Positions 1 through 64,000 of a DNA stretch of 64,000 nt are shown piece after piece. How positions within the stretch are numbered: position 1 is the first letter of the stretch; each line of letters begins with the position of its first letter. The translations under genes and the position numbers were made by a program. The notes under the pieces were generated by a model. That model worked only from the letters and a program-made list of their open reading frames with translations. It did no database searches and had not been told where the DNA came from. The stretch covers positions 4,064,001 through 4,128,000 of the forward strand of contig OY762721.1 of assembly GCA_963666345.1 (NCBI GenBank), read 5' to 3'. The stretch is from Desulfatiglandales bacterium (GTDB taxonomy: Bacteria; Desulfobacterota; DSM-4660; Desulfatiglandales; Desulfatiglandaceae).

Positions 1-59
1 AGAACAATCAGGTTCCTGTTGATAAGGCCTTGTTTGATTTTGTTCACCATGAAGTTCAT
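1..59 (-). CDS. 5' fragment of a gene downstream of gcvPB that runs off the window edge (product not determinable)
   Basis: ATG at 59 (MNFMVNKIKQGLINRNLIV...) is preceded by AGGA, the frame is open to position 1, and it is co-oriented with the gcv operon. Confidence 0.35.
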   Translation of the reverse strand, partial: MNFMVNKIKQGLINRNLIV

Positions 60-140
60 TATATCCTGTGCCTTTGTGTAATCGGTCAAGGCCAGATCAA
101 GAAGATACCATGGTGAAGCTTGATCGAGATTCATATGATA

Positions 141-1595
141 TCAACCGGCAAGGCAGGGTTTACGTGCCGCCAGCACCTCGTCCATCCTCTGAGATCTTGT
201 CTTTTGAGGCGCATTCAGCAGGACCTCGGGGCAGGTCTTGGCCTCATCGGCTACGGCCCTGCAGGCATCTATGAAGAGGTCCAAATCCTCCTTGGATTCG
301 GTCTCAGTGGGCTCGATCATTAGTGCCCCGTGTACGACAAGGGGAAAATAGATTGTGGGTGGATGAAAACCGTAGTCGATAAGCCTTTTGGCAATATCGA
401 GCGTGGTTACCTTTTCTTCGGCCTGAATGGAATCGGTGAAAACACATTCATGCATGCAGGGCCTGTCATATGCAAGATGAAAGACGCCCCTGAGTTTTTC
501 CTTCAGATAATTTGCGTTCAAAACCGCCAGCTTGCTTGCCTTTTCAAGCAGCGGGCCCATGGTGAGGATATATGAATAGGCCTTGATCATTACCCCCATG
601 TTTCCGTAAAAGGCCTGGACCTTTCCAATAGAGTGCGGATTGTCAAGGCTCAGGGAGAATTTGTCTCCATCCTTTATTATCCTGGGTAAAGGCAGAAACG
701 GTTCAATCTCTTTTTTTACGCAGACCGGGCCCGAGCCTGGTCCTCCTCCCCCATGAGGGGCAGACAGAGTCTTATGCAGGTTCAGGTGCATTATGTCTAC
801 ACCTATATTACCCATCTTGACTATCCCCATAATGGCGTTCATGTTTGCCCCGTCTCCGTAGACCAGGCCCCCTCCGGCATGAACTATGGCGGAAATCTCA
901 GAGATATTTTCCTCGAAAAGGCCGAGGGTGTTTGGGTTGGTGATCATTATGCCCGCTACCTCATCGTCCATAAGGTCTTCGACCGCCTTTGTAGAGATAA
1001 TACCCTGCTCGCTTGACTTAACCGGCAGAGGTTTGTACCCGCAAAGGGCAGCGCTTGCGGGATTGGTTCCATGAGCAGTATCGGGAACGATTATCTTCGT
1101 CCTCTGCCTTCCCCTGCTTTTGTGAAAGGCGTGGATGAGCAGCATGCCCGTCAATTCCCCGTGGGCGCCGGCGGCAGGCTGAAGTGTAACCGCATCCATG
1201 CCGGTGATTTCACAGAGGGCCTTTTCCAGCTCATGCATCAATTCGAGCGCGCCCTGGCTGAATGAGGCGGGAAGAAGGGGGTGAGCGGATGCGAACCCCT
1301 CAAGAGTCGCAAGCCTTTCATTGAGCTTGGGGTTGTATTTCATGGTACAGGAGCCCAAAGGGTACATGCCTGTGTCAACCCCGAAATTCCATGTGGATAG
1401 GCGTGTATAGTGGCGAACCACGTCGATTTCGCTTAACTGCGGTATATCCGGCATCTCTCCGACCAGTGAATCGTCCATTTCCGCCTGTTCAACATCATGC
1501 CGTGGAATTGAAAAGCCTGATCTGCCTTTCTTCCCCTTTTCCCAAAGGAGAGGTTCATCTAAAACAAGTCCGGTTGTGCCTATCTGTTCATGCAT
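141..1595 (-). CDS. gcvPB: Glycine dehydrogenase (decarboxylating), P-protein subunit 2
   Basis: YPLGSCTMKYNP, QPAAGAHGE, SAHGTNPAS-like TAHGTNPAS, PLP-Lys motif HLNLHKT..PHGGGGPG, IEPTETE. Confidence 0.97.
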   Translation of the reverse strand: MHEQIGTTGLVLDEPLLWEKGKKGRSGFSIPRHDVEQAEMDDSLVGEMPDIPQLSEIDVVRHYTRLSTWNFGVDTGMYPLGSCTMKYNPKLNERLATLEGFASAHPLLPASFSQGALELMHELEKALCEITGMDAVTLQPAAGAHGELTGMLLIHAFHKSRGRQRTKIIVPDTAHGTNPASAALCGYKPLPVKSSEQGIISTKAVEDLMDDEVAGIMITNPNTLGLFEENISEISAIVHAGGGLVYGDGANMNAIMGIVKMGNIGVDIMHLNLHKTLSAPHGGGGPGSGPVCVKKEIEPFLPLPRIIKDGDKFSLSLDNPHSIGKVQAFYGNMGVMIKAYSYILTMGPLLEKASKLAVLNANYLKEKLRGVFHLAYDRPCMHECVFTDSIQAEEKVTTLDIAKRLIDYGFHPPTIYFPLVVHGALMIEPTETESKEDLDLFIDACRAVADEAKTCPEVLLNAPQKTRSQRMDEVLAARKPCLAG

Positions 1596-2923
1596 GCCTT
1601 TACCCCCTCTACAAGAGCATCAATATCCTCTTTGGTTTTTGTTTCCGTAACGCACAACAGGCGATGGTTTTTCATCTCAGGATAAAAGGACTCCATCGGG
1701 AGACCTGCTATGATCTTTCGATCTGCAAGCCTTTGACTCATGGCGCTGAACTGCTCGGGAAATCTTACGACAAATTCATTGAAGGTGGGGCCTGAAAAGG
1801 GAATTTCAAGGCCCTCATCCTTTAACAGGGCTTTCAGATATTCCGCCTTGTCATGGTTTATCCGGGCCAGTTCGCGCAGGCCTTCCCCTCCGAGGGATGC
1901 CATGTATATGGCGGCCGCAAGGGCGCAAAGGCTGTTGTTGGTGCAGATGTTGGATGTCGCCTTTTCCCTCCTGATGTGCTGCTCTCTGGTGGCAAGGGTG
2001 AGGACGAAACCTCTTTTGCCCTGCCTGTCAAGTGTCTTGCCCACAAGGCGACCAGGCATGTTTCGAACATATTTTTTTCTGGAAGCGAATATCCCAAGGG
2101 CAGGACCTCCGAAACAAGAGGGCACTCCAAGACTCTGACCTTCTCCGCACGCTATGTCAGCTCCGGCTTTTCCTGGGCTTTTGAGCAGGCCGTATGCGAG
2201 TGCCTCGGTAAAGGATGTCACGAAAAGCGCCCCGTTTTCATGCGTTTTTTCACCCAGTCGGTCAAGGTCTTCGATTATTCCGAAAAAATTGGGGGACTGG
2301 ACCGAGATTGCAGCCAGATCATCGATGGCTTTGATTCCTGACAGGTCTGTCCTGCCTGCGGTGTCAGAAGGCAGTTCTATAACCTGATAATCTGAGGGCT
2401 CGAAATAGGTCTTCACCACCTGCCGATAGTAGGGATGAATAAGCCGGGATACGGCCACCTTTTTTTTCCGGGTGATCCTTACCGCCATAAGCAGTGCCTC
2501 GGCAAGGGCGGATGCCCCGTCATATACCGAGGCGTTTGTAACTTCCATGCCGAGCAGATTTCCTGCCAGGGTCTGATATTCATATATGGCCTGAAGGGTC
2601 CCCTGGCTGACTTCAGGCTGATAGGGAGTATAGGCTGTTACGAATTCAGATCTACCCAAGAGATAGGTCAGCGATTCCGGTATGAAATGTTCATAACTGC
2701 CTGCTCCAAGATAGATCTTATATTCAGGGGCAACTGCGTTTTTGTCTGCAAGGAGCGAAAGCTTCCGTCTGGTTTCCCATTCCGTGAACGGTCCCGGAAG
2801 GCGGAGTTCGCAATCGGTTTTGCACCTTTCAGGGACGGAGCAGAAAAGCTCATTCAGGTCCTTTGACCCTATTTGTTCGAGCATTGATCTTATGTCTTCC
2901 TCAGTATGAGGCAGGTAGCGCAT
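1580..2923 (-). CDS. gcvPA: Glycine dehydrogenase P-protein subunit 1
   Basis: MRYLPHT start, YTPYQPEVSQG, NASVYDGA, TREQHIRREKATSNICTN. Confidence 0.97.
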   Translation of the reverse strand: MRYLPHTEEDIRSMLEQIGSKDLNELFCSVPERCKTDCELRLPGPFTEWETRRKLSLLADKNAVAPEYKIYLGAGSYEHFIPESLTYLLGRSEFVTAYTPYQPEVSQGTLQAIYEYQTLAGNLLGMEVTNASVYDGASALAEALLMAVRITRKKKVAVSRLIHPYYRQVVKTYFEPSDYQVIELPSDTAGRTDLSGIKAIDDLAAISVQSPNFFGIIEDLDRLGEKTHENGALFVTSFTEALAYGLLKSPGKAGADIACGEGQSLGVPSCFGGPALGIFASRKKYVRNMPGRLVGKTLDRQGKRGFVLTLATREQHIRREKATSNICTNNSLCALAAAIYMASLGGEGLRELARINHDKAEYLKALLKDEGLEIPFSGPTFNEFVVRFPEQFSAMSQRLADRKIIAGLPMESFYPEMKNHRLLCVTETKTKEDIDALVEGVKACMNR

Positions 2924-3328
2924 TTATTCGGTCCCCCGTAATTTTTTGAGATATACTTCGGCATTCATAAGGGTATCCAGATCAGAGGCATCAGAAGGCC
3001 TTATGGAAACCATCCAGCCCTTGCCGTATGGGTCCTGATTTACGAATTCAGGATTATCTTCAAGGGTTTCATTTATCTTGCAAATCTCACCTGTTACCGG
3101 CATGTATACTTCGCTGACGGCCTTAACCGATTCCACCGTGCCGAAAACGGCTCCCTTTTCAAAGGAATCTCCCGGTTGGGGAAGTTCGACATATACTATC
3201 TCACCCAGCTGGTCCTGCGCATAATCGCTGATCCCTATCCTAAGGTTGTCTTCCTGTCTGCTCACCCATTCATGGTCTTCCGTATAAAAAAGATCGACAG
3301 GTATTTTAATCTCACTTATCTCTTTCAT
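2924..3328 (-). CDS. gcvH: Glycine cleavage system H protein
   Basis: YTEDHEW, GISDYAQDQLGEIVYV, lipoyl-Lys motif ESVKAVSE, NQDPYGKGW; AGGAGG RBS. Confidence 0.97.
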   Translation of the reverse strand: MKEISEIKIPVDLFYTEDHEWVSRQEDNLRIGISDYAQDQLGEIVYVELPQPGDSFEKGAVFGTVESVKAVSEVYMPVTGEICKINETLEDNPEFVNQDPYGKGWMVSIRPSDASDLDTLMNAEVYLKKLRGTE

Positions 3329-3393
3329 GAATCTCCTCCTTGAAAATTATTTTCCAAAATCGGTAAAAAAAACGCTGTAAATGCTTGGCGATC

Positions 3394-4662
3394 TTACCTG
3401 AACCCCTTTAACGGGACCCTTGCCGTCCTGTCAGGCCTTATGTCTTCGACTATCGTGACTTCAATGGATCTCCGGGGGTCCTTCAGTATGATTCTGTCGC
3501 CGTAGTTAAGCCTTTTTCCTACCTTTACAAAACCGCAGCTCAATCCCCTTGCCTTGAACCCGTCGGGCCTGCCGGGGCTGGCAATGCCGAATACTTTTCC
3601 CTCATGGCGGCCGATGGACATATCGGTTACGCATGTCAGCACTTTGCCTATCTCGGTTCCGTCAAGCTCTGATACAACCGCATTGTGAGTGTCGATTTTT
3701 TTTAAATTGTCCCCCAGAAAGGCCATGGTATGTTCCGCTTCAGTTTCCACCCTGAGTGCCGAAGCGCCTATGAAGTCCTTAGTAAAAGCGTCTCTTTTTT
3801 CATTATAGGGAAGGGCGAAGACCCAGGGATGGTTAAGGTATAACCAACCCCCTATGTCCTGATGCGACAGCGGCAGAAGGGCACCCGCCCTGAGTGAGTC
3901 TCTTGATGCAAGGCCGCATGGGCACAGGCCGAAGCCATTTCCCGCCTCAATTATCTGTTTCCATAAATCCGTGAGATATCGGGCCCGGACAAAGATCTCA
4001 AATCCGAATTCCCCGGTGTATCCTGAACGGGAAAGCAGAAAAGGAATCCCGTCCTTTGATATTATCTCGTTTGATGAGGAAGAGACCTTGTCAAAATGTC
4101 CTTTGAAAGAAAAATAGGGCATCCGGGAAAATATTTTCCCGGGGTCCTTGACTATCCTTGAAATGATTTTGAGAGACTCGGGGCCCTGGATATCAACCTT
4201 TCCCAGTTTGCCCGTAAGATCAACTATTTCAGGGTTAAGGTTCCCCCTGTTAGCGGTCAGGTGGCTGAATATTTCTCCTGCCATTCCGGAGTTGACCACT
4301 GTCAGGTATTCATTCGCGCTTACCTGGTATACGATGGCATCGTCAATACATTCCCCCCGGCTGTTTAAAAATGCCCCGTATACGATTCTGCCGTTTTCAA
4401 GGGGATCTGAGTTCCCTCTAAGACAGAAGGAGAGGTCTCTTGTAAAACATCTCTGGAGCAGGTCGCGGGAGTCAGGTCCGGTCAGGCTTATTACCGCCAT
4501 ATGGCTTGTATCGAACAGGCCCGCATTTCTGATAACTGCCATGTGTTCATCTTTTACACCGCTGTACCAGAGGGGCATTTCATATCGGCCGAATTCAACC
4601 AGCCTTGCCCCTGCTGATTTATGCCATTCATACAAAGGCGTTTTTTGCAATTGTTCAGACAT
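3394..4662 (-). CDS. gcvT: Aminomethyltransferase (glycine cleavage T protein)
   Basis: KTPLYEWH, GLFDTSHM, SRSGYTGEFGFE, GLASRDSLR; heads the gcvH-PA-PB operon. Confidence 0.92.
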   Translation of the reverse strand: MSEQLQKTPLYEWHKSAGARLVEFGRYEMPLWYSGVKDEHMAVIRNAGLFDTSHMAVISLTGPDSRDLLQRCFTRDLSFCLRGNSDPLENGRIVYGAFLNSRGECIDDAIVYQVSANEYLTVVNSGMAGEIFSHLTANRGNLNPEIVDLTGKLGKVDIQGPESLKIISRIVKDPGKIFSRMPYFSFKGHFDKVSSSSNEIISKDGIPFLLSRSGYTGEFGFEIFVRARYLTDLWKQIIEAGNGFGLCPCGLASRDSLRAGALLPLSHQDIGGWLYLNHPWVFALPYNEKRDAFTKDFIGASALRVETEAEHTMAFLGDNLKKIDTHNAVVSELDGTEIGKVLTCVTDMSIGRHEGKVFGIASPGRPDGFKARGLSCGFVKVGKRLNYGDRIILKDPRRSIEVTIVEDIRPDRTARVPLKGFR

Positions 4663-4766
4663 TTAGATCTCCGGTAAAATAATTGATCAAAAAGGTTATG
4701 AGAGTCTTTATTCCAATAAGGGGTTTTTATCGTTAAAATAATAAGTTGCTTATAAAACGTGCCTGT

Positions 4767-5210
4767 TTAAAAGATATAGGGAATCTTAAGATTGTAGTTT
4801 TTGTAAACGACAAAGCTTTCAACGGATTGAATTCCTTTAACCTTGGATACCTCATCCGTATAAAATTCCAGTAGCCCGAAGTTTTCTTTAAGCATTATAA
4901 TGGCAATCAGGTCGTAACGGCCGGTAACCACGCTGACCGATGCCACCCCTTTAAGCCTGCTGAATTCTTTGCCTTTTTTTACCAGATCCATGGATTGGAG
5001 CTTGATGCCGATTATGACCATGCTGTGGCCGGGTAGTTTTTCAGGGTCTGAGAGCCCGCAGATTTCCAGCACCTCATTTTCCGTAAGTTTGGTCACCCTT
5101 GAGCGAACGGTGTTTTCGGACAGATTGAGGCTGTCGGCTATCTCCTTGAAAGATTTGCGGCCGTCGCGAAGGTGCTTGATGATTTCCATGTTCGTCTTGT
5201 CTATTTTCAT
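4767..5210 (-). CDS. Lrp/AsnC family transcriptional regulator
   Basis: N-terminal HTH (DGRKSFKEIADSLNLSENTVRSRV) plus RAM domain (VTGRYDL). Confidence 0.93.
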   Translation of the reverse strand: MKIDKTNMEIIKHLRDGRKSFKEIADSLNLSENTVRSRVTKLTENEVLEICGLSDPEKLPGHSMVIIGIKLQSMDLVKKGKEFSRLKGVASVSVVTGRYDLIAIIMLKENFGLLEFYTDEVSKVKGIQSVESFVVYKNYNLKIPYIF

Positions 5211-5264
5211 CGGTCCACCGTTTTTGTGTGCTATGGAAATTGGAATCTGGACAAACTTGAATTC

Positions 5265-5293
5265 AAATTATGGTGAACTGAAGAATATGTCAA
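5265..5293 (-). promoter_or_regulatory. Putative sigma70 promoter of the Lrp-gcv operon
   Basis: TTGACA-N17-TAATTT on the minus strand. Confidence 0.55.
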
Positions 5294-5306
5294 GTAATTA
5301 ATCTAA

Positions 5307-5326
5307 TATTTAGCATATGCTAAATA
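5307..5326. promoter_or_regulatory. Perfect 20-bp palindrome, putative operator in the divergent Lrp/lpdA promoter region
   Basis: TATTTAGCAT-ATGCTAAATA, just upstream of the -35 box at 5288-5293. Confidence 0.55.
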
Positions 5327-5500
5327 ATATGATAAATAACTGTTGAATATGTAAATCGATCATGCTATCTAAAGTGAAAGAAACGCCAGGATATGGCATC
5401 AATCGGATGAAGAGGCTTTTTGGGCCGGAATACAGGCCGTAGCTCTAATTTTACTGACAAGGGCCTGAAGAGTAAGGTCCTGGGAAAGGGGATGATTTCC

Positions 5501-6925
5501 ATGGGGAAAAGGATCGCTGTTATAGGCGCCGGTCCCGGGGGGTATGTGGCGGCAATTAATGCGGCTCGACTCGGAGGTGATATAACCTTAATCGAAAGAG
5601 AAAATGCGGGAGGAACCTGTTTGAACTGGGGATGTATCCCTTCCAAGATATTGAAGACGACTTCAGATCTTGTTGATCGGCTTCACAGGGCGTCGGAATT
5701 TGGAATAGAGACATCCGGGGATTTCAGCGTTGACATGGATTCCCTTATGGCAAGGAAAGACAATGTAATAAAAAGTCAAGTCAGGTCCCTTGAAAATCTT
5801 TTCAAGACAAAAAATATCCGCTATCTGAAGGGGAAAAGCAGGATCAAGGCAGAGGGGCTGCTGGAGGTCGAATATGATGACGGTACCCTCAAAGAACTCG
5901 GCTGGGACTCATTGATTCTGGCACCAGGTTCGGCTCCTCTGCCGATGCCTGAAATCCCTTTTGACGGAACCCGTATCCTGTCAAGCGATCATGCGCTTGA
6001 ACTGAGGAGTGTGCCTTCCTCTCTGCTCGTGGTAGGCGGAGGCGTTATAGGGTGCGAATTCGCCAGTATCTATTCATCGCTCGGCGCAAGGGTGACAATA
6101 GTTGAAGCAATGGACAGGATTCTGCCTTTGCCCTCGGTTGATGAGGCATGCTCAAAGGTTATCCAGAGGGAGATGAAGAAGAAAAAAATATCATACTATC
6201 TTGAACATATTGTTCAAGTTGCAGGACCATCGGCCGAAACCGTGGAAGTCGAGGTTCTCCCTTTTAAAAGGCAAAAGGCAAAAGGCCGGGAACCTGTTAG
6301 TCTCAGGTTTGAAAAAATCCTTGTATGTATCGGCAGGGGACCTGCGACAGATGGGCTCGGACTGGAAAGACTCGGCATTGAGGTCGATGAAAAGGGATGG
6401 GTCAAATCAGATGCCTTTATGGAGACAAGCTTTCCGGGTGTTTTCGCCATCGGCGACGTATTGGGGCCGGAGAAGATTATGCTGGCCCACTGCGCGTCCG
6501 CCGAGGCACTGGTGGCCTCTGAAAACGCTATGGGGGGCAGAAAGAAAATGGACTACTCCGGAATCCCCGGCGCCATATTCACGACACCCGAGATCGCAAA
6601 CGTGGGGCTCACGGATCGGCAGGCATCAGAGAAAGGTTATGACGCCTCTTCTGAAACCGTGCTGTTCAGAGTGCTTGGAAAGGCTCAGGCAATGGGAGAT
6701 ATCGCAGGGCAGGCCAAAGTGATCTGGGACAGGGGGACAGGAAAGATACTTGGCGTTCATCTGATCGGCCCCCATGCGACGGATCTTATCGGAGAGGCGT
6801 GTCTTGCCGTCAAAAGCGGCTGCACCATGGAGGATCTTGCCGCTACCGTGCACGCCCATCCGACTCTGTGTGAAATCATGACCGAGGTTGCACAAAAGGC
6901 CCTTGGAAGGGCCGTACATGGATAA
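5501..6925 (+). CDS. lpdA: Dihydrolipoyl dehydrogenase (GCS L protein)
   Basis: GAGPGGYVAA, redox motif GGTCLNWGCIPSK, GGGVIGCE, HAHPTLCE; start placed at ATG 5501 behind AAGGGG (track starts at 5420). Confidence 0.96.
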   Translation: MGKRIAVIGAGPGGYVAAINAARLGGDITLIERENAGGTCLNWGCIPSKILKTTSDLVDRLHRASEFGIETSGDFSVDMDSLMARKDNVIKSQVRSLENLFKTKNIRYLKGKSRIKAEGLLEVEYDDGTLKELGWDSLILAPGSAPLPMPEIPFDGTRILSSDHALELRSVPSSLLVVGGGVIGCEFASIYSSLGARVTIVEAMDRILPLPSVDEACSKVIQREMKKKKISYYLEHIVQVAGPSAETVEVEVLPFKRQKAKGREPVSLRFEKILVCIGRGPATDGLGLERLGIEVDEKGWVKSDAFMETSFPGVFAIGDVLGPEKIMLAHCASAEALVASENAMGGRKKMDYSGIPGAIFTTPEIANVGLTDRQASEKGYDASSETVLFRVLGKAQAMGDIAGQAKVIWDRGTGKILGVHLIGPHATDLIGEACLAVKSGCTMEDLAATVHAHPTLCEIMTEVAQKALGRAVHG

Positions 6926-6933
6926 AATTGGTA

Positions 6934-7887
6934 TCAGAAATCCTGCTCGACCTTTAGCTCATCAAACAGGCCGTCCGTCGATAGATACCTTTCGCCTGTA
7001 TCATAAAAGATGCAGACTATGGTCCTGCCCTTGAATTCATCTCTCCCGGCCAGCTGCCCTGCGACCCATGCGGCTGCGCCGGATGAAGGGCCGAGCAAAA
7101 GGCCTTCTTTTGCGGCTATCTTCCGTGTCCACTCAAAGGCGATATCGTCTTCCACCGTAAGAAGTTCGTCGATCAGATGACTTGATCTCTTGAAATTATC
7201 GGTCACAAACCCCGGGCCTATGCCGATTATCTTATGTTTGCCTTGAGGCCCGCCTGAATAAACAGGGCTTGAAGCCGGTTCAAAACCTATGATGTTTATC
7301 TTACTGTTTTTCCCCTTAAAATACCTTGCAAGCCCGTCAAAGGTGCCTGATGTGCCAAGGCCGATTACAACCGCGTCAATGTTTCCGCCGGTCTGATCCC
7401 ATATCTCCGGGCCTGTGGTTTCCTCATGGGCCATGCCGTTTGCCGGATTGGCATGCTGGTTCAGGAAATAGGTCGTTTCCCGGTTTTTATCGCAATAGGC
7501 CATGGCCCTTTTTCTTGCACCTTTTGTGTGTTCAATGCCGGGAGTTACTACTACCTTTGCCCCGTATGCGCAGAGAATCTTCTGCCTTTCAACGCTGCAC
7601 AGTTCGCTCATGAAAAGCCGGACCCTGAACCCCATGACCGCACCAAGGCTTGCAATGGCAATGCCGGTATTTCCGCTTGTTGCCTCCACCACCTCTGTGT
7701 GGGTGCTTATTTTTCCATCTTCAAGCGCCCTGTTGATCATGCTGAGTACGGCACGATCCTTTATGGACATGGGGTTTAGGTTTTCCATTTTTGCAAGAAT
7801 CCTGGATTCCGGTTTTTCATATAGTCGGCCAAGTTCAAGAAGCGGGGTCTTTCCCACAAGATCGGTCAGGTCTTTTGCAATAGTCAT
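6934..7887 (-). CDS. cysK: Cysteine synthase family PLP enzyme
   Basis: GKTPLLEL, NPMSIKDR (PLP Lys), ATSGNTG, GLGTSGT, HKIIGIGPGF, DTGERYLST. Confidence 0.85.
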   Translation of the reverse strand: MTIAKDLTDLVGKTPLLELGRLYEKPESRILAKMENLNPMSIKDRAVLSMINRALEDGKISTHTEVVEATSGNTGIAIASLGAVMGFRVRLFMSELCSVERQKILCAYGAKVVVTPGIEHTKGARKRAMAYCDKNRETTYFLNQHANPANGMAHEETTGPEIWDQTGGNIDAVVIGLGTSGTFDGLARYFKGKNSKINIIGFEPASSPVYSGGPQGKHKIIGIGPGFVTDNFKRSSHLIDELLTVEDDIAFEWTRKIAAKEGLLLGPSSGAAAWVAGQLAGRDEFKGRTIVCIFYDTGERYLSTDGLFDELKVEQDF

Positions 7888-7892
7888 GGAGG

Positions 7893-9128
7893 TTATCCTT
7901 CCTGTTTTAATCCTTCTGAAATCATGTTAAGCACATAGTCGACATCTGCCTCTGTGTGGGCCGCGTTGAGCTGAAATCTCAAGGTCTCATCACCCTTCGG
8001 CACAACGGGAAAAGTGAGGCCGACAACGAGAATTCCCCTGCCAAAGAGAAACCTGACCATGCTGTGCGCCTTATCCGTATCCCTGACAAGCACCGGGACA
8101 ACCGGATGAGGCCCCGGGATGGATTCAAGGCCCAGCCCTTCGATTCCACTGCGAAATTGTGCGATCCGTTCCCTGAGATGTCGCAAAAGCCCTGCTCCTT
8201 CGGCACTGTCGCATATGTCTATAGCCTTTACGGCAGCGGCGCAATCAGCGACACCAAGGGGGTTGGTATAGATATATGTGTCCGCCTTCTGTCTGACCGC
8301 TTCCGTCACGCTCTCGCTTGCCGCTATAAAACCGCCGTTTACCCCGAAAGCCTTTCCGAAGGTTCCTATTATCACGTCGGGGCTGGCACCGGAATATTCA
8401 GCCGTGCCCCTTCCGGTTTTTCCGTATGCGCCTATGCCGTGTGAGTCGTCGACTACCGTTATTACGCCGTCTTTGAATTTATCGTCAAAGCGACCGGCTA
8501 TCTCCCGTATCTGATCTATCGGCGCATAGTCCCCGCGCATGCTGAATATGCCGTCAAAGATGACTATCACCCTTTCTGTCTCCTTTGGTATCTGAGACAG
8601 GCATTGCTCAAGGGACTGCATGTTGTTGTGCTCATAGATCTTTTTGTTTGCGCTAGGGATGTTTGCGATCCTCATCGCCCTTATAATACTGTTGTGATTG
8701 AGCTGGTCGCCTACCCAGAAGGTTTTTTTGTTGGAAATAGCCAGGGCCAGTCCGCAGTTTGAGGTGTAAGCGGAATTAAAGATCTTTGCGAAGGGTTTTT
8801 TGACAAACCGGGCTATCCTTTTTTCCAGGGCGATATGGGTTTCGAACGTCCCGTCGATGAACCTGACCGCTCCGGGACCCACCCCGAATTTCTTTGTCGC
8901 GAGATCGGCGGCTTGCTCAAGGTCCTCATGGTTTGAAAGAGAAAGGTAGCTGTTCGAATTCATTCTTATAAAATGACCGTCAACCCCCTCTAGTCTGTAC
9001 CTGGGGCCTTTTTCACCGCTTGGAGGGATGTAGTCCGTAATGATCCTTTCAGGGGGCTTGGCACGGCCTTCCTGTTTAAGGGCTTCAACTTCTCTATTTA
9101 ATGCTGTATCCAGCTTTTCAAGACTCAT
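7893..9128 (-). CDS. kbl: Glycine C-acetyltransferase (2-amino-3-ketobutyrate CoA ligase)
   Basis: SNSYLSL, GAVRFIDGT, LNHNSII, DDSHGIG, GTFGKAFG; directly downstream of tdh; start at MSLEK behind AAGGAG. Confidence 0.88.
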   Translation of the reverse strand: MSLEKLDTALNREVEALKQEGRAKPPERIITDYIPPSGEKGPRYRLEGVDGHFIRMNSNSYLSLSNHEDLEQAADLATKKFGVGPGAVRFIDGTFETHIALEKRIARFVKKPFAKIFNSAYTSNCGLALAISNKKTFWVGDQLNHNSIIRAMRIANIPSANKKIYEHNNMQSLEQCLSQIPKETERVIVIFDGIFSMRGDYAPIDQIREIAGRFDDKFKDGVITVVDDSHGIGAYGKTGRGTAEYSGASPDVIIGTFGKAFGVNGGFIAASESVTEAVRQKADTYIYTNPLGVADCAAAVKAIDICDSAEGAGLLRHLRERIAQFRSGIEGLGLESIPGPHPVVPVLVRDTDKAHSMVRFLFGRGILVVGLTFPVVPKGDETLRFQLNAAHTEADVDYVLNMISEGLKQEG

Positions 9129-9152
9129 GTGAATCTTCTCCTTTCTCAATCT

Positions 9153-10187
9153 CTAAGCCCAGTTGAGTATGACTTTGCCTGAATTACCCGATCTCATGAC
9201 TTCAAACCCGTCTCTGAATTCAGTGTATGGGAAATGATGCGTAATAACAGGTGATATATCCAGCCCGGTCTGGATCATGGAGGTCATCTTGTACCAGGTT
9301 TCATACATCTCCCTGCCGTAGATACCCTTTATGGTGATTCCGTTGAAAACTACCAGGTCCCAGTTGATGGGGGTGTTATCGGGCATAAGCCCCAGCATGG
9401 CGATCTTTCCCCCGTGACACATGTTTTCAAGCATGGAGGTGAGGGCCGCGGGGTTACCCGACATCTCGAGGCCTACATCGAACCCCTCTTTCATGCAGAG
9501 CCGTTTCTGTGCATCTTCTATCTTGTCCTGAATCACGTTTATGGCGAGGGTCGCTCCCATTTTTTTTGCCAGATCAAGACGGTAATCATTTATGTCGGTA
9601 ACCACCACATATCTGGCTCCTGCATGCCTTGCAATGGCTGTAGCCATACATCCGATGGGGCCTGCACCGGTAATCAGTACGTCTTCTCCCAGAAGATCGA
9701 ATGAAAGGGCCGTGTGAGTGGCATTTCCCAGTGGGTCGAAACATGAGATGATATCAGTGGGTATCTTAGGGTCGCAGTACCACACATTGGTAACCGGAAT
9801 CGAGAGATATTCGGCAAAGGCACCGGGCCTGTTGACTCCCACACCGCTTGTGTTCATGCACAGGTGCCTGCGGCCTGCAAGGCAGTTTCTGCAGCGGCCG
9901 CAGACAACATGTCCCTCGCCCGATACAAGATCGCCGGGTTTGAAATCGTGAACATTTGCTCCGATCTCAGCGATGTGTCCCACGAATTCGTGCCCTGTCT
10001 GCATTGGAACCGGGATTGTCCTTTTTGCCCAGTCATCCCAGTTGTATATATGGACATCGGTTCCGCATATAGCGGTCTTTTCTATTTTTATTAGTACATC
10101 GTTTATGCCGACATCCGGAACCGGTACCTCTTCAAGCCAGAGGCCGGGCTCAGGTTTTGCTTTTACAAGCGCTTTCATCTTGTTCAT
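9153..10187 (-). CDS. tdh: L-threonine 3-dehydrogenase
   Basis: [46 protein letters not shown]. Confidence 0.97.
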
Positions 10188-10263
10188 ATTTTTTCTTAAT
10201 CCTTTTAAAATTTATTTGAACCTAGCCTCTTCCTTTTGGTGGGGTCAGACTCAAGCTGTTTTT

Positions 10264-10758
10264 TTACTCTTCCAGAACCAGCCTGACCGGAAGAGGGGTC
10301 TCAGGCAGCTTCATCCATTTGTCCATGGCGTCCAGAATAATGAATGTTTCGGTCCGGTTGATGCCCTCTATCCGTGAAAGGTCTTCGATCAGGAACTTGT
10401 TCAGATCGTTTCTTGATTCCAGAAATACCTCCACAAGGAGATCGTACTTGCCGCTTACATTGCAGACGGAAACCACTCCATCAAGATTTGAAATGGATTT
10501 CATGGTCCTGGCATGTGTTCGTTTCTCAAGCTCCATGCCCACGACTGCTGCAATACCGTTTTTAAAGCAAAAGGGATTGATGGATGCGGTTATCTTGAGC
10601 AACCCCCTGTTCATAAGCTTGTTCATGCGGAACCGCACCGTGCCGTCTGAGACCTTAAGCTCATCGGCAATATCTTTGCTTGACGCCTTGCCGTCTTCCT
10701 GAAGTTTGAAAATGATTTTTCTATCGATATCATCCAGTTCGTCGATCTTGTTTTTCAT
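10264..10758 (-). CDS. Lrp/AsnC family transcriptional regulator
   Basis: LDDIDRKIIFKLQEDG..IADELKVSDGTVRFR HTH; SGKYDL RAM domain. Confidence 0.93.
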   Translation of the reverse strand: MKNKIDELDDIDRKIIFKLQEDGKASSKDIADELKVSDGTVRFRMNKLMNRGLLKITASINPFCFKNGIAAVVGMELEKRTHARTMKSISNLDGVVSVCNVSGKYDLLVEVFLESRNDLNKFLIEDLSRIEGINRTETFIILDAMDKWMKLPETPLPVRLVLEE

Positions 10759-11170
10759 CTTTTTCCCCCTTTTGGACCTACGAGTTGGAGATTAAGTCTT
10801 TCCCCAGAGACAAAATAATAAAGCAGCGGTTCAGAATCCGTACTGCAAGAAAGAGCTGAAACACCCCCCCCTTATGCCGTCAAAGGCAATCGAGGTTTTA
10901 AGGCAATATCGCAGATATTTAAATGATTAAAATTTGCTATGTCAACAAAAAATGTGAATTTAATTTGGATTATCATAATATATGTTTAAAATATTGCTTG
11001 ACGAGAAAAAAGACAACATGTAGATAATGAATGCGCTATTAAGAAAGTGTCAATTTCTTGTCCCATAAAATCATGGACTTTTTGGTTCCAAAAGAGATAG
11101 CTTTGGGCGCAACGTTAAAAAAGAGAGCCTTTTTGGTTCCTCTTTCGATTTTTGATTTTGGAGGTAAATT

Positions 11171-12688
11171 ATGAAAATAGTATTAATTCTTTCTGATTCT
11201 TTCAGATATGACCACATCGGATCGCTGGGGCTTCAACAGATTGATACCCCTGAAGTGGATGAACTTATAAGGGATTCCGTATTTTTTAAAAAATGTTACG
11301 CAGGCAGTTTTCCGACGGTGCCGCAGCGATACGACATGCTGACAGGAAAACTCGGGTTTCCTTTCAGGGGTTGGGAAAAGCTCACGGAGAAAGACATAAC
11401 GATTTCGGAAATCCTTCTTGATAACGGTTATGTCACCCAGTTGATTACCGACAGCAATGAAATACTGAGGCATGAACAGAACTACAACAGGGGCTATTTA
11501 GGGCACCACCTGGAGCGAGGGCAGGAGAGGGATATCTATTTTACCAAGATGAACGAAGCGCTTCCCTACACCATACCTGAGGAGAAGGCGCGTCACAGCT
11601 TCTATTTCGGGGACCACACCCAGGCGGATCTTACCAGATGGGTAAACAGCCACTGGCTGTGGGAGGAGGACAGATTCCCGCCAAGGCTCGCCAAGATGGC
11701 CAGCAAATGGATTGAAATGAACTATAAGGCGGAAAATTTGCTTCTTCATCTTGATTTTTTCGATCCTCACGAACCATGGGACCCGCCGGATTATTATGTG
11801 GAAAAATATGACCCCGACTACAAGGGAATCCCGATGACAATGCCCAATTACGGCCTTGCAGATGTGTTCACGGATGAGGAGTTGCACAACATGCATGCCA
11901 GGTACAAGGGCGAAGTCGAGATGGTCTCCAAGTGGATCGGCTTTGTGATCAGAAAAATGAAGGATGTGGGTATCTATGACGAGAGCATGATAATCTTTAC
12001 CAGTGACCACGGTATTCTTCTGGGAGAACATAACAGGACCGGAAAGCTAAATATAACAAAGACCGATACGAGAGGACAGTGGCCTCTTTTTGAAGATGTG
12101 ATCCATGTGCCGCTTGTCATAAAGATGCCGGGTCAGCAGTACAAGGGCAAAGAGATAGATGAGCTGGTTCAGCCGGTGGACTTCGTTCCCACCATTCTGG
12201 ATCTGGCAGGGATTGATACCGAGAAGCCCTTGCCGGGCAAGGCACCTGTCCCTCTAAGAGAGATAGCGGCGGAACTTAAGGGAATAATGCTTGGAAGGGA
12301 ACAGGGGCTCAATCCCCTGGATGGGAAATCCCTGGTTCCACTGATGAAGGGGGAGGGTGAATGGGAAAGGGAATATGTCTTTTCTTCCCAGAGGTTCGGA
12401 TATGTGAATGATAATTTTTCCTTCTCCCTGACTCCTGAAAAAGATTCCACAATGTTCTGGATAACGGTTACGGGAAAGGATCATGTCCTTCTTGTTGGAG
12501 GTCGGGAGGAAGATTCCCCCGAGCTTTATGACATGGAAAAGGATCCGGCACAGGAGAATAATATATTTTTGAACAACAGGGAAAAGGCCCTTGAAATGAA
12601 TGAAGCTCTCTGCAACTATCTTGAATCGCTTTCTGCCGACAAGGATAAAATCAGCGCACTGAGAGAAAAAATGAAATCCTATCTTTAA
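11171..12688 (+). CDS. Sulfatase-fold (alkaline phosphatase superfamily) hydrolase with a Thr nucleophile variant
   Basis: ILSDSFRYD, SFPTVPQR..LTG, FDPHEPWDPP, FTSDHG, ELYDMEKDPAQENN; no signal peptide; GGAGG RBS. Confidence 0.85.
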   Translation: MKIVLILSDSFRYDHIGSLGLQQIDTPEVDELIRDSVFFKKCYAGSFPTVPQRYDMLTGKLGFPFRGWEKLTEKDITISEILLDNGYVTQLITDSNEILRHEQNYNRGYLGHHLERGQERDIYFTKMNEALPYTIPEEKARHSFYFGDHTQADLTRWVNSHWLWEEDRFPPRLAKMASKWIEMNYKAENLLLHLDFFDPHEPWDPPDYYVEKYDPDYKGIPMTMPNYGLADVFTDEELHNMHARYKGEVEMVSKWIGFVIRKMKDVGIYDESMIIFTSDHGILLGEHNRTGKLNITKTDTRGQWPLFEDVIHVPLVIKMPGQQYKGKEIDELVQPVDFVPTILDLAGIDTEKPLPGKAPVPLREIAAELKGIMLGREQGLNPLDGKSLVPLMKGEGEWEREYVFSSQRFGYVNDNFSFSLTPEKDSTMFWITVTGKDHVLLVGGREEDSPELYDMEKDPAQENNIFLNNREKALEMNEALCNYLESLSADKDKISALREKMKSYL

Positions 12689-12854
12689 ACCACGTATTCC
12701 GCCTCAATCGGCCGAGACCTGAAAAGGCGGGGACATTTCTTGGAATGCAGGCGGAAAATTATAGGCGCTTTTTGCTGTTACCTATACCGGATAAAGGGGG
12801 ATCGCCCGTGCGATTCTATTTGGAAACATACAAACCTGTAAGGAGGAAATCAGA

Positions 12855-13874
12855 ATGAGATTTGGAAGATTACTCGTTGTGGCATTGGCATTTGTGCTTG
12901 TCGTTTCAGGCCTTGCAATGGCCGGTTCGACGCTTGATGCAGTCAAAGAAAAAGGTTTTGTTCAGGTAGGGGTAAGCGAGGGGCTCGCAGGTTTCGCAAT
13001 GCCCGATGAGAAAGGCGTGTGGCGCGGACTTGATGTGGAAACCGGCAGGGCTATCGCCTGTGCGGTTTTCGGCTCTCCTGACAAGATAAAGTTCGTACCG
13101 CTTACCTCCACTGCGCGTTTTACCGCTCTTCAGGCGGGCGAGGTTGATGTCCTGTGCAGAAATGTGACAACGACTCTCAGCAGGGATACTGCCGTGGGCA
13201 TGGATTTTGCGCATGTAAATTTTTATGACGGCCAGGGTTTCATGGTACCTAAAAAACTCGGTCTCAAAAGCGCAAAGGAACTTGACGGGGCATCTATCTG
13301 TGTACTGCCCGGATCTACGACAGAGCTTAACCTGGCCGATTATTTCAGACAGAACGGCATCAAGTACAATCCTGTGGTAATCCGAAACCAGTCCGCTCTT
13401 CAGGAGGCTTTTTACGGCGGCAGGTGCGACTGCATAACATCTGATTCGTCGCAGCTTGCAGGGATGAGGGTGGTTGCCCCCGATCCAAGTAAATATGAGG
13501 TCCTTCCCGAGATTATCTCAAAGGAACCCCTGGCCCCCTGTGTTCGACACGGAGACAATCAGTGGAAAGACGTTGTAAACTGGTCGGTGCAGGCACTCAT
13601 ACAGGCCGAGGAATTGGGGATTACCTCCAAAAACGTGGATGAAATGCTCAAGAGCAAGGATCCCAGGGTGAAACGTTTTCTCGGCAGCAGCGAAGGTATT
13701 GCAAAGGCACTTGGGCTTGAAAAGAACTGGGCATATAACATAGTAAAGAATGTGGGCAACTACGGCGAGATTTTTGAGAGAAACGTAGGTAAAAATACAC
13801 CTCTGGGTCTGGAAAGAGGATTGAACGACCTTTGGACAAAGGGCGGTTTGATGTATACTCCACCCTTCAGGTAG
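12855..13874 (+). CDS. aapJ: General L-amino acid ABC transporter substrate-binding protein (AapJ/BztA-like)
   Basis: Signal peptide; RFTALQAGEVDVL, FYDGQGFMV, ISKEPLAP, GNYGEIFERN, C-terminal YTPPFR. Confidence 0.9.
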   Translation: MRFGRLLVVALAFVLVVSGLAMAGSTLDAVKEKGFVQVGVSEGLAGFAMPDEKGVWRGLDVETGRAIACAVFGSPDKIKFVPLTSTARFTALQAGEVDVLCRNVTTTLSRDTAVGMDFAHVNFYDGQGFMVPKKLGLKSAKELDGASICVLPGSTTELNLADYFRQNGIKYNPVVIRNQSALQEAFYGGRCDCITSDSSQLAGMRVVAPDPSKYEVLPEIISKEPLAPCVRHGDNQWKDVVNWSVQALIQAEELGITSKNVDEMLKSKDPRVKRFLGSSEGIAKALGLEKNWAYNIVKNVGNYGEIFERNVGKNTPLGLERGLNDLWTKGGLMYTPPFR

Positions 13875-13879
13875 AAACA

Positions 13880-13910
13880 AATGAGGGTGCTCGGTTCCGG
13901 CACCCTCATT
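13880..13910 (+). terminator. Stem-loop after the SBP gene (terminator or mRNA-stabilising hairpin)
   Basis: AATGAGGGTGC / GCACCCTCATT 11-bp stem, no long U tract. Confidence 0.55.
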
Positions 13911-14022
13911 AAATGATTTGCTAAGAAAATAGTGCTTTATACTATTTTGATCCCCCTTTTATTTTCTTGAATCGAAGTCAAATGTAATAAGACAGATTAA
14001 AGGGTCTCTTTAATGCGAGGTT

Positions 14023-15210
14023 GTGGTGAATTCTTCTCTTACAGCATCCCAATCCACAGATGTGAGCTTCTGGAATGACCCCAGAAAAAGGTCTTTGATA
14101 TATCAGGTCGTAACCCTTGCGCTGGTAGGGCTTGCCGGGTATATAATCTTCAGCAATACCAGGGCCAATCTTGAAAGGCAGTCCATAGCTACGGGGTTTG
14201 CATTTCTTAAGGAGTCGTGTAGCTTTGAGATAGGCGAGTCCCTTATATCCTATTCTGCAGCAAGCAGTTATTTAAGTGCCCTGCTTGTGGGTGTATTAAA
14301 CACCCTGAAGGTTTCTTTCGTAGGTATATTTCTGGCTTTGATCCTGGGCACCGTGGTCGGAATCGCAAGGCTGTCTAGCAACTGGCTTGTTGCAAAAATT
14401 GCAGGCGCATATATCGAAGTAATGCAGAACATACCGGCACTGCTGCAGCTTTTTTTCTGGTATGCCATCTTTTATCAAAACCTTCCCTCGCCCCGCAAGG
14501 CACTCAGCCCCATTGACGGGGTTTACCTGTGCAACAGGGGTGTGTATTTTGCCGTGCCTACGTCTCACCCTGCTTATCTCTATATGGGCATTGCCTTTGG
14601 ATTGGCTCTAATACTTTGCATGCTGCTATACAGGTGGTCGAAGCAGAGGAAGGATAAAACGGGAAAGGATTTTCCTTTGCTGAAGGTCTCTTTTGCTGTG
14701 ATTATAGGCCTTCCCTTCCTTGTATGGGTTGCCTTCGGGGCCCCGCATGAAATGGATATGCCAGCACTGAGGGGTTTCAATTTCAAGGGAGGCATCAATA
14801 TAAGTCCTGAATTCACGGCCCTTCTGCTTGGCCTTGTCATGTACACGGGGGCTTTCATAGCGGAGGTTGTCAGGTCAGGCATAGAATCCGTAAGCAAGGG
14901 ACAGAAGGAGGCCGCTAAGTCCCTGGGACTTAAGAAAAGCAAGGTATTGAATCTCGTTGTCCTGCCTCAGGCCCTGAGGGTGATAATCCCGCCTGTAACG
15001 AGCCAGATGCTTAATCTCACGAAAAACAGCTCCCTTGCGGTGGGAATCGGTTACCCCGATTTTTTTTCCATAGCCAATACAACGATAAACCAGACAGGGC
15101 AGGCAATCGAGGGGGTTATCCTCATAATGCTGGTTTATCTGATATTCAGCCTTTCCACCTCGGTATTTATGAACTGGTATAATAAAAAGTCTCAACTCGT
15201 TGAACGGTAA
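14023..15210 (+). CDS. aapQ: Amino acid ABC transporter permease (AapQ-like)
   Basis: ARLSSNWL, AFIAEVVRSGI..V.KGQKEAA EAA loop, LNLTKNSSLA. Confidence 0.9.
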   Translation: MVNSSLTASQSTDVSFWNDPRKRSLIYQVVTLALVGLAGYIIFSNTRANLERQSIATGFAFLKESCSFEIGESLISYSAASSYLSALLVGVLNTLKVSFVGIFLALILGTVVGIARLSSNWLVAKIAGAYIEVMQNIPALLQLFFWYAIFYQNLPSPRKALSPIDGVYLCNRGVYFAVPTSHPAYLYMGIAFGLALILCMLLYRWSKQRKDKTGKDFPLLKVSFAVIIGLPFLVWVAFGAPHEMDMPALRGFNFKGGINISPEFTALLLGLVMYTGAFIAEVVRSGIESVSKGQKEAAKSLGLKKSKVLNLVVLPQALRVIIPPVTSQMLNLTKNSSLAVGIGYPDFFSIANTTINQTGQAIEGVILIMLVYLIFSLSTSVFMNWYNKKSQLVER

Positions 15211-15212
15211 TA

Positions 15213-16313
15213 ATGATTATGAATGAAGAGTCGGCAGCCAGGATTTCAGCACAGATAAGGCCACCGGTTACGAGAGTGGGTGTAATCGGCTGGGTCAGGA
15301 AAAATCTTTTTAACAGCTGGTTCAATTCAATACTGTCCCTGATTGCCTTGTATGTCCTATGGAAAACGGTCCCGCCATTTTTCAGGTGGGCGTTTATCGA
15401 CAGCCTATGGTTTTCCACATCCGACGCATGCAAGGCATGTGACGGCGCGTGCTGGTCCGTTGTTACAAAGAATATCCGCTTCATAATGTTCGGGTTTTAT
15501 CCGCATGAACTTCAGTGGAGGCCCCTTTCCGCGATAGTGGTGCTGTTCGGGCTTCTTGCCTTTACCTGGAACAGGAACAACTGGAAGAAGCCGCTTGCTG
15601 TTTCCTGGATAGTGGGCGTTATCGTAATGGCGGTATTAATGAGAGGCGGAGTACTAGGGCTCGAAGTCGTTGAGAGTTCGGAGTGGGGAGGATTTCCCCT
15701 GACTGTCATGCTGTCGATAGTCGCCATGGTGGCCGCCTATCCGCTGGGTGTTCTGCTCGCCCTTGGAAGAAGATCCGATATGTCTTTTATAAGGGCCGTA
15801 TGCGTTGTTTACATAGAGGCGATAAGAGGTGTGCCTCTTATAACGCTCCTTTTTATGTCCGCCATGATGTTCCCCTTGTTCATGCCGGAGGGTTTTACGG
15901 TAAACAAGCTGATACGCGCTCAGGCAGCCCTTATAATGTTTACCTCCGCCTATATTGCCGAGGTTGTAAGGGGCGGACTTCAGGGGATGTCCCGCGGTCA
16001 GTATGAAGCGGCACAATCCCTCGGGCTCAATTATTACCAGATGATGCGTCTTGTTATCCTGCCGCAGGCGCTGAAGATTGTTATCCCTCCGACTGTCAGT
16101 ATCCTCATAGTGGCTTTCAAGGATACGTCGTTGCTGGTAATTATCGCCGTTTATGACATACTCAAGTCAACCGAGGCGGTTCTTTCGATTCCCGAATGGA
16201 TGGGTTTCAGTTCCGAGGCATACCTGTTTCTGGCTATAATATATTTCCTATGCTGTTTTGCAATGTCGGAGTACAGCAGGAAATTGGAACGCGAATTGGG
16301 CGAAGGTCGCTGA
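15213..16313 (+). CDS. aapM: Amino acid ABC transporter permease (AapM-like)
   Basis: [39 protein letters not shown]. Confidence 0.9.
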
Positions 16314-16365
16314 AAAACAGCCATTGAGCCTTTATTATAACAATCAAAAGCACCGAGAGAAAGTC

Positions 16366-17145
16366 ATGGATCAGAAAATCGATAAAAAGGTGGTTGAACA
16401 GGAAAATCTTCAAGAGGAAATCATAGAGATCAGTGAGGTCCATAAGTGGTATGGTGATTTCCATGTCCTGAAGGATATAACCCTTACTGTTCGAAAGGGT
16501 GAAAGAATTATCATTTGCGGACCGTCCGGTTCGGGAAAATCAACCCTTATCAGATGCATAAACAGGCTGGAAGAGCATCAGAAGGGAACAATAAAGGTAG
16601 ACGGTATCGAGCTTACAAACAATATCAAAAATATTGAAAGGGTTCGCGCCGAGGTAGGAATGGTTTTTCAGCACTTCAATCTTTTCCCTCACCTTACGAT
16701 CCTTGACAATCTCACTCTCGGACCTGTGTGGGTAAGAAAGGTCCCGAGAAAAGAGGCTGAGGAAACCGCCATGTTTTATCTGGAAAAGGTCAAGATCGCA
16801 GATCAGGCAAAGAAGTACCCGGGCCAGCTTTCAGGAGGACAGCAGCAGAGAGTAGCCATAGCAAGGAGCCTGTGCATGAAACCGAAGGTGATGCTGTTTG
16901 ATGAGCCCACATCAGCGCTTGATCCTGAAATGATAAAGGAGGTGCTTGAAGTGATGATCGATCTTGCAGAAGAAGGCATGACCATGCTGGTGGTTTCCCA
17001 TGAAATGGGTTTTGCCAGAAAGGCCGCTCACAGAGTCCTTTTTATGGACTGGGGGCAGATACTTGAGCAGAATACCCCTGAGCAGTTTTTTTCAAATCCC
17101 CGCCACGAAAGGTCTCAGCTTTTTCTGGACCAGATCCTTCATTAG
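16366..17145 (+). CDS. aapP: Amino acid ABC transporter ATPase (AapP-like)
   Basis: [32 protein letters not shown]; start at MDQK 16366. Confidence 0.93.
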
Positions 17146-18053
17146 CGGGCTTGTCGTGGAATTTTTCCGGGGCTGTTTGCAAGGTAAACCCCTGTGGTAA
17201 CAAAGAGGCCGCCTATGATAAGAGAAGGCGTGACCGGTTCCGCCAGGATGAGAAATGCGAGCAGTATCGCGGAGACAGGTACGAAATTGATGAACTGGCT
17301 CGCCTTCATCGCGCCTATCTTTTTTATCCCTTCATAATACCAGACAAACGCAACCACAGTGCCGAAAATGCCCAGATAAAATATGCTTACCCAGGATGCA
17401 AGGGAAAAATGCGTCAGGTCCCTAAGAAGCCCTTCTGAGCAGGCAGGTAAGAAAAGAGCCACACCCCCTATGACGGCTGCATATGACACGGTCAAAAGAG
17501 GTGATAACTCTCTCATCGCACTTTTCCCCAGCAGGGTATATGCAACCCAGCTGGCAACACAACCGATGATGAATCCCTCTCCAAGTCCCAGACCTGTATC
17601 GAAAATTTCAAGTATTCTCCCCCTGGAGATAACAGTAACAGCCCCGGTCAGGGAGAGTATTACCCCTGTTAGTTTTCTGGGTGTAAATTTTTCCTTGAAA
17701 AGAAGGGCTGAAAACAGGGCTATGAAGACGGGATTAATCGCAACAATTAAGGCAGCCCTGCCTGCATCGATAATCTTCAACCCCTTGAAGAAAAACGTAT
17801 TGTAAAGAAAGACCCCTGTCATTCCCAGTAAGAAAACAATGAAGAACTGTTTCGCTGAAAGAAGAGGCAGCCGACCTTCCACTTTCCATGTAATAAGAAG
17901 GAGAAATGCGGCGGCAACTGTAAATCGCAGGAAAGCGGCGGAAAAGGGACCCATGTCCCTTGTTACGATCCTTCCCGCTATGAAGGTGCCTCCCCAGAAA
18001 AGGGCCGTCAAGAACAGTTTGAAGTAGATAAGTATGTCGGATTTGTTTTTCAA
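17142..18053 (-). CDS. EamA/DMT family transporter
   Basis: About 10 hydrophobic helices; [10 protein letters not shown], duplicated EamA domains. Confidence 0.9.
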
Positions 18054-18175
18054 TTATTTTAACCGGTGGCCAAAAGGCGGGTTCAGTCCCATAAAAGAGG
18101 GAGGATTTCAGTTGGTTGTTGCGATTTCCAACCGCTGACTTATGAGATCGGTACGAACATGCGGGTAGTATCGAA

Positions 18176-19705
18176 TCAGAGCATGACGCCCATCTGCCAG
18201 GGTACAAATTCATCGTCTCCGTAGCCGTAGATCTCGCTCCTGGTCTTTTTGCCTGAAGCGGTTGCCAGTATCTCTTCAAAGATCTTCCGGCCCATTTCTT
18301 TGAGAGAAGAAACTCCGTCTGCGATGACTCCACAGTTTACGTCCATGTCATCGGACATCTTTTCGTACATTTCGGTGTTGGAGGCCAGTTTGATTACGGG
18401 TGATGGTTTGCATCCCACAGTTGAACCCCTGCCGGTAGTAAAGCATATGATATTAGCCCCTCCGGCCACCATCGCCGTTATCGAGGGAAGATCGTATGCC
18501 GGGGTATCCATAAAAACGAAACCGCTTTCCCTGACCTGTTCCGCGTAATCGTATACCGCGTTAAGGGTCGTGGTTCCGCCCTTGGCAACGGCACCGAGTG
18601 ATTTTTCGGCAATGGTAGTAAGGCCTCCCGCCTTGTTGCCGGGGGTGGGGTTGTTGTCTATCTCATAACCGTTTCTGGATGTATAGTCCTCCCACCACTC
18701 AATTTTTTTAATAAGCCTTGCAGCTGTGTTTTCATCCCCGGTCCGGGCCAGGAGTATCTGCTCCGCACCGTATATTTCGGTGGTTTCGCTCAGGATGGCT
18801 GTGCCGCCCTGGTTTACCAGCATATCCATGGCATACCCCAGGGCGGGATTGGCAGTAATGCCCGAATATGCATCGGAGCCCCCGCACTCCAGACCTGCAA
18901 CCAGACGTGATGCGGGCACGGGCGTGCGTTCCACCTTGTCGGCAAGCGGCAGCATGCCCTTGACTATGCTGATGCCTTTTTCTACAGCCGCTTTGGTCCC
19001 TCCAATTTCCTGGATTCCCAGGGTCCTGAACATGGGGCCATCTGATAGTCCCCATTTGTTGAGAAAACGGTCTATCTGGTTTGTCTCGCATCCCAGCCCT
19101 ACGAGGAGCGCCCCTGCAAAGTTGGGATGGGTTATAAAACCACCCAGGCAGCGCAGAAAGGCCTCCATCGATTCACCTTCCGAAGCCATGGCGCATCCGC
19201 CGCTGTGTACAAGCGGTACGATTCCGTCCACGTTTGGAAAGGCTTTTAGAGCGTCACCCCCAAAGGCTTCAGCGATATATCTTGCCACTGTTGATGAACA
19301 TCCCACCATAGGGAGGATGCCGATGTAATTTCGTGTGGCAATGTCACCATTGCTTCTAACTATTCCCTGAAAGTATCTGCGTTTATCCTCAGGAAGGGCA
19401 GGGGGGGCGGCTGAACTGCCGGTGGCCGGGCTTTTGCTCTTATAATGTACCATCTTGAGATTTTGGCTGTGCACATGTTCGCCTTCCTCAATGGGTCTTG
19501 AGGCGATGCCGATTGTATGTCCATATTTGAGGATAGGCTCTCCTGCGGGAATTTTGCAGACAGACACCTTGTGCCCCGACGGCACAGGGGTCTTTGTAAT
19601 TATCGAATTTTGGGATATCAGACTCCCCTCGGTTAAATCCCTGAGAGCGATTATGACGTTGTCCTTCGGGTCGAGAAGAAGCGTATTTCTTTTATTTTCT
19701 ACCAT
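18176..19705 (-). CDS. UxaA/GarD family sugar-acid dehydratase (altronate dehydratase-like)
   Basis: SAF domain DNVIIAL..GHK..KYG; GLGCETNQ, GLECGGSD..SGITANPALG, NPTPGNKAGGLTTIAEKSLG, FTTGRG. Confidence 0.92.
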   Translation of the reverse strand: MVENKRNTLLLDPKDNVIIALRDLTEGSLISQNSIITKTPVPSGHKVSVCKIPAGEPILKYGHTIGIASRPIEEGEHVHSQNLKMVHYKSKSPATGSSAAPPALPEDKRRYFQGIVRSNGDIATRNYIGILPMVGCSSTVARYIAEAFGGDALKAFPNVDGIVPLVHSGGCAMASEGESMEAFLRCLGGFITHPNFAGALLVGLGCETNQIDRFLNKWGLSDGPMFRTLGIQEIGGTKAAVEKGISIVKGMLPLADKVERTPVPASRLVAGLECGGSDAYSGITANPALGYAMDMLVNQGGTAILSETTEIYGAEQILLARTGDENTAARLIKKIEWWEDYTSRNGYEIDNNPTPGNKAGGLTTIAEKSLGAVAKGGTTTLNAVYDYAEQVRESGFVFMDTPAYDLPSITAMVAGGANIICFTTGRGSTVGCKPSPVIKLASNTEMYEKMSDDMDVNCGVIADGVSSLKEMGRKIFEEILATASGKKTRSEIYGYGDDEFVPWQMGVML

Positions 19706-19848
19706 TTTTCAGTAATCCCTTTTTGGATGTGGAGACCGGATAGTCGATTCGTATAGTGGCCGTACTTTTTCGATCAGCAAAGATTATGAGGCATAGGGCA
19801 CCAGGTTTTATTAGAATGCGATATCAGTTATGTCTTCCGGATGTCGCC

Positions 19849-20661
19849 TTATATTTGTTGAAGTTCAACCGGATTGGTGAGAGTGCCGATTCCTTCAACC
19901 GTTACCTCAACCGTGTCTCCAGGCATGAGAAAGACAGGAGGTTTTCGCGTGAATCCGACCCCGCTGGGAGTACCTGTAAGGATAACAGTGCCTGGGAGCA
20001 GGGTCATGCCTGTTGAAAGGAAAGAGACCAGTCGGGCGACCGAAAAGATCATGTCCGATGTGTTGGCATCCTGCATCATTTCACCGTTTAGCTTGCAGAA
20101 AAGACGGAGTGCCTGCGGGTCCTTGATCTCATCGGAAGTAACCAGTTCCGGGCCGAGCGGACAGAATGTGTCAAAGCTTTTTCCCCTGACCCACTGGTTG
20201 GCGTTTCGTTTTCCCTGCCAGCGTCTCGCGGATATATCATTTGCAGCCGTATAGCCGAGAACGTAGTCCAATGCCTCAGTTTCGTCTACGTCCTTTGCGG
20301 CTTTACCGATAACAACCGCCAGTTCGACCTCGTAGTCTACTTCCGGGGGACTCATGCACGAAGGATGGAGAACTATAGGATCCCCGGGGTTGGTTGCAGC
20401 GGAAGGGTTTTTCATGAAAAGCACGGGATATTTAGGGGGTTCCATTCCTGTCTCTTCGGCATGTCGGTGATAATTTAGACCAATTCCGATAATTGCAGTG
20501 GGTACGACAGGTGAAAGCAGCTTGTTGCACTTTGCTGCTTTACCTGTTTCCCTGAAACCTGAAAAAAGATCTCCCTTCAGGATGAAAGCCTCATCGGCCC
20601 TGTATTTAGTCCCGTATTGCTCCTGGCCATTTTCAGATATAAATCTTATTATTTTCATCAA
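19849..20661 (-). CDS. Fumarylacetoacetate hydrolase family protein
   Basis: GIGLNY..H, DYEVELAVVIG, NDISAR, GKSFDTFCPLGP, LTGTPSGVG. Confidence 0.93.
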   Translation of the reverse strand: MMKIIRFISENGQEQYGTKYRADEAFILKGDLFSGFRETGKAAKCNKLLSPVVPTAIIGIGLNYHRHAEETGMEPPKYPVLFMKNPSAATNPGDPIVLHPSCMSPPEVDYEVELAVVIGKAAKDVDETEALDYVLGYTAANDISARRWQGKRNANQWVRGKSFDTFCPLGPELVTSDEIKDPQALRLFCKLNGEMMQDANTSDMIFSVARLVSFLSTGMTLLPGTVILTGTPSGVGFTRKPPVFLMPGDTVEVTVEGIGTLTNPVELQQI

Positions 20662-20782
20662 TCATCCTTTCGCCTTAAATGTGCGGAATTTTTATCTGTA
20701 ACAATTTGATAAAACGATATTCAGTTTTAATGCCCATGACTTATGAAGTTCATAAGCGACAGGCGATCTTTTATCTACTGGC

Positions 20783-21547
20783 TTATAAAGCCCGGGAGAT
20801 CCTCATCCTCCTTTTTCTCATAACCAGGAATTCAAAACGCTCCGAGACGAAATATTCCTCCGAGTAGAGGATGGGGTTTCTGTTACTGTCCATATCGGTC
20901 TGCTGAAGGCACATCAACAGATCACCCTGCTTTATCCCGAGAGACTCGGCAAGTGTCTTATCAGCCTTTACAGGTTTGAGCCTGAGCATGCTTGTACCCA
21001 GCTCAAATCCGAGTCTTTGTTCAAGCATACCGTAGAGGGATTCTTCCTCCAAGTAGGCTTTTTCCTGGCGCTCGGGTATTAACCCTTTGCGCAGGAAGTC
21101 TTCGGTATAGGCTACGGGGGCGCCGTTAGCCGTTCGGATCCGCTTGATAACAAACAGGGTTTCGCCGGGTTCGGCGCTGAGCCTTTTGGCGATCTTTTTG
21201 TCGGCTGGTATCTCCTCAATCCTTGTATCAAGGGAACCGGGCACCATACCCTTGCCCTTTATCATCTCTGATACGCCCTCGTTAAGATCCAGGGTGCTGT
21301 GAATCGGATAATTGCCTTGTGTTACAAAGGTCCCGATTCCCTGTTTCCTGATTACCACATCTTCTTCCTCAAGCGCCCTCATCGCCTCCCGGAGAGTGCC
21401 TCTGCTTACACCGAGCTTGGTGCAGAGATCACTTTCAGAAGGGAGCATATCGCCTTTCTCGAGTTTTTTATCGGTGATAAAACGGTAAATCTCCTCTTTT
21501 ACCAAAAGGTATAGCAACGGCTGTTTGACCCTCTTTATCATTTCCAT
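20783..21547 (-). CDS. GntR family regulator, HutC/UTRA subfamily
   Basis: LPSESDLC..LGVSRGTLREA..L..GIGTFV winged HTH plus UTRA domain (RIRTANGAP). Confidence 0.93.
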   Translation of the reverse strand: MEMIKRVKQPLLYLLVKEEIYRFITDKKLEKGDMLPSESDLCTKLGVSRGTLREAMRALEEEDVVIRKQGIGTFVTQGNYPIHSTLDLNEGVSEMIKGKGMVPGSLDTRIEEIPADKKIAKRLSAEPGETLFVIKRIRTANGAPVAYTEDFLRKGLIPERQEKAYLEEESLYGMLEQRLGFELGTSMLRLKPVKADKTLAESLGIKQGDLLMCLQQTDMDSNRNPILYSEEYFVSERFEFLVMRKRRMRISRAL

Positions 21548-21632
21548 TTTTTCACCATATTAAGAAACCTGATGCAATCGATTAATAAGGTTTTGTCTCT
21601 TTGTTAAACTGGAATAGCAGTTTGTGCGGTTT

Positions 21633-21965
21633 TTATGGTTTTGGAGCGCAACTCCAGCTGAGGAGCGCTATTTGTTCGCCGATGTTTATAATTTTATGCG
21701 GTACGGTTTCGCTGACCAGAAGTGCGTCTCCTTCTTCAAGTTCAACAAACAGTCCGTTTTCATTTGTCATCACAACCCTGCCTCTGACAACGAAAAAGAC
21801 CTCATGAGCTTCTGAATGGCCTGGATCCACCGCCCCTTCTTCTCCGGGAAAGAGTCGGGATGTGCCAAAGGTGATCTTTTCCGTGGCAAAGTACTCTCTG
21901 CACATCTCTTTACCTTCAAAAAAAATCCTGGCGTCCTTTTTCTTGATGACCTTGAATCCGCTCAT
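21633..21965 (-). CDS. Cupin domain protein
   Basis: DPGHSEAHEVFFVVRG and PHKIINIG cupin motifs; AGGAGG RBS. Confidence 0.85.
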   Translation of the reverse strand: MSGFKVIKKKDARIFFEGKEMCREYFATEKITFGTSRLFPGEEGAVDPGHSEAHEVFFVVRGRVVMTNENGLFVELEEGDALLVSETVPHKIINIGEQIALLSWSCAPKP

Positions 21966-22068
21966 CCTGTTTATACCTCCTTGTTTTATGGTACATAATA
22001 TTCGGTTTCTGAATGGGCATTATGAGATTTAATGATGTCGGCACCTTTTCAATAAAAGGAAATCAGGC

Positions 22069-22114
22069 AAACATCATATGTTTAAATGTATGATTAACAT
22101 AGGAAGTTGGTCAA
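22069..22114 (-). promoter_or_regulatory. Promoter of the cupin-gntR operon with operator copy 1 (15/19 match)
   Basis: Minus-strand TTGACC (22109-22114), followed 21 nt later by the operator AAACATCATATGTTTAAAT (22069-22087). Confidence 0.65.
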
Positions 22115-22252
22115 GAAATTTTTGAATATGCAATGGAATTGATTGGAAAAACAAATAAACTGCAGAATAAAGCCTCCGGTTTGCATGTCAAATTCAAACG
22201 GTATGCATAGCAGTATGAATTGTTGCAGGTCACTTGGGGGTAACTTTTTTTC

Positions 22253-22303
22253 TTGACATGGCCCCTGAATATAAACGAATATCTAAACATTAGACGTTTA
22301 GAT
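22253..22303 (+). promoter_or_regulatory. Promoter of the aldolase-ABC operon with operator copy 2
   Basis: TTGACA (22253-22258), followed 22 nt later by the inverted repeat ATCTAAAC-ATTAGAC-GTTTAGAT (22281-22303). Confidence 0.72.
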
Positions 22304-22561
22304 ATTAGCCTTGCTCAGAGGTTGCGAATGTCCTTTTTCCAGGTTACCGCTTAATCTGACTTTGTGAGATTCTCCGCATGATTTCCGTTTTTCAAAAGCT
22401 CCTATTTAATAGACTGGTTTTCACAAACAAAAGGCACCTGCTCAACCCTTTTATGAGGACTGGTGTAGTATTGGCGGAGAGGGTCAAGTATCTTGACAAA
22501 TCAAAGACGGAATAAAACTTTTGACTAATATATTTAACCTTTTGTTTAAGGAGGTAATTGG

Positions 22562-23221
22562 ATGATAAAGCATGAGCTGAAAGAAGAGGTCGCCAGGGCC
22601 ACCTGGTTATTCTGGGAAAAGGATCTTTCCCCTGGACAGGATTCCGGTGATACGAGTTTGAGAGATCCCCAGACCGGCCTTATATATATCTGCCCGAGAC
22701 CGAAGCCCGGCATACTGCATATCCCCAACTGGGGAGTGATAAAAGATGAACATATCGTGGCAATCAACCAGCAGGGGGAGGTTGTGGATGATTCAGGACT
22801 TGAGCCGACGGTTGAAGCCCCCATGCATCTTGCAATATACGAAGCAAGGCCTGAGGTAAACGCCATCGTTCATTCACACGCTGTATGGTCTTCCGCATAT
22901 GCGGTAACAGGGAAAAATATACCCCTTATCCTTGCCGAGCAATCACTGCGGCTGGGCGGAGAAGTCAGGTGTGCGGAATATGGGAAGGTGGGATCCGACG
23001 ATATCGCAAGAAACATCGTGAGAGCCCTTGAGGGGAACAAGAATGCAGCCCTGATGATGAACCATGGGGCCGTATGTCTGGGCAGAAACTTTGAAGAGGC
23101 CTTTATCGTTTCGGATTTTCTGGAAAAAGGGGCCAAAACCGCACTTTTGGGCACTGTTCTGGGAGAACTTATAACCCGAAGACCTGATGAAATTCTTGAT
23201 GATAGGCTGTTAAAAAAATAA
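22562..23221 (+). CDS. Class II aldolase/adducin family protein (FucA-like)
   Basis: PTVEAPMHLAIY..RPEVNAIVHSH, MNHG metal-binding His residues; AAGGAGG RBS. Confidence 0.9.
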   Translation: MIKHELKEEVARATWLFWEKDLSPGQDSGDTSLRDPQTGLIYICPRPKPGILHIPNWGVIKDEHIVAINQQGEVVDDSGLEPTVEAPMHLAIYEARPEVNAIVHSHAVWSSAYAVTGKNIPLILAEQSLRLGGEVRCAEYGKVGSDDIARNIVRALEGNKNAALMMNHGAVCLGRNFEEAFIVSDFLEKGAKTALLGTVLGELITRRPDEILDDRLLKK

Positions 23222-23338
23222 AAATCAGGATACAGCGGCATGTGAAAGGAGGTGAAGGGGCGTTTTTTTGAAGACTGGTCATTAAGCATGAAGGTGAGAG
23301 GGTCTCTCGCCACACAACTAACCTGAAGGAGGAACACC

Positions 23339-24787
23339 ATGAAAGGCAGATCTATTTCTTTTGCAGTTGTTTCCGTTATGGTTATGGCGCTGGTTTCAAT
23401 CGGCTTTGGCTCCAGTGCTGATGCGGCAAAAAAACCTTGGGAAAAGATAAATTGGGACAAACCCGCTCCGGCCGCTGAAAGGCTTTCAGCCGATGAGTAT
23501 GTCCTGCCTGAAGGATGGCAGGAGGCTACCAAGGGGGTAAAGAAGATTCTCCATTTTAATGCCGGCGGTATGAAGCATGATCCCGGTACACTGGCCAATT
23601 TTGAGCTTTTCGAAAAACTGACAGGCATAAAGGTCGAATATGTAGAGGTATCAGACCAGGTGCTGCTTCAGAAGACCATCAGTGCGCTGGTAAGCCGTGA
23701 CCCGAATGTCACAAGCATGTGTGTGTCAGAACCTGCCTTTACGCTTCAGCATCTTATTGCCGCAGGCTGGCTGGAAAAATGGGACAGCGTCTGGAGTAAA
23801 GGGGTGAGGGCTTCCTATCCTGCGGGTCTGGTCGATCTCATGAAAGGTCCCGACGGACATTACTACGGCACCGTGGACACCTATAAGTCGGGCGTGTCCT
23901 ACCTGAGACCTTCCTGGTTAAAGGCTGCAGGCGTGGAAGGAATTCCTGAGACCTGGGATGGATATATCGCTGCGGCAAAGAAATGCAGAGAGTGGGCCAA
24001 AAAAAACCTGGACCAGACTTATTACGGATTCGGTTTCGGCGCGGATCATTATTTCCTTCAGAAGCTCCAGGGGATGACCTATTCACAGGGCGGCAGATTG
24101 ATAAAGGACGGCAAGATCAAGCTTCTGACCCCCGAGTTCAAGAATACATGGAGGACCTATGTAAACTTTGTACTGGAGGAGACATCGCCCAAGGCGGTAC
24201 TTGGATGGACATGGAACGACTATCAGCAGGCCTTTGCCATGGGTAAGATGGCCATAATCACCGAGGCCTTGAATACTAACATGGTGCGTTTTTCAAATCC
24301 TGAAAAATCCCCCGGTCTGACAAAGTTGGCGACCGGCGGCAAGGCTGCGGCCCCGGGTGACTGGACCGCTATGCCGTCACCCAAATGGAACAAGGATATG
24401 CCCGATAAGTATACCGGAGCGGCTCCTGCCAATTTCTCAACCTTTATCATAAACAGATTCGCTCCTGACAATGCCAAGGCGGCTGCCATGCTCCTGGGTG
24501 AAGTAAGGATGAGCAAGCAGGGCGGAAAAAACGAGCTCCTTATCGAAGGTAATTCACCTTTCAATCCCGCCGTATGGAATGATAAGACCGTTATGGCAAA
24601 GGTCGCACATATAGATGTGAGAAAGACCGCAAACAAGAATGCCGTGATGGAGGTCTTTCCTCCAGGTGGTGAAAAGGCGATGGATATTCTGCTTGAGTAC
24701 TACGGCAAGGCCGCAACAGGCAAGATGGATGCCATGAAAGCACTGGAAGCCGCTCAGAAAGAGATTGACGCCTTTCAGTCATATTAA
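23339..24787 (+). CDS. Carbohydrate (CUT1) ABC transporter substrate-binding protein
   Basis: Sec signal peptide; FEKLTGIKVEY, PETWDGY, FAMGKMA; followed by two sugar-type permeases. Confidence 0.85.
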   Translation: MKGRSISFAVVSVMVMALVSIGFGSSADAAKKPWEKINWDKPAPAAERLSADEYVLPEGWQEATKGVKKILHFNAGGMKHDPGTLANFELFEKLTGIKVEYVEVSDQVLLQKTISALVSRDPNVTSMCVSEPAFTLQHLIAAGWLEKWDSVWSKGVRASYPAGLVDLMKGPDGHYYGTVDTYKSGVSYLRPSWLKAAGVEGIPETWDGYIAAAKKCREWAKKNLDQTYYGFGFGADHYFLQKLQGMTYSQGGRLIKDGKIKLLTPEFKNTWRTYVNFVLEETSPKAVLGWTWNDYQQAFAMGKMAIITEALNTNMVRFSNPEKSPGLTKLATGGKAAAPGDWTAMPSPKWNKDMPDKYTGAAPANFSTFIINRFAPDNAKAAAMLLGEVRMSKQGGKNELLIEGNSPFNPAVWNDKTVMAKVAHIDVRKTANKNAVMEVFPPGGEKAMDILLEYYGKAATGKMDAMKALEAAQKEIDAFQSY

Positions 24788-24799
24788 CAGATTATAAAT

Positions 24800-24825
24800 C
24801 GGCCGGGGCCTTCAGTCTCCGGCCG
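24800..24825 (+). terminator. GC-rich hairpin after the SBP gene
   Basis: CGGCCGG ... CCGGCCG stem. Confidence 0.4.
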
Positions 24826-25045
24826 GTCTTAAAACAGAAACCTATCTGGCGCTTATTCGGAAATGCCAAGTTCCGGATTCCTGTCATCGGTAAATCGGGC
24901 CTCGGCTGTCAGCAAAAACGAAGATAAAAAAAGCATTAAACTGGATGTTGACGGCTGAGTGCTCCATCCGGAAATCTCCGAATACCGGATGGAAATAATT
25001 AATGGTTTCCGGTTCAAACATTCCTACCCGGTAAGAGGCTTATTC

Positions 25046-25918
25046 ATGAGGGTATCAAACAGCAAGTTCGGTATGATGTTATCTTTGCCCGGAGCATTTG
25101 TGCTTTTTTTGTGGGTCGTAGTTCCGCTGGGCATACTTGTGGTAACAAGCTTTCTGCGCTATGATAATATACATCCTGTTGTTTTTGGGGGGCTTAAGAA
25201 TTATGAATATGTGTTCAATCATAGGATATTCTGGCTCAGTTTTAAAAACACGGTCATCTTCTGCGCCGGCGTCACCTCATTATCTTTGGTGGTGAGCCTT
25301 GTGCTTGCCCACTCGCTTTCCCGTATAAACAGATTCGCCAGCATTTTCAGGTCTCTGTCAATGTTTCCCTGGGCCGTGCCGATGGTGGTTTCCGGCTTCA
25401 TGTGGGCCCAGATGTTCAATCCTTCCTTCGGCGTGATAAATGATTTCCTTCTTCGAACAGGAATTATTTCCAAACCGATGGATATATTCGGAAATCCAGC
25501 CCTTGCGATGATCGGGGTCATTTTCGCTGACGCCTGGACCCGAATTCCATTTATGACCATAATAATACTTGCAGGGCTTGAAAGCATCGACCCGAGCCTT
25601 TATGAGGCGGCACGTGTAGACGGAGCCGACTCCATACAGATTTTCAGGCGCATATCCCTTCCTCTCAATAAAAAGGCGATCATGACAGGGGTCATAATAA
25701 CGACAATATTTTCGTTTAGAACCATTGATACGATATTTTCAATGACATTCGGCGGTCCTGCAAAGGGGACCTATACGTTCGGATTCTATATCCTTGACAA
25801 CATATATCGTTTCTTTAATTTCGGCGTGGCAGGAGCGATGAGTATTATTCTTCTTATACTGCTGCTTATAATCGGCAGTGTGTTCATATATCAAACACTT
25901 CGCATAGAAGAACGATAA
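25046..25918 (+). CDS. Carbohydrate ABC transporter permease (MalF-like)
   Basis: GLKNY, PWAVP, LAGLESIDPSLYEAARVDGA; start at MRVS behind AAGAGG. Confidence 0.92.
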   Translation: MRVSNSKFGMMLSLPGAFVLFLWVVVPLGILVVTSFLRYDNIHPVVFGGLKNYEYVFNHRIFWLSFKNTVIFCAGVTSLSLVVSLVLAHSLSRINRFASIFRSLSMFPWAVPMVVSGFMWAQMFNPSFGVINDFLLRTGIISKPMDIFGNPALAMIGVIFADAWTRIPFMTIIILAGLESIDPSLYEAARVDGADSIQIFRRISLPLNKKAIMTGVIITTIFSFRTIDTIFSMTFGGPAKGTYTFGFYILDNIYRFFNFGVAGAMSIILLILLLIIGSVFIYQTLRIEER

Positions 25919-25931
25919 CGGGGTTTTAAAA

Positions 25932-26774
25932 GTGAGACAGTTTATATGCAGAATAATTGATCATAAGGCTACGCCATATGTGGTGCTGAGCGTACTTCTT
26001 TTCATCATCCTGATTCCGATAGGCTGGACTCTGTTGACATCCCTTAAGAGCCTGAAGGAGGCCTTTCAGACCCCGCCCACATATTTCCCCGACAAATTGA
26101 CCCTTGAGGCTTACAGAAAGGTGCTGACGGAGACTCCGGTTCCCAGGTATGTGCTTAATTCACTCATATATGCACTGGCAACCGCGGCTTTTGTTCTGTC
26201 GGCAGGGACATTTGCGGCCTACGGACTCAGTAAATACCCTTACAGGGGAAGCAATACCATCCTGATATCCTTTCTCGTAACCAGGATACTTCCTCCTCTG
26301 AGTCTTCTGCTGCCCTTCTACATGATCTTCAGATATTTTGGGATGATCGACACAAAGATAAGCGTCATTGTTTTCACAATATATCTGTCATACCCTCTTG
26401 CGGTATGGATATTGAAATCATTCTTCGATACTTATCCAACCGATCTTATGGAAGCCGGCTTGATTGACGGGTGCAGCAGGATAGGCGTGCTGTTCAGGAT
26501 TGTGCTTCCGGGGGTGGCAAGTGGTATTGCGGCCGTTGCGATTATCACCTTCCTGTGGACATGGCAGGAGTTCCTGGCACCCTATCTCTTCCTGAACAGT
26601 GATCTGCATAAGCCTATAACGGTCGGTGTTTATTATTTTGTGGGGGATGAATTGACTTACTGGAACACAATATCCGCCGCGGCGATGCTTGCAAGTGTTC
26701 CCGGCATACTGTTTTTCCTGATCGCGCAGAAATACATCGTAAAAGGCCTTACCTCCGGAGGGGTGAAAGAATAG
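25932..26774 (+). CDS. Carbohydrate ABC transporter permease (MalG-like)
   Basis: TSLK, EAGLIDGCS, WQEFL, QKYIVKGLTSGGVKE. Confidence 0.92.
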   Translation: MRQFICRIIDHKATPYVVLSVLLFIILIPIGWTLLTSLKSLKEAFQTPPTYFPDKLTLEAYRKVLTETPVPRYVLNSLIYALATAAFVLSAGTFAAYGLSKYPYRGSNTILISFLVTRILPPLSLLLPFYMIFRYFGMIDTKISVIVFTIYLSYPLAVWILKSFFDTYPTDLMEAGLIDGCSRIGVLFRIVLPGVASGIAAVAIITFLWTWQEFLAPYLFLNSDLHKPITVGVYYFVGDELTYWNTISAAAMLASVPGILFFLIAQKYIVKGLTSGGVKE

Positions 26775-26854
26775 AAAAAGGGTTCGGGGAGTCTCTCCGA
26801 ATGAAATAAAATTACACAGGCCCCCTGAACCCTCAACTTTATTAAACCTCGCTC

Positions 26855-28105
26855 TTATGTCTTTCCACACCAGTCAAGAATAAATGCCGCATATTCCGCG
26901 GCCGTGACAAGGATATCCGATATCTCCGCATGCTCATTTTTCGAATGAGACTGGTGACTGTTTTTGCCTCCATATATGATACTAGGCATTCCCCCCTGAT
27001 TGAAGTAATACCTCGCATCGCAGGTGGCCATCATTCCGAGCACCTCCGGTTTCCTTCCGAAATTATCCAGGGTTTTCAGAAGGGCGGCGGTGAAGGGATG
27101 TCCCTGAGGCATTTCAAAGGGGTCGTTTTTTATTCCCTCAAATCTGATTTTCACATGGTCCTTTATCCATGGATCATTAATTGAATAAATCACCTCTTTA
27201 AGCTCATTTTCGACCTGGCCCATGGTTCGGTTCGGAAGGAATCCAACTCCTCCTTCCATTGTGACGAGATCCGGGACGATTGAAAAGAAGTCTCCCCCCT
27301 TTATTATCCCCACATTTACCTGGCCCGGATATTCGAAGCCGTCAAAAAGAGGGTATCCTTTTCCTTCTTCAATAAGACGATCTTCATAATTGACAAGGGC
27401 CTCGACTATCTTGGATGCCTTCTCAACGGCATTCACGCCGTAGCGCTTGTTTCCCAGGTGGGCCTGCTTGCCTTCGACTTCAATGATGAATTGAAGTGCC
27501 CCTCTGTTGGCTATATATACATTATGATCAGTGGGTTCGAGGACCAAAACGGCATCAGCACGAAAGCCTTCCCTCACAAAGGCCAGGGCTCCCGCCATAC
27601 CGACTTCCTCTTCGTTAGTCAGATGAACTTCGATATCGCCTTTAAGTGATATACCCATATCCTCAAGTGCTTTTAAGGCCAGGAACATGGATGTTATTGC
27701 CGCCTTGTCGTCAACGGATCCGCGCCCATAGAGCCGATCTCCTTCTATCCTCGGGGTAAAGGCATCCTGCCAGTCGCCCGGACCGACCACATCTGCGTGA
27801 GCACAGGTTATAAGGCTTTTCCCCCCCCCCTGACCCCTGAGGAAATATCTGGTTTGAGGACGACCTTCAAACGGGACCGAGATGCCGGATGCAAATTCGG
27901 GATCGGTTCTGAGCTCATCCCGCATCGGGATGAGGGATGCCTCGCCTTTAAGAGATGAAAAGATTTCATGAAGCTTTTTCTGAATTTCTCCCTCCTGGCC
28001 GGATACGCTCGGGATCGATACAAGGGTCGAAAGCAGTTGAGCCGCCTCACCGCTCTTATTTTCAATGAGAGTCCTGATGTGTTTTATAGTTGTTTCATTC
28101 GGCAT
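26855..28105 (-). CDS. M20 family metallo-deacylase (ArgE/DapE-like)
   Basis: AHADVV, GRGSVDDK, EEEVG, VLEPT, QSHSKNE; start at MPNE behind AGGAGG. Confidence 0.9.
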   Translation of the reverse strand: MPNETTIKHIRTLIENKSGEAAQLLSTLVSIPSVSGQEGEIQKKLHEIFSSLKGEASLIPMRDELRTDPEFASGISVPFEGRPQTRYFLRGQGGGKSLITCAHADVVGPGDWQDAFTPRIEGDRLYGRGSVDDKAAITSMFLALKALEDMGISLKGDIEVHLTNEEEVGMAGALAFVREGFRADAVLVLEPTDHNVYIANRGALQFIIEVEGKQAHLGNKRYGVNAVEKASKIVEALVNYEDRLIEEGKGYPLFDGFEYPGQVNVGIIKGGDFFSIVPDLVTMEGGVGFLPNRTMGQVENELKEVIYSINDPWIKDHVKIRFEGIKNDPFEMPQGHPFTAALLKTLDNFGRKPEVLGMMATCDARYYFNQGGMPSIIYGGKNSHQSHSKNEHAEISDILVTAAEYAAFILDWCGKT

Positions 28106-28288
28106 TGGTTGATTCCTCCTGGTGGTTGGATACCACAAAAATTGGATCAATAAAAGATTCGAGTCGAAAAGATGAAGTTAAGCCTAGGTGTCATGCCCAG
28201 CATGACCGCTTGCCGGGCTCCGGAACATGATCACTCTGCAAAAGGCCGGAGTCAATCAACCGGATACCTGGTAAATTTTAAATGGATA

Positions 28289-29107
28289 TCAGAGAAGGGG
28301 ACGCAGCGCCTTTGAGGTCATTTCGATGGCACTGTACTGGTCGGGCTCCTGAAAAACCTCGGCAGAAACATACCCGTCATAGCCGGTATCTTTGATGAGA
28401 TCCATTATCATGGGGAAATCGAATACTCCCATGCCGGGCGGGCATCTGTTGGAATCACAGAGATGTATGTGTTCCAGATAGGGTGAGGCCTTTGAAAAGC
28501 CCTCTTCCATGGATTCGTCCTCAAGATTCATATGGAACAGGTCGGTCATCAATCTGAAGTTTTCACTGCCCACCCTTTTGACGACGTCGACTCCTTCTTG
28601 AGTTGAAGTTATGCAGTTGGTGTAGACATGGGTGGCCGGTTCAAGCACAAGGATAACATCCTTTTCCTCGGCAAATTCGGATATCCTTGCAAAGGCGCTG
28701 TACATCCATTCTTCCGAAATTTCTTTAGGAATATGGCTGTAATATTTCCCTCTCAGCCTGCCTATATTAACCTTCGCTCCAAAAACAGCTGCAAGTCGGA
28801 TGACTGCTCTTGTCCTGCTAAGTGCCTCTAAGCGTATATCCTCGACCGGGTCCATGAAGGAGATACGATCGCGACCATATATTTCCCCGGTACATATAAC
28901 GGGAATCTCTATGCCGAAGGAGCGGGACAGTCTTTCTATTTCATCGAGATTCAGTTCTGAAGGATCCCTAACCATCATCTCCATGCCGTCGAAATCATGT
29001 TTTTTCAACAGTGAAAATGACTCCGAGAAATTACCCTGAAATACCATCCCACCTTCAGGAACCTTCAGATCGGGAGTAGCGACCACATAAGCTAATTTAA
29101 GCGGCAT
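28289..29107 (-). CDS. Sugar isomerase/epimerase of the xylose-isomerase-like TIM barrel family (D-tagatose 3-epimerase/IolO-like)
   Basis: LEP, DLFHMNLE, HIHLCDSNR.PPG.G, SAE metal ligands. Confidence 0.85.
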   Translation of the reverse strand: MPLKLAYVVATPDLKVPEGGMVFQGNFSESFSLLKKHDFDGMEMMVRDPSELNLDEIERLSRSFGIEIPVICTGEIYGRDRISFMDPVEDIRLEALSRTRAVIRLAAVFGAKVNIGRLRGKYYSHIPKEISEEWMYSAFARISEFAEEKDVILVLEPATHVYTNCITSTQEGVDVVKRVGSENFRLMTDLFHMNLEDESMEEGFSKASPYLEHIHLCDSNRCPPGMGVFDFPMIMDLIKDTGYDGYVSAEVFQEPDQYSAIEMTSKALRPLL

Positions 29108-29132
29108 TAATATGTCTCCTAGGGCACAGTAC

Positions 29133-30230
29133 TCAGTAGATTTTTTCCGTTTCTTTGTCGAACAGGTGAATCTTGTTAGTATTTACAAGGAATGTAATAT
29201 CGTGGTGTACCCTTGCCTTTGTTAGGGGATCGACCGAGGCAACGACAGAGCTTTTCCCGCATATCGAACGGAGAACGACCTGAGAACCCATCGGTTCGTA
29301 TACCTCTATTTTTGCACGCATTTCTTCTGCTCCTGGAAAAGGCTCTTTCAACTCCCCGTCAAAGATATGCTCGGGCCGGATGCCGAGGATGACTTCCCTT
29401 CCCAGTGCCTTCATATACCTGGCCCGAAGCTCTTGAGGCACGGTAAACCTGAATCCGACACCGGTAACGTAAAGGATATCGTTTTCCTTCTCGACCCCGG
29501 CATCAAGAAAATTCATTGCAGGACTTCCGATGAATCCTGCAACAAAAAGGTTGTCAGGATTGTTGTAGACTTCAAGCGGAGGGCCTTCCTGCATGATTTC
29601 ACCCTGATCCATTATCACGATTCTATCGGCAAGGGTCATTGCCTCAACCTGGTCATGGGTCACATAAACGCTTGTAGTCTGCAGTCGTTCATGCAGTTTT
29701 GCGAGTTCACCTCGCATCTGAACCCTCAATTTTGCGTCCAGGTTGCTCAAAGGTTCGTCAAAGAGGAAGACCTTCGGTTTTCTCACTATGGCCCTTCCGA
29801 TTGCGACTCGCTGGCGCTGGCCTCCGGAAAGCTCCTTGGGTTTTCTTTTCAAAAGTCCGTCAAGTTCCAGTATCCCCGCAGTGTCATCGATGCGGGATTC
29901 TATGTCATCCTTCGGCAACTTCTGCAGGCTCAGCCCGAAACTCATGTTCTTATATACGTTCATATGAGGGTAGAGGGCATAATTTTGAAAAACCATGGCG
30001 ATATCACGATCTCTCGGGCTCATCTGGGTGACGTTTTTGTCTCCGATATAAATATCACCACCCGTGAGCTGTTCAAGTCCCGCGATCATTCTGAGCGTGG
30101 TGGATTTACCGCAGCCTGAAGGCCCTACGAGGGCGATAAATTCCTTGTCTGCTGCGGTAAGCGTGACATTTTTTACGGCCGTTACATCACCGAATTTTTT
30201 TGTTATATTTACAAGCCTTATCTCTGCCAT
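29133..30230 (-). CDS. Carbohydrate ABC transporter ATPase (MalK/UgpC-like)
   Basis: GPSGCGKSTTLRMIAG, VFQNYALYPH, LSGGQRQRVA, FDEPLSNLDA, GFIGSPAMN, TOBE domain. Confidence 0.95.
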   Translation of the reverse strand: MAEIRLVNITKKFGDVTAVKNVTLTAADKEFIALVGPSGCGKSTTLRMIAGLEQLTGGDIYIGDKNVTQMSPRDRDIAMVFQNYALYPHMNVYKNMSFGLSLQKLPKDDIESRIDDTAGILELDGLLKRKPKELSGGQRQRVAIGRAIVRKPKVFLFDEPLSNLDAKLRVQMRGELAKLHERLQTTSVYVTHDQVEAMTLADRIVIMDQGEIMQEGPPLEVYNNPDNLFVAGFIGSPAMNFLDAGVEKENDILYVTGVGFRFTVPQELRARYMKALGREVILGIRPEHIFDGELKEPFPGAEEMRAKIEVYEPMGSQVVLRSICGKSSVVASVDPLTKARVHHDITFLVNTNKIHLFDKETEKIY

Positions 30231-30282
30231 TCCCTAAATCCCCCGTACAAACCTGATAAGTGAAAAGATTTTAGTGGTATTT

Positions 30283-31467
30283 TTAATACCAGCCGAATTC
30301 GTCAACGGCCTCGAAAAAGGCGACTACATTTTCCCATGGCACATCCGGCTGAAGCGCATGGGTAGGTGCTATGAACAGGCCTCCACCTTCACCGAGGACC
30401 TCTATGACTTCTCTTACCTTGTCTCTTACCTCGGAAGTTGTGCCGAACGGCATGGTGGTCTGAATCCCTATGCCGCCCCAAAAAGAAAGATCAGCACCAT
30501 GACGTTTTTTAACGCCCGCGAGATCAACACATTCGGGTTGAACAGGATTCAAGACATCAATGCCCATATCGATAAAATCATCGATAAGGGGTGTTATGCT
30601 GCCGTCGGAATGAAAGAATATGATGACTTCTGGATTGATCTGTTTCGCGGAATCGATGATCCTTGCAAGACGTGGCTTGACCAGATCTCGAAAAGTCGAT
30701 GGAGACATCATGAGAGACTGCTGAGTCCCGAAGTCGTCTCCCAGACGGATAATATCCACCCCTGCTTCAGCATAACGGGCAGCCATACGGCATCTTATCT
30801 CAGTAATCCTTTCAAGTAAATATTCGGCAAATGGTGTGTTGATCAAAAAATCCATAAGAAGGGTATCCATCCCCCTCATCTCCCATGCCAGTTCAAAAAG
30901 GGTTTGCTGGAGAAAGCCTGCCGCGGCAAGGCCGTCCTCATGAATGAGATCGACCATCAGATCCAGATCTTTATGGGCTTCAGGTTCCATCGGGTCGGGA
31001 AATGGAAAGGCCTTTAATTCCTGGACGCTGTTCATGCCTTTGAGTGGGGCCACTCTTTTGGTATAATGATGGGTGGAGCCGGGGACAAAGGCCACTCCCC
31101 ATTCATTTATTTGCGTGCCCTCGGGAAGGGCCCCATGAAATCTTGAAAAATCGGGAGGAGAAGAGGGCGATCGGAAAGAAACGTGGCGGAGCTCCCAACC
31201 GAAATATTCATCGGGCGTAAGAAAGGGGGGCCTGACCTCATGAATGAAACCGGATGGTACTCCAAATGGCCCCAGATGCTCCTCCGGTATTCCCGCCCCC
31301 ACATTGTCGTTAAAGGTCTTCATCATCGGGGGAGTGAAACGGGAACAAGCTGGTACCCTGTCGGGGCCGGTTCGCCTGATGGCCCTTATTACCCTCTCCC
31401 TCGGGGACATCCTCGGTCTTTTCCCCGATTTGTATTCATGGTTCTTTTGTGTTGCTTTTTCCGTCAT
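30283..31467 (-). CDS. Uroporphyrinogen decarboxylase-fold protein (UroD/MtaA-CmuA superfamily), function unknown
   Basis: MSPRERV..A..PDRVP, EWG, GDDFGTQ, FFHSDG, LNPVQP, FWGGI..Q, APTHALQPDVPWEN; start uncertain (31410-31587). Confidence 0.85.
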   Translation of the reverse strand: MTEKATQKNHEYKSGKRPRMSPRERVIRAIRRTGPDRVPACSRFTPPMMKTFNDNVGAGIPEEHLGPFGVPSGFIHEVRPPFLTPDEYFGWELRHVSFRSPSSPPDFSRFHGALPEGTQINEWGVAFVPGSTHHYTKRVAPLKGMNSVQELKAFPFPDPMEPEAHKDLDLMVDLIHEDGLAAAGFLQQTLFELAWEMRGMDTLLMDFLINTPFAEYLLERITEIRCRMAARYAEAGVDIIRLGDDFGTQQSLMMSPSTFRDLVKPRLARIIDSAKQINPEVIIFFHSDGSITPLIDDFIDMGIDVLNPVQPECVDLAGVKKRHGADLSFWGGIGIQTTMPFGTTSEVRDKVREVIEVLGEGGGLFIAPTHALQPDVPWENVVAFFEAVDEFGWY

Positions 31468-31546
31468 CGTCGGCAATTGTTCCTTATATGTGTCGTCCCT
31501 GTCAGACAAATCATCCATTGTTTTGAAGGCACCTGTTTCATGAGAT

Positions 31547-32233
31547 TTAATCGGGAAGCCCGTTTTTTTGAATCCAGTCCCAGGCATCCATCATGTTTTC
31601 CTTGAATCCCGCCTTCGGTATAAACTTTTTGTCGAAAAAGGCCGTTCCGATCGTAAAACCCCAGGCCCCGGCATCCCTTACCTGAGCGATCCTTTCGTAG
31701 GAATCTATACTTCCCGCCGATACCACGGGGACATTAGTGGTGGCTTTTACAACCTCTTTTAGAAGTGCTACCGCATCACCGGTGTACCGGTAGGTGAGAA
31801 GATCAAACCCGTCAACTCCTTTTGCCTCCAGCCTCTTTGTTTGCTCAACCGTTTCTTCGATCGTTCCGTCAAGTATGCTGGGGTGACCATGGACATTGCC
31901 GATAAATGGGAAATATTTTACAGGGGTGTCTTTTAGAAAATCGTTGATGGAATCAAAAAAAACAGTGCCCATAAGGATATCAAACCCGCATTCAACTGCA
32001 AGCTTTGCCCCTGCAAGCCCTTCTTCCTCCGAGAGGCTTACGATTTCCAGGTTTGTAGTTTTCCCAGCGTCATTCATCATTGTGACAAGCCGTTTCATGT
32101 CGTTTTTGGGAAGTCCTACGTCCTTGAATCCCCATTGGGTTACGGGGGTATCCTCGAGTCCTTCGAACAGCTCAATAGCGTTTTCCACGGTCTGATCATT
32201 GTAGGTCAGCATTACAATCAATTCAGGTTTCAT
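31547..32233 (-). CDS. Uncharacterised TIM-barrel protein with a C-terminal phosphate-binding signature
   Basis: IVMLTYNDQTV, GFKDVG, GHPSILDG, DLLTYRY, SAGSIDS, FTIGTAFF; GGAG RBS; lies in the kinase operon. Confidence 0.7.
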   Translation of the reverse strand: MKPELIVMLTYNDQTVENAIELFEGLEDTPVTQWGFKDVGLPKNDMKRLVTMMNDAGKTTNLEIVSLSEEEGLAGAKLAVECGFDILMGTVFFDSINDFLKDTPVKYFPFIGNVHGHPSILDGTIEETVEQTKRLEAKGVDGFDLLTYRYTGDAVALLKEVVKATTNVPVVSAGSIDSYERIAQVRDAGAWGFTIGTAFFDKKFIPKAGFKENMMDAWDWIQKNGLPD

Positions 32234-32283
32234 TTCATTTCTCCAGTTTATTTAAGTAAGATTTAAAATTGTTTTCCCATGCC

Positions 32284-33798
32284 TTAGGGCATGTCGAATA
32301 CACCAATCAGGTTCTCATAAAGAGATACATACCTTTTGTATGCGGCATCATAAATGTCCCTGTTTTGCCGGTCGGGCAGGTATTCATTTTTTACGGTAAC
32401 CGATTTTTGAATTGCCTCTTTAAGGTCCTTGAAGATCCCCGCCCCTTTTCCCGCTATAAAGGCGGCACCGAGACAAGCGGCATCCTGATCATTTGCGGTT
32501 GTGACAATTTTTTTGTTTAACACGTCGGATTTTATCTGGTTCCATAAGGGGCTTTTGGCTCCTCCACCAAGGCATATGATCTCCTCCACAGGGATATCGA
32601 GCCCTTTGAGAACATCTACGTTTCTCCTGACGATAAAAGCTATAGCCTCCATGGTGGAACGGACAAAATGCGGTTTGCCGTGGTGGAGGGTAAAACCGAA
32701 AAACACCCCCTTCGCCTTGGGATTGGCCTCGGGGGCCATTGCCCCTTCAAGATGCGGCAGCATCACCACCCCATCGCACCCAGGTGCTACGGTTCCGGCC
32801 TCCTCATCAAGCAGGGCGTACGAATCCCTGTCGAGTACTTCGGAAAGATCAATCTCCTGCCGGCAGAATTTATCCCTGAACCATTTAAGGACCATGCCTC
32901 CGCTGGTGAAGGTGTGTGCCATGTACAGGTCGGCAATGCCATGGTAATGGCACGGCATTGCCATGTTAGGATCCATGAAGGGCCTTTCAACGGTTGCGCA
33001 GATGGCCAGCGCGGCCCCTGTATTTTCACTGAAAAGGCCGGGAGAAATGTTACCCACTCCTATGGCTCCGGCCGCCTGGTCAAGGGCTCCAGTCGTGATG
33101 ATCAATTCAGAACTGAGGCCCAGCTCCCGGGCGACTTCGGGCAGTATCGTTCCTACAACTTCACCCGATTCCTTTATCTCCGGCAATCGGCTTTCTTCAA
33201 TTTCAAGACGATCAAGCATCTCTTTCCACCAGCCTTTGGTCCTGATATTCCAGTACACGGTGGAAGAGAGCAAGGATCCCTCAGCCGCATATCTGCCGGT
33301 CAGGCGAAAGATGAAATAATCTTCCAGGAGAAGAAATTTTTCTGTCTTGTTAAAGAGTGCATTTCTGTTTTTTCTGATCCAGAGAAGTTTGGATGCCGGC
33401 CAGGTGGGGACGATTTTGACTTGCCCCGTTATTTCGTAGGTAGTGGCATCGGAAAAGTCACTGTCAAGTTCTTCGGCTTCCTTCTGTGCCCTGTTGTCGA
33501 GCCATACGATGGCGTTATGAAGCGGCGATCCATTGCGATCCAACATTACAAGGGTTTCTCCCTGTACTGACATCCCCAAAACCCCGACCTCTTTTACCGG
33601 TATCTTTGTCTTTTCGAACAGCTCCTGGATAGAGGCCTTAAAGGACTGCCAGTAGGTCTCAACAGGCAGCTCGACTTCAAGCGGGCTGGGAGTTATCAAG
33701 GAGTATTCCCTGACCGACTTGCCTACAACATTTCCCTGTTCCGTTATAAGTGCTGTTTTTATAGCGGTAGTGCCGAGATCCAGGCCCAAGATATACAT
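32284..33798 (-). CDS. FGGY family carbohydrate kinase (xylulokinase-like)
   Basis: LGLDLGTTAIK, IVWLDNRA, GALDQAAGAIG, GGGAKSPLWNQIKSDV; GAGGAGG RBS. Confidence 0.93.
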   Translation of the reverse strand: MYILGLDLGTTAIKTALITEQGNVVGKSVREYSLITPSPLEVELPVETYWQSFKASIQELFEKTKIPVKEVGVLGMSVQGETLVMLDRNGSPLHNAIVWLDNRAQKEAEELDSDFSDATTYEITGQVKIVPTWPASKLLWIRKNRNALFNKTEKFLLLEDYFIFRLTGRYAAEGSLLSSTVYWNIRTKGWWKEMLDRLEIEESRLPEIKESGEVVGTILPEVARELGLSSELIITTGALDQAAGAIGVGNISPGLFSENTGAALAICATVERPFMDPNMAMPCHYHGIADLYMAHTFTSGGMVLKWFRDKFCRQEIDLSEVLDRDSYALLDEEAGTVAPGCDGVVMLPHLEGAMAPEANPKAKGVFFGFTLHHGKPHFVRSTMEAIAFIVRRNVDVLKGLDIPVEEIICLGGGAKSPLWNQIKSDVLNKKIVTTANDQDAACLGAAFIAGKGAGIFKDLKEAIQKSVTVKNEYLPDRQNRDIYDAAYKRYVSLYENLIGVFDMP

Positions 33799-34088
33799 AG
33801 TAACCTCCTCACATTTTTATTCGAATCAAGATAGAAGACAGCCTTGCCGACTGAAAATTTGGCGGCTTTGTGAAAAAGCTAAACTGTCCCGCGTGGGGCG
33901 GGATTATGATTTATCTTTAAGTCATTGCGCTCCCGCTGGAAACGGGATATGTGTGTCTTATTCCTCAAGGCTTGAAGGCCTTGTTTCGCCTTGACGGGAA
34001 GACCTTTTAGCGTGCCGTCTGTATTTTGAATCTTTATGAACTCATAAAGATTCAGGGTTTTAAAAAAAATGTGACCGAGATGATATAC

Positions 34089-34135
34089 AAACATTAGACG
34101 TTTAGATCTTTATCGATTAGATAAGTAAGTGTCAA
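34089..34135 (-). promoter_or_regulatory. Promoter of the FGGY-kinase operon with operator copy 3
   Basis: Minus-strand TTGACA (34130-34135)-N17-TAAAGA; AAACATTAGACGTTTAGAT at 34089-34107 is identical to 22285-22303. Confidence 0.72.
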
Positions 34136-34439
34136 GAAAAAAATACCTTTTGAGCCATGATGCAGGTACCCTGTGCTCAAGCCTCCGGGTCGTCGTTTGC
34201 CGGGGAATTTGGTGAGGCAGAGAGATTACCTGAATAGCGTTTGCGTTCCCCTGAGCCGGGGCGGAAATAAGTGACTCCCTGCCTTCTCATCTCGAATATT
34301 TTATCTTTAACTTGGTCATCCTACGCCCGGAATAGCGGTCTGAACCCTTTCGGGGTAAATAGATGTCCGCTCCGTGTCTGGAGTGGTTACTTTAGGAGAT
34401 CAGGAAATTATGACGAGGCTGTTTTTTTATTAGACAAAT

Positions 34440-35825
34440 CTACAGATTCATTTTTCCCGGATTGAGGATCCCACTGGGATCCAGTAATCTTTTTATGCCT
34501 CGCATCATGTCCAGATAACTGCCTGAATGCTCAAGGGGCATAAAGGGGGCCTTGGCAAGACCGATCCCATGCTCTCCCGTCAGTGTTCCCCCGAGACTTA
34601 AGGCTAGACAAAAGATCTCTTCTGCAGCCCTGCAGGCCTGCTCGGTTTGTTCCTGATCATGCCTGTCATACATGATCTTTGGATGAAGATTGCCGTCACC
34701 TGCGTGACCGAAAACAACAAAGGGAAGGCTCAGTTTGCCGAGGATTGATGAGATACCGGTCATAAGCTCCGACACCATGGATATGGGGACGGTTACGTCT
34801 TCCGACAGATTACCCGATCCCATCTTTGCAGCTACGCTTCCGGCCCATCGTCTGGCCCGCCAGAGGGTTTCCGCCTCCTCCTGTGAGGAAGCAGTCTTGA
34901 CCTGTTTTGCCCGGTTTTTACCGAAAACCCCCTTGATTATCTTCATCTGAAAGGCTGTTTCAGTTTCAGTATAGCCGTCCGTTTCAACCAGTATCATTGC
35001 CGAGGCTTCCGGGATATCCAGATCCGTCTCTTCTCTGAGTGTATTGAGTGTGTTTTCATCAAGAATTTCAAGGACGCTTGGTATTATTCCTGAGCTGATT
35101 ACATCTTTTACAGAGTCGGCAGCGTCGGCAAGGGTTGAAAAAAAGGCCTGCGCGGTCATGCAGGCCGGAGGTCTGGGCCTTATTTTGAGTGCTATTTCAG
35201 TTATGATTCCGAGGGTCCCTTCAGAACCGACGAAAAGGCTTGTCAAATCATATTTTGCCAAGGATTTAAGACATCTGGAACCGGTCCGCAGAATCCTTCC
35301 GTCAGGCAGTACCACTTTTAGCCCCATTACATAGTCCCTTGTGACGCCGTATTTCGCCCCTCTTATGCCGCCCGCATTTGTGGCAACATTACCGCCTATC
35401 GTGCATACGCTTCCGCTTGCCGGATCGGGCGGGAAAAAGAATCCGTAAGGACTCAGTGCCGCCTGAAGATCGTCATAAACAACACCTGGCTGAAGCATAC
35501 AGGTCCTGTCGGTTATACTTATCCGAATTATCTCTTTCATTCTGCAAAGGTCCAGCACGATTCCGCCTCTGACCGGAACTGCTCCGCCTGCAAGTCCGGT
35601 CCCTGCACCGCGCGGTACGACAGGGAAACCGTGAGCGTTGGCGATTGAACATACCTTTGATACCTGTTCGGTTGTACGCGGCCATACAGCCGCTTCAGGT
35701 CTGTGTCGATGATCGGACGCATCGTATGAATATGATACAAGGTCGATCAGTGAATCGGTGAATCCGTCTTTTCCAACAGCATCGATCAATGATCCTTTTA
35801 TGTCTTTATTCAATCTGTTTTCCAC
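34440..35825 (-). CDS. FAD-binding oxidoreductase, GlcD/D-lactate dehydrogenase type
   Basis: YSYDAS, PRGAGTGLAGG, FFPPDPAS, GGNVATNAGG, GSEGTLG, GHAGDGNLH, GEHGIG, LNPGK; real start near 35813-35825 (the track's N-terminal extension overlaps the upstream gene). Confidence 0.9.
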   Translation of the reverse strand: MENRLNKDIKGSLIDAVGKDGFTDSLIDLVSYSYDASDHRHRPEAAVWPRTTEQVSKVCSIANAHGFPVVPRGAGTGLAGGAVPVRGGIVLDLCRMKEIIRISITDRTCMLQPGVVYDDLQAALSPYGFFFPPDPASGSVCTIGGNVATNAGGIRGAKYGVTRDYVMGLKVVLPDGRILRTGSRCLKSLAKYDLTSLFVGSEGTLGIITEIALKIRPRPPACMTAQAFFSTLADAADSVKDVISSGIIPSVLEILDENTLNTLREETDLDIPEASAMILVETDGYTETETAFQMKIIKGVFGKNRAKQVKTASSQEEAETLWRARRWAGSVAAKMGSGNLSEDVTVPISMVSELMTGISSILGKLSLPFVVFGHAGDGNLHPKIMYDRHDQEQTEQACRAAEEIFCLALSLGGTLTGEHGIGLAKAPFMPLEHSGSYLDMMRGIKRLLDPSGILNPGKMNL

Positions 35826-35907
35826 AGGCAAAAACCCGGTTCTAAAATGCATAAGATTCCATCGCAGGGAAGTGTATGAAGGCTTGCCCTCTTTATCCTC
35901 AATCAGG

Positions 35908-36315
35908 TCAATCTTTGAAAGGAGTGAATTTGGGCAGGCTGACGGTTTCAGATACATCCTCCCAGACAAGGTTCACAGGCATCTCGCAGAACAGTTCAGA
36001 GGGCCTGCATCCGACAATATTCGTAAGTATTTTTGGTCCTTCGGCAAGTTTGACAACCGCAGTTGCGTAGGGGAGGTCTTTTTTGAAGGCAGGGTGAAAG
36101 GCGATATGGTAGACGACATAACTGTATATGGCTCCTGTGCCGCCTGAAACAATCCATTTTGCTTCGAATGAATGGCACTGCGGGCATATTACCGAAGGCG
36201 GCCATCTAACATGGTCACAATTTTTACATTTCTGAAACCTCAACTCATGTTCTCTGCAACCTTTCCAGAATTCTTTCGTATCGGCATTGGGTCTCGGAAG
36301 TGGTTTTGAATACAT
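35908..36315 (-). CDS. DUF35 Zn-ribbon/OB-fold protein (ChsH2-like)
   Basis: FW.G, QKCKNC..WPP..CPQC, G.IYSY, PY..AVV.L.EGP. Confidence 0.92.
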   Translation of the reverse strand: MYSKPLPRPNADTKEFWKGCREHELRFQKCKNCDHVRWPPSVICPQCHSFEAKWIVSGGTGAIYSYVVYHIAFHPAFKKDLPYATAVVKLAEGPKILTNIVGCRPSELFCEMPVNLVWEDVSETVSLPKFTPFKD

Positions 36316-36316
36316 T

Positions 36317-37498
36317 TCAAAATCTCCTCAGGATTATGGCGGTGCTGCTCTGAAATACGGCCCCATTGTCCGAACATAGAATGAGCTCCGGGGTTTTGTT
36401 CCCGGTTTTCGGGCCAAGCTGCCTTTGTTCGCACCGTCCCATGAGTTGCATAACGGCCTCGGTAATCGGTGTGAGACCCATGAAATAAGACTCCGAAAGC
36501 AAGCCGCCCGAGGTGTTTACAGGGAGCCTTCCTCCGGGCGCAGCGCGCCCGTCCTTGAACCATTCCTTGCCCTCGCCGGGCCTGAAAAAACCAAAATCCT
36601 GAAGACTGATTTCAACCGTGTAGGTAAAACAGTCATATATCTCACATGCGTCAATGGCGTGCCTTGTTATGCCTGCCATCTCAAAGGCCTTTTTGCCTGA
36701 AAGGGCCGCACCGGTCGGGCCGGCCATTATATCCGACTGATGGATATCCACGGAGGTATTGTGCTCACCTATTCCCATTATTGTGACGGTCGGATGACGC
36801 AGGTCGCGTGCCCGTTCGGTTGAAGTAATTATGCATGCCCTCCCGCCATCCGAGACAAGGCAGCAGTCATCTCTTCGGAAAGGCTCCACCACCCATTCCG
36901 AATTGAAGTAATCCCGATCAGTGAGCATTTTCTTGTTTGACATTGCAAGGGGATTAATGTTTGCCCATTTTCTCTGGCTTACCGCAATTTCCTTCCATGT
37001 GTCCGGTCCTGTTCCGAACCTATGCATTGCTCTTCTGGCCGCCATAGCAAAATTTGCAACACGGCTGAATTCTCCAAAGGCGGCAATGTCGTCCGGGTGC
37101 TCACTGTTGGTGGCACCTTCTGCAAAGCTTCTTCTGCCGGACAGGGCGTTATCGCCATAAACAAGAAGCACATAATTACAGAAACCCGCATCCAAGAGGC
37201 TTATTGCGTGGAGAACCTGCCCCCTGGCACAGTAGGATTCCTGGCTCATGATCGCCGGTTGGATTCCCAGGTGCTGCGCAACAAGGTATGGGGTTACCGC
37301 TACGTCATTTGCAAGAGGATGGAACTGTCGGTAGCAGATAAGGCCGTCTATATTATCCTTGCCAAGCCCCGAGTCCTTTATGGCGTTGGCACACGCCTCG
37401 ACATGGAAGCTGAGGGCGGAGCGCTCCGGTACCCTGCCCTGGGGGGTATATCCTACGCCGACTATGGCGTATTTATCCTTGAGCCTAGTTCCTGCCAT
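36317..37498 (-). CDS. Thiolase-fold protein (SCP2/Ltp2-like)
   Basis: AIVGVG, DCCLVSDGG, IYDCFT, PVNTSGGLLSESY; 1-nt gap to DUF35; start at MAGT behind GGAG. Confidence 0.87.
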   Translation of the reverse strand: MAGTRLKDKYAIVGVGYTPQGRVPERSALSFHVEACANAIKDSGLGKDNIDGLICYRQFHPLANDVAVTPYLVAQHLGIQPAIMSQESYCARGQVLHAISLLDAGFCNYVLLVYGDNALSGRRSFAEGATNSEHPDDIAAFGEFSRVANFAMAARRAMHRFGTGPDTWKEIAVSQRKWANINPLAMSNKKMLTDRDYFNSEWVVEPFRRDDCCLVSDGGRACIITSTERARDLRHPTVTIMGIGEHNTSVDIHQSDIMAGPTGAALSGKKAFEMAGITRHAIDACEIYDCFTYTVEISLQDFGFFRPGEGKEWFKDGRAAPGGRLPVNTSGGLLSESYFMGLTPITEAVMQLMGRCEQRQLGPKTGNKTPELILCSDNGAVFQSSTAIILRRF

Positions 37499-37741
37499 GT
37501 TATAACTCCGCACCAAGTATAAAGGATTCGCCTTCCCTTTGTTGCAAGGAAAGAATAAATTATCGGGGTTACCCTGTCAAGAAAGGCCAATGTCCACAGG
37601 CATATTTGTCTTTGTGAGGACATCTTAATCGGACGTTGGATTAGGGGTGCCGGCCGGGGGGGTGCCGAATTTACGGATGCTCACTTATAGGATAGGGAAA
37701 AATCGAGTTTATGGGAAAAAGAGCAAAATTGCAAAACCGGC

Positions 37742-37770
37742 TTGACACGATTCTGCAATTGTTCTAGTGT
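37742..37770 (+). promoter_or_regulatory. Putative sigma70 promoter of dctQM
   Basis: TTGACA-N17-TAGTGT. Confidence 0.55.
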
Positions 37771-38026
37771 CGCCATTAATTAAAACAGAAAAGGTGACCT
37801 GCCTTATGCGGAAAATATTTATCATTCAGTTTAAAACCCTCGTACCCAATACCTACATGTATTAAGGCCTGCCGCCACTGTCCCAGGTGGTCAAGCAGGC
37901 TTCCCCAGACCCTTAATCCCAAATTACCGTAAAATTTAACAAAGACCTGTAAGGTTTGAGCCTCAGACCTATGCCCTGAGATGTCTTTTATCGAACATTT
38001 CGAATCAGGTCAAAGGAGTTTGTATT

Positions 38027-38506
38027 ATGTCCATTTTTGAAAAGCCCGTTCTTTCCCTGGTTTACAGATTCAACTGGATTTCATCGTTTTTGATCGTTGT
38101 AATGATGCTTCTGACCTGCGCCGATGTTGTCCTGCGCTTTTTTCGTCATCCGATCCCGGGTACATATGAGATCGTCGGATTACTTGGGGCACTGGTGATA
38201 TCCTTTTCCCTTGCCTATACATCGGAAAAAAAAGGACATATCGCAGTGGAATTTCTAGTAAAAAGGCTGCCTGCACGACTTCAGAACCTTATAAATGCCT
38301 TTAACCTAGCCATTGCAACGGTGCTTTTTTCACTTATTACAAAGGAAAGTTTTCTCTATGCAGGAGAACTCAAAAGTGCCGGTGAGGTCTCTCTCACTCT
38401 TCATATGCCTATCTATCCCTATATATATGGTGTTGCGCTGGGATGCGGTCTTTTTTCTCTTCTTCTTGTCAAAAATACCATAACCGGCATGCGGAGGCTT
38501 TTTTAA
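38027..38506 (+). CDS. dctQ: TRAP transporter small permease
   Basis: 4 TM helices; DVVLR..PIPG.YE, GHIAVE; AAGGAG RBS. Confidence 0.9.
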   Translation: MSIFEKPVLSLVYRFNWISSFLIVVMMLLTCADVVLRFFRHPIPGTYEIVGLLGALVISFSLAYTSEKKGHIAVEFLVKRLPARLQNLINAFNLAIATVLFSLITKESFLYAGELKSAGEVSLTLHMPIYPYIYGVALGCGLFSLLLVKNTITGMRRLF

Positions 38507-38507
38507 A

Positions 38508-39809
38508 GTGAATCCAATAACGGCAGGTTTTATCGGTATAGCCGCCCTGTTCCTGTTACTTTTCATGAGAACGCCGGTAGGATTTCTCATGGCCATTGTG
38601 GGTTTCCTGGGTTTCGGTTTTCTTGTATCCTTTGACGCGGCGAAGAGCCTTCTGGCCAAAGATTTTATTATGGTTTTCGGCTCCTACAGCCTTTCCGTAA
38701 TACCACTCTTTGTCCTGATGGGACAGGTTGCCTTTCACTCAGGTATCAGCACGAGGCTTTTCAAGGCGGCCTACAAATGCATAGGTAACATTCCCGGTGG
38801 CCTGGCCATAGCAACAATAGGCGCGTGCGCTGGATTTTCCGCCATATGTGGTTCAACAAATGCAACCGCGGCAACAATGGCGGCCGCGACAATTCCTGAA
38901 ATGAAAAGATATAACTACAAACCGGGTCTTGCCACCGGAGTCGTGGCGGCCGGAGGGAGCCTGGGAATACTGATACCACCCAGTGTCATATTTATCGTCT
39001 ATGGAATAATGACGGAGCAGTCGATCGGAAAACTCTTTATCGCAGGTCTTTTGCCGGGGATAATCCTTACTCTTCTGTTTATACTTTCCATATCCGTGTG
39101 GACATGGTTATGCCCCGATATAGCCCCCAGAGGCCCGAAAACAACCTTGAGGGAAAAACTCCATTCTCTGAAGGGAATATCTGAGACTTTTATCGTTTTT
39201 TCCCTCGTGATGGGAGGGCTTTTCATCGGCATGTTCACGCCGACCGAAGCAGGTGCGGTAGGCGCCTTAGGCATGATCGTGCTTGCCTTTGTGCGGCGTA
39301 AACTCTCCTGGGATTCGTTTAGAAAGTCCCTGTTTGAGACTACGCGTATTTCATGCATGATCCTGGTAATAGTGGCCGGGGCAACCATCTTCGGCCATTT
39401 TTTGGCGGTCACCAGAATCCCGTATGAGGTCGCTTACTGGATTTCCGATTCTCAGCTGCCCCCCTTTGCTATTGTGCTGCTTATTATTCTGGTGTATCTG
39501 ATAGGCGGTTGTTTCATCGATGCCCTTGCATTAATAATGCTGACAGTGCCCATATTCTATCCCGCAATAGTCGAGATGGGTTACGACCCGCTATGGTTCG
39601 GTGTGATTATCGTACTTGTTACACAGATAGGTGTTATTACCCCTCCGGTGGGAATAAATGTGTATGTTGTAGGGTCGGTGGCAAGGGATGTCCCCCTTAA
39701 TGTCATCTTCAGGGGTGTGATCCCCCTGTTGATTGCACTGGTGATAGGGACGCTTATATTGATCCCTTTTCCGCAGATAACGACCTGTTTACCCAGCCTT
39801 ATGGGTTAG
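38508..39809 (+). CDS. dctM: TRAP transporter large permease
   Basis: IPLFVLMG, GGSLGILIPPS, SIGKLFIAG, FTPTEAGA, ITPPVG. Confidence 0.93.
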   Translation: MNPITAGFIGIAALFLLLFMRTPVGFLMAIVGFLGFGFLVSFDAAKSLLAKDFIMVFGSYSLSVIPLFVLMGQVAFHSGISTRLFKAAYKCIGNIPGGLAIATIGACAGFSAICGSTNATAATMAAATIPEMKRYNYKPGLATGVVAAGGSLGILIPPSVIFIVYGIMTEQSIGKLFIAGLLPGIILTLLFILSISVWTWLCPDIAPRGPKTTLREKLHSLKGISETFIVFSLVMGGLFIGMFTPTEAGAVGALGMIVLAFVRRKLSWDSFRKSLFETTRISCMILVIVAGATIFGHFLAVTRIPYEVAYWISDSQLPPFAIVLLIILVYLIGGCFIDALALIMLTVPIFYPAIVEMGYDPLWFGVIIVLVTQIGVITPPVGINVYVVGSVARDVPLNVIFRGVIPLLIALVIGTLILIPFPQITTCLPSLMG

Positions 39810-40010
39810 GCATGCAAAAAGGTCTCAAGGATTTCCGGGTTCAAATGGAGGATGTTAAAGAATTCCGGCGCCGTCACATAGAACCTTCTTTTGCTTGCGT
39901 ATACTCATGTTTTATGCGAATAAAAAATGACGGCTTCTTTCCCGAGATGTTGCCTCAAAGCGTTATAAAAAGATTCTTTTATCGAAAAAAGCAGGTAAGA
40001 GGAGGTATGT

Positions 40011-40535
40011 ATGGAAATGGATATCTTCGAAAAGATGGATACATCGGAGCTTGCAAAGTATATCGAATTTTTGCTTTGGCACTACAGGGTAGTCGATGCC
40101 TTCTGGTTTATATTTATTGAAGATAAATACGGCAAACCTGTTGCGGAAGAAATCAATGAAAAGGTATGGGGAAGAGTCTCAGGTATGGCGATAAAGGATT
40201 TGATTTCAAAATTCAATATAGAGGAAAAGGGACTTAAAGGCTTTACAAAGACCCTGAGACTTTTTCCATGGTGCATACTTGTTGGGTATGAAATAGAGGA
40301 ATCGGATAAAGAGGTGTTTGTATCGGTAAGATCCTGTCCTACTCAGATGGCCAGGATAAAAAGAGGACTGGGTGAATATGTGTGCAAGGAAATGCACAGG
40401 AGGGAATTCGTCGGAATAGCGAATGCCGTGGATGAAAATATCGATGTGGAATGCATGTTTGCACCACCTGATCCCCATCCTGATGATATGTTCTGTAAGT
40501 GGCGTTTTACAGTTAAGGATGGAAAAAACTGTTAG
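40011..40535 (+). CDS. Conserved Cys-containing protein (DUF6125 / V4R-like)
   Basis: [28 protein letters not shown]...CKWRF; GAGGAGG RBS. Confidence 0.7.
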
Positions 40536-40768
40536 GGCGGCTTAGGAAGTGTCATGAAAACAGAGAATTATTAATGATCGCTTAAGGAGGCTTCAGTGCA
40601 TATTTGTTTGCCGGCAGCAATTTTGACCTTGACATCCGCTCTGGTAATGGCATAAAGAATAACATCATGTTTTCAGCACCTAAAAATATTGTTAATAATT
40701 CAAAGACGGAAAAAGGCTTGTCGGGCCGCCCTTTGATGGTAATGTCATCGGGAGAGTCTGATCCTCAA

Positions 40769-40816
40769 GTGTTCGTCGACTGTAATTGGTGGTGGAACAG
40801 CTGGTGGGCATCCTGA
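40769..40816 (+). CDS. Trp leader peptide 1 (MFVDCNWWWNSWWAS)
   Basis: Five in-frame TGG codons (40787-40795, 40802-40807); GTG start behind GGAGAG, with alternative in-frame ATGs at 40736 and 40742. Confidence 0.75.
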   Translation: MFVDCNWWWNSWWAS

Positions 40817-40856
40817 GTGCTCTTTGACCTGTGAGTCGAAGAATTCTTAAAAAAAT

Positions 40857-40893
40857 AAAGCCCGCCCTTTTTAAAAGGGCGGGCTTTTTATTT
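40857..40893 (+). terminator. Attenuator terminator 1
   Basis: AAAGCCCGCCCTT / AAGGGCGGGCTTT stem followed by TTTTTATTT. Confidence 0.88.
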
Positions 40894-40908
40894 GAAAGGA
40901 AAGGATCA

Positions 40909-40965
40909 ATGATTACTAAGAGAGAGAAAAAATGGTGGTGGCTTATGCACAAGCGGCGCGGGTGA
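40909..40965 (+). CDS. Trp leader peptide 2 ([18 protein letters not shown])
   Basis: ATG behind AGGAAAGGA; three consecutive TGG at 40933-40941; TGA at 40963. Confidence 0.82.
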
Positions 40966-41003
40966 ACTTCAGGCAGATGCCTTTAATGTTTACTCCAAGG
41001 CAT

Positions 41004-41042
41004 AAGCCCGCCGCTCATAAGAGCGGCGGGCTTTTTTTATTT
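41004..41042 (+). terminator. Attenuator terminator 2
   Basis: AAGCCCGCCGCTC-ATAA-GAGCGGCGGGCTT followed by a T run, about 50 nt before trpB2. Confidence 0.9.
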
Positions 41043-41090
41043 AATTATCTGAAAATAACAGAACAATACCGACAAAAAAAGGAGGCAACA

Positions 41091-42473
41091 ATGAGACATG
41101 AAGTGATTAATCTGGCAAAGGATGAAATGCCTAGACAATGGTACAATATCCTGGCGGACATAAAAGTAAATACGGCCCTTGGCCCGGACGGCAAGCCACT
41201 GAAGCCGGAAGACCTGGCACCTGTCTTTCCGATGAACCTCATAGAACAAGAAGTAAGCACGGAGCGGTGGATCGATATCCCTGATGAGGTAATGGATGTC
41301 CTGAACATATGGAGACCTTCACCTCTGATCAGGGCGCATTCTCTTGAAAGAGCCCTGGGTACCCCGGCAAAGATATATTTCAAAAATGAATCTGTGAGCC
41401 CTCCAGGAAGCCATAAGGCCAATACCGCCGTGCCTCAGGCATATTACAACAAGGAATTCGGGATAAAGAAGCTTACTACCGAGACCGGAGCGGGGCAGTG
41501 GGGAAGCGCGCTGTCCTTCGCATGCTCCCAGTTCGGTCTTGAATGCAAGGTTTTCATGGTCAGAGTAAGCTTTGAGCAGAAGCCATACAGGCGCACCATG
41601 ATGCAGGCATGGGGAGGCAACTGCGTGGCAAGCCCCAGCAGAGAAACCCAGGCAGGAAGAGATGCACTTGAAAAAGATCCTGATACTCCCGGAAGTCTGG
41701 GAATGGCAATAAGTGAGGCGATCGAGGAGGCGGTAGGAGACGTAAGCGGTAAGACGCGTTATTCACTCGGTAGCGTCCTAAATCACGTAATGCTTCACCA
41801 GAGTATAATCGGACTTGAGACAAAGAAGCAATTTGAAAAAATAGGCGAATATCCTGATATAATAATAGGTTGCGCAGGTGGCGGAAGCAATTTCGCGGGT
41901 CTGGCGTTTCCCTTTGCCTATGATAAAATGAGCGGCCGGGAAATAGAGATCATGCCCGTGGAACCCAATGCGTGTCCAACCATGACCAGGGGGCCCTATG
42001 TCTACGATTTCTGCGATTCCGCCGAATATACGCCTTTGCTTCCGATGTACAGCCTTGGGCACGACTTTGTCCCTGCACCGATTCATGCGGGAGGTTTGCG
42101 TTACCACGGTATGTCACCCACGGTAAGTCAGCTCGTGACAGAGGATATAGTCTCCCCCAGGTCTGTTTCTCAAATCGACGCGTACAAGGCGGGGGTCTTA
42201 TTTGCCAGGACAGAGGGTATTATTCCCGCACCTGAGACTACAAATGCCCTGGCATTGGTTGTTGAAGAGGCACAAAAGGCAAAAGAGGAGGGAAGGGAAA
42301 AGGTTATCGTAGCCAGCTTCAGCGGCCACGGCCTGTTGGATCTTGGAAGCTATGAGAGATTTTTCGCCGGTGAAATAATTGACTGTGAAATGCCAGAAGA
42401 AGTTATTACAAACGTAAATGAGTTGCTCAAAGACTATCCGAAACCGGATTTTGTGAGCAGCCTCAGACCATGA
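41091..42473 (+). CDS. trpB2: TrpB2-type tryptophan synthase beta chain (stand-alone)
   Basis: [21 protein letters not shown] (PLP Lys), [32 protein letters not shown]; real start 41091 behind AAGGAGG (the track start at 40932 runs through the leader). Confidence 0.95.
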
Positions 42474-42767
42474 ATACTGGTGAATCATTCAGGGCTGATC
42501 CACCATTAAGAAGTCATGGGTAGCGTATGGTTCACGGGCTTCATTACTCGCTTCCGGGCGCCTTGCATGCAATATCTCTTTTTGGCGTTCGGGAGCAAAT
42601 GGAAACCCAGGTCAGGGTTGATAGCGTATTTATCCGGCGCTGGATTTCATTCATCCTTGAATATTAAAACCCCTTTGAACCAAAGAGAAAAACGGTTAAG
42701 AAGGATGTCGCTGCGCGGCTTCCGGTTGTCGAAGGTAATCACTACGATCTGTAAGCTTTTGCCCTTA

Positions 42768-43517
42768 CTAGATCTGCACCAGATTTATGCCGCCCCATGT
42801 ACCCATCGCATCATCAAGAATTACAACCCCGCCGATAATAGATGTCATGCCCTGTGCCCATTTGATCGCCTTTTTCATGTCTGTTTGCTCTCTTATCCTG
42901 TTGCACAGGGAGGTGGCGGCCGCATCTGCAACCGTAGCGGAAGTTGAAACAACGCATGCCACATGGGCCGATCCCATGCTCAAGGAATGTCCAACCACCC
43001 CGGATGAGGAACATACTCCTACAGGTGTTTGGGATCCTTTGAACCTCAGCCCGAAGCGCCCACTCAAGGGCGAATCTCCGGCCAAGATGGAGACCGTTAC
43101 CGGCCTTTTCGAACTTATGAATATGTCTCCCCCGTTTTCAACTATTATCTGATCCGAGTATGTTAAAAGGCCGTTTCCGACATATTGGGCAACCGCGCCG
43201 GCAACCGAAGCCATCGGGCCCACGCCGAACTGGCGTCCTGCAGAAATCATTTCATCTACCAGAGGGGGTGAATAATCATTTTTTGTGAAAGGGTAGAGGG
43301 TCGACTCAAAATCAGGATGGTCAATAATGAAGCTTTCTATTTGAAACCTGCATTCAAAAACAAGGTCTCTTGTCTCCTTTGAAAGATCGATGTCGGCGCT
43401 TATCCACAAATCGGTTTCTTTTACCTGCACGGAAAAACAGGAGAGCCCGGTTCCATCTACACTACCCCTGTATTTTCGTTCGGCGAAAGAACCCGTTCCG
43501 GGTGTCTTCTTATTCAT
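42768..43517 (-). CDS. UPF0280 family (ApbE-like) protein
   Basis: ETDL, VGPMASVAGA, VENGGDIF, SSGVVGHSLSMG, ADAAAT..CN. Confidence 0.88.
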   Translation of the reverse strand: MNKKTPGTGSFAERKYRGSVDGTGLSCFSVQVKETDLWISADIDLSKETRDLVFECRFQIESFIIDHPDFESTLYPFTKNDYSPPLVDEMISAGRQFGVGPMASVAGAVAQYVGNGLLTYSDQIIVENGGDIFISSKRPVTVSILAGDSPLSGRFGLRFKGSQTPVGVCSSSGVVGHSLSMGSAHVACVVSTSATVADAAATSLCNRIREQTDMKKAIKWAQGMTSIIGGVVILDDAMGTWGGINLVQI

Positions 43518-45694
43518 GATCTAAGCCGAGCCTTTAATATAGAGTTTCTTTTATGTGTCTTGTCATTGTTGACCGCCATTGAAAGGGCCTTTCTGCTGCC
43601 CACAAGTACAACGAGCCTGCTTGCCCTGGTGATTGCCGTGTAGATCAGATTTCGCTGGAGAAGCATATAATGTTGAGGCATCAAGGGTATTATAACGGCG
43701 GGATACTCGGATCCCTGAGATTTATGGACCGAAACGGCATATGCGAGCATTATTTCATCCAGCTCCGAAAAATAATAAGACACCTCACGCCCGTCAAAGG
43801 CAATGATTACAAACTGTTGGTCGTTTTCTATCCTTGATATCGTTCCGATATCTCCGTTAAAAACCTCTTTCTCATAATTGTTTTTTACCTGAAGGACCTT
43901 GTCCCCAACCTTATAGCTTCTGTTTCCTCTTGATAAGATCCCGTTCCCTTTATTCAAAACATCCTGAAGTTTTTTGTTGAGATTATCAGTGCCTGTGATT
44001 CCTTTATGCATCGGACTGATTACCTGAACATCCCTTACCGGGTCTAATCCGAATCGCCTGGGAATGCGTTCTGTGACAAGTGAAATGATAATCCTCAAGA
44101 CCTCCTGGGCATCTTCCTGTTCGATAAAATAGAAATCATTTTCCCTGCTTTCGGTGTCTTTGGTCAAAGGAAGCATCCCGGACTTTATCCTGTGGGCATT
44201 CACGATTATCCTGCTCTGCCTTGCCTGTCGAAAAATCTCGTTCAGCTCTATTACCGGCACTGTTTTCGAATCAATAATATCTTTCAGAACCGTACCTGCT
44301 CCTACCGAAGGAAGTTGATTTACGTCTCCCACCAGTACGATAGTGGCACCATTAGGTACGGCAACAAGCAGTTGGTGCATCAGGACGATGTCTATCATTG
44401 AGGCCTCATCTATTATCAATAAATCACATTCCAGAGGTCTTCCAGCATGTCTTTGAAAACCTCCTTTACGCATGCTGTATTCAAGCATCCTGTGGATGGT
44501 TTTTGCCTCACGCCTGGTGGCCTCGCTCATCCTTTTGGCCGCGCGCCCGGTAGGCGCGGCCAAAAGAGTCTTTGAACCGAACCTGTCGAAAATATCTATT
44601 ATCGCTTTGATGATCGTGGTTTTTCCTGTTCCGGGGCCTCCGGTTATCACGGTCACATTGTTTAACAAGGTGTGTCTTACCGCAAGGAGTTGATTCCGAG
44701 CAAGGTTTATCGACACCTGACCCTGTGCCAGGATTTTCGCTTTTTCATCCGATATCTTATCTGTACGTCTTTGAAATCCGTTAAGTGCCTTTATCCGCTC
44801 TGCAACCCCGTTTTCAGAAGAGAAAAGCCATGAAAGATAAACAGCCTTGCTGTTTTCGTCATATGCCTCCAGGTTTTCATCCAGATCCTCAAGATATATG
44901 TCTTCACGTCCGGCCAAAGTTGATATCGCATGGACGATGATTTCCCGATCCACGCAAAGGATCTTGCGGCACTTTTCTATCAGCCGTTCATATGGGGAAA
45001 ATACGTGTCCATCATCGGCGAATTTGCGCAGCACGAAGAGAACCCCCGCTTCTATTCTCAACTTGGAATCTTTTGAAAATCCGAGCTTTTCCGCGATACT
45101 GTCCGCAACCAAAAAACCGATACCGAAGATATCGGACGCAAGCCTATACGGGTTGCTTCTAACCACTTCAATCGCCTTTTTCCCATATTGTCTAAAAATC
45201 TTTGCGGCATATCCCGAACTCACACCATGCCCCTGAAGAAAGAGCATTACCTCCCGTATCTCTTTCTGTTCCTCCCATGCATCTTTGATCATGCTGATCC
45301 GCTTGTTGCCGATTCCCTCAACCTCAACAAGCCTTTCAACCCTTTTTTCGATAATGTCAAAGGTGTCGATGCCGAATTGCCCTACGATTTTTTCAGCCAT
45401 GACAGGACCGATTCCTTTTATAAGGCCTGATCCGAGGTATTTCTTTATGCCCTGAACGGAAACCGGTACATGGCCTTCGTAGTGATCCATTTTGAACTGT
45501 CTGCCGAATCTGGGGTGGGTTACCCACTGCCCTGTCATCTTTATGATTTCACCCGGGGCAGGGGCAAACATCTTCCCGACTACGGTCACTCTGGTCAATT
45601 CTCCTCTTACGTTTACCTTTGCTATGGTAAAACCGTCTTCTTCGCTTCTGAAGGAGATTTTTTCTATCTGGCCTTCCAGTTCGATATCCATCAA
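43514..45694 (-). CDS. recD2: ATP-dependent RecD2-like helicase
   Basis: YLGSGLIKGIGP HhH, GGPGTGKT, APTGRAAKR, DEASM, GDVNQLPSVG, HKSQGSEY, YTAITRA. Confidence 0.95.
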   Translation of the reverse strand: MMDIELEGQIEKISFRSEEDGFTIAKVNVRGELTRVTVVGKMFAPAPGEIIKMTGQWVTHPRFGRQFKMDHYEGHVPVSVQGIKKYLGSGLIKGIGPVMAEKIVGQFGIDTFDIIEKRVERLVEVEGIGNKRISMIKDAWEEQKEIREVMLFLQGHGVSSGYAAKIFRQYGKKAIEVVRSNPYRLASDIFGIGFLVADSIAEKLGFSKDSKLRIEAGVLFVLRKFADDGHVFSPYERLIEKCRKILCVDREIIVHAISTLAGREDIYLEDLDENLEAYDENSKAVYLSWLFSSENGVAERIKALNGFQRRTDKISDEKAKILAQGQVSINLARNQLLAVRHTLLNNVTVITGGPGTGKTTIIKAIIDIFDRFGSKTLLAAPTGRAAKRMSEATRREAKTIHRMLEYSMRKGGFQRHAGRPLECDLLIIDEASMIDIVLMHQLLVAVPNGATIVLVGDVNQLPSVGAGTVLKDIIDSKTVPVIELNEIFRQARQSRIIVNAHRIKSGMLPLTKDTESRENDFYFIEQEDAQEVLRIIISLVTERIPRRFGLDPVRDVQVISPMHKGITGTDNLNKKLQDVLNKGNGILSRGNRSYKVGDKVLQVKNNYEKEVFNGDIGTISRIENDQQFVIIAFDGREVSYYFSELDEIMLAYAVSVHKSQGSEYPAVIIPLMPQHYMLLQRNLIYTAITRASRLVVLVGSRKALSMAVNNDKTHKRNSILKARLRS

Positions 45695-46117
45695 CTATCT
45701 CTGCTTTTTTATCCAGGTCGGTACTTTGATTTGGTCGTCAGGATCAAGATGTTTCAGGTATGGCTTTATATCCACGACCGGGGTCGAATCAAACGCATCA
45801 ATATCTTCTATATAAACCAGGTTGCCTTCAACAGAAAGGATTTTACAGGTAGAAATGGCTATCGGGTTCGGTCTGCGCGCAGAACGCGTTGCAAATACCC
45901 CGGAAAGAGGATTGTCAGGGTTCCCTCTCGGGTGAACCCTGAGGACGCGCCTGTCTTCAGGCTTATCCCTTTTATTGAACCAGAAAAAGATTAATATGTG
46001 GGAAAAATCCTCCAGCTTCAGAAGGCCGTCTCTGTAGCAATCATAAATCTCCACAAAAACCGAATTTTTGTCTTTTCTGATCATGCCGATCGGAAAAATT
46101 TCAAATGATTTGTACAT
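45695..46117 (-). CDS. tsaA: tRNA m6t6A37 methyltransferase TrmO/TsaA
   Basis: GVFATRS.RRPNPI, DAFDSTPVVDIKPY. Confidence 0.9.
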   Translation of the reverse strand: MYKSFEIFPIGMIRKDKNSVFVEIYDCYRDGLLKLEDFSHILIFFWFNKRDKPEDRRVLRVHPRGNPDNPLSGVFATRSARRPNPIAISTCKILSVEGNLVYIEDIDAFDSTPVVDIKPYLKHLDPDDQIKVPTWIKKQR

Positions 46118-46530
46118 AGGTCACCTGAGACTGTCTTTTATTATCATAAAAGTCGTGCTTAGCCGGGTTGGGTTGAAAAAATGCAGGGTTGTAAAATGCT
46201 GCCGTGCTTTAGGGATTACAATAAGTCTTCCATGTCTGCCTGGGTCCTTTCGGCTGGAAGCCCTTATTCGTCAGTACAGTAAGCCATCTTTATCTTTCCT
46301 TATACACTCACCTTTTATCTTTGACAACACCATCAGAAGCTGTTTCAAGCGGAAACCGAAAACAATTTGGGCACTATCAGTCTTGAATTAATATCTCAGA
46401 CCGGAACTTGACACCTGCAGGATAGTGTCTATACAAGGTTCCGGGAAGCGAGGACTAAAAGGCATTGCCTGCGGCGGTGAACCGGGCTAAATCGTTTGAA
46501 GGCCTTTGATGGCGCGCCTGGTATTATGGC

Positions 46531-46558
46531 TTGTCTTTTTTTTACATACTGGTATACT
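46531..46558 (+). promoter_or_regulatory. Putative promoter of the metallophosphoesterase-HIT-lapA operon
   Basis: TTGTCT-N16-TATACT with extended -10 TG. Confidence 0.55.
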
Positions 46559-46598
46559 CCAGAGGCTGGATCATAAGGTGGAGAAGTAAGGATTTTTT

Positions 46599-47081
46599 AT
46601 GACGATAACCGTAGGCGTTCTTTCAGATACACATCTCAGGACTGTGACCCGGGAGCTTGTTGATATTTACGACCGGTACCTTTCAGACAAGGATCTTGTG
46701 CTTCACTGCGGTGATGTCGTGTCAAAAGAAATACTGGACATGTTGGGCCGGAAGGATTTCCATGGCGTTTGCGGAAACATGGACACTCCTGAAGTAAGGG
46801 AGCTCCTTCCTGAAAAAAGAACACTGCGGATAGGAAACTTTAATTTGGGGCTCATTCACGGCTACGGTTCGCCTGACGGGTTAGAGGACCGTATAAAAGG
46901 AGAGTTCGGCAAGGTGGATATTATAGTTTACGGTCACTCCCACAATGCCTCCAATCATGTCAGGGAAGGGGTCCTGTTTTTTAATCCCGGATCTGCAACC
47001 GGTTATAGCCGTTCAGGCAGAAACAGTATCGGTGTCCTGGAAATAGGAACCTCTGTCGATGGTCGCATTATAGAAATATGA
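46599..47081 (+). CDS. YfcE/MJ0936 family metallophosphoesterase
   Basis: SDTH, HCGD, GNMD, IHG, GHSH, FNPGS. Confidence 0.92.
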   Translation: MTITVGVLSDTHLRTVTRELVDIYDRYLSDKDLVLHCGDVVSKEILDMLGRKDFHGVCGNMDTPEVRELLPEKRTLRIGNFNLGLIHGYGSPDGLEDRIKGEFGKVDIIVYGHSHNASNHVREGVLFFNPGSATGYSRSGRNSIGVLEIGTSVDGRIIEI

Positions 47082-47089
47082 GGTGTCGG

Positions 47090-47599
47090 ATGAAGCCGAT
47101 GTGGGCACCCTGGAGGATGGAATATATATTGTCAGAGGGCGGGAAAGAAGAGTGCATCTTTTGTCCCGGGCCTGACCGCGGAAGGGATGAATCGCGCCTG
47201 ATTCTTCATGTCGGTTCCCTTTCCATGGTCATGATGAATCGTTTTCCCTATATAAACGGGCATATACTGGTGGCCCCGCTTAGACATATTTCAAGCCTTG
47301 AAAAACTGACCCCTGAAGAGACTCTGGATCTCCTATCCACCGTCAGTAGATGTACCGCTATACTGAGAAAGACAATGGGTCCCGATGGTTTCAATGTGGG
47401 ACTTAACCTGGGTAAAGTGGCGGGTGCCGGGGTTGATGATCATATACATTTTCACATCGTACCCCGATGGGGGGGGGATACCAACTTTATGACCGTTTTC
47501 GGGGAGGTGAGAGTTATCCCTGAACACATTGAAGAGACATACAGAAGATTAAGACCCTTTTTCCCCGGGTCTGGTGATGATAATGGAGGTGATAAATGA
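47090..47599 (+). CDS. HIT family hydrolase
   Basis: WAPWRMEYI, CIFC, NRFPY..GH, HIHFHIVPRW. Confidence 0.93.
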   Translation: MKPMWAPWRMEYILSEGGKEECIFCPGPDRGRDESRLILHVGSLSMVMMNRFPYINGHILVAPLRHISSLEKLTPEETLDLLSTVSRCTAILRKTMGPDGFNVGLNLGKVAGAGVDDHIHFHIVPRWGGDTNFMTVFGEVRVIPEHIEETYRRLRPFFPGSGDDNGGDK

Positions 47600-47940
47600 A
47601 ACACGTAAAGGCCATTTTTGTAATCCTATTTGTTTTGCTTATTATAATTATCGCAGTGCAGAATTATGAGGCTTTTTCAACCACCGTAAAATTTAAGGTG
47701 GATCTTGTCTTTTCCAGTTACGAATCCAGTGAAATGTCTCTCTATTTTGTAGCTGTGATAACCTTCCTTCTTGGAGTCCTGTTTGCCGGATTTTATGGCA
47801 TAGCCGAACGCTTTAGACTGAAGAATCAGATAAAAAATCTCATGAAAGATGCAAAGGGAAAGGAAGAGGAACTGAACTCGCTCAGAAATCTGCCCTTGAC
47901 GGGAGAAGACTTGGGGCCTGAAAAGGAATCTGAAGCATAG
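47596..47940 (+). CDS. lapA: LapA-family membrane protein
   Basis: TM helix-AVQN-TM helix-coiled coil (EELNSLRNLP); upstream of lapB. Confidence 0.75.
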   Translation: MKHVKAIFVILFVLLIIIIAVQNYEAFSTTVKFKVDLVFSSYESSEMSLYFVAVITFLLGVLFAGFYGIAERFRLKNQIKNLMKDAKGKEEELNSLRNLPLTGEDLGPEKESEA

Positions 47941-48173
47941 ACTAAAAGTCCCTCAGGGACAAAACCGCCTTTTAAATCGTATTGCCTTTCATTTATTCAG
48001 AAATATGTGTTCCTGTGCGCCTTTTCCGGGCCCTGTATAAATTATCTCAAAAAACGGCCTTGCATGGAATTTTGTTGATCCGCACGGTCTGGAGCAAATA
48101 ACTTTTTTGGTAAATCCAGGCTGAGTAACGGTATAGTAAGTGTTGATTCATCAATTAGTCGAGGGATGGTAAG

Positions 48174-49436
48174 ATGTTCGAATCTGTGTGGGAGTGGATT
48201 GTTTCACCTGAAAATCTACGGCTACTTTTGGGGGTATCAATCGCCTTTACCGCAGGCCTTCTAATCAGCGGATGGTCCAAAAGGGCTACTGATAAATCAT
48301 CTGCAAGCAAGGGGGATGAGGCCTTTTTCAAAGGTATTCAGTATATCCTGTCCAATGACCACGACCATGCGATAGAGGAATTTACTAAATCGGTAAAAGT
48401 CAATTCAGATACCGTCGAAACCTACGTTGCCCTTGGAAATCTTTATAGATCAAAAGGAGATATCGACAGGGCTATCAGGATTCGCCAGAATCTGATATTA
48501 AGACCCCAGATTGATGAAAGGATAAGGATTCAAGCCTTATTTGATTTGGGCCTCGATTATCGTACCGGAGGATTCCTCAACAGGGCCCTTGGAATGTTTC
48601 TCAAGGTAATTCAGAAAGACCCTGCCAATGTCGAAGCCCTTGAGAGGGCCGAGAGAATTTATGAGGAGATGGAGGACTGGAATAACGCCTATCGTGTGAG
48701 ACACAGGATTTCACGTTTGACAAGAGAAGACCACAGAAACAGGCTGGCCCATCATCTTGTTGAACTTGGGAAGGGGTCCGCTGAAAAGGGAGATACGGGC
48801 AAGGCCGTATCGCTCTATAACAAGGCCATTTCCACGGACAAAAACTGTGTGGATGCCTATCTGCATTTAGGAGATGTATACCTGGAGCGGGGAGATCATA
48901 AAAAGGCCCTTTCAGCGTGGAAAAAGATCGTGCATGTGGCCCCGCGCTTTACATTCCTTGCCTATCGCAGGCTTGAAGCTTCTTATGCCACTATCAAAGA
49001 TCTGAAACCTGTGGAGGATTTTCTGAAGGAATGCAGCAGTTCCAATCCTGATGCATTTACTCACATGGCAATGGCCAGGTATCTTTACAATGAAAATGAT
49101 ACTGAAGGCAGCTTAAGGGAGCTTGACGATGCCCTTGAACTTAATCCGGATTTCTGGGAGGCAAGACGTTTCAGGGGGCAGATCCTCCTGGAGAAGGACC
49201 GCGAAGCCGAGGCCCTTGAGGACTACGAAGAACTGATCGAACACCTTACAATACCTTATCTGCGCTTTCAATGTTCCGAGTGCGGTTTTCAGGCCAATGA
49301 ATTGGTGTGGCAGTGTCCTCAATGCAAGAATTGGGACACCATAAACCTGAAAGAGTTGAAGGCACAGCTTCCAAAGACCCCTGACGCAACCGATACAGCC
49401 TTGCCAGATATAAAGCCTGCCGTTCCGGAGCATTAA
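48174..49436 (+). CDS. lapB: LapB-like TPR protein with C-terminal rubredoxin Zn site
   Basis: N-terminal TM; ALGNLYRSKGDIDRAIRIRQ, TPRs, CSECGF..WQCPQCKNW. Confidence 0.88.
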   Translation: MFESVWEWIVSPENLRLLLGVSIAFTAGLLISGWSKRATDKSSASKGDEAFFKGIQYILSNDHDHAIEEFTKSVKVNSDTVETYVALGNLYRSKGDIDRAIRIRQNLILRPQIDERIRIQALFDLGLDYRTGGFLNRALGMFLKVIQKDPANVEALERAERIYEEMEDWNNAYRVRHRISRLTREDHRNRLAHHLVELGKGSAEKGDTGKAVSLYNKAISTDKNCVDAYLHLGDVYLERGDHKKALSAWKKIVHVAPRFTFLAYRRLEASYATIKDLKPVEDFLKECSSSNPDAFTHMAMARYLYNENDTEGSLRELDDALELNPDFWEARRFRGQILLEKDREAEALEDYEELIEHLTIPYLRFQCSECGFQANELVWQCPQCKNWDTINLKELKAQLPKTPDATDTALPDIKPAVPEH

Positions 49437-49437
49437 C

Positions 49438-52035
49438 ATGACCAAGATGACACCAATGTTGAGACAGTATCTGGGGATAAAGGGACAATACCCCGATGCC
49501 ATACTCTTTTTCAGAATGGGTGATTTCTACGAGATGTTTTTTGAAGACGCCTCTGTCGCCTCCCGCATTTTGGGGATTACATTAACCTCCAGAGGCACAT
49601 ATGAGGGTAAAAAGGTCCCCATGTGCGGAATTCCGCACCATGCCTCAAGATCTTATCTCTACAAGATGGTGAAAAGCGGTCACAAGGTAGCCATATGTGA
49701 ACAGGTTGAGGATCCCGGTATAAGTAAAGGGATAGTAAAAAGAGGGGTTGTCAGGCTGGTGACGCCCGGATCAATTGTGGATGAAGGTGGAGTTGATGAA
49801 AACAGCAACCTTTATATGGCCGCAATTGCTGAAGAAAAAAACAATTATGGCCTGGCTCATGTGGATCTGTCAACAGGCGAATTTCGGGTTACAGAGGTCG
49901 AATCACTTGAAGAGCTTCTTGATGAGCTTGGTAGAATAGGGCCTGCAGAGCTTCTTATTGAGGAGGGACATCCCCTCCTGTCGGTCAAAGGCCTCTCAAA
50001 TTACAACCTGGAGCATGAGAAAAGTGATCTTTTCAGCCTTGGGATTGCGAAACCTATCCTCAAAGAACAGCTGGGGGTCAATTCCCTGGCCGGGTTCGGT
50101 TGTGAAGAAATGACTCAAGGCGTGATTGCTGCGGGTGTTCTGGCACATTATCTGAGAGAAACTCAAAAGGGGAAACCGCAACATGTAAAGGACCTGGTAA
50201 GCTACCGTATAGGTGATTTCATGTTCCTTGACGAGGCAACCTGTTCTCACCTGGAACTTCATAAGACCATGAGGAGACAGTCTTCAAAGGGGTCCCTTTT
50301 CCAGATAATGGATAAGACCGTTACACCCATGGGCGGCAGGTTGCTGAAAAAGTGGATAGTCTATCCGCTGATCAACCTTGGGGACATCCGCAATCGCCTG
50401 GCAGCGGTTGACTGCATAAAAAAAGATCCAATGATGAGACACCGGATGAGGAGCACTCTGGGAGAGATTTATGATCTGGAGCGGCTCAACGGCAGAATCG
50501 CCCTTGGCAGGGCAAACGCCAGAGACATGCTGGCTCTGAGGGATTCGTTGCTGAAACTGCCGGAGATTAAGGAAACCCTCAAGGGTTCGCCCAGCACCCT
50601 TTTATCCGAAATTTCATCGCATCTTGATACGCTCCAGGATGTTGCCGAACTGATCCTCAATTCCATCCATGAAGATCCTCCTGTTTCCTTAAGGGATGGC
50701 CGAATCATAAAAGAGGGTTACAATCGAGATCTGGACAGACTCATATCCCTTTGCAGAGACGGCAAGAGTTGGATTTCTTCATTTGCCGAGCAGGAGAAGC
50801 GAAGGACCGGCATTTCCAGCCTGAAGATAGGCTATAATAAGGTATTCGGTTATTATATAGAAATTTCCAAGACGAATCTCCATCTTGCTCCCACCGGTTA
50901 CATAAGAAAACAAACCCTCGTAAACGGGGAAAGATACATTACCGAGGACCTAAAGAAAAAGGAAGAGGAAGTCCTGGGAGCGGAAGAAAAAAGGGTCGCG
51001 CTTGAGTATGAGCTCTTCGATTCCATTAGAAGAGATGTGGCGAGCAATAACCTTCGCATAAGGCAGAGCGCGGATCTGATTGCAAAAATCGACGTGCTTT
51101 CCGGGCTTGCCGAGATAGCCGAATTAAACAATTACGTCCGGCCGGAAGTCAACGAAGACTCTGAGATCTTTATAGAGGAAGGACGTCATCCCGTTATCGA
51201 GCTAAGCGTGAAGGAAGAGGCGTTTGTGCCCAATGATATAATGCTTGATTCCAGAGAACAGCAGTTAATGATAATTACAGGGCCCAATATGGCGGGAAAA
51301 TCCACTATACTGCGACAGACCGCCCTGACAGTCCTAATGGCGCAGATGGGAAGCTTTGTGCCGGCATCAAGGGCGTCGATAGGTCTGGTAGACAGGATAT
51401 TTACCCGAGTGGGTGCCTCCGATGACCTTGCCAGGGGACAGAGCACCTTTATGGTGGAAATGAATGAAACCGCCAATATCCTTCGCCATTCAACACCCAA
51501 AAGCCTAGTTATATTGGATGAAATCGGAAGGGGCACAAGCACATACGACGGGCTTAGCATTGCCTGGGCGGTTGCTGAGTCTCTCCATGACAGGGACGGC
51601 CTTGGTGTGCGCACCCTTTTTGCAACCCATTATCATGAATTGACGGAGCTGGCCGCAAAAAAACAAAGGATCAAAAATTACAATATCGCTGTCAAGGAAT
51701 GGAACGATAAGATAATTTTTTTAAGGAAGCTTGTGCCGGGTGAGACCAGCAGAAGTTATGGAATTCAGGTCGCCAGGATTGCCGGGTTGCCTGAAGAGGT
51801 CCTTAAGAGGGCAGGGGAGATCCTTGAAGAACTTGAAGATAAAGGGCTTAATGGTGGAGAGATATGGCCTTCATCCAGGATTGCGGGCGAGGATGACGGC
51901 TTACATCAATTGAGTCTTTTCAGGTCCCACGATAATAGGATAAGCGAGTGGATAAGGGGCCTGGAAATCTCTTCAATGACCCCTCTTGAGGCCTTGATGG
52001 AGCTTAACAGGCTTAAGGAATCGATAGATGCTTGA
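49438..52035 (+). CDS. mutS: DNA mismatch repair protein MutS
   Basis: TPMLRQY, FFRMGDFYEMF, GPNMAGKST, STFMVEM, DEIGRGTST, FATHYHEL. Confidence 0.98.
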   Translation: MTKMTPMLRQYLGIKGQYPDAILFFRMGDFYEMFFEDASVASRILGITLTSRGTYEGKKVPMCGIPHHASRSYLYKMVKSGHKVAICEQVEDPGISKGIVKRGVVRLVTPGSIVDEGGVDENSNLYMAAIAEEKNNYGLAHVDLSTGEFRVTEVESLEELLDELGRIGPAELLIEEGHPLLSVKGLSNYNLEHEKSDLFSLGIAKPILKEQLGVNSLAGFGCEEMTQGVIAAGVLAHYLRETQKGKPQHVKDLVSYRIGDFMFLDEATCSHLELHKTMRRQSSKGSLFQIMDKTVTPMGGRLLKKWIVYPLINLGDIRNRLAAVDCIKKDPMMRHRMRSTLGEIYDLERLNGRIALGRANARDMLALRDSLLKLPEIKETLKGSPSTLLSEISSHLDTLQDVAELILNSIHEDPPVSLRDGRIIKEGYNRDLDRLISLCRDGKSWISSFAEQEKRRTGISSLKIGYNKVFGYYIEISKTNLHLAPTGYIRKQTLVNGERYITEDLKKKEEEVLGAEEKRVALEYELFDSIRRDVASNNLRIRQSADLIAKIDVLSGLAEIAELNNYVRPEVNEDSEIFIEEGRHPVIELSVKEEAFVPNDIMLDSREQQLMIITGPNMAGKSTILRQTALTVLMAQMGSFVPASRASIGLVDRIFTRVGASDDLARGQSTFMVEMNETANILRHSTPKSLVILDEIGRGTSTYDGLSIAWAVAESLHDRDGLGVRTLFATHYHELTELAAKKQRIKNYNIAVKEWNDKIIFLRKLVPGETSRSYGIQVARIAGLPEEVLKRAGEILEELEDKGLNGGEIWPSSRIAGEDDGLHQLSLFRSHDNRISEWIRGLEISSMTPLEALMELNRLKESIDA

Positions 52036-52085
52036 ACAGGAATTTCTGCTAATCACCTAACACTACGAAAAGACAAAGATCAAAA

Positions 52086-54296
52086 ATGGCCTACAGACCA
52101 AAAATAATAATCCTTTTGCTTTTTACGATTCTATTTTTCCAATCTACTGCTTCATCGGCTGCAGCTACAGCCGATAGGGCCGACAGACTTCTGAAGAGCG
52201 CTGATGAATGCCGGAAGAAACTTGTATCATCGGTTGAAAAGAAAAAGTACCGTCACAACTGGGAGGCATGTGTAAGGAAATACGAGGCGGTATACAGGGC
52301 ATTTCCCGAGAGCGACGAGGCCGCGTGGGCCCTTTATCAAGAGGGGAGACTCTATTCGGATCTTTATTATCTTTCGGGAAGATCCGGGGATCTGGAAAGA
52401 GCTGTTGATTTTTTCAAAAGGCTTACGGGAAAATTTGAGTCCCACAGACTCGCAGATGATGCCTATTATCATCTTGGTGAAATCTATTATAAATACAGGA
52501 AAGACAACATCAAGGCCCGTGAGGCCTTTTCCAACGTTGTTGAAAGGTATCCGAAGGGTGACATGACATCCGCTGCCGGGAAGATGCTCCTGGTTCTGGA
52601 GAAAAAAGGCGGTAAAAAGATCACCCTCAGTGCGGGGCCGCCATTGCAAAAGGGTTCGAAAGAGGCTTCCCGGTTGCTGAATGACGCAGACAAATGCAGA
52701 AAATCACTCCTGACAAGTTCAAAAAAGAAAAAATACCGTCATAACTGGAAAAATTGTATTAAAAAGTACATTCGGGTTCTTGAATCGCATCCTGGAACCG
52801 ATCAGGCTGTCTGGGCAACCTATAGGGCGGGACTGCTTTTTCAAAATCTATACAGGTATTCGGGACGGTCAAAGGACCTTGACGAGGCCTTGGCCTATTA
52901 CAGGATAGTAGCGGAGAAATTCGCAAGTCATCAACTTGCAGATGATGCTCAATACAGGACAGGGGAAATTTATCTGAAAGAGAAAAATGATCCGACTCAG
53001 GCATATGTCGAGTTTCTGAAAGTGGACATAAAGTTTCCCTCAGGAGACATGAGAGCGAAGGCCAAGAAAAGACTTGACCAACTGGCTGTCGCACTCAGCA
53101 AAAGGGATGATGTCAATGAGGTGAAAAACCGTAAAAAAGATGGGCCTGGTGTTATAAAGGTCCATAATATCAGACACTGGTCGACCCCTAATTACACTAG
53201 AGTTGTGCTGGACGTTGAGGCTCCGGTAAAATATGAACATCATCTGCTAAAAGCGGATCCGGACAACAAAAAGCCGAGAAGACTCTACATCGATCTCAAA
53301 AGTGCCGTAGTGAGTTCAAAAATCGAGAGTGCCATACCGATTAAGGATGGGTTGCTGCAGAGGGCCAGGGCGGCCCAATATGACAAAGACGTCGTAAGGG
53401 TTGTTCTGGATACCCAGCGAGTGGGCGGTTATAAGGTGTTCCATCTTCATGATCCCTTCAGAATCGTCGTTGATGTAAGGAGATTTGAGAAAACAGAACA
53501 GAAAGAAAGAACACCTGTTAAAACGAGGAAAAGGCGTGTCGGAAAAGGGGTCAAAAGGGCCGATAACTCTCACGATTCGGTATCGCTGGCAAGACAGCTT
53601 GGGTTGAATGTAAAGAAGATCGTGATTGATCCGGGCCATGGCGGCAAAGATCCAGGCTGCATACTTGGGGGAAAGATCCGCGAAAAGGACCTTGTGCTCA
53701 AGATTGCCAAGCTGCTGGCAAAGGAGATAAAAACCAAAATAGGGTGCGAGGTCTGCCTGACAAGGGATAAAGATATATTTCTGCCCCTTGAAAGAAGGAC
53801 TGCGATTGCTAATATGCAGAAGGCGGATCTCTTTATTTCATTACATATAAACGCACACAGAAACAAAAAGATCTATGGGCTTGAGACCTATTTCCTCAAT
53901 ATGGCAACCGATGAAAGGGCCGTAATGGTGGCAGCCAGGGAAAACGCGACATCTGAAAAAAATATAAGCGATCTACAGTCTATCTTGAACGATCTAATGC
54001 TTAATACCAAAATCCATGAATCGAGCCGGCTTGCAAAGGAGGTTCAAAACGGTGTCGTCTACAGCGTAAAAAAGGGGTACAAACCTGTAAGAAACTTGGG
54101 TGTTAAGCAGGCCCCCTTTTATGTGCTCATAGGAGCGGAAATGCCGGCGGTGCTGGTGGAGGCAGGATTCCTTACCAATTCAACAGAAAGGAAAAGGCTC
54201 CTGAGCAGCACATACCACAAACGCCTTGCTGAAGGAATATGTTCCGGGGTCAAATCCTATATGGAAAATATTGACCAGATATATGGAGGAGGCTAG
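52086..54296 (+). CDS. N-acetylmuramoyl-L-alanine amidase (duplicated TPR module + AMIN + Amidase_3)
   Basis: Signal peptide; RHWS..YTRVV AMIN domain; IDPGHGGKDPG, FISLHINA, QAPFYVL, LVEAGF. Confidence 0.93.
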   Translation: MAYRPKIIILLLFTILFFQSTASSAAATADRADRLLKSADECRKKLVSSVEKKKYRHNWEACVRKYEAVYRAFPESDEAAWALYQEGRLYSDLYYLSGRSGDLERAVDFFKRLTGKFESHRLADDAYYHLGEIYYKYRKDNIKAREAFSNVVERYPKGDMTSAAGKMLLVLEKKGGKKITLSAGPPLQKGSKEASRLLNDADKCRKSLLTSSKKKKYRHNWKNCIKKYIRVLESHPGTDQAVWATYRAGLLFQNLYRYSGRSKDLDEALAYYRIVAEKFASHQLADDAQYRTGEIYLKEKNDPTQAYVEFLKVDIKFPSGDMRAKAKKRLDQLAVALSKRDDVNEVKNRKKDGPGVIKVHNIRHWSTPNYTRVVLDVEAPVKYEHHLLKADPDNKKPRRLYIDLKSAVVSSKIESAIPIKDGLLQRARAAQYDKDVVRVVLDTQRVGGYKVFHLHDPFRIVVDVRRFEKTEQKERTPVKTRKRRVGKGVKRADNSHDSVSLARQLGLNVKKIVIDPGHGGKDPGCILGGKIREKDLVLKIAKLLAKEIKTKIGCEVCLTRDKDIFLPLERRTAIANMQKADLFISLHINAHRNKKIYGLETYFLNMATDERAVMVAARENATSEKNISDLQSILNDLMLNTKIHESSRLAKEVQNGVVYSVKKGYKPVRNLGVKQAPFYVLIGAEMPAVLVEAGFLTNSTERKRLLSSTYHKRLAEGICSGVKSYMENIDQIYGGG

Positions 54297-54305
54297 CTTT
54301 TCAGC

Positions 54306-55401
54306 CTATTTGAGCCTCAGGTAGGCATCAATGAAAGGATCTATCCCACCGTCCATGACCGATTCCACGTTTCCCAGGTCTATGTTCGTGCGGTGATCTT
54401 TTACCATCCTGTATGGATTGAGCACATATGACCTTATCTGACTGCCCCAGGCTATTTCTTTCTGTGAATCGTGCATATTCTGCTTCTTTTGGTCAAGCTT
54501 GCCTTTTTCAAGGTCATAAAGTTTTGATTTCAGCACCTTTAAGGCCATGTCCTTATTTCTATGCTGGGATTTTTCATTCTGACACTGAACAACTATTCCT
54601 GTCGGAAAATGAGTGATCCTGATAGCTGAACTTGTCTTATTTACATGTTGTCCGCCAGGGCCGCTTGCCCTGAATGTATCGATTCTCAAATCCTTGTCAT
54701 CTATTTCGATTTTTATGTCCCTGTCCACTTCAGGCAATACGGACACCGATGCGAATGAGGTATGTCTTCTCCCTGAGGCATCAAAGGGGGATATCCTGAC
54801 CAGCCTGTGTATCCCATGTTCCGACTTTAGGTATCCGTACGCATAGGCTCCTATAACGTTGAATGTCACGTTTTTTATGCCTGCCTCATCACCAGGCAGA
54901 AAATCCATTATCTCGAACCTTTTGCCCTTATTTTCACTCCAACGGGTATACATCCTGAAGAGCATCTGCGCCCAATCCTGAGCCTCGGTCCCGCCTGCGC
55001 CTGCGTTTATGGCAATGATTGCATTTCTCTTGTCATCGGGTTCACCGAGGAGTGATTTGAATTCAAGGTCTTTGATTTCCTTTTCAAGGCTGTTGATATC
55101 AGAGTATACCTCACCAAGGGTATCCTGATCCTTCTCTTCCAGGGCCATCTCTGCGAGAATTTTGGAATCTTCCGATTTCCTGCGGAGGTCCTGCCAGAGA
55201 CTGATTTTATCGCTTAACATCGCCCTCTGCTGGTTAAATTGAGAAATCTCCTCCTGGTCCCTTTGCCAGAAGTCATTACTTGACATTGTCTTTTCTATCT
55301 CATCGAGCTCTTCCTGATTGCTGTCCAAGTCAAAGATGACCTCTTAACTTATCCAGATGGCTCATAATGTTTTCAATTTTTGTCAAAATTTCCGAATTCA
55401 T
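54306..55401 (-). CDS. prfB: Peptide chain release factor 2 with programmed +1 frameshift
   Basis: ORF1 55401-55333 (MNSEILTKIENIMSHLDKLRGHL), AGAGGT-CAT-CTT-TGA-C slippery site, then the +1 frame with GAGGTEAQDW, SPF and GGQ. Confidence 0.96.
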
Positions 55402-55766
55402 ATCTATTCTCCTTCCAATATGCCGTTTCCGGCATGACAATAGGGCTTATAGTCCTTTGTTTGAATTTCTAATTTATTTCCGGCCGGCAATGGTCCTTTT
55501 GCGCGATATCCGAATCAACCTGAATGCCGCTTTAGCAACATGCGATATGTCATATGTGAGTCTGCACCCAGGCTCACCCTCTGCTGGCCCGGTTTCCCGG
55601 CTTCTTGATCTTGGATGAAATTCCCTGTTTACGATCCTGAAATATGTAAACGCCCATGATTTGATTTATGATTGTGCGCTAATCCAATGTTAACGGGTAT
55701 GGGGGACAATTTCAAGCCCCCCTAAAACAGATGTTCATATTATATTTATAAAAGAATATTTAACAA

Positions 55767-56362
55767 CCACCCCTAAAAGGGGTGGACTAAAAGGTGACCC
55801 TAAAAGGGTAACATTTACATCCTTATACTAAGCAATTACATGCGCTTATCTTTTTCCAACTGCCATTTGACATACTTTCTGATCTTCTCCTCATCCAGTC
55901 CTATGGTACTGACACAGTATCCCTTCGCCCAAAAATGCCTTCCCCAGTACCGCCTTTCCAACTCCAGATGCCTATCAAAGATCTTTATGGCGCATTTGCC
56001 TTTCAAAAAACCTGTTACTTCCGAAACCGATAACTTCGGTGGTATTGATATCACAAGATGCACATGGTCTTTCTGGACATTCATTTCCAGAATTTCAAGC
56101 TTCTTCCATTCGCACAGCTGCTTTATAATTTCACAGACTGATTTTCTTACTGCACCTTTCAGAATCCTGAATCGATATTTCGGGCACCAAACTATGTGGT
56201 ATTTGCAATCCCAGATCGCATGTGCTAATTTTCTAAAATCATTCATTGAATACCTCCTTTTATCTTCAGGGTCACCTACCCCGATATTATGGAGGTATTC
56301 TTTTTTTGTCACCACCACGCTACCCGCTTAGCATAGCTGGGACCCACCAGTAAAACTGGTGG
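55767..56362 (-). mobile_element. IS200-type insertion sequence (tnpA only; ends approximate)
   Basis: Y1 transposase flanked by subterminal hairpins CCACCCCT-AAA-AGGGGTGG (55767-55785) and CCACCAGT-AAA-ACTGGTGG (56344-56362); AT-rich flanks. Confidence 0.88.
55836..56246 (-). CDS. tnpA: IS200/IS605 family Y1 transposase
   Basis: YHIVWCPKYR, HUH motif DHVHL, LKGK, FWAKGY, catalytic Tyr in IRKYVKWQ; start MNDF behind AAGGAGG. Confidence 0.95.
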   Translation of the reverse strand: MNDFRKLAHAIWDCKYHIVWCPKYRFRILKGAVRKSVCEIIKQLCEWKKLEILEMNVQKDHVHLVISIPPKLSVSEVTGFLKGKCAIKIFDRHLELERRYWGRHFWAKGYCVSTIGLDEEKIRKYVKWQLEKDKRM

Positions 56363-56730
56363 ATTAAGGGGTTATTTAAAGTAAATATATTTATGGTTTT
56401 TCTCCAACTTAGTTGTAGAAATACAAGCACCGAGTCTCCGAGGAAGGGGCTGAGCGCTTGTATTTCTTTCGTAGTTCACTTGGACCCAAGCCCGGAGCGG
56501 TTAAGTCACATCGACTGTAACTAGACCATCAACACTATGAACCTTGGCCTCTTCTTCAAGCAATCGCCGCGTCGCTGCATAGGGAGCCTTGAATCCACGG
56601 CCTTTGAACTCCATGGGTTTATACCTGTTCAGCCCTGTTTAAGAACAGGTAATCGGCAGATACTCAATATGTTTGAAAGATACAACCTAAAGGGGGCAGG
56701 GCCATAAAGTTTCAGCGCCTTAGATACGTG

Positions 56731-58365
56731 CTAAAAGAGACCCGGGCCGTCGTCCGGTTTTTCATCCTTTGAAAAAATGCCATTTTTTGTGTGGAGTTTC
56801 CTTTTGATCAACAGGCTCATCAAGATTGTCAAGGCAAGGACAAGTGTTGATAGCGCAAATATGTCGCCGAAACGTGTATATAAACTCATGTGTCGCTTGT
56901 TGATTCGTACCGAATGCGTCAATGTCTCTTCCGTGAAAAGACCTCCCTTTTTGAGTATTCTTCCTCTGGAATCTATAAAGGCGCTTATGCCCGTATTGGC
57001 CGCTCTTACGACAGAAATGCGGGTTTCAACAGCACGAAAGACGGTCATTGCCAGATGCTGGTATGGTGCGCTGGTTTTCCCAAACCAGGCGTCATTGGTC
57101 ATGTTTACGATCAGGTTGGCACCTTCCTTTGCAAGGGTGCGAGCGATCTCCGGAAAAATTGCCTCAAAACATATCAGGACTCCCAGGCTCTGTCCTTTGT
57201 CATTAAGTGGTTTGATCGTTTTTCCGTGTATGAAATCCCCGGCTGATGGAACGAGACGATTGATAAAAAACAGGAATCTCTTTAGAGGAACATATTCACC
57301 AAAAGGCACAAGGTGGTTTTTATCGTAATACTGAAGGTTTTTACCTTCCGGATTTATGAGATAGGCCCTGTTAAGATAAGATACTTCCAGATCGGTTTTA
57401 GTGTAAGCCGGGCTTCCGAACAGCAGGGATGCACCGGTTTTTTCAGAAAGAGTCCGGACAGCAGGGGTGTATTCCCTGCTATTCTGGAAAAAGAATGGAA
57501 CAGCCGTTTCAGGCCATATGATCAGTTCGGGTGAATCGCAAACAAGGGAGAGTGTGAGCCTTTTAAGTACCGACATAGTCTTTTCCCGGTATGTCGGATC
57601 CCACTTAACGGATTGATCGATATTGGGCTGGACGATCGCGGTCCTTAGATATACCGGGGTTGCTTCCATATCCGGATTACCGGATAGCTGATATTGCCCG
57701 TAGAGGATCGTTGCCCCGAGCAGGATGCAGGCGGTACTAATCTCAAGTCTCAGAGATTTTATCGTCCTTGAGCTGCTCAGTATAAGTAGCTGAATAACAA
57801 CATTTGTATGGACAATAATAAATGATATGCCGTAGACGCCAAAGATATCGGAAATCTGAATTAGGGTAAGGTTGCTGTATTGGGAATATCCCATAAGGCA
57901 CCAAGGAAACCCGGTAAAGAGAATAGAACGCAGATACTCAAGACTGACCCATGTTGCAGGAACAGCTAAAGCGGCAACCCTGCGGTTTTGAAAAGGCAGA
58001 ATAATCGTGCTGAAAACCGCCGGGTAGATAGACATATAAAGGCAAAGGAGTGCAAACGGGCCTATGCTTATGAGGATATTAATGTTTCCGTAGTGGGATA
58101 AAACCACTACGATCCAGTAGAGAAGAGTAATGGAATGAAAAAATCCGGTTATAAGCCCAAGCTTAAAGGCTGCCCGGGGAGAAACTCCCCTGAGCCTTAT
58201 AAGAAGAGGAATCAGCGCAAACCAAGCCAACCAGCTTAAATCCAGGGGCGGAAAGGATGCCGTAAGCATCAATCCTGAGAGGGCTGCGCAGGCAATATCT
58301 GCTGAGCTTGGCTTTCCGCGCCTATTTGTTGTTAATGATTTGGGTTGAAGCTTTGCAAGGGCCAT
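56731..58365 (-). CDS. lnt: Apolipoprotein N-acyltransferase
   Basis: TGFPW, QPNI, WPETA, YDKNHLVPFGEY, ICFE, TNDAWFG, RAANTG. Confidence 0.96.
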   Translation of the reverse strand: MALAKLQPKSLTTNRRGKPSSADIACAALSGLMLTASFPPLDLSWLAWFALIPLLIRLRGVSPRAAFKLGLITGFFHSITLLYWIVVVLSHYGNINILISIGPFALLCLYMSIYPAVFSTIILPFQNRRVAALAVPATWVSLEYLRSILFTGFPWCLMGYSQYSNLTLIQISDIFGVYGISFIIVHTNVVIQLLILSSSRTIKSLRLEISTACILLGATILYGQYQLSGNPDMEATPVYLRTAIVQPNIDQSVKWDPTYREKTMSVLKRLTLSLVCDSPELIIWPETAVPFFFQNSREYTPAVRTLSEKTGASLLFGSPAYTKTDLEVSYLNRAYLINPEGKNLQYYDKNHLVPFGEYVPLKRFLFFINRLVPSAGDFIHGKTIKPLNDKGQSLGVLICFEAIFPEIARTLAKEGANLIVNMTNDAWFGKTSAPYQHLAMTVFRAVETRISVVRAANTGISAFIDSRGRILKKGGLFTEETLTHSVRINKRHMSLYTRFGDIFALSTLVLALTILMSLLIKRKLHTKNGIFSKDEKPDDGPGLF

Positions 58366-58402
58366 TGGCTTTAGAAATAAGGATCCGAATAAAAGATGTG
58401 GT

Positions 58403-59272
58403 TCATCTATGAGTCTGCGTTCCTGCGGATTCCGGAGGGCTCGTGCGGGTGATTAGGACTGAATCGATTTTGCGTTGATCTGCCTTCTTTATTATCAATT
58501 CCAGGTCCTCAAATGATATTTTTTCGTTGGTTCTTGGTATTCTTCCAAGCAAATGAATGATAAACCCACCAACAGATTCGAAGTCCCCTTTTGGAAAGTG
58601 CGCATTGAGATGCTCTTCCAGCTTTTCGATTTCAAGCCTTGCATCTACCAGTACTGATCGTTCATCCATTACTTTTAAAAGCGACTGCTCATTATCGTGC
58701 TCATCCTGAATTTCTCCGACTATTTCTTCCAGTATGTCCTCAATAGTGATAATTCCGGCGGTGCCGCCATACTCGTCGGTCACGATGGCAAGGTGCATTT
58801 TTTTCTCTTTTAGATCTTTCAGCAATTCAATCGCCTTTTTTGTCGTTGGGACAAAAAAGGGCTTCCTTAAGTTATCGAAAGGTATTTTGGATCCGGAATC
58901 CTTACCCCAGAGCCTTAGAATATCTTTTGCGTGGAGGATACCGACTATCTTGTCCAGGCCTTTTTCGTATATGGGTATTCTGGTGTGACCGCAGTCGGTA
59001 ACCAGCCCGATGAATTGAGAAAGGGTTGAATCCAGGGGAGCTGATGAGATTTCAGTGCGAGGAATCATTATGGAATGGACCTGAGTCTGTTTGAGCTCAA
59101 GCACCCCGTTTACCATATGGGTCTCTTCATCACTGACAAAACCCCTCGCCTGACCCTCATCCATCAAATCATGAATTTCTTCGGCAAGGTCACTACTGTT
59201 GCCGATAGGGTTTTTTTTCTTTAAAAGAGATAGGAAGCGAGCAAAAAGCCCCTTTTCCGGGTCTTCTTCCAA
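58403..59272 (-). CDS. CorC/HlyC family CBS-domain protein
   Basis: IMIPR, GHTRIP, HLAIVTDEYGGTAG..TIEDILEEIVGEI.DE, CorC_HlyC domain. Confidence 0.92.
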   Translation of the reverse strand: MEEDPEKGLFARFLSLLKKKNPIGNSSDLAEEIHDLMDEGQARGFVSDEETHMVNGVLELKQTQVHSIMIPRTEISSAPLDSTLSQFIGLVTDCGHTRIPIYEKGLDKIVGILHAKDILRLWGKDSGSKIPFDNLRKPFFVPTTKKAIELLKDLKEKKMHLAIVTDEYGGTAGIITIEDILEEIVGEIQDEHDNEQSLLKVMDERSVLVDARLEIEKLEEHLNAHFPKGDFESVGGFIIHLLGRIPRTNEKISFEDLELIIKKADQRKIDSVLITRTSPPESAGTQTHR

Positions 59273-59429
59273 GAATAAAAGATCTCCGCTGTTATTTTAA
59301 ATTTAATATACCAAAAACAAACCTATCAACAGATAGGTCAATAGACTAATACTTTATTGAAAATTCTATTTTTGTGATATCATAATGTCAAGAAATTTGC
59401 TTTTAAAGGCTTGAGATGAAATATACCAC

Positions 59430-59458
59430 TTGACTGAGGTATGCCCCTGTAGTATATT
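59430..59458 (+). promoter_or_regulatory. Putative sigma70 promoter of tRNA-Gly
   Basis: TTGACT-N17-TATATT. Confidence 0.6.
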
Positions 59459-59526
59459 TTTGAGTCATTACATTTGCTTGTTGTTTGTTTTGAGGATTGT
59501 TTCTGAGTTAAACGACATTGAAATGC

Positions 59527-59602
59527 GCGGGCATAGCTCAGTTGGTAGAGTACAAGCTTCCCAAGCTTGGGGTCGCGGGTTCGAACCCCGTTGCCCGCTC
59601 CA
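59527..59602 (+). tRNA. tRNA-Gly(CCC)
   Basis: 76 nt; acceptor stem GCGGGCA/TGCCCGC, anticodon arm CAAGC-TTCCCAA-GCTTG, GGTTCGAA T-loop, encoded CCA. Confidence 0.97.
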
Positions 59603-59765
59603 TTTTGTATCCAGGTATTTTTTGGCCTGATACCCTTTTTGAGGTTCCCGACTGTCTTCAACCGGGTGTTACTTCGAATTGCGGACGTGGCAATGGCAAG
59701 TATTTCCCATTTAAGGATGTTATGTAAAAAAAGATGCTTAACATTCTAGCTAGTCTGCAAGTCGG

Positions 59766-59790
59766 AAGCGGGCCAAAAGCCCGCTTTTTT
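59766..59790 (+). promoter_or_regulatory. Terminator-like hairpin in the rimP-nusA-infB leader (rimP-leader-like)
   Basis: AAGCGGGC-CAAAA-GCCCGCTT followed by a T run immediately upstream of rimP. Confidence 0.7.
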
Positions 59791-59849
59791 GTTATCTTTA
59801 TCAGCGGGTGCTTAATAATAATATAATGATAAATCAAATAGTTAAGGTT

Positions 59850-60329
59850 ATGGAAACTTCAGATTCCGCAGATACGCTTTTGAGTAAGATTGATCGCCTG
59901 ATAGAGCCTGTTGCAGAGGAGATGGGATTTGAATTAGTAGACACCGAATATTTGTGTGAGAATGGCAGATGGGTATTGCGGGTATATTTGGATAAGGAAG
60001 GCGGAATTACAATAGATGATTGTGCAACCTCAAGCCGGGAAATCGGCGGCCTTATAGATATAAAGGAAGTTTTTGACCATGGATATGTGCTTGAGGTTTC
60101 CTCCCCGGGCCTAAACAGGCGGCTTAGGAGAGAAAAGGACTTTATGGATGTCCTGGATAAAATGGTTAAGATTACAATGTCTAAGCCGCTTGATGGACGT
60201 CGAAATTTTAAAGGGCGACTGTCAAGAGTTCAAGATGGAATTTTACATATTGTTATTGAAAATGAGATAGTTGAGATTCCGTTGCAAGGGGTGAAAAAGG
60301 CCAACCTTATTTATGAATTTGGCTCATAA
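59850..60329 (+). CDS. rimP: Ribosome maturation factor RimP
   Basis: LRVYLDKEGGITIDDC, YVLEVSSPGLNR; start 59850 (or GTG 59808). Confidence 0.95.
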   Translation: METSDSADTLLSKIDRLIEPVAEEMGFELVDTEYLCENGRWVLRVYLDKEGGITIDDCATSSREIGGLIDIKEVFDHGYVLEVSSPGLNRRLRREKDFMDVLDKMVKITMSKPLDGRRNFKGRLSRVQDGILHIVIENEIVEIPLQGVKKANLIYEFGS

Positions 60330-60359
60330 AGATACAACAATTTTGGTGGAGTACTGAAG

Positions 60360-61739
60360 ATGATATCAGATTTGACGAGAATGATAGACCAGGTAAGCCG
60401 TGAGAAAGGGGTGGATCAAGATGTGCTGATCGGTGCGCTGGAGGAAGCGGTCCGTACGGCAGCACGCAAGTCTTTTGGCCCTGATTACGAGCTTGAGGTT
60501 TCTTATAATGAGGAATTGGGCGAGATTGAGGTGTTTGAGTTCAAAGAGGTTGTAGAGAAGGTCGAAAGTGAACACCTTGAAGTATCGCTTGAGGAGGCAA
60601 AGGAGCTGGATCCGGAATCTGAAATAGGTGACAGTCTCGGCATGAAAATGGACACGGATACCTTTGGAAGAATCGCCGCCCAATCTGCGAAACAGGTTAT
60701 AATGCAGCGCCTGAAAGAGGCTGAGCGTGATATCGTTTATGACGATTTCAAGGACAGACGTGGAGAGATAATCAATGGTATTGTGCAGAGGTTTGACCGG
60801 GGCTCGATTATCGTGAATCTGGGAAGGACCGAAGCAGAATTGCCGGTGAAAGAACAGGTGCCAAGGGATTCCTACAAACAGGGTGATCGTATCAGGGCGT
60901 ATATCCTTGATATAAAGCAGTTCAGCCGCGGTCCCCAGATAATAATTTCCCGTACGCATCCAAACTTTGTCTCGGCCTTATTTGAAAACGAGGTCCCTGA
61001 AATAGCTGAAAGAATTGTTCAGATAGTGCAGGTGGCGAGGGAACCTGGAAACAGGTCTAAGATAGCGGTTACGTCTAAAGACGGTGATGTGGATCCGGTA
61101 GGGGCATGTGTCGGAATGAAAGGAAGAAGGGTCCAGGCCGTTGTCCAGGAGCTGCGTGGAGAAAAAATCGATATTGTTACGTGGGACCAAGACCCTGCAA
61201 AATTTATATGTAACGCGCTTGCTCCGGCAGAAATTGTTAGGGTGGTCGTTGATGAGACGAACCATTCGATGGAGGTCGTTGTTCCTGACGACCAGTTATC
61301 TCTTGCAATAGGGAAAAGGGGCCAGAATGTGCGGCTGGCGTCACGTCTTACCGGATGGAAGCTTGATGTAGTAGGTGAAACTTCCTATAACGACAACCTT
61401 AAGCATGGGTTTAAATCGCTGCTTGACCTTCCGGGGGTGGGGGAAAAGATCGCCTCCGAGCTTTATGAGGAGGGATTTGGTTCTGCAGAAGATATAGCCA
61501 AATCAGGGGTGGATGATTTGAAATCGGTGTCAGGTGTAAGCAAGGATAAGGCGACCACTCTCATTGAAGATGCCATCTCATATGTAAATAGTAAAAAGAA
61601 ATCAGAAAAAGATGCTGAAGAAGGCGATGTGGAAAATGAATCCGGCGAAGCAGCAGCGGATCCTGAGCCTCAGAATCCGGATGATAAAGAAAAGGTTGAG
61701 TCCGGAGCGGAAGTGGACAACGATAATGAGGGCGACTAG
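60360..61739 (+). CDS. nusA: Transcription termination/antitermination factor NusA
   Basis: FGRIAAQSAKQV, EVPEI, AREPG, GACVG, AIGKRGQNVRLASRLTGW. Confidence 0.98.
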   Translation: MISDLTRMIDQVSREKGVDQDVLIGALEEAVRTAARKSFGPDYELEVSYNEELGEIEVFEFKEVVEKVESEHLEVSLEEAKELDPESEIGDSLGMKMDTDTFGRIAAQSAKQVIMQRLKEAERDIVYDDFKDRRGEIINGIVQRFDRGSIIVNLGRTEAELPVKEQVPRDSYKQGDRIRAYILDIKQFSRGPQIIISRTHPNFVSALFENEVPEIAERIVQIVQVAREPGNRSKIAVTSKDGDVDPVGACVGMKGRRVQAVVQELRGEKIDIVTWDQDPAKFICNALAPAEIVRVVVDETNHSMEVVVPDDQLSLAIGKRGQNVRLASRLTGWKLDVVGETSYNDNLKHGFKSLLDLPGVGEKIASELYEEGFGSAEDIAKSGVDDLKSVSGVSKDKATTLIEDAISYVNSKKKSEKDAEEGDVENESGEAAADPEPQNPDDKEKVESGAEVDNDNEGD

Positions 61740-61968
61740 GCACATACCTATGAGGATGTGCATATCCTGTCGGGCAAGAAGACCGAAGGATGAGATGATA
61801 AGGCTGAGTGTCGATTCAGATAAAAGGGTCGATATAGACAAACAAGGAAAAGCCGAGGGGCGTGGGGCCTATGTGTGCAAAAGTGAAAGCTGCCTTGAGC
61901 AGATAGGAAAGAGGCCTAATCTTGTTTTCAAGGCCTTCAGGAACTGCGGACGGCTTATAATTCCTTAA
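61726..61968 (+). CDS. ylxR: YlxR/RnpM (DUF448) RNA-binding protein
   Basis: PMRMCISCR..K..MIRL, GRGAYVC; between nusA and infB. Confidence 0.88.
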   Translation: MRATRHIPMRMCISCRARRPKDEMIRLSVDSDKRVDIDKQGKAEGRGAYVCKSESCLEQIGKRPNLVFKAFRNCGRLIIP

Positions 61969-62115
61969 GACCCCCTGGCAGATGAAGCATATTTGATAAG
62001 AGATTTTGACGCTTTGATTTTTTTGGAGATTTTTTTGTGGTGATTACAAGACAGTGAAATTACCGGTAAATGAGCGGGAACACTGTTTAAGGCTAGAAGC
62101 TTTTTGGGGGAGTAT

Positions 62116-64000
62116 ATGGCGAAGGTTAGAGTCTATGAGCTAGCCAGAGATTTGAACGTAGACAGCAAGGATCTGGTCGATAAACTTGTCGCGGGCGGTA
62201 TGGATGTCAAAAATTACATGAGTACCCTTGACGATGAAAATATCAGGAAGGCGCGGGAAATTTTTTCCGGGGTAGTATCTGAGGTTATTGAAGAAAAACG
62301 GATTAAACCTACGGTTATTCGACGCCGGAAGAAAAAAAAGGTGGAAAAGCAGCCTTCCATTGAAGAAGTTTCCGTGGAAGAACTCGAGCCTGAACATGTT
62401 GAAGCTGTTGAGCCGGTCGCAGAGGTCACTGATAGGCAGATTGAAACGGAGGAAAAACCAGCGTCTGAAACGGCTGAGGAATCTCGACAGGTGGAAGAAA
62501 CAGCTCCCACTGCTGAGGCCGAAAGCGAGGAAGAAGCTGAGGAAAAAACGACCGAAGCCCTGGAGGCGGAGAAGAGGATAGAAAAATCTGTCACCCCCAA
62601 GGTAAAGGGCAAAAAAACCAAAAAGAAGAAATTCGACCAGCCGGCGAAAATAATCAAGAGACCGGATGTGGTTCCTCCTGTTGCCCCTGTTGTTGAAGAT
62701 TTCGAAGAAGCAGACCCGAAGACCAAAATACCAGAGCCCCCAGTGGCTGAACCGATAGGTTTAAAAAAGGAAGAAGCAGCACCTGAGGCGAAAAAGGGTA
62801 AACCAGCAAGGAAGAAAAAGGACAGAAGGAAAAAAGAGGCTACAGTAGAAAAACTGGATGCCCCTCTTCGGCATAAAAAGAAAGAGATATATGAGAGAGC
62901 CGATCTATATAAGGGCCGACCTGGAAAGGCAAAGTCAAAAAAAGGAGCAGGTAGGTCTAAAGAGGGTATAAAGAAGACCAAACATACCGAAATTACCGTG
63001 CCCAAGGCTATAAAAAGGCGAATAAAAATCCAGGAGTCCGTTACAATCGCTGAAATTGGAAAGGCCATGGGGATAAAGGCGGTGGATATCATAAAGAAGC
63101 TTTTTTCCATGGGTTTTCCAGCGGCTATTAACCAATCCATCGATTTTGAGACGGCCTCACTTGTCGCATATGAGTTCGGATATGAAGTCGAACTTGATAC
63201 ATTCGAAGAGGATGAGATTATCCATGAGCAGGAGGATAGACCTGAGGACCTTCAGACCAGACCGCCTGTCGTAACAATAATGGGACATGTCGATCACGGT
63301 AAGACTTCACTGTTGGACTATATCCGTAATTCCAATATAATTGACGGTGAATCCGGAGGCATAACTCAGCATATCGGCGCGTACTACGTCGAAACCAAAG
63401 GTGGAAATGTCGTTTTCCTTGATACCCCCGGGCATGAAGCCTTTACTGCTATGAGGGCCAGGGGCGCTAAGGTAACCGATATAATTGTTTTGATCGTTGC
63501 CGCGGACGACGGTGTTATGCCTCAGACGAGAGAGGCTGTAAATCACGCCAGGGCTGCCGATATTCCGATAGTAGTCGCCGTAAACAAAATTGACAAGGTG
63601 GATGCGGACAGGGAAAAAGTTAAAAGGGAACTTTCGGACCTGGATCTTGCTCCTGAAGAATGGGGCGGTGATACAATCTATGGATATATATCTGCAAAGA
63701 CGGGTGAAGGTGTAGATGATCTTTTGGGTCTGATATTGCTCCAGGCCGAAATGATGGAACTCAAGGGTAATCCGAGCAAGGCGGCAAGAGGCACAGTAAT
63801 AGAGGCGAAACTGGATAAGAGCAGAGGGCCTATTGCGACCGTTCTTGTCAGTAACGGTGCTTTGAAACAGGGCGATTACTTCATATGCGGCGAGTATCAC
63901 GGAAAAGTAAGGGCCATGCTTAATCATCGCGGGGAGAGAATGAAATCAGCCGGCCCTTCCGTGCCGAGTGAGGTTTACGGTATATCGGGTGTCCCAATGG
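62116..64000 (+). CDS. infB: Translation initiation factor IF-2 (partial, runs off the window; absent from the ORF track)
   Basis: [11 protein letters not shown] start behind [48 protein letters not shown]. Confidence 0.97.

Follow-up and report, generated by a model that had tools for sequence, protein, structure and literature searches.

Two candidate tryptophan attenuators in series upstream of a trpB2 gene in a Desulfatiglandales bacterium

We report that a trpB2 gene of a Desulfatiglandales bacterium from sediment is preceded by two complete units in series, each composed of a short leader-peptide gene with tandem Trp codons and an intrinsic terminator (T1 and T2), at the positions that the original prediction had assigned to them (Table 1; all positions in the table and text are those of the window, i.e., the whole 64,000-nucleotide stretch of DNA that was analyzed, unless ascribed to the genome or to another locus). 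The double layout is real, and its anatomy suggests that the double attenuator is probably functional. The reading we favor, and hold to be rather likely, is that of two ribosome-mediated Trp attenuators acting in series on one transcript from the candidate promoter P1. The switch mechanism in itself is of the classical, textbook kind; the doubled layout is unusual and found in one lineage only.

The region in question (40536-41090) lies between a DUF6125 gene, itself placed behind the dctQ/dctM genes of a TRAP transporter, and trpB2. The product of the latter gene is a TrpB2 and not a TrpB1: it attains 695 bits against the profile NF009057 (cut-off 366) and 620 bits against TIGR01415 (cut-off 519), but only 148 against the TrpB1 model TIGR00263 (cut-off 392), and its closest relatives (70-76%) are labelled mostly as Desulfobacterales or Deltaproteobacteria. 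As had been suspected at the outset, the trpB start at 40932 in the open reading frame track is misleading, being in a different frame that reads through T2; the ATG at 41091, whose Shine-Dalgarno (SD) sequence forms an anti-SD duplex of -11.6, is to be taken instead. On the minus strand of the window (35908-37516), adjacent genes for a thiolase-like protein and a ChsH2 (OB-fold/zinc ribbon) protein are followed downstream by a FAD-linked oxidase-like ORF, with the TRAP transporter divergent from them; these genes represent a catabolic cluster adjoining trpB2.

Table 1. Features of the double leader and the gene behind it (window positions)
Feature	Position	Strand	Details
Promoter P1 (candidate)	40629..40658	+	-35 TTGACA 40629-40634; 18-nt spacer; -10-like TAAAGA 40653-40658
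Leader peptide 1	40667..40816	+	49 aa, ending in DCNWWWNSWWAS before the stop; probably leaderless
Hairpin within leader 1	40716..40770	+	-19.5 kcal/mol; partly buries ATG 40736/40742 and SD-like GGAGAG
Trp codons (WWW) predicted to act as sensor in unit 1	40787..40795	+	from ribosome-position folding
Antiterminator 1 strand GGUGGGC	40803..40809	+	shares bases with Trp codons 4-5; partner GCCCGCC 40860-40866
Hairpin after leader 1 stop	40815..40846	+	-8.9 kcal/mol; within antiterminator loop; holds P2
P2 promoter-like site	TTGACC 40824-40829 / TAAAAA 40848-40853	+	weaker than P1, 7.8 bits
Intrinsic terminator T1	40857..40893	+	stem 40857-40887, 14 pairs, -23.8 kcal/mol; tail U5-A-U3
SD-like AAGGA (twice) for leader 2	40896..40905	+	anti-SD duplex -6.3; unpaired in local fold
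Leader peptide 2	40909..40965	+	18 aa; Trp codons 40933-40941
Alternative antiterminator, leader 2 untranslated	40933..40948	+	Trp codons and CUUAUGC pair with 41000-41017
Antiterminator 2 strand AGCGGCG (KRR codons)	40952..40958	+	pairs with CGCCGCU 41009-41015
Intrinsic terminator T2	41004..41042	+	stem 41004-41033, 13 pairs, -27.8 kcal/mol; tail U7-A-U3
trpB2 (TrpB-like PLP enzyme)	41091..42473	+	460 aa; ATG 41091; SD AGGAGG 41080-41085

The Trp codons of leader 1 begin at 40787, 40790, 40793, 40802 and 40805, and its stop codon occupies 40814-40816. Its start had been placed at the ATG at 40736, which has no SD (anti-SD duplex only -2.5) and an unpaired probability of just 0.15 in the internal hairpin (0.34 at the SD-like GGAGAG); we rejected this start together with those at 40742 and 40769, as they lack a good SD at a usable distance, are partly buried and have no promoter at the distance typical of the related leaders described below. 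The ATG at 40667 fits better, and leader 1 most likely starts there in leaderless fashion because the spacing from TTGACA to ATG matches that of these relatives: it lies 32 nt past the end of the -35 element in frame with WWW, and 53 of 58 leader loci, the window included, have a TTGACA-like hexamer followed at 29-34 nt by an ATG that shares the frame of WWW, against a background of 282 of the 2874 TTGACA sites in this genome with any ATG at 29-34 nt. This geometry was not used to select the 58 loci, which comprise 50 chosen by eye among the matches listed in the class-wide pattern search, L029, L255, five other single-leader loci and the window, and leave out the single-leader loci L093 and L052. 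P1 is the best-scoring site in 40400-41090 by a matrix derived from the promoters of 52 related Trp leaders; its 12.3 bits are reached or exceeded at 6 of 63,800 plus-strand positions of the window and fall near the low end of the training promoters (5th percentile 10.3, median 22.3), and a generic consensus promoter scan did not pick it up. Leaderless attenuator peptides are known in Deinococcus deserti (PMC4007540).

Leader 1 has 40 codons ahead of WWW versus 10-22 (mode 15) in the other leaders. Inside leader 1, the ATG at 40742-40744 is separated from WWW by exactly the 15 codons that are most common in the leaders of the relatives, which suggests that 75 nt were inserted between the promoter and an older leader. 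The hairpin within the leader is possibly a pause hairpin. This unusual anatomy bears on a different and quite improbable interpretation, namely that unit 1 does not sense Trp at all, being either a poorly translated relic or a site at which T1 ends read-through from the TRAP-transporter/DUF6125 genes, with unit 2 alone regulating trpB2. Such a role would be consistent with the atypical length of leader 1, with an ATG at the modal distance that has neither promoter nor SD, and with the absence of any called terminator between the end of the upstream ORF at 40535 and leader 1; however, no stop interrupts the frame between the promoter-matched ATG and WWW, antiterminator 1 is undamaged and sits where it should, and beyond these two units WWW precedes a terminator nowhere else in the genome.

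Both units are also predicted to possess an antiterminator of their own, which the original prediction had not named and which is lost in the folds when the ribosome gets to the stop. We folded the nascent RNA up to the 5′ arm of each terminator while keeping the ribosome-covered stretch single-stranded, a procedure that leaves out the bulk of the ribosome and timing. Antiterminator 1 forms with a pair probability of 0.985-1.0 in the nascent fold, and its duplex of -15.4 compares with a shuffle mean of -7.8 (p = 0.010), while that of antiterminator 2 reaches -17.9 (p = 0.018; 2000 shuffles of the ORF tail in either case). In unit 1, a ribosome on W1-W2 allows the antiterminator to form, with the T1 arm sequestered at 0.6-1.0; on W3 the value is 1.0, 0.6 or 0.01 according to the footprint assumed, and on W4, W5 or the stop it drops to 0.0-0.1. 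In unit 2, the T2 arm is sequestered at 0.98 with the ribosome on W1-W3, and at 0.00-0.01 (9-12-nt footprint) or 0.43 (6-nt footprint) with the ribosome at the stop. The antiterminators of both units are predicted by these folds to be mutually exclusive with the terminators and switched by ribosome position, and 57 related leaders show the same stall/stop switching in the folds, their arms being sequestered at a median of 0.76 with a stalled ribosome and 0.19 with one at the stop. The earlier notion of two thresholds set by five versus three Trp codons does not hold up, since the fourth and fifth Trp codons of leader 1 themselves form the antiterminator strand, and termination is favored once a ribosome occupies them (arm sequestered at 0.00-0.04); in the model, each unit senses with 2-3 Trp codons. 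When the complete transcripts are considered at equilibrium, both terminators outcompete their antiterminators, so the switch must be kinetic.

In the folds, both units are open in the absence of a ribosome (0.88 and 0.87). The alternative antiterminator of unit 2 has a duplex of -24.7, a value that 0 of 2000 shuffles reach, and is the minimum-free-energy structure without a ribosome. A point against the switch model is that blocking 40945-40977 alone leaves the T2 arm 0.61 paired to the emerged Trp codons. The Escherichia coli trpL leader, by contrast, super-attenuates when it is untranslated; in the window the antiterminator strands lie inside the ORFs, and both units are predicted to be open under that condition.

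We propose that transcription from P1 would start at about 40664-40667 and that a ribosome would initiate leaderlessly at AUG 40667. With plentiful charged tRNA-Trp, this ribosome would run past WWW and cover GGUGGGC near the stop, allowing T1 to form; with scarce Trp, it would stall on the first Trp codons, and GGUGGGC would pair with the T1 5′ arm and let the polymerase pass. A second ribosome would load at the SD right behind T1, and leader 2, AGCGGCG and T2 would repeat the test, such that trpB2 would be expressed only if both gates report Trp shortage. Since both gates are predicted to be open when untranslated, one gate alone should leak whenever its ribosome is late. The model presumes that both leaders are translated and depend on Trp, and the second gate would lower this leak and steepen the response.

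Comparative analysis uncovered a further type of Trp leader. When 174 genomes of the class were searched for a pattern, 148 had a match, well over the reversed control, and a conserved leader came to light: a leaderless ORF begins 6-10 nt after a TA-type -10 element and usually has 15 codons and then WWW, and behind it lie two terminators with cross-complementary arms, spaced by about 52 nt (L255:1867-2095, L029, L260, L263, L266, L267, L269, L270, L276, L285, L286 and L288-L328). It might use domino antitermination between its two terminators, and our literature search found no paper on such a class-wide leaderless twin-terminator Trp leader. By crude motif labels, 52 loci of this family precede trpE-like (27), trpD-like (19), trpB2-like (2) and unlabelled (4) genes. 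The window shares with this family the TTGACA, the in-frame ATG 29-34 nt on, the WWW run and the two cross-complementary terminators. However, the family members have one leader, whereas the window has a second, SD-led leader: two terminators are present at 54 of the 58 loci, with a spacing of 35-61 nt everywhere but in the window (147 nt), and an SD-led WWW ORF between the terminators is present in the window only, the sole other locus flagged for this (L320) having a TTG-started W-x-W frame that overlaps its T2. Neither unit of the window matches the family profile built from the 52 loci (nhmmer, best E-values 0.98 and 4.1), and the arm motif [AG]CCG[TC][GA][GA]G, found in 51 of the 52 members, is in neither unit; instead, their terminator arms resemble those of the single-leader loci L064, L083 and L191. 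Elsewhere in the genome, the profile has weak matches (E = 2e-4 to 7e-3) at terminator regions at genome positions 3472204-3472275, 2228799-2228871 and 733660-733761, which are possibly other amino-acid attenuators.

The 3′ arm of T1 is complementary to the 5′ arm of T2 (-19.8 kcal/mol), so the gates may be coupled, and their independence is uncertain in the folding model. In a coupled version, the T1 3′ arm, freed while ribosome 1 is stalled and the T1 5′ arm is taken up by antiterminator 1, would pair with the T2 5′ arm and open T2 whatever leader 2 does, and leader 2 would decide only after ribosome 1 moves on and T1 refolds; gate 2 would then serve as a second look when shortage is mild and be skipped when starvation is deep. 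The cross-pairing attains 0.99 with antiterminator 1 forced and the ribosome at stop 2, and cross-complementarity is likewise typical of the one-leader twin-terminator loci of the relatives (median -16.9). Nevertheless, we regard such a relay as unlikely: the cross-paired state arose only when imposed on the fold, the 14-bp hairpin of T1 prevails once the T1 3′ arm is made and the cross-pairing then goes to 0, a distance of 120 nt and a translated ORF separate the arms, and the alike GC cores of two terminators would cross-pair without any function. It is conceivable, if doubtful, that a double gate retains the relay of the relatives, with two checks at mild shortage and the T1 arm overriding gate 2 in deep starvation. 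If true, this would mean that the system arose from a design with one leader and two domino terminators by gaining a second leader, and its response would have a shape unlike that of single attenuators or independent tandem riboswitches.

Among 205 loci, we found the trpB2 start in 202, six of these being copies from or identical to this genome. Eight other trpB2 loci have, by eye, a plausible single Trp leader with a terminator (L029, L041, L052, L064, L083, L093, L121 and L191); five more automatic hits look like out-of-frame readings (one of them inspected), and a candidate unit in L027 was discarded as an out-of-frame reading of the upstream gene. The short Trp leaders of L041, L093 and L121 come with two terminator-like hairpins before trpB2, and those of L041 and L093 appear SD-led rather than leaderless. 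In L178, trpB2 is preceded by a T-box-like leader with GGCAACGCGGG, which we take to be the T-box motif, and then a strong terminator, with no leader peptide. Paired WWW-ORF-plus-terminator units, for which the original prediction had pointed to the trpB2 genes of relatives, are found in none of them besides the window and near-identical strains.

The relatives also include SD-led short leaders with their own promoter (L041, L083 and L093), and P2 is the second-best promoter score in the region. Unit 2 might by the same token have its own promoter, be it P2, with a start at about 40860-40863, or another internal start, in which case the sensing by gate 1 would be bypassed. We deem this very unlikely: the score of P2 lies below the 5th percentile (10.3) of the training promoters, chance alone would give 0.11 sites of this kind per 270 nt, and sites starting behind T1 score at most 1.7 bits. 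Moreover, a transcript from 40859-40863 still folds 8-12 bp of T1 (-22.1 to -11.7) before the U tract, so a P2 transcript should mostly stop there.

Other searches recovered the double unit, within their scope, only in this lineage. A search with the leader DNA in 208 other genomes of the same order gave only hits of 25-48 nt, in 15 of them. The pattern WWW-N115..145-WWW occurs at 25 places in 18 of the 174 class genomes, and the 24 besides the window read as GTG-rich coding frames, with a crude terminator flag true for 2 of the 24. A second pattern gave 43 places in 40 of 401 genomes of the phylum; among the 30 inspected, a terminator follows both Trp runs only in the window, and the other 13 were judged by their first 80 bases alone. 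A loose pattern matched in 113 of the 174 genomes, mostly as coding background among the matches listed. Its one promising match, L255, turned out to have a single leader and a pair of terminators. The comparison genomes include none of the same genus, and other double units could be missed because WWW-N115..145-WWW and the second pattern each admit only a small range of spacings and codon contexts. As no second double unit was found in the relatives searched, selection for the double layout is shown only at the strain level.

At that level, the layout recurs in several assemblies, and the evidence suggests that it is not an assembly artefact. The 600 nt upstream are identical in the metagenome contig L126, which may be of the same source, and a 30.7-kb contig (X2), possibly the source itself, has 0 differences over 40300-41600. 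Contigs of X5 differ at 40856 and 41042 among the differences listed. The contig X7 (record 26), which comes from a different study, shows a gap-free alignment at about 95% across 40781-41405 (30 differences in 625 nt), and among its listed differences one is in the leader (40856, outside the stem).

Within the genome, the pattern TGGTGGTGG-N66..96-GGYTTTT matches just twice when both strands of the 4.16 Mb are counted, at units 1 and 2; as the pattern was written knowing the site, this count shows rarity and not function. A looser genome-wide scan for WW-ORFs plus hairpins gave 37 rows, with unit 1 appearing twice, and no hairpin in it is as strong as those of the two units (-27.2 and -22.3), the runner-up being at -19.3. 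They share a 71-nt WWW-to-terminator spacing and a 9-nt terminator core; their identity (17/62) is at background level. A recent tandem duplication was rejected on these grounds, the offsets of 146-147 having z-scores of 2.4-2.9 versus a best of 3.1 at 218, and a third, decayed unit one period upstream is without support. An old duplication is a possible origin of the two units. Neither unit looks decayed, because each antiterminator fits its own terminator via a different sequence.

Tandem T-boxes are two same-signal tRNA-binding RNA switches in series. Tandem TPP riboswitches (PMC9481103) likewise make two same-signal terminate/read-through decisions in series, and such same-ligand tandems steepen the dose-response; there the sensor is an aptamer, whereas in the window it would be a translating ribosome. 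In an Rfam scan of the leader, no family reaches its gathering score, the Trp_leader family RF00513 attaining 22.1 of 41 bits and the trpB motif RF04312 22.6 of 59 bits. The closest textbook parallel is the E. coli-type trpL (RF00513; PMC3641672, PMC1183508), which has a short tandem-Trp ORF, a competing antiterminator, an intrinsic terminator and a Trp-synthesis gene; the window differs in having two complete units, a probably leaderless leader 1, a lone trpB2 target and no TrpR found. The claim that a tandem pair of translating-ribosome attenuators had not been described was too strong: the Salmonella mgtCBR leader (PMC3641672) has two translated short ORFs, mgtM and mgtP, each controlling read-through. 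However, as portrayed in that source, these respond to two different signals (ATP and proline) through stem-loops unlike intrinsic terminators, whereas the window has Trp codons twice, ahead of intrinsic terminators. Our literature search found no paper on a same-amino-acid attenuator pair, and the accessible parts of PMC2965389, PMC1262725, PMC8632094, PMC4833913 and PMC1183508 do not describe two complete same-amino-acid units in series; the surveys of Lopatovskaya et al. (2010) and Merino et al. (2008) could list some. Synthetic tandem attenuators shift thresholds (10.1101/003335), and, on the basis of these and of attenuation-sensitivity models, stacked attenuators are expected to lower leak and steepen the response.

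In the single-contig, 96.7%-complete genome, we found no match to the trpE, trpA, trpC, trpD and TrpR families, with positive controls matching, nothing above the cut-off for TrpB1 and only a borderline 69-position match for trpF. There are two trpB2 paralogs, 62% identical, with a Trp leader at one of them. The second has a non-coding stretch of about 300 nt upstream (upstream of genome position 1711530; L002:2870-3160, minus strand) without a Trp leader. A high indole affinity and the use of O-phospho-L-serine are reported for TrpB2 enzymes (as cited in PMC11917138). Given that the genome yielded no trpE, trpD, trpC, trpA or trpB1, trpB2 probably salvages indole; judging by its gene content, the organism is a probable Trp auxotroph that does so, and the leader-controlled copy would make Trp from scavenged indole. 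Four other genomes with a single-leader trpB2 carry trpA. Double gating is not required for the indole-salvage role; nonetheless, a rule by which both gates must report shortage suits a cell without a de novo Trp pathway that salvages indole.

If the favored reading of two attenuators in series is true, the leader would be a compact natural pair of same-amino-acid ribosome sensors, the counterpart of pseudo-cooperative tandem riboswitches. It would also link this trpB2 copy to Trp supply where the de novo pathway is missing, and would thereby bear on the role of TrpB2 in vivo.
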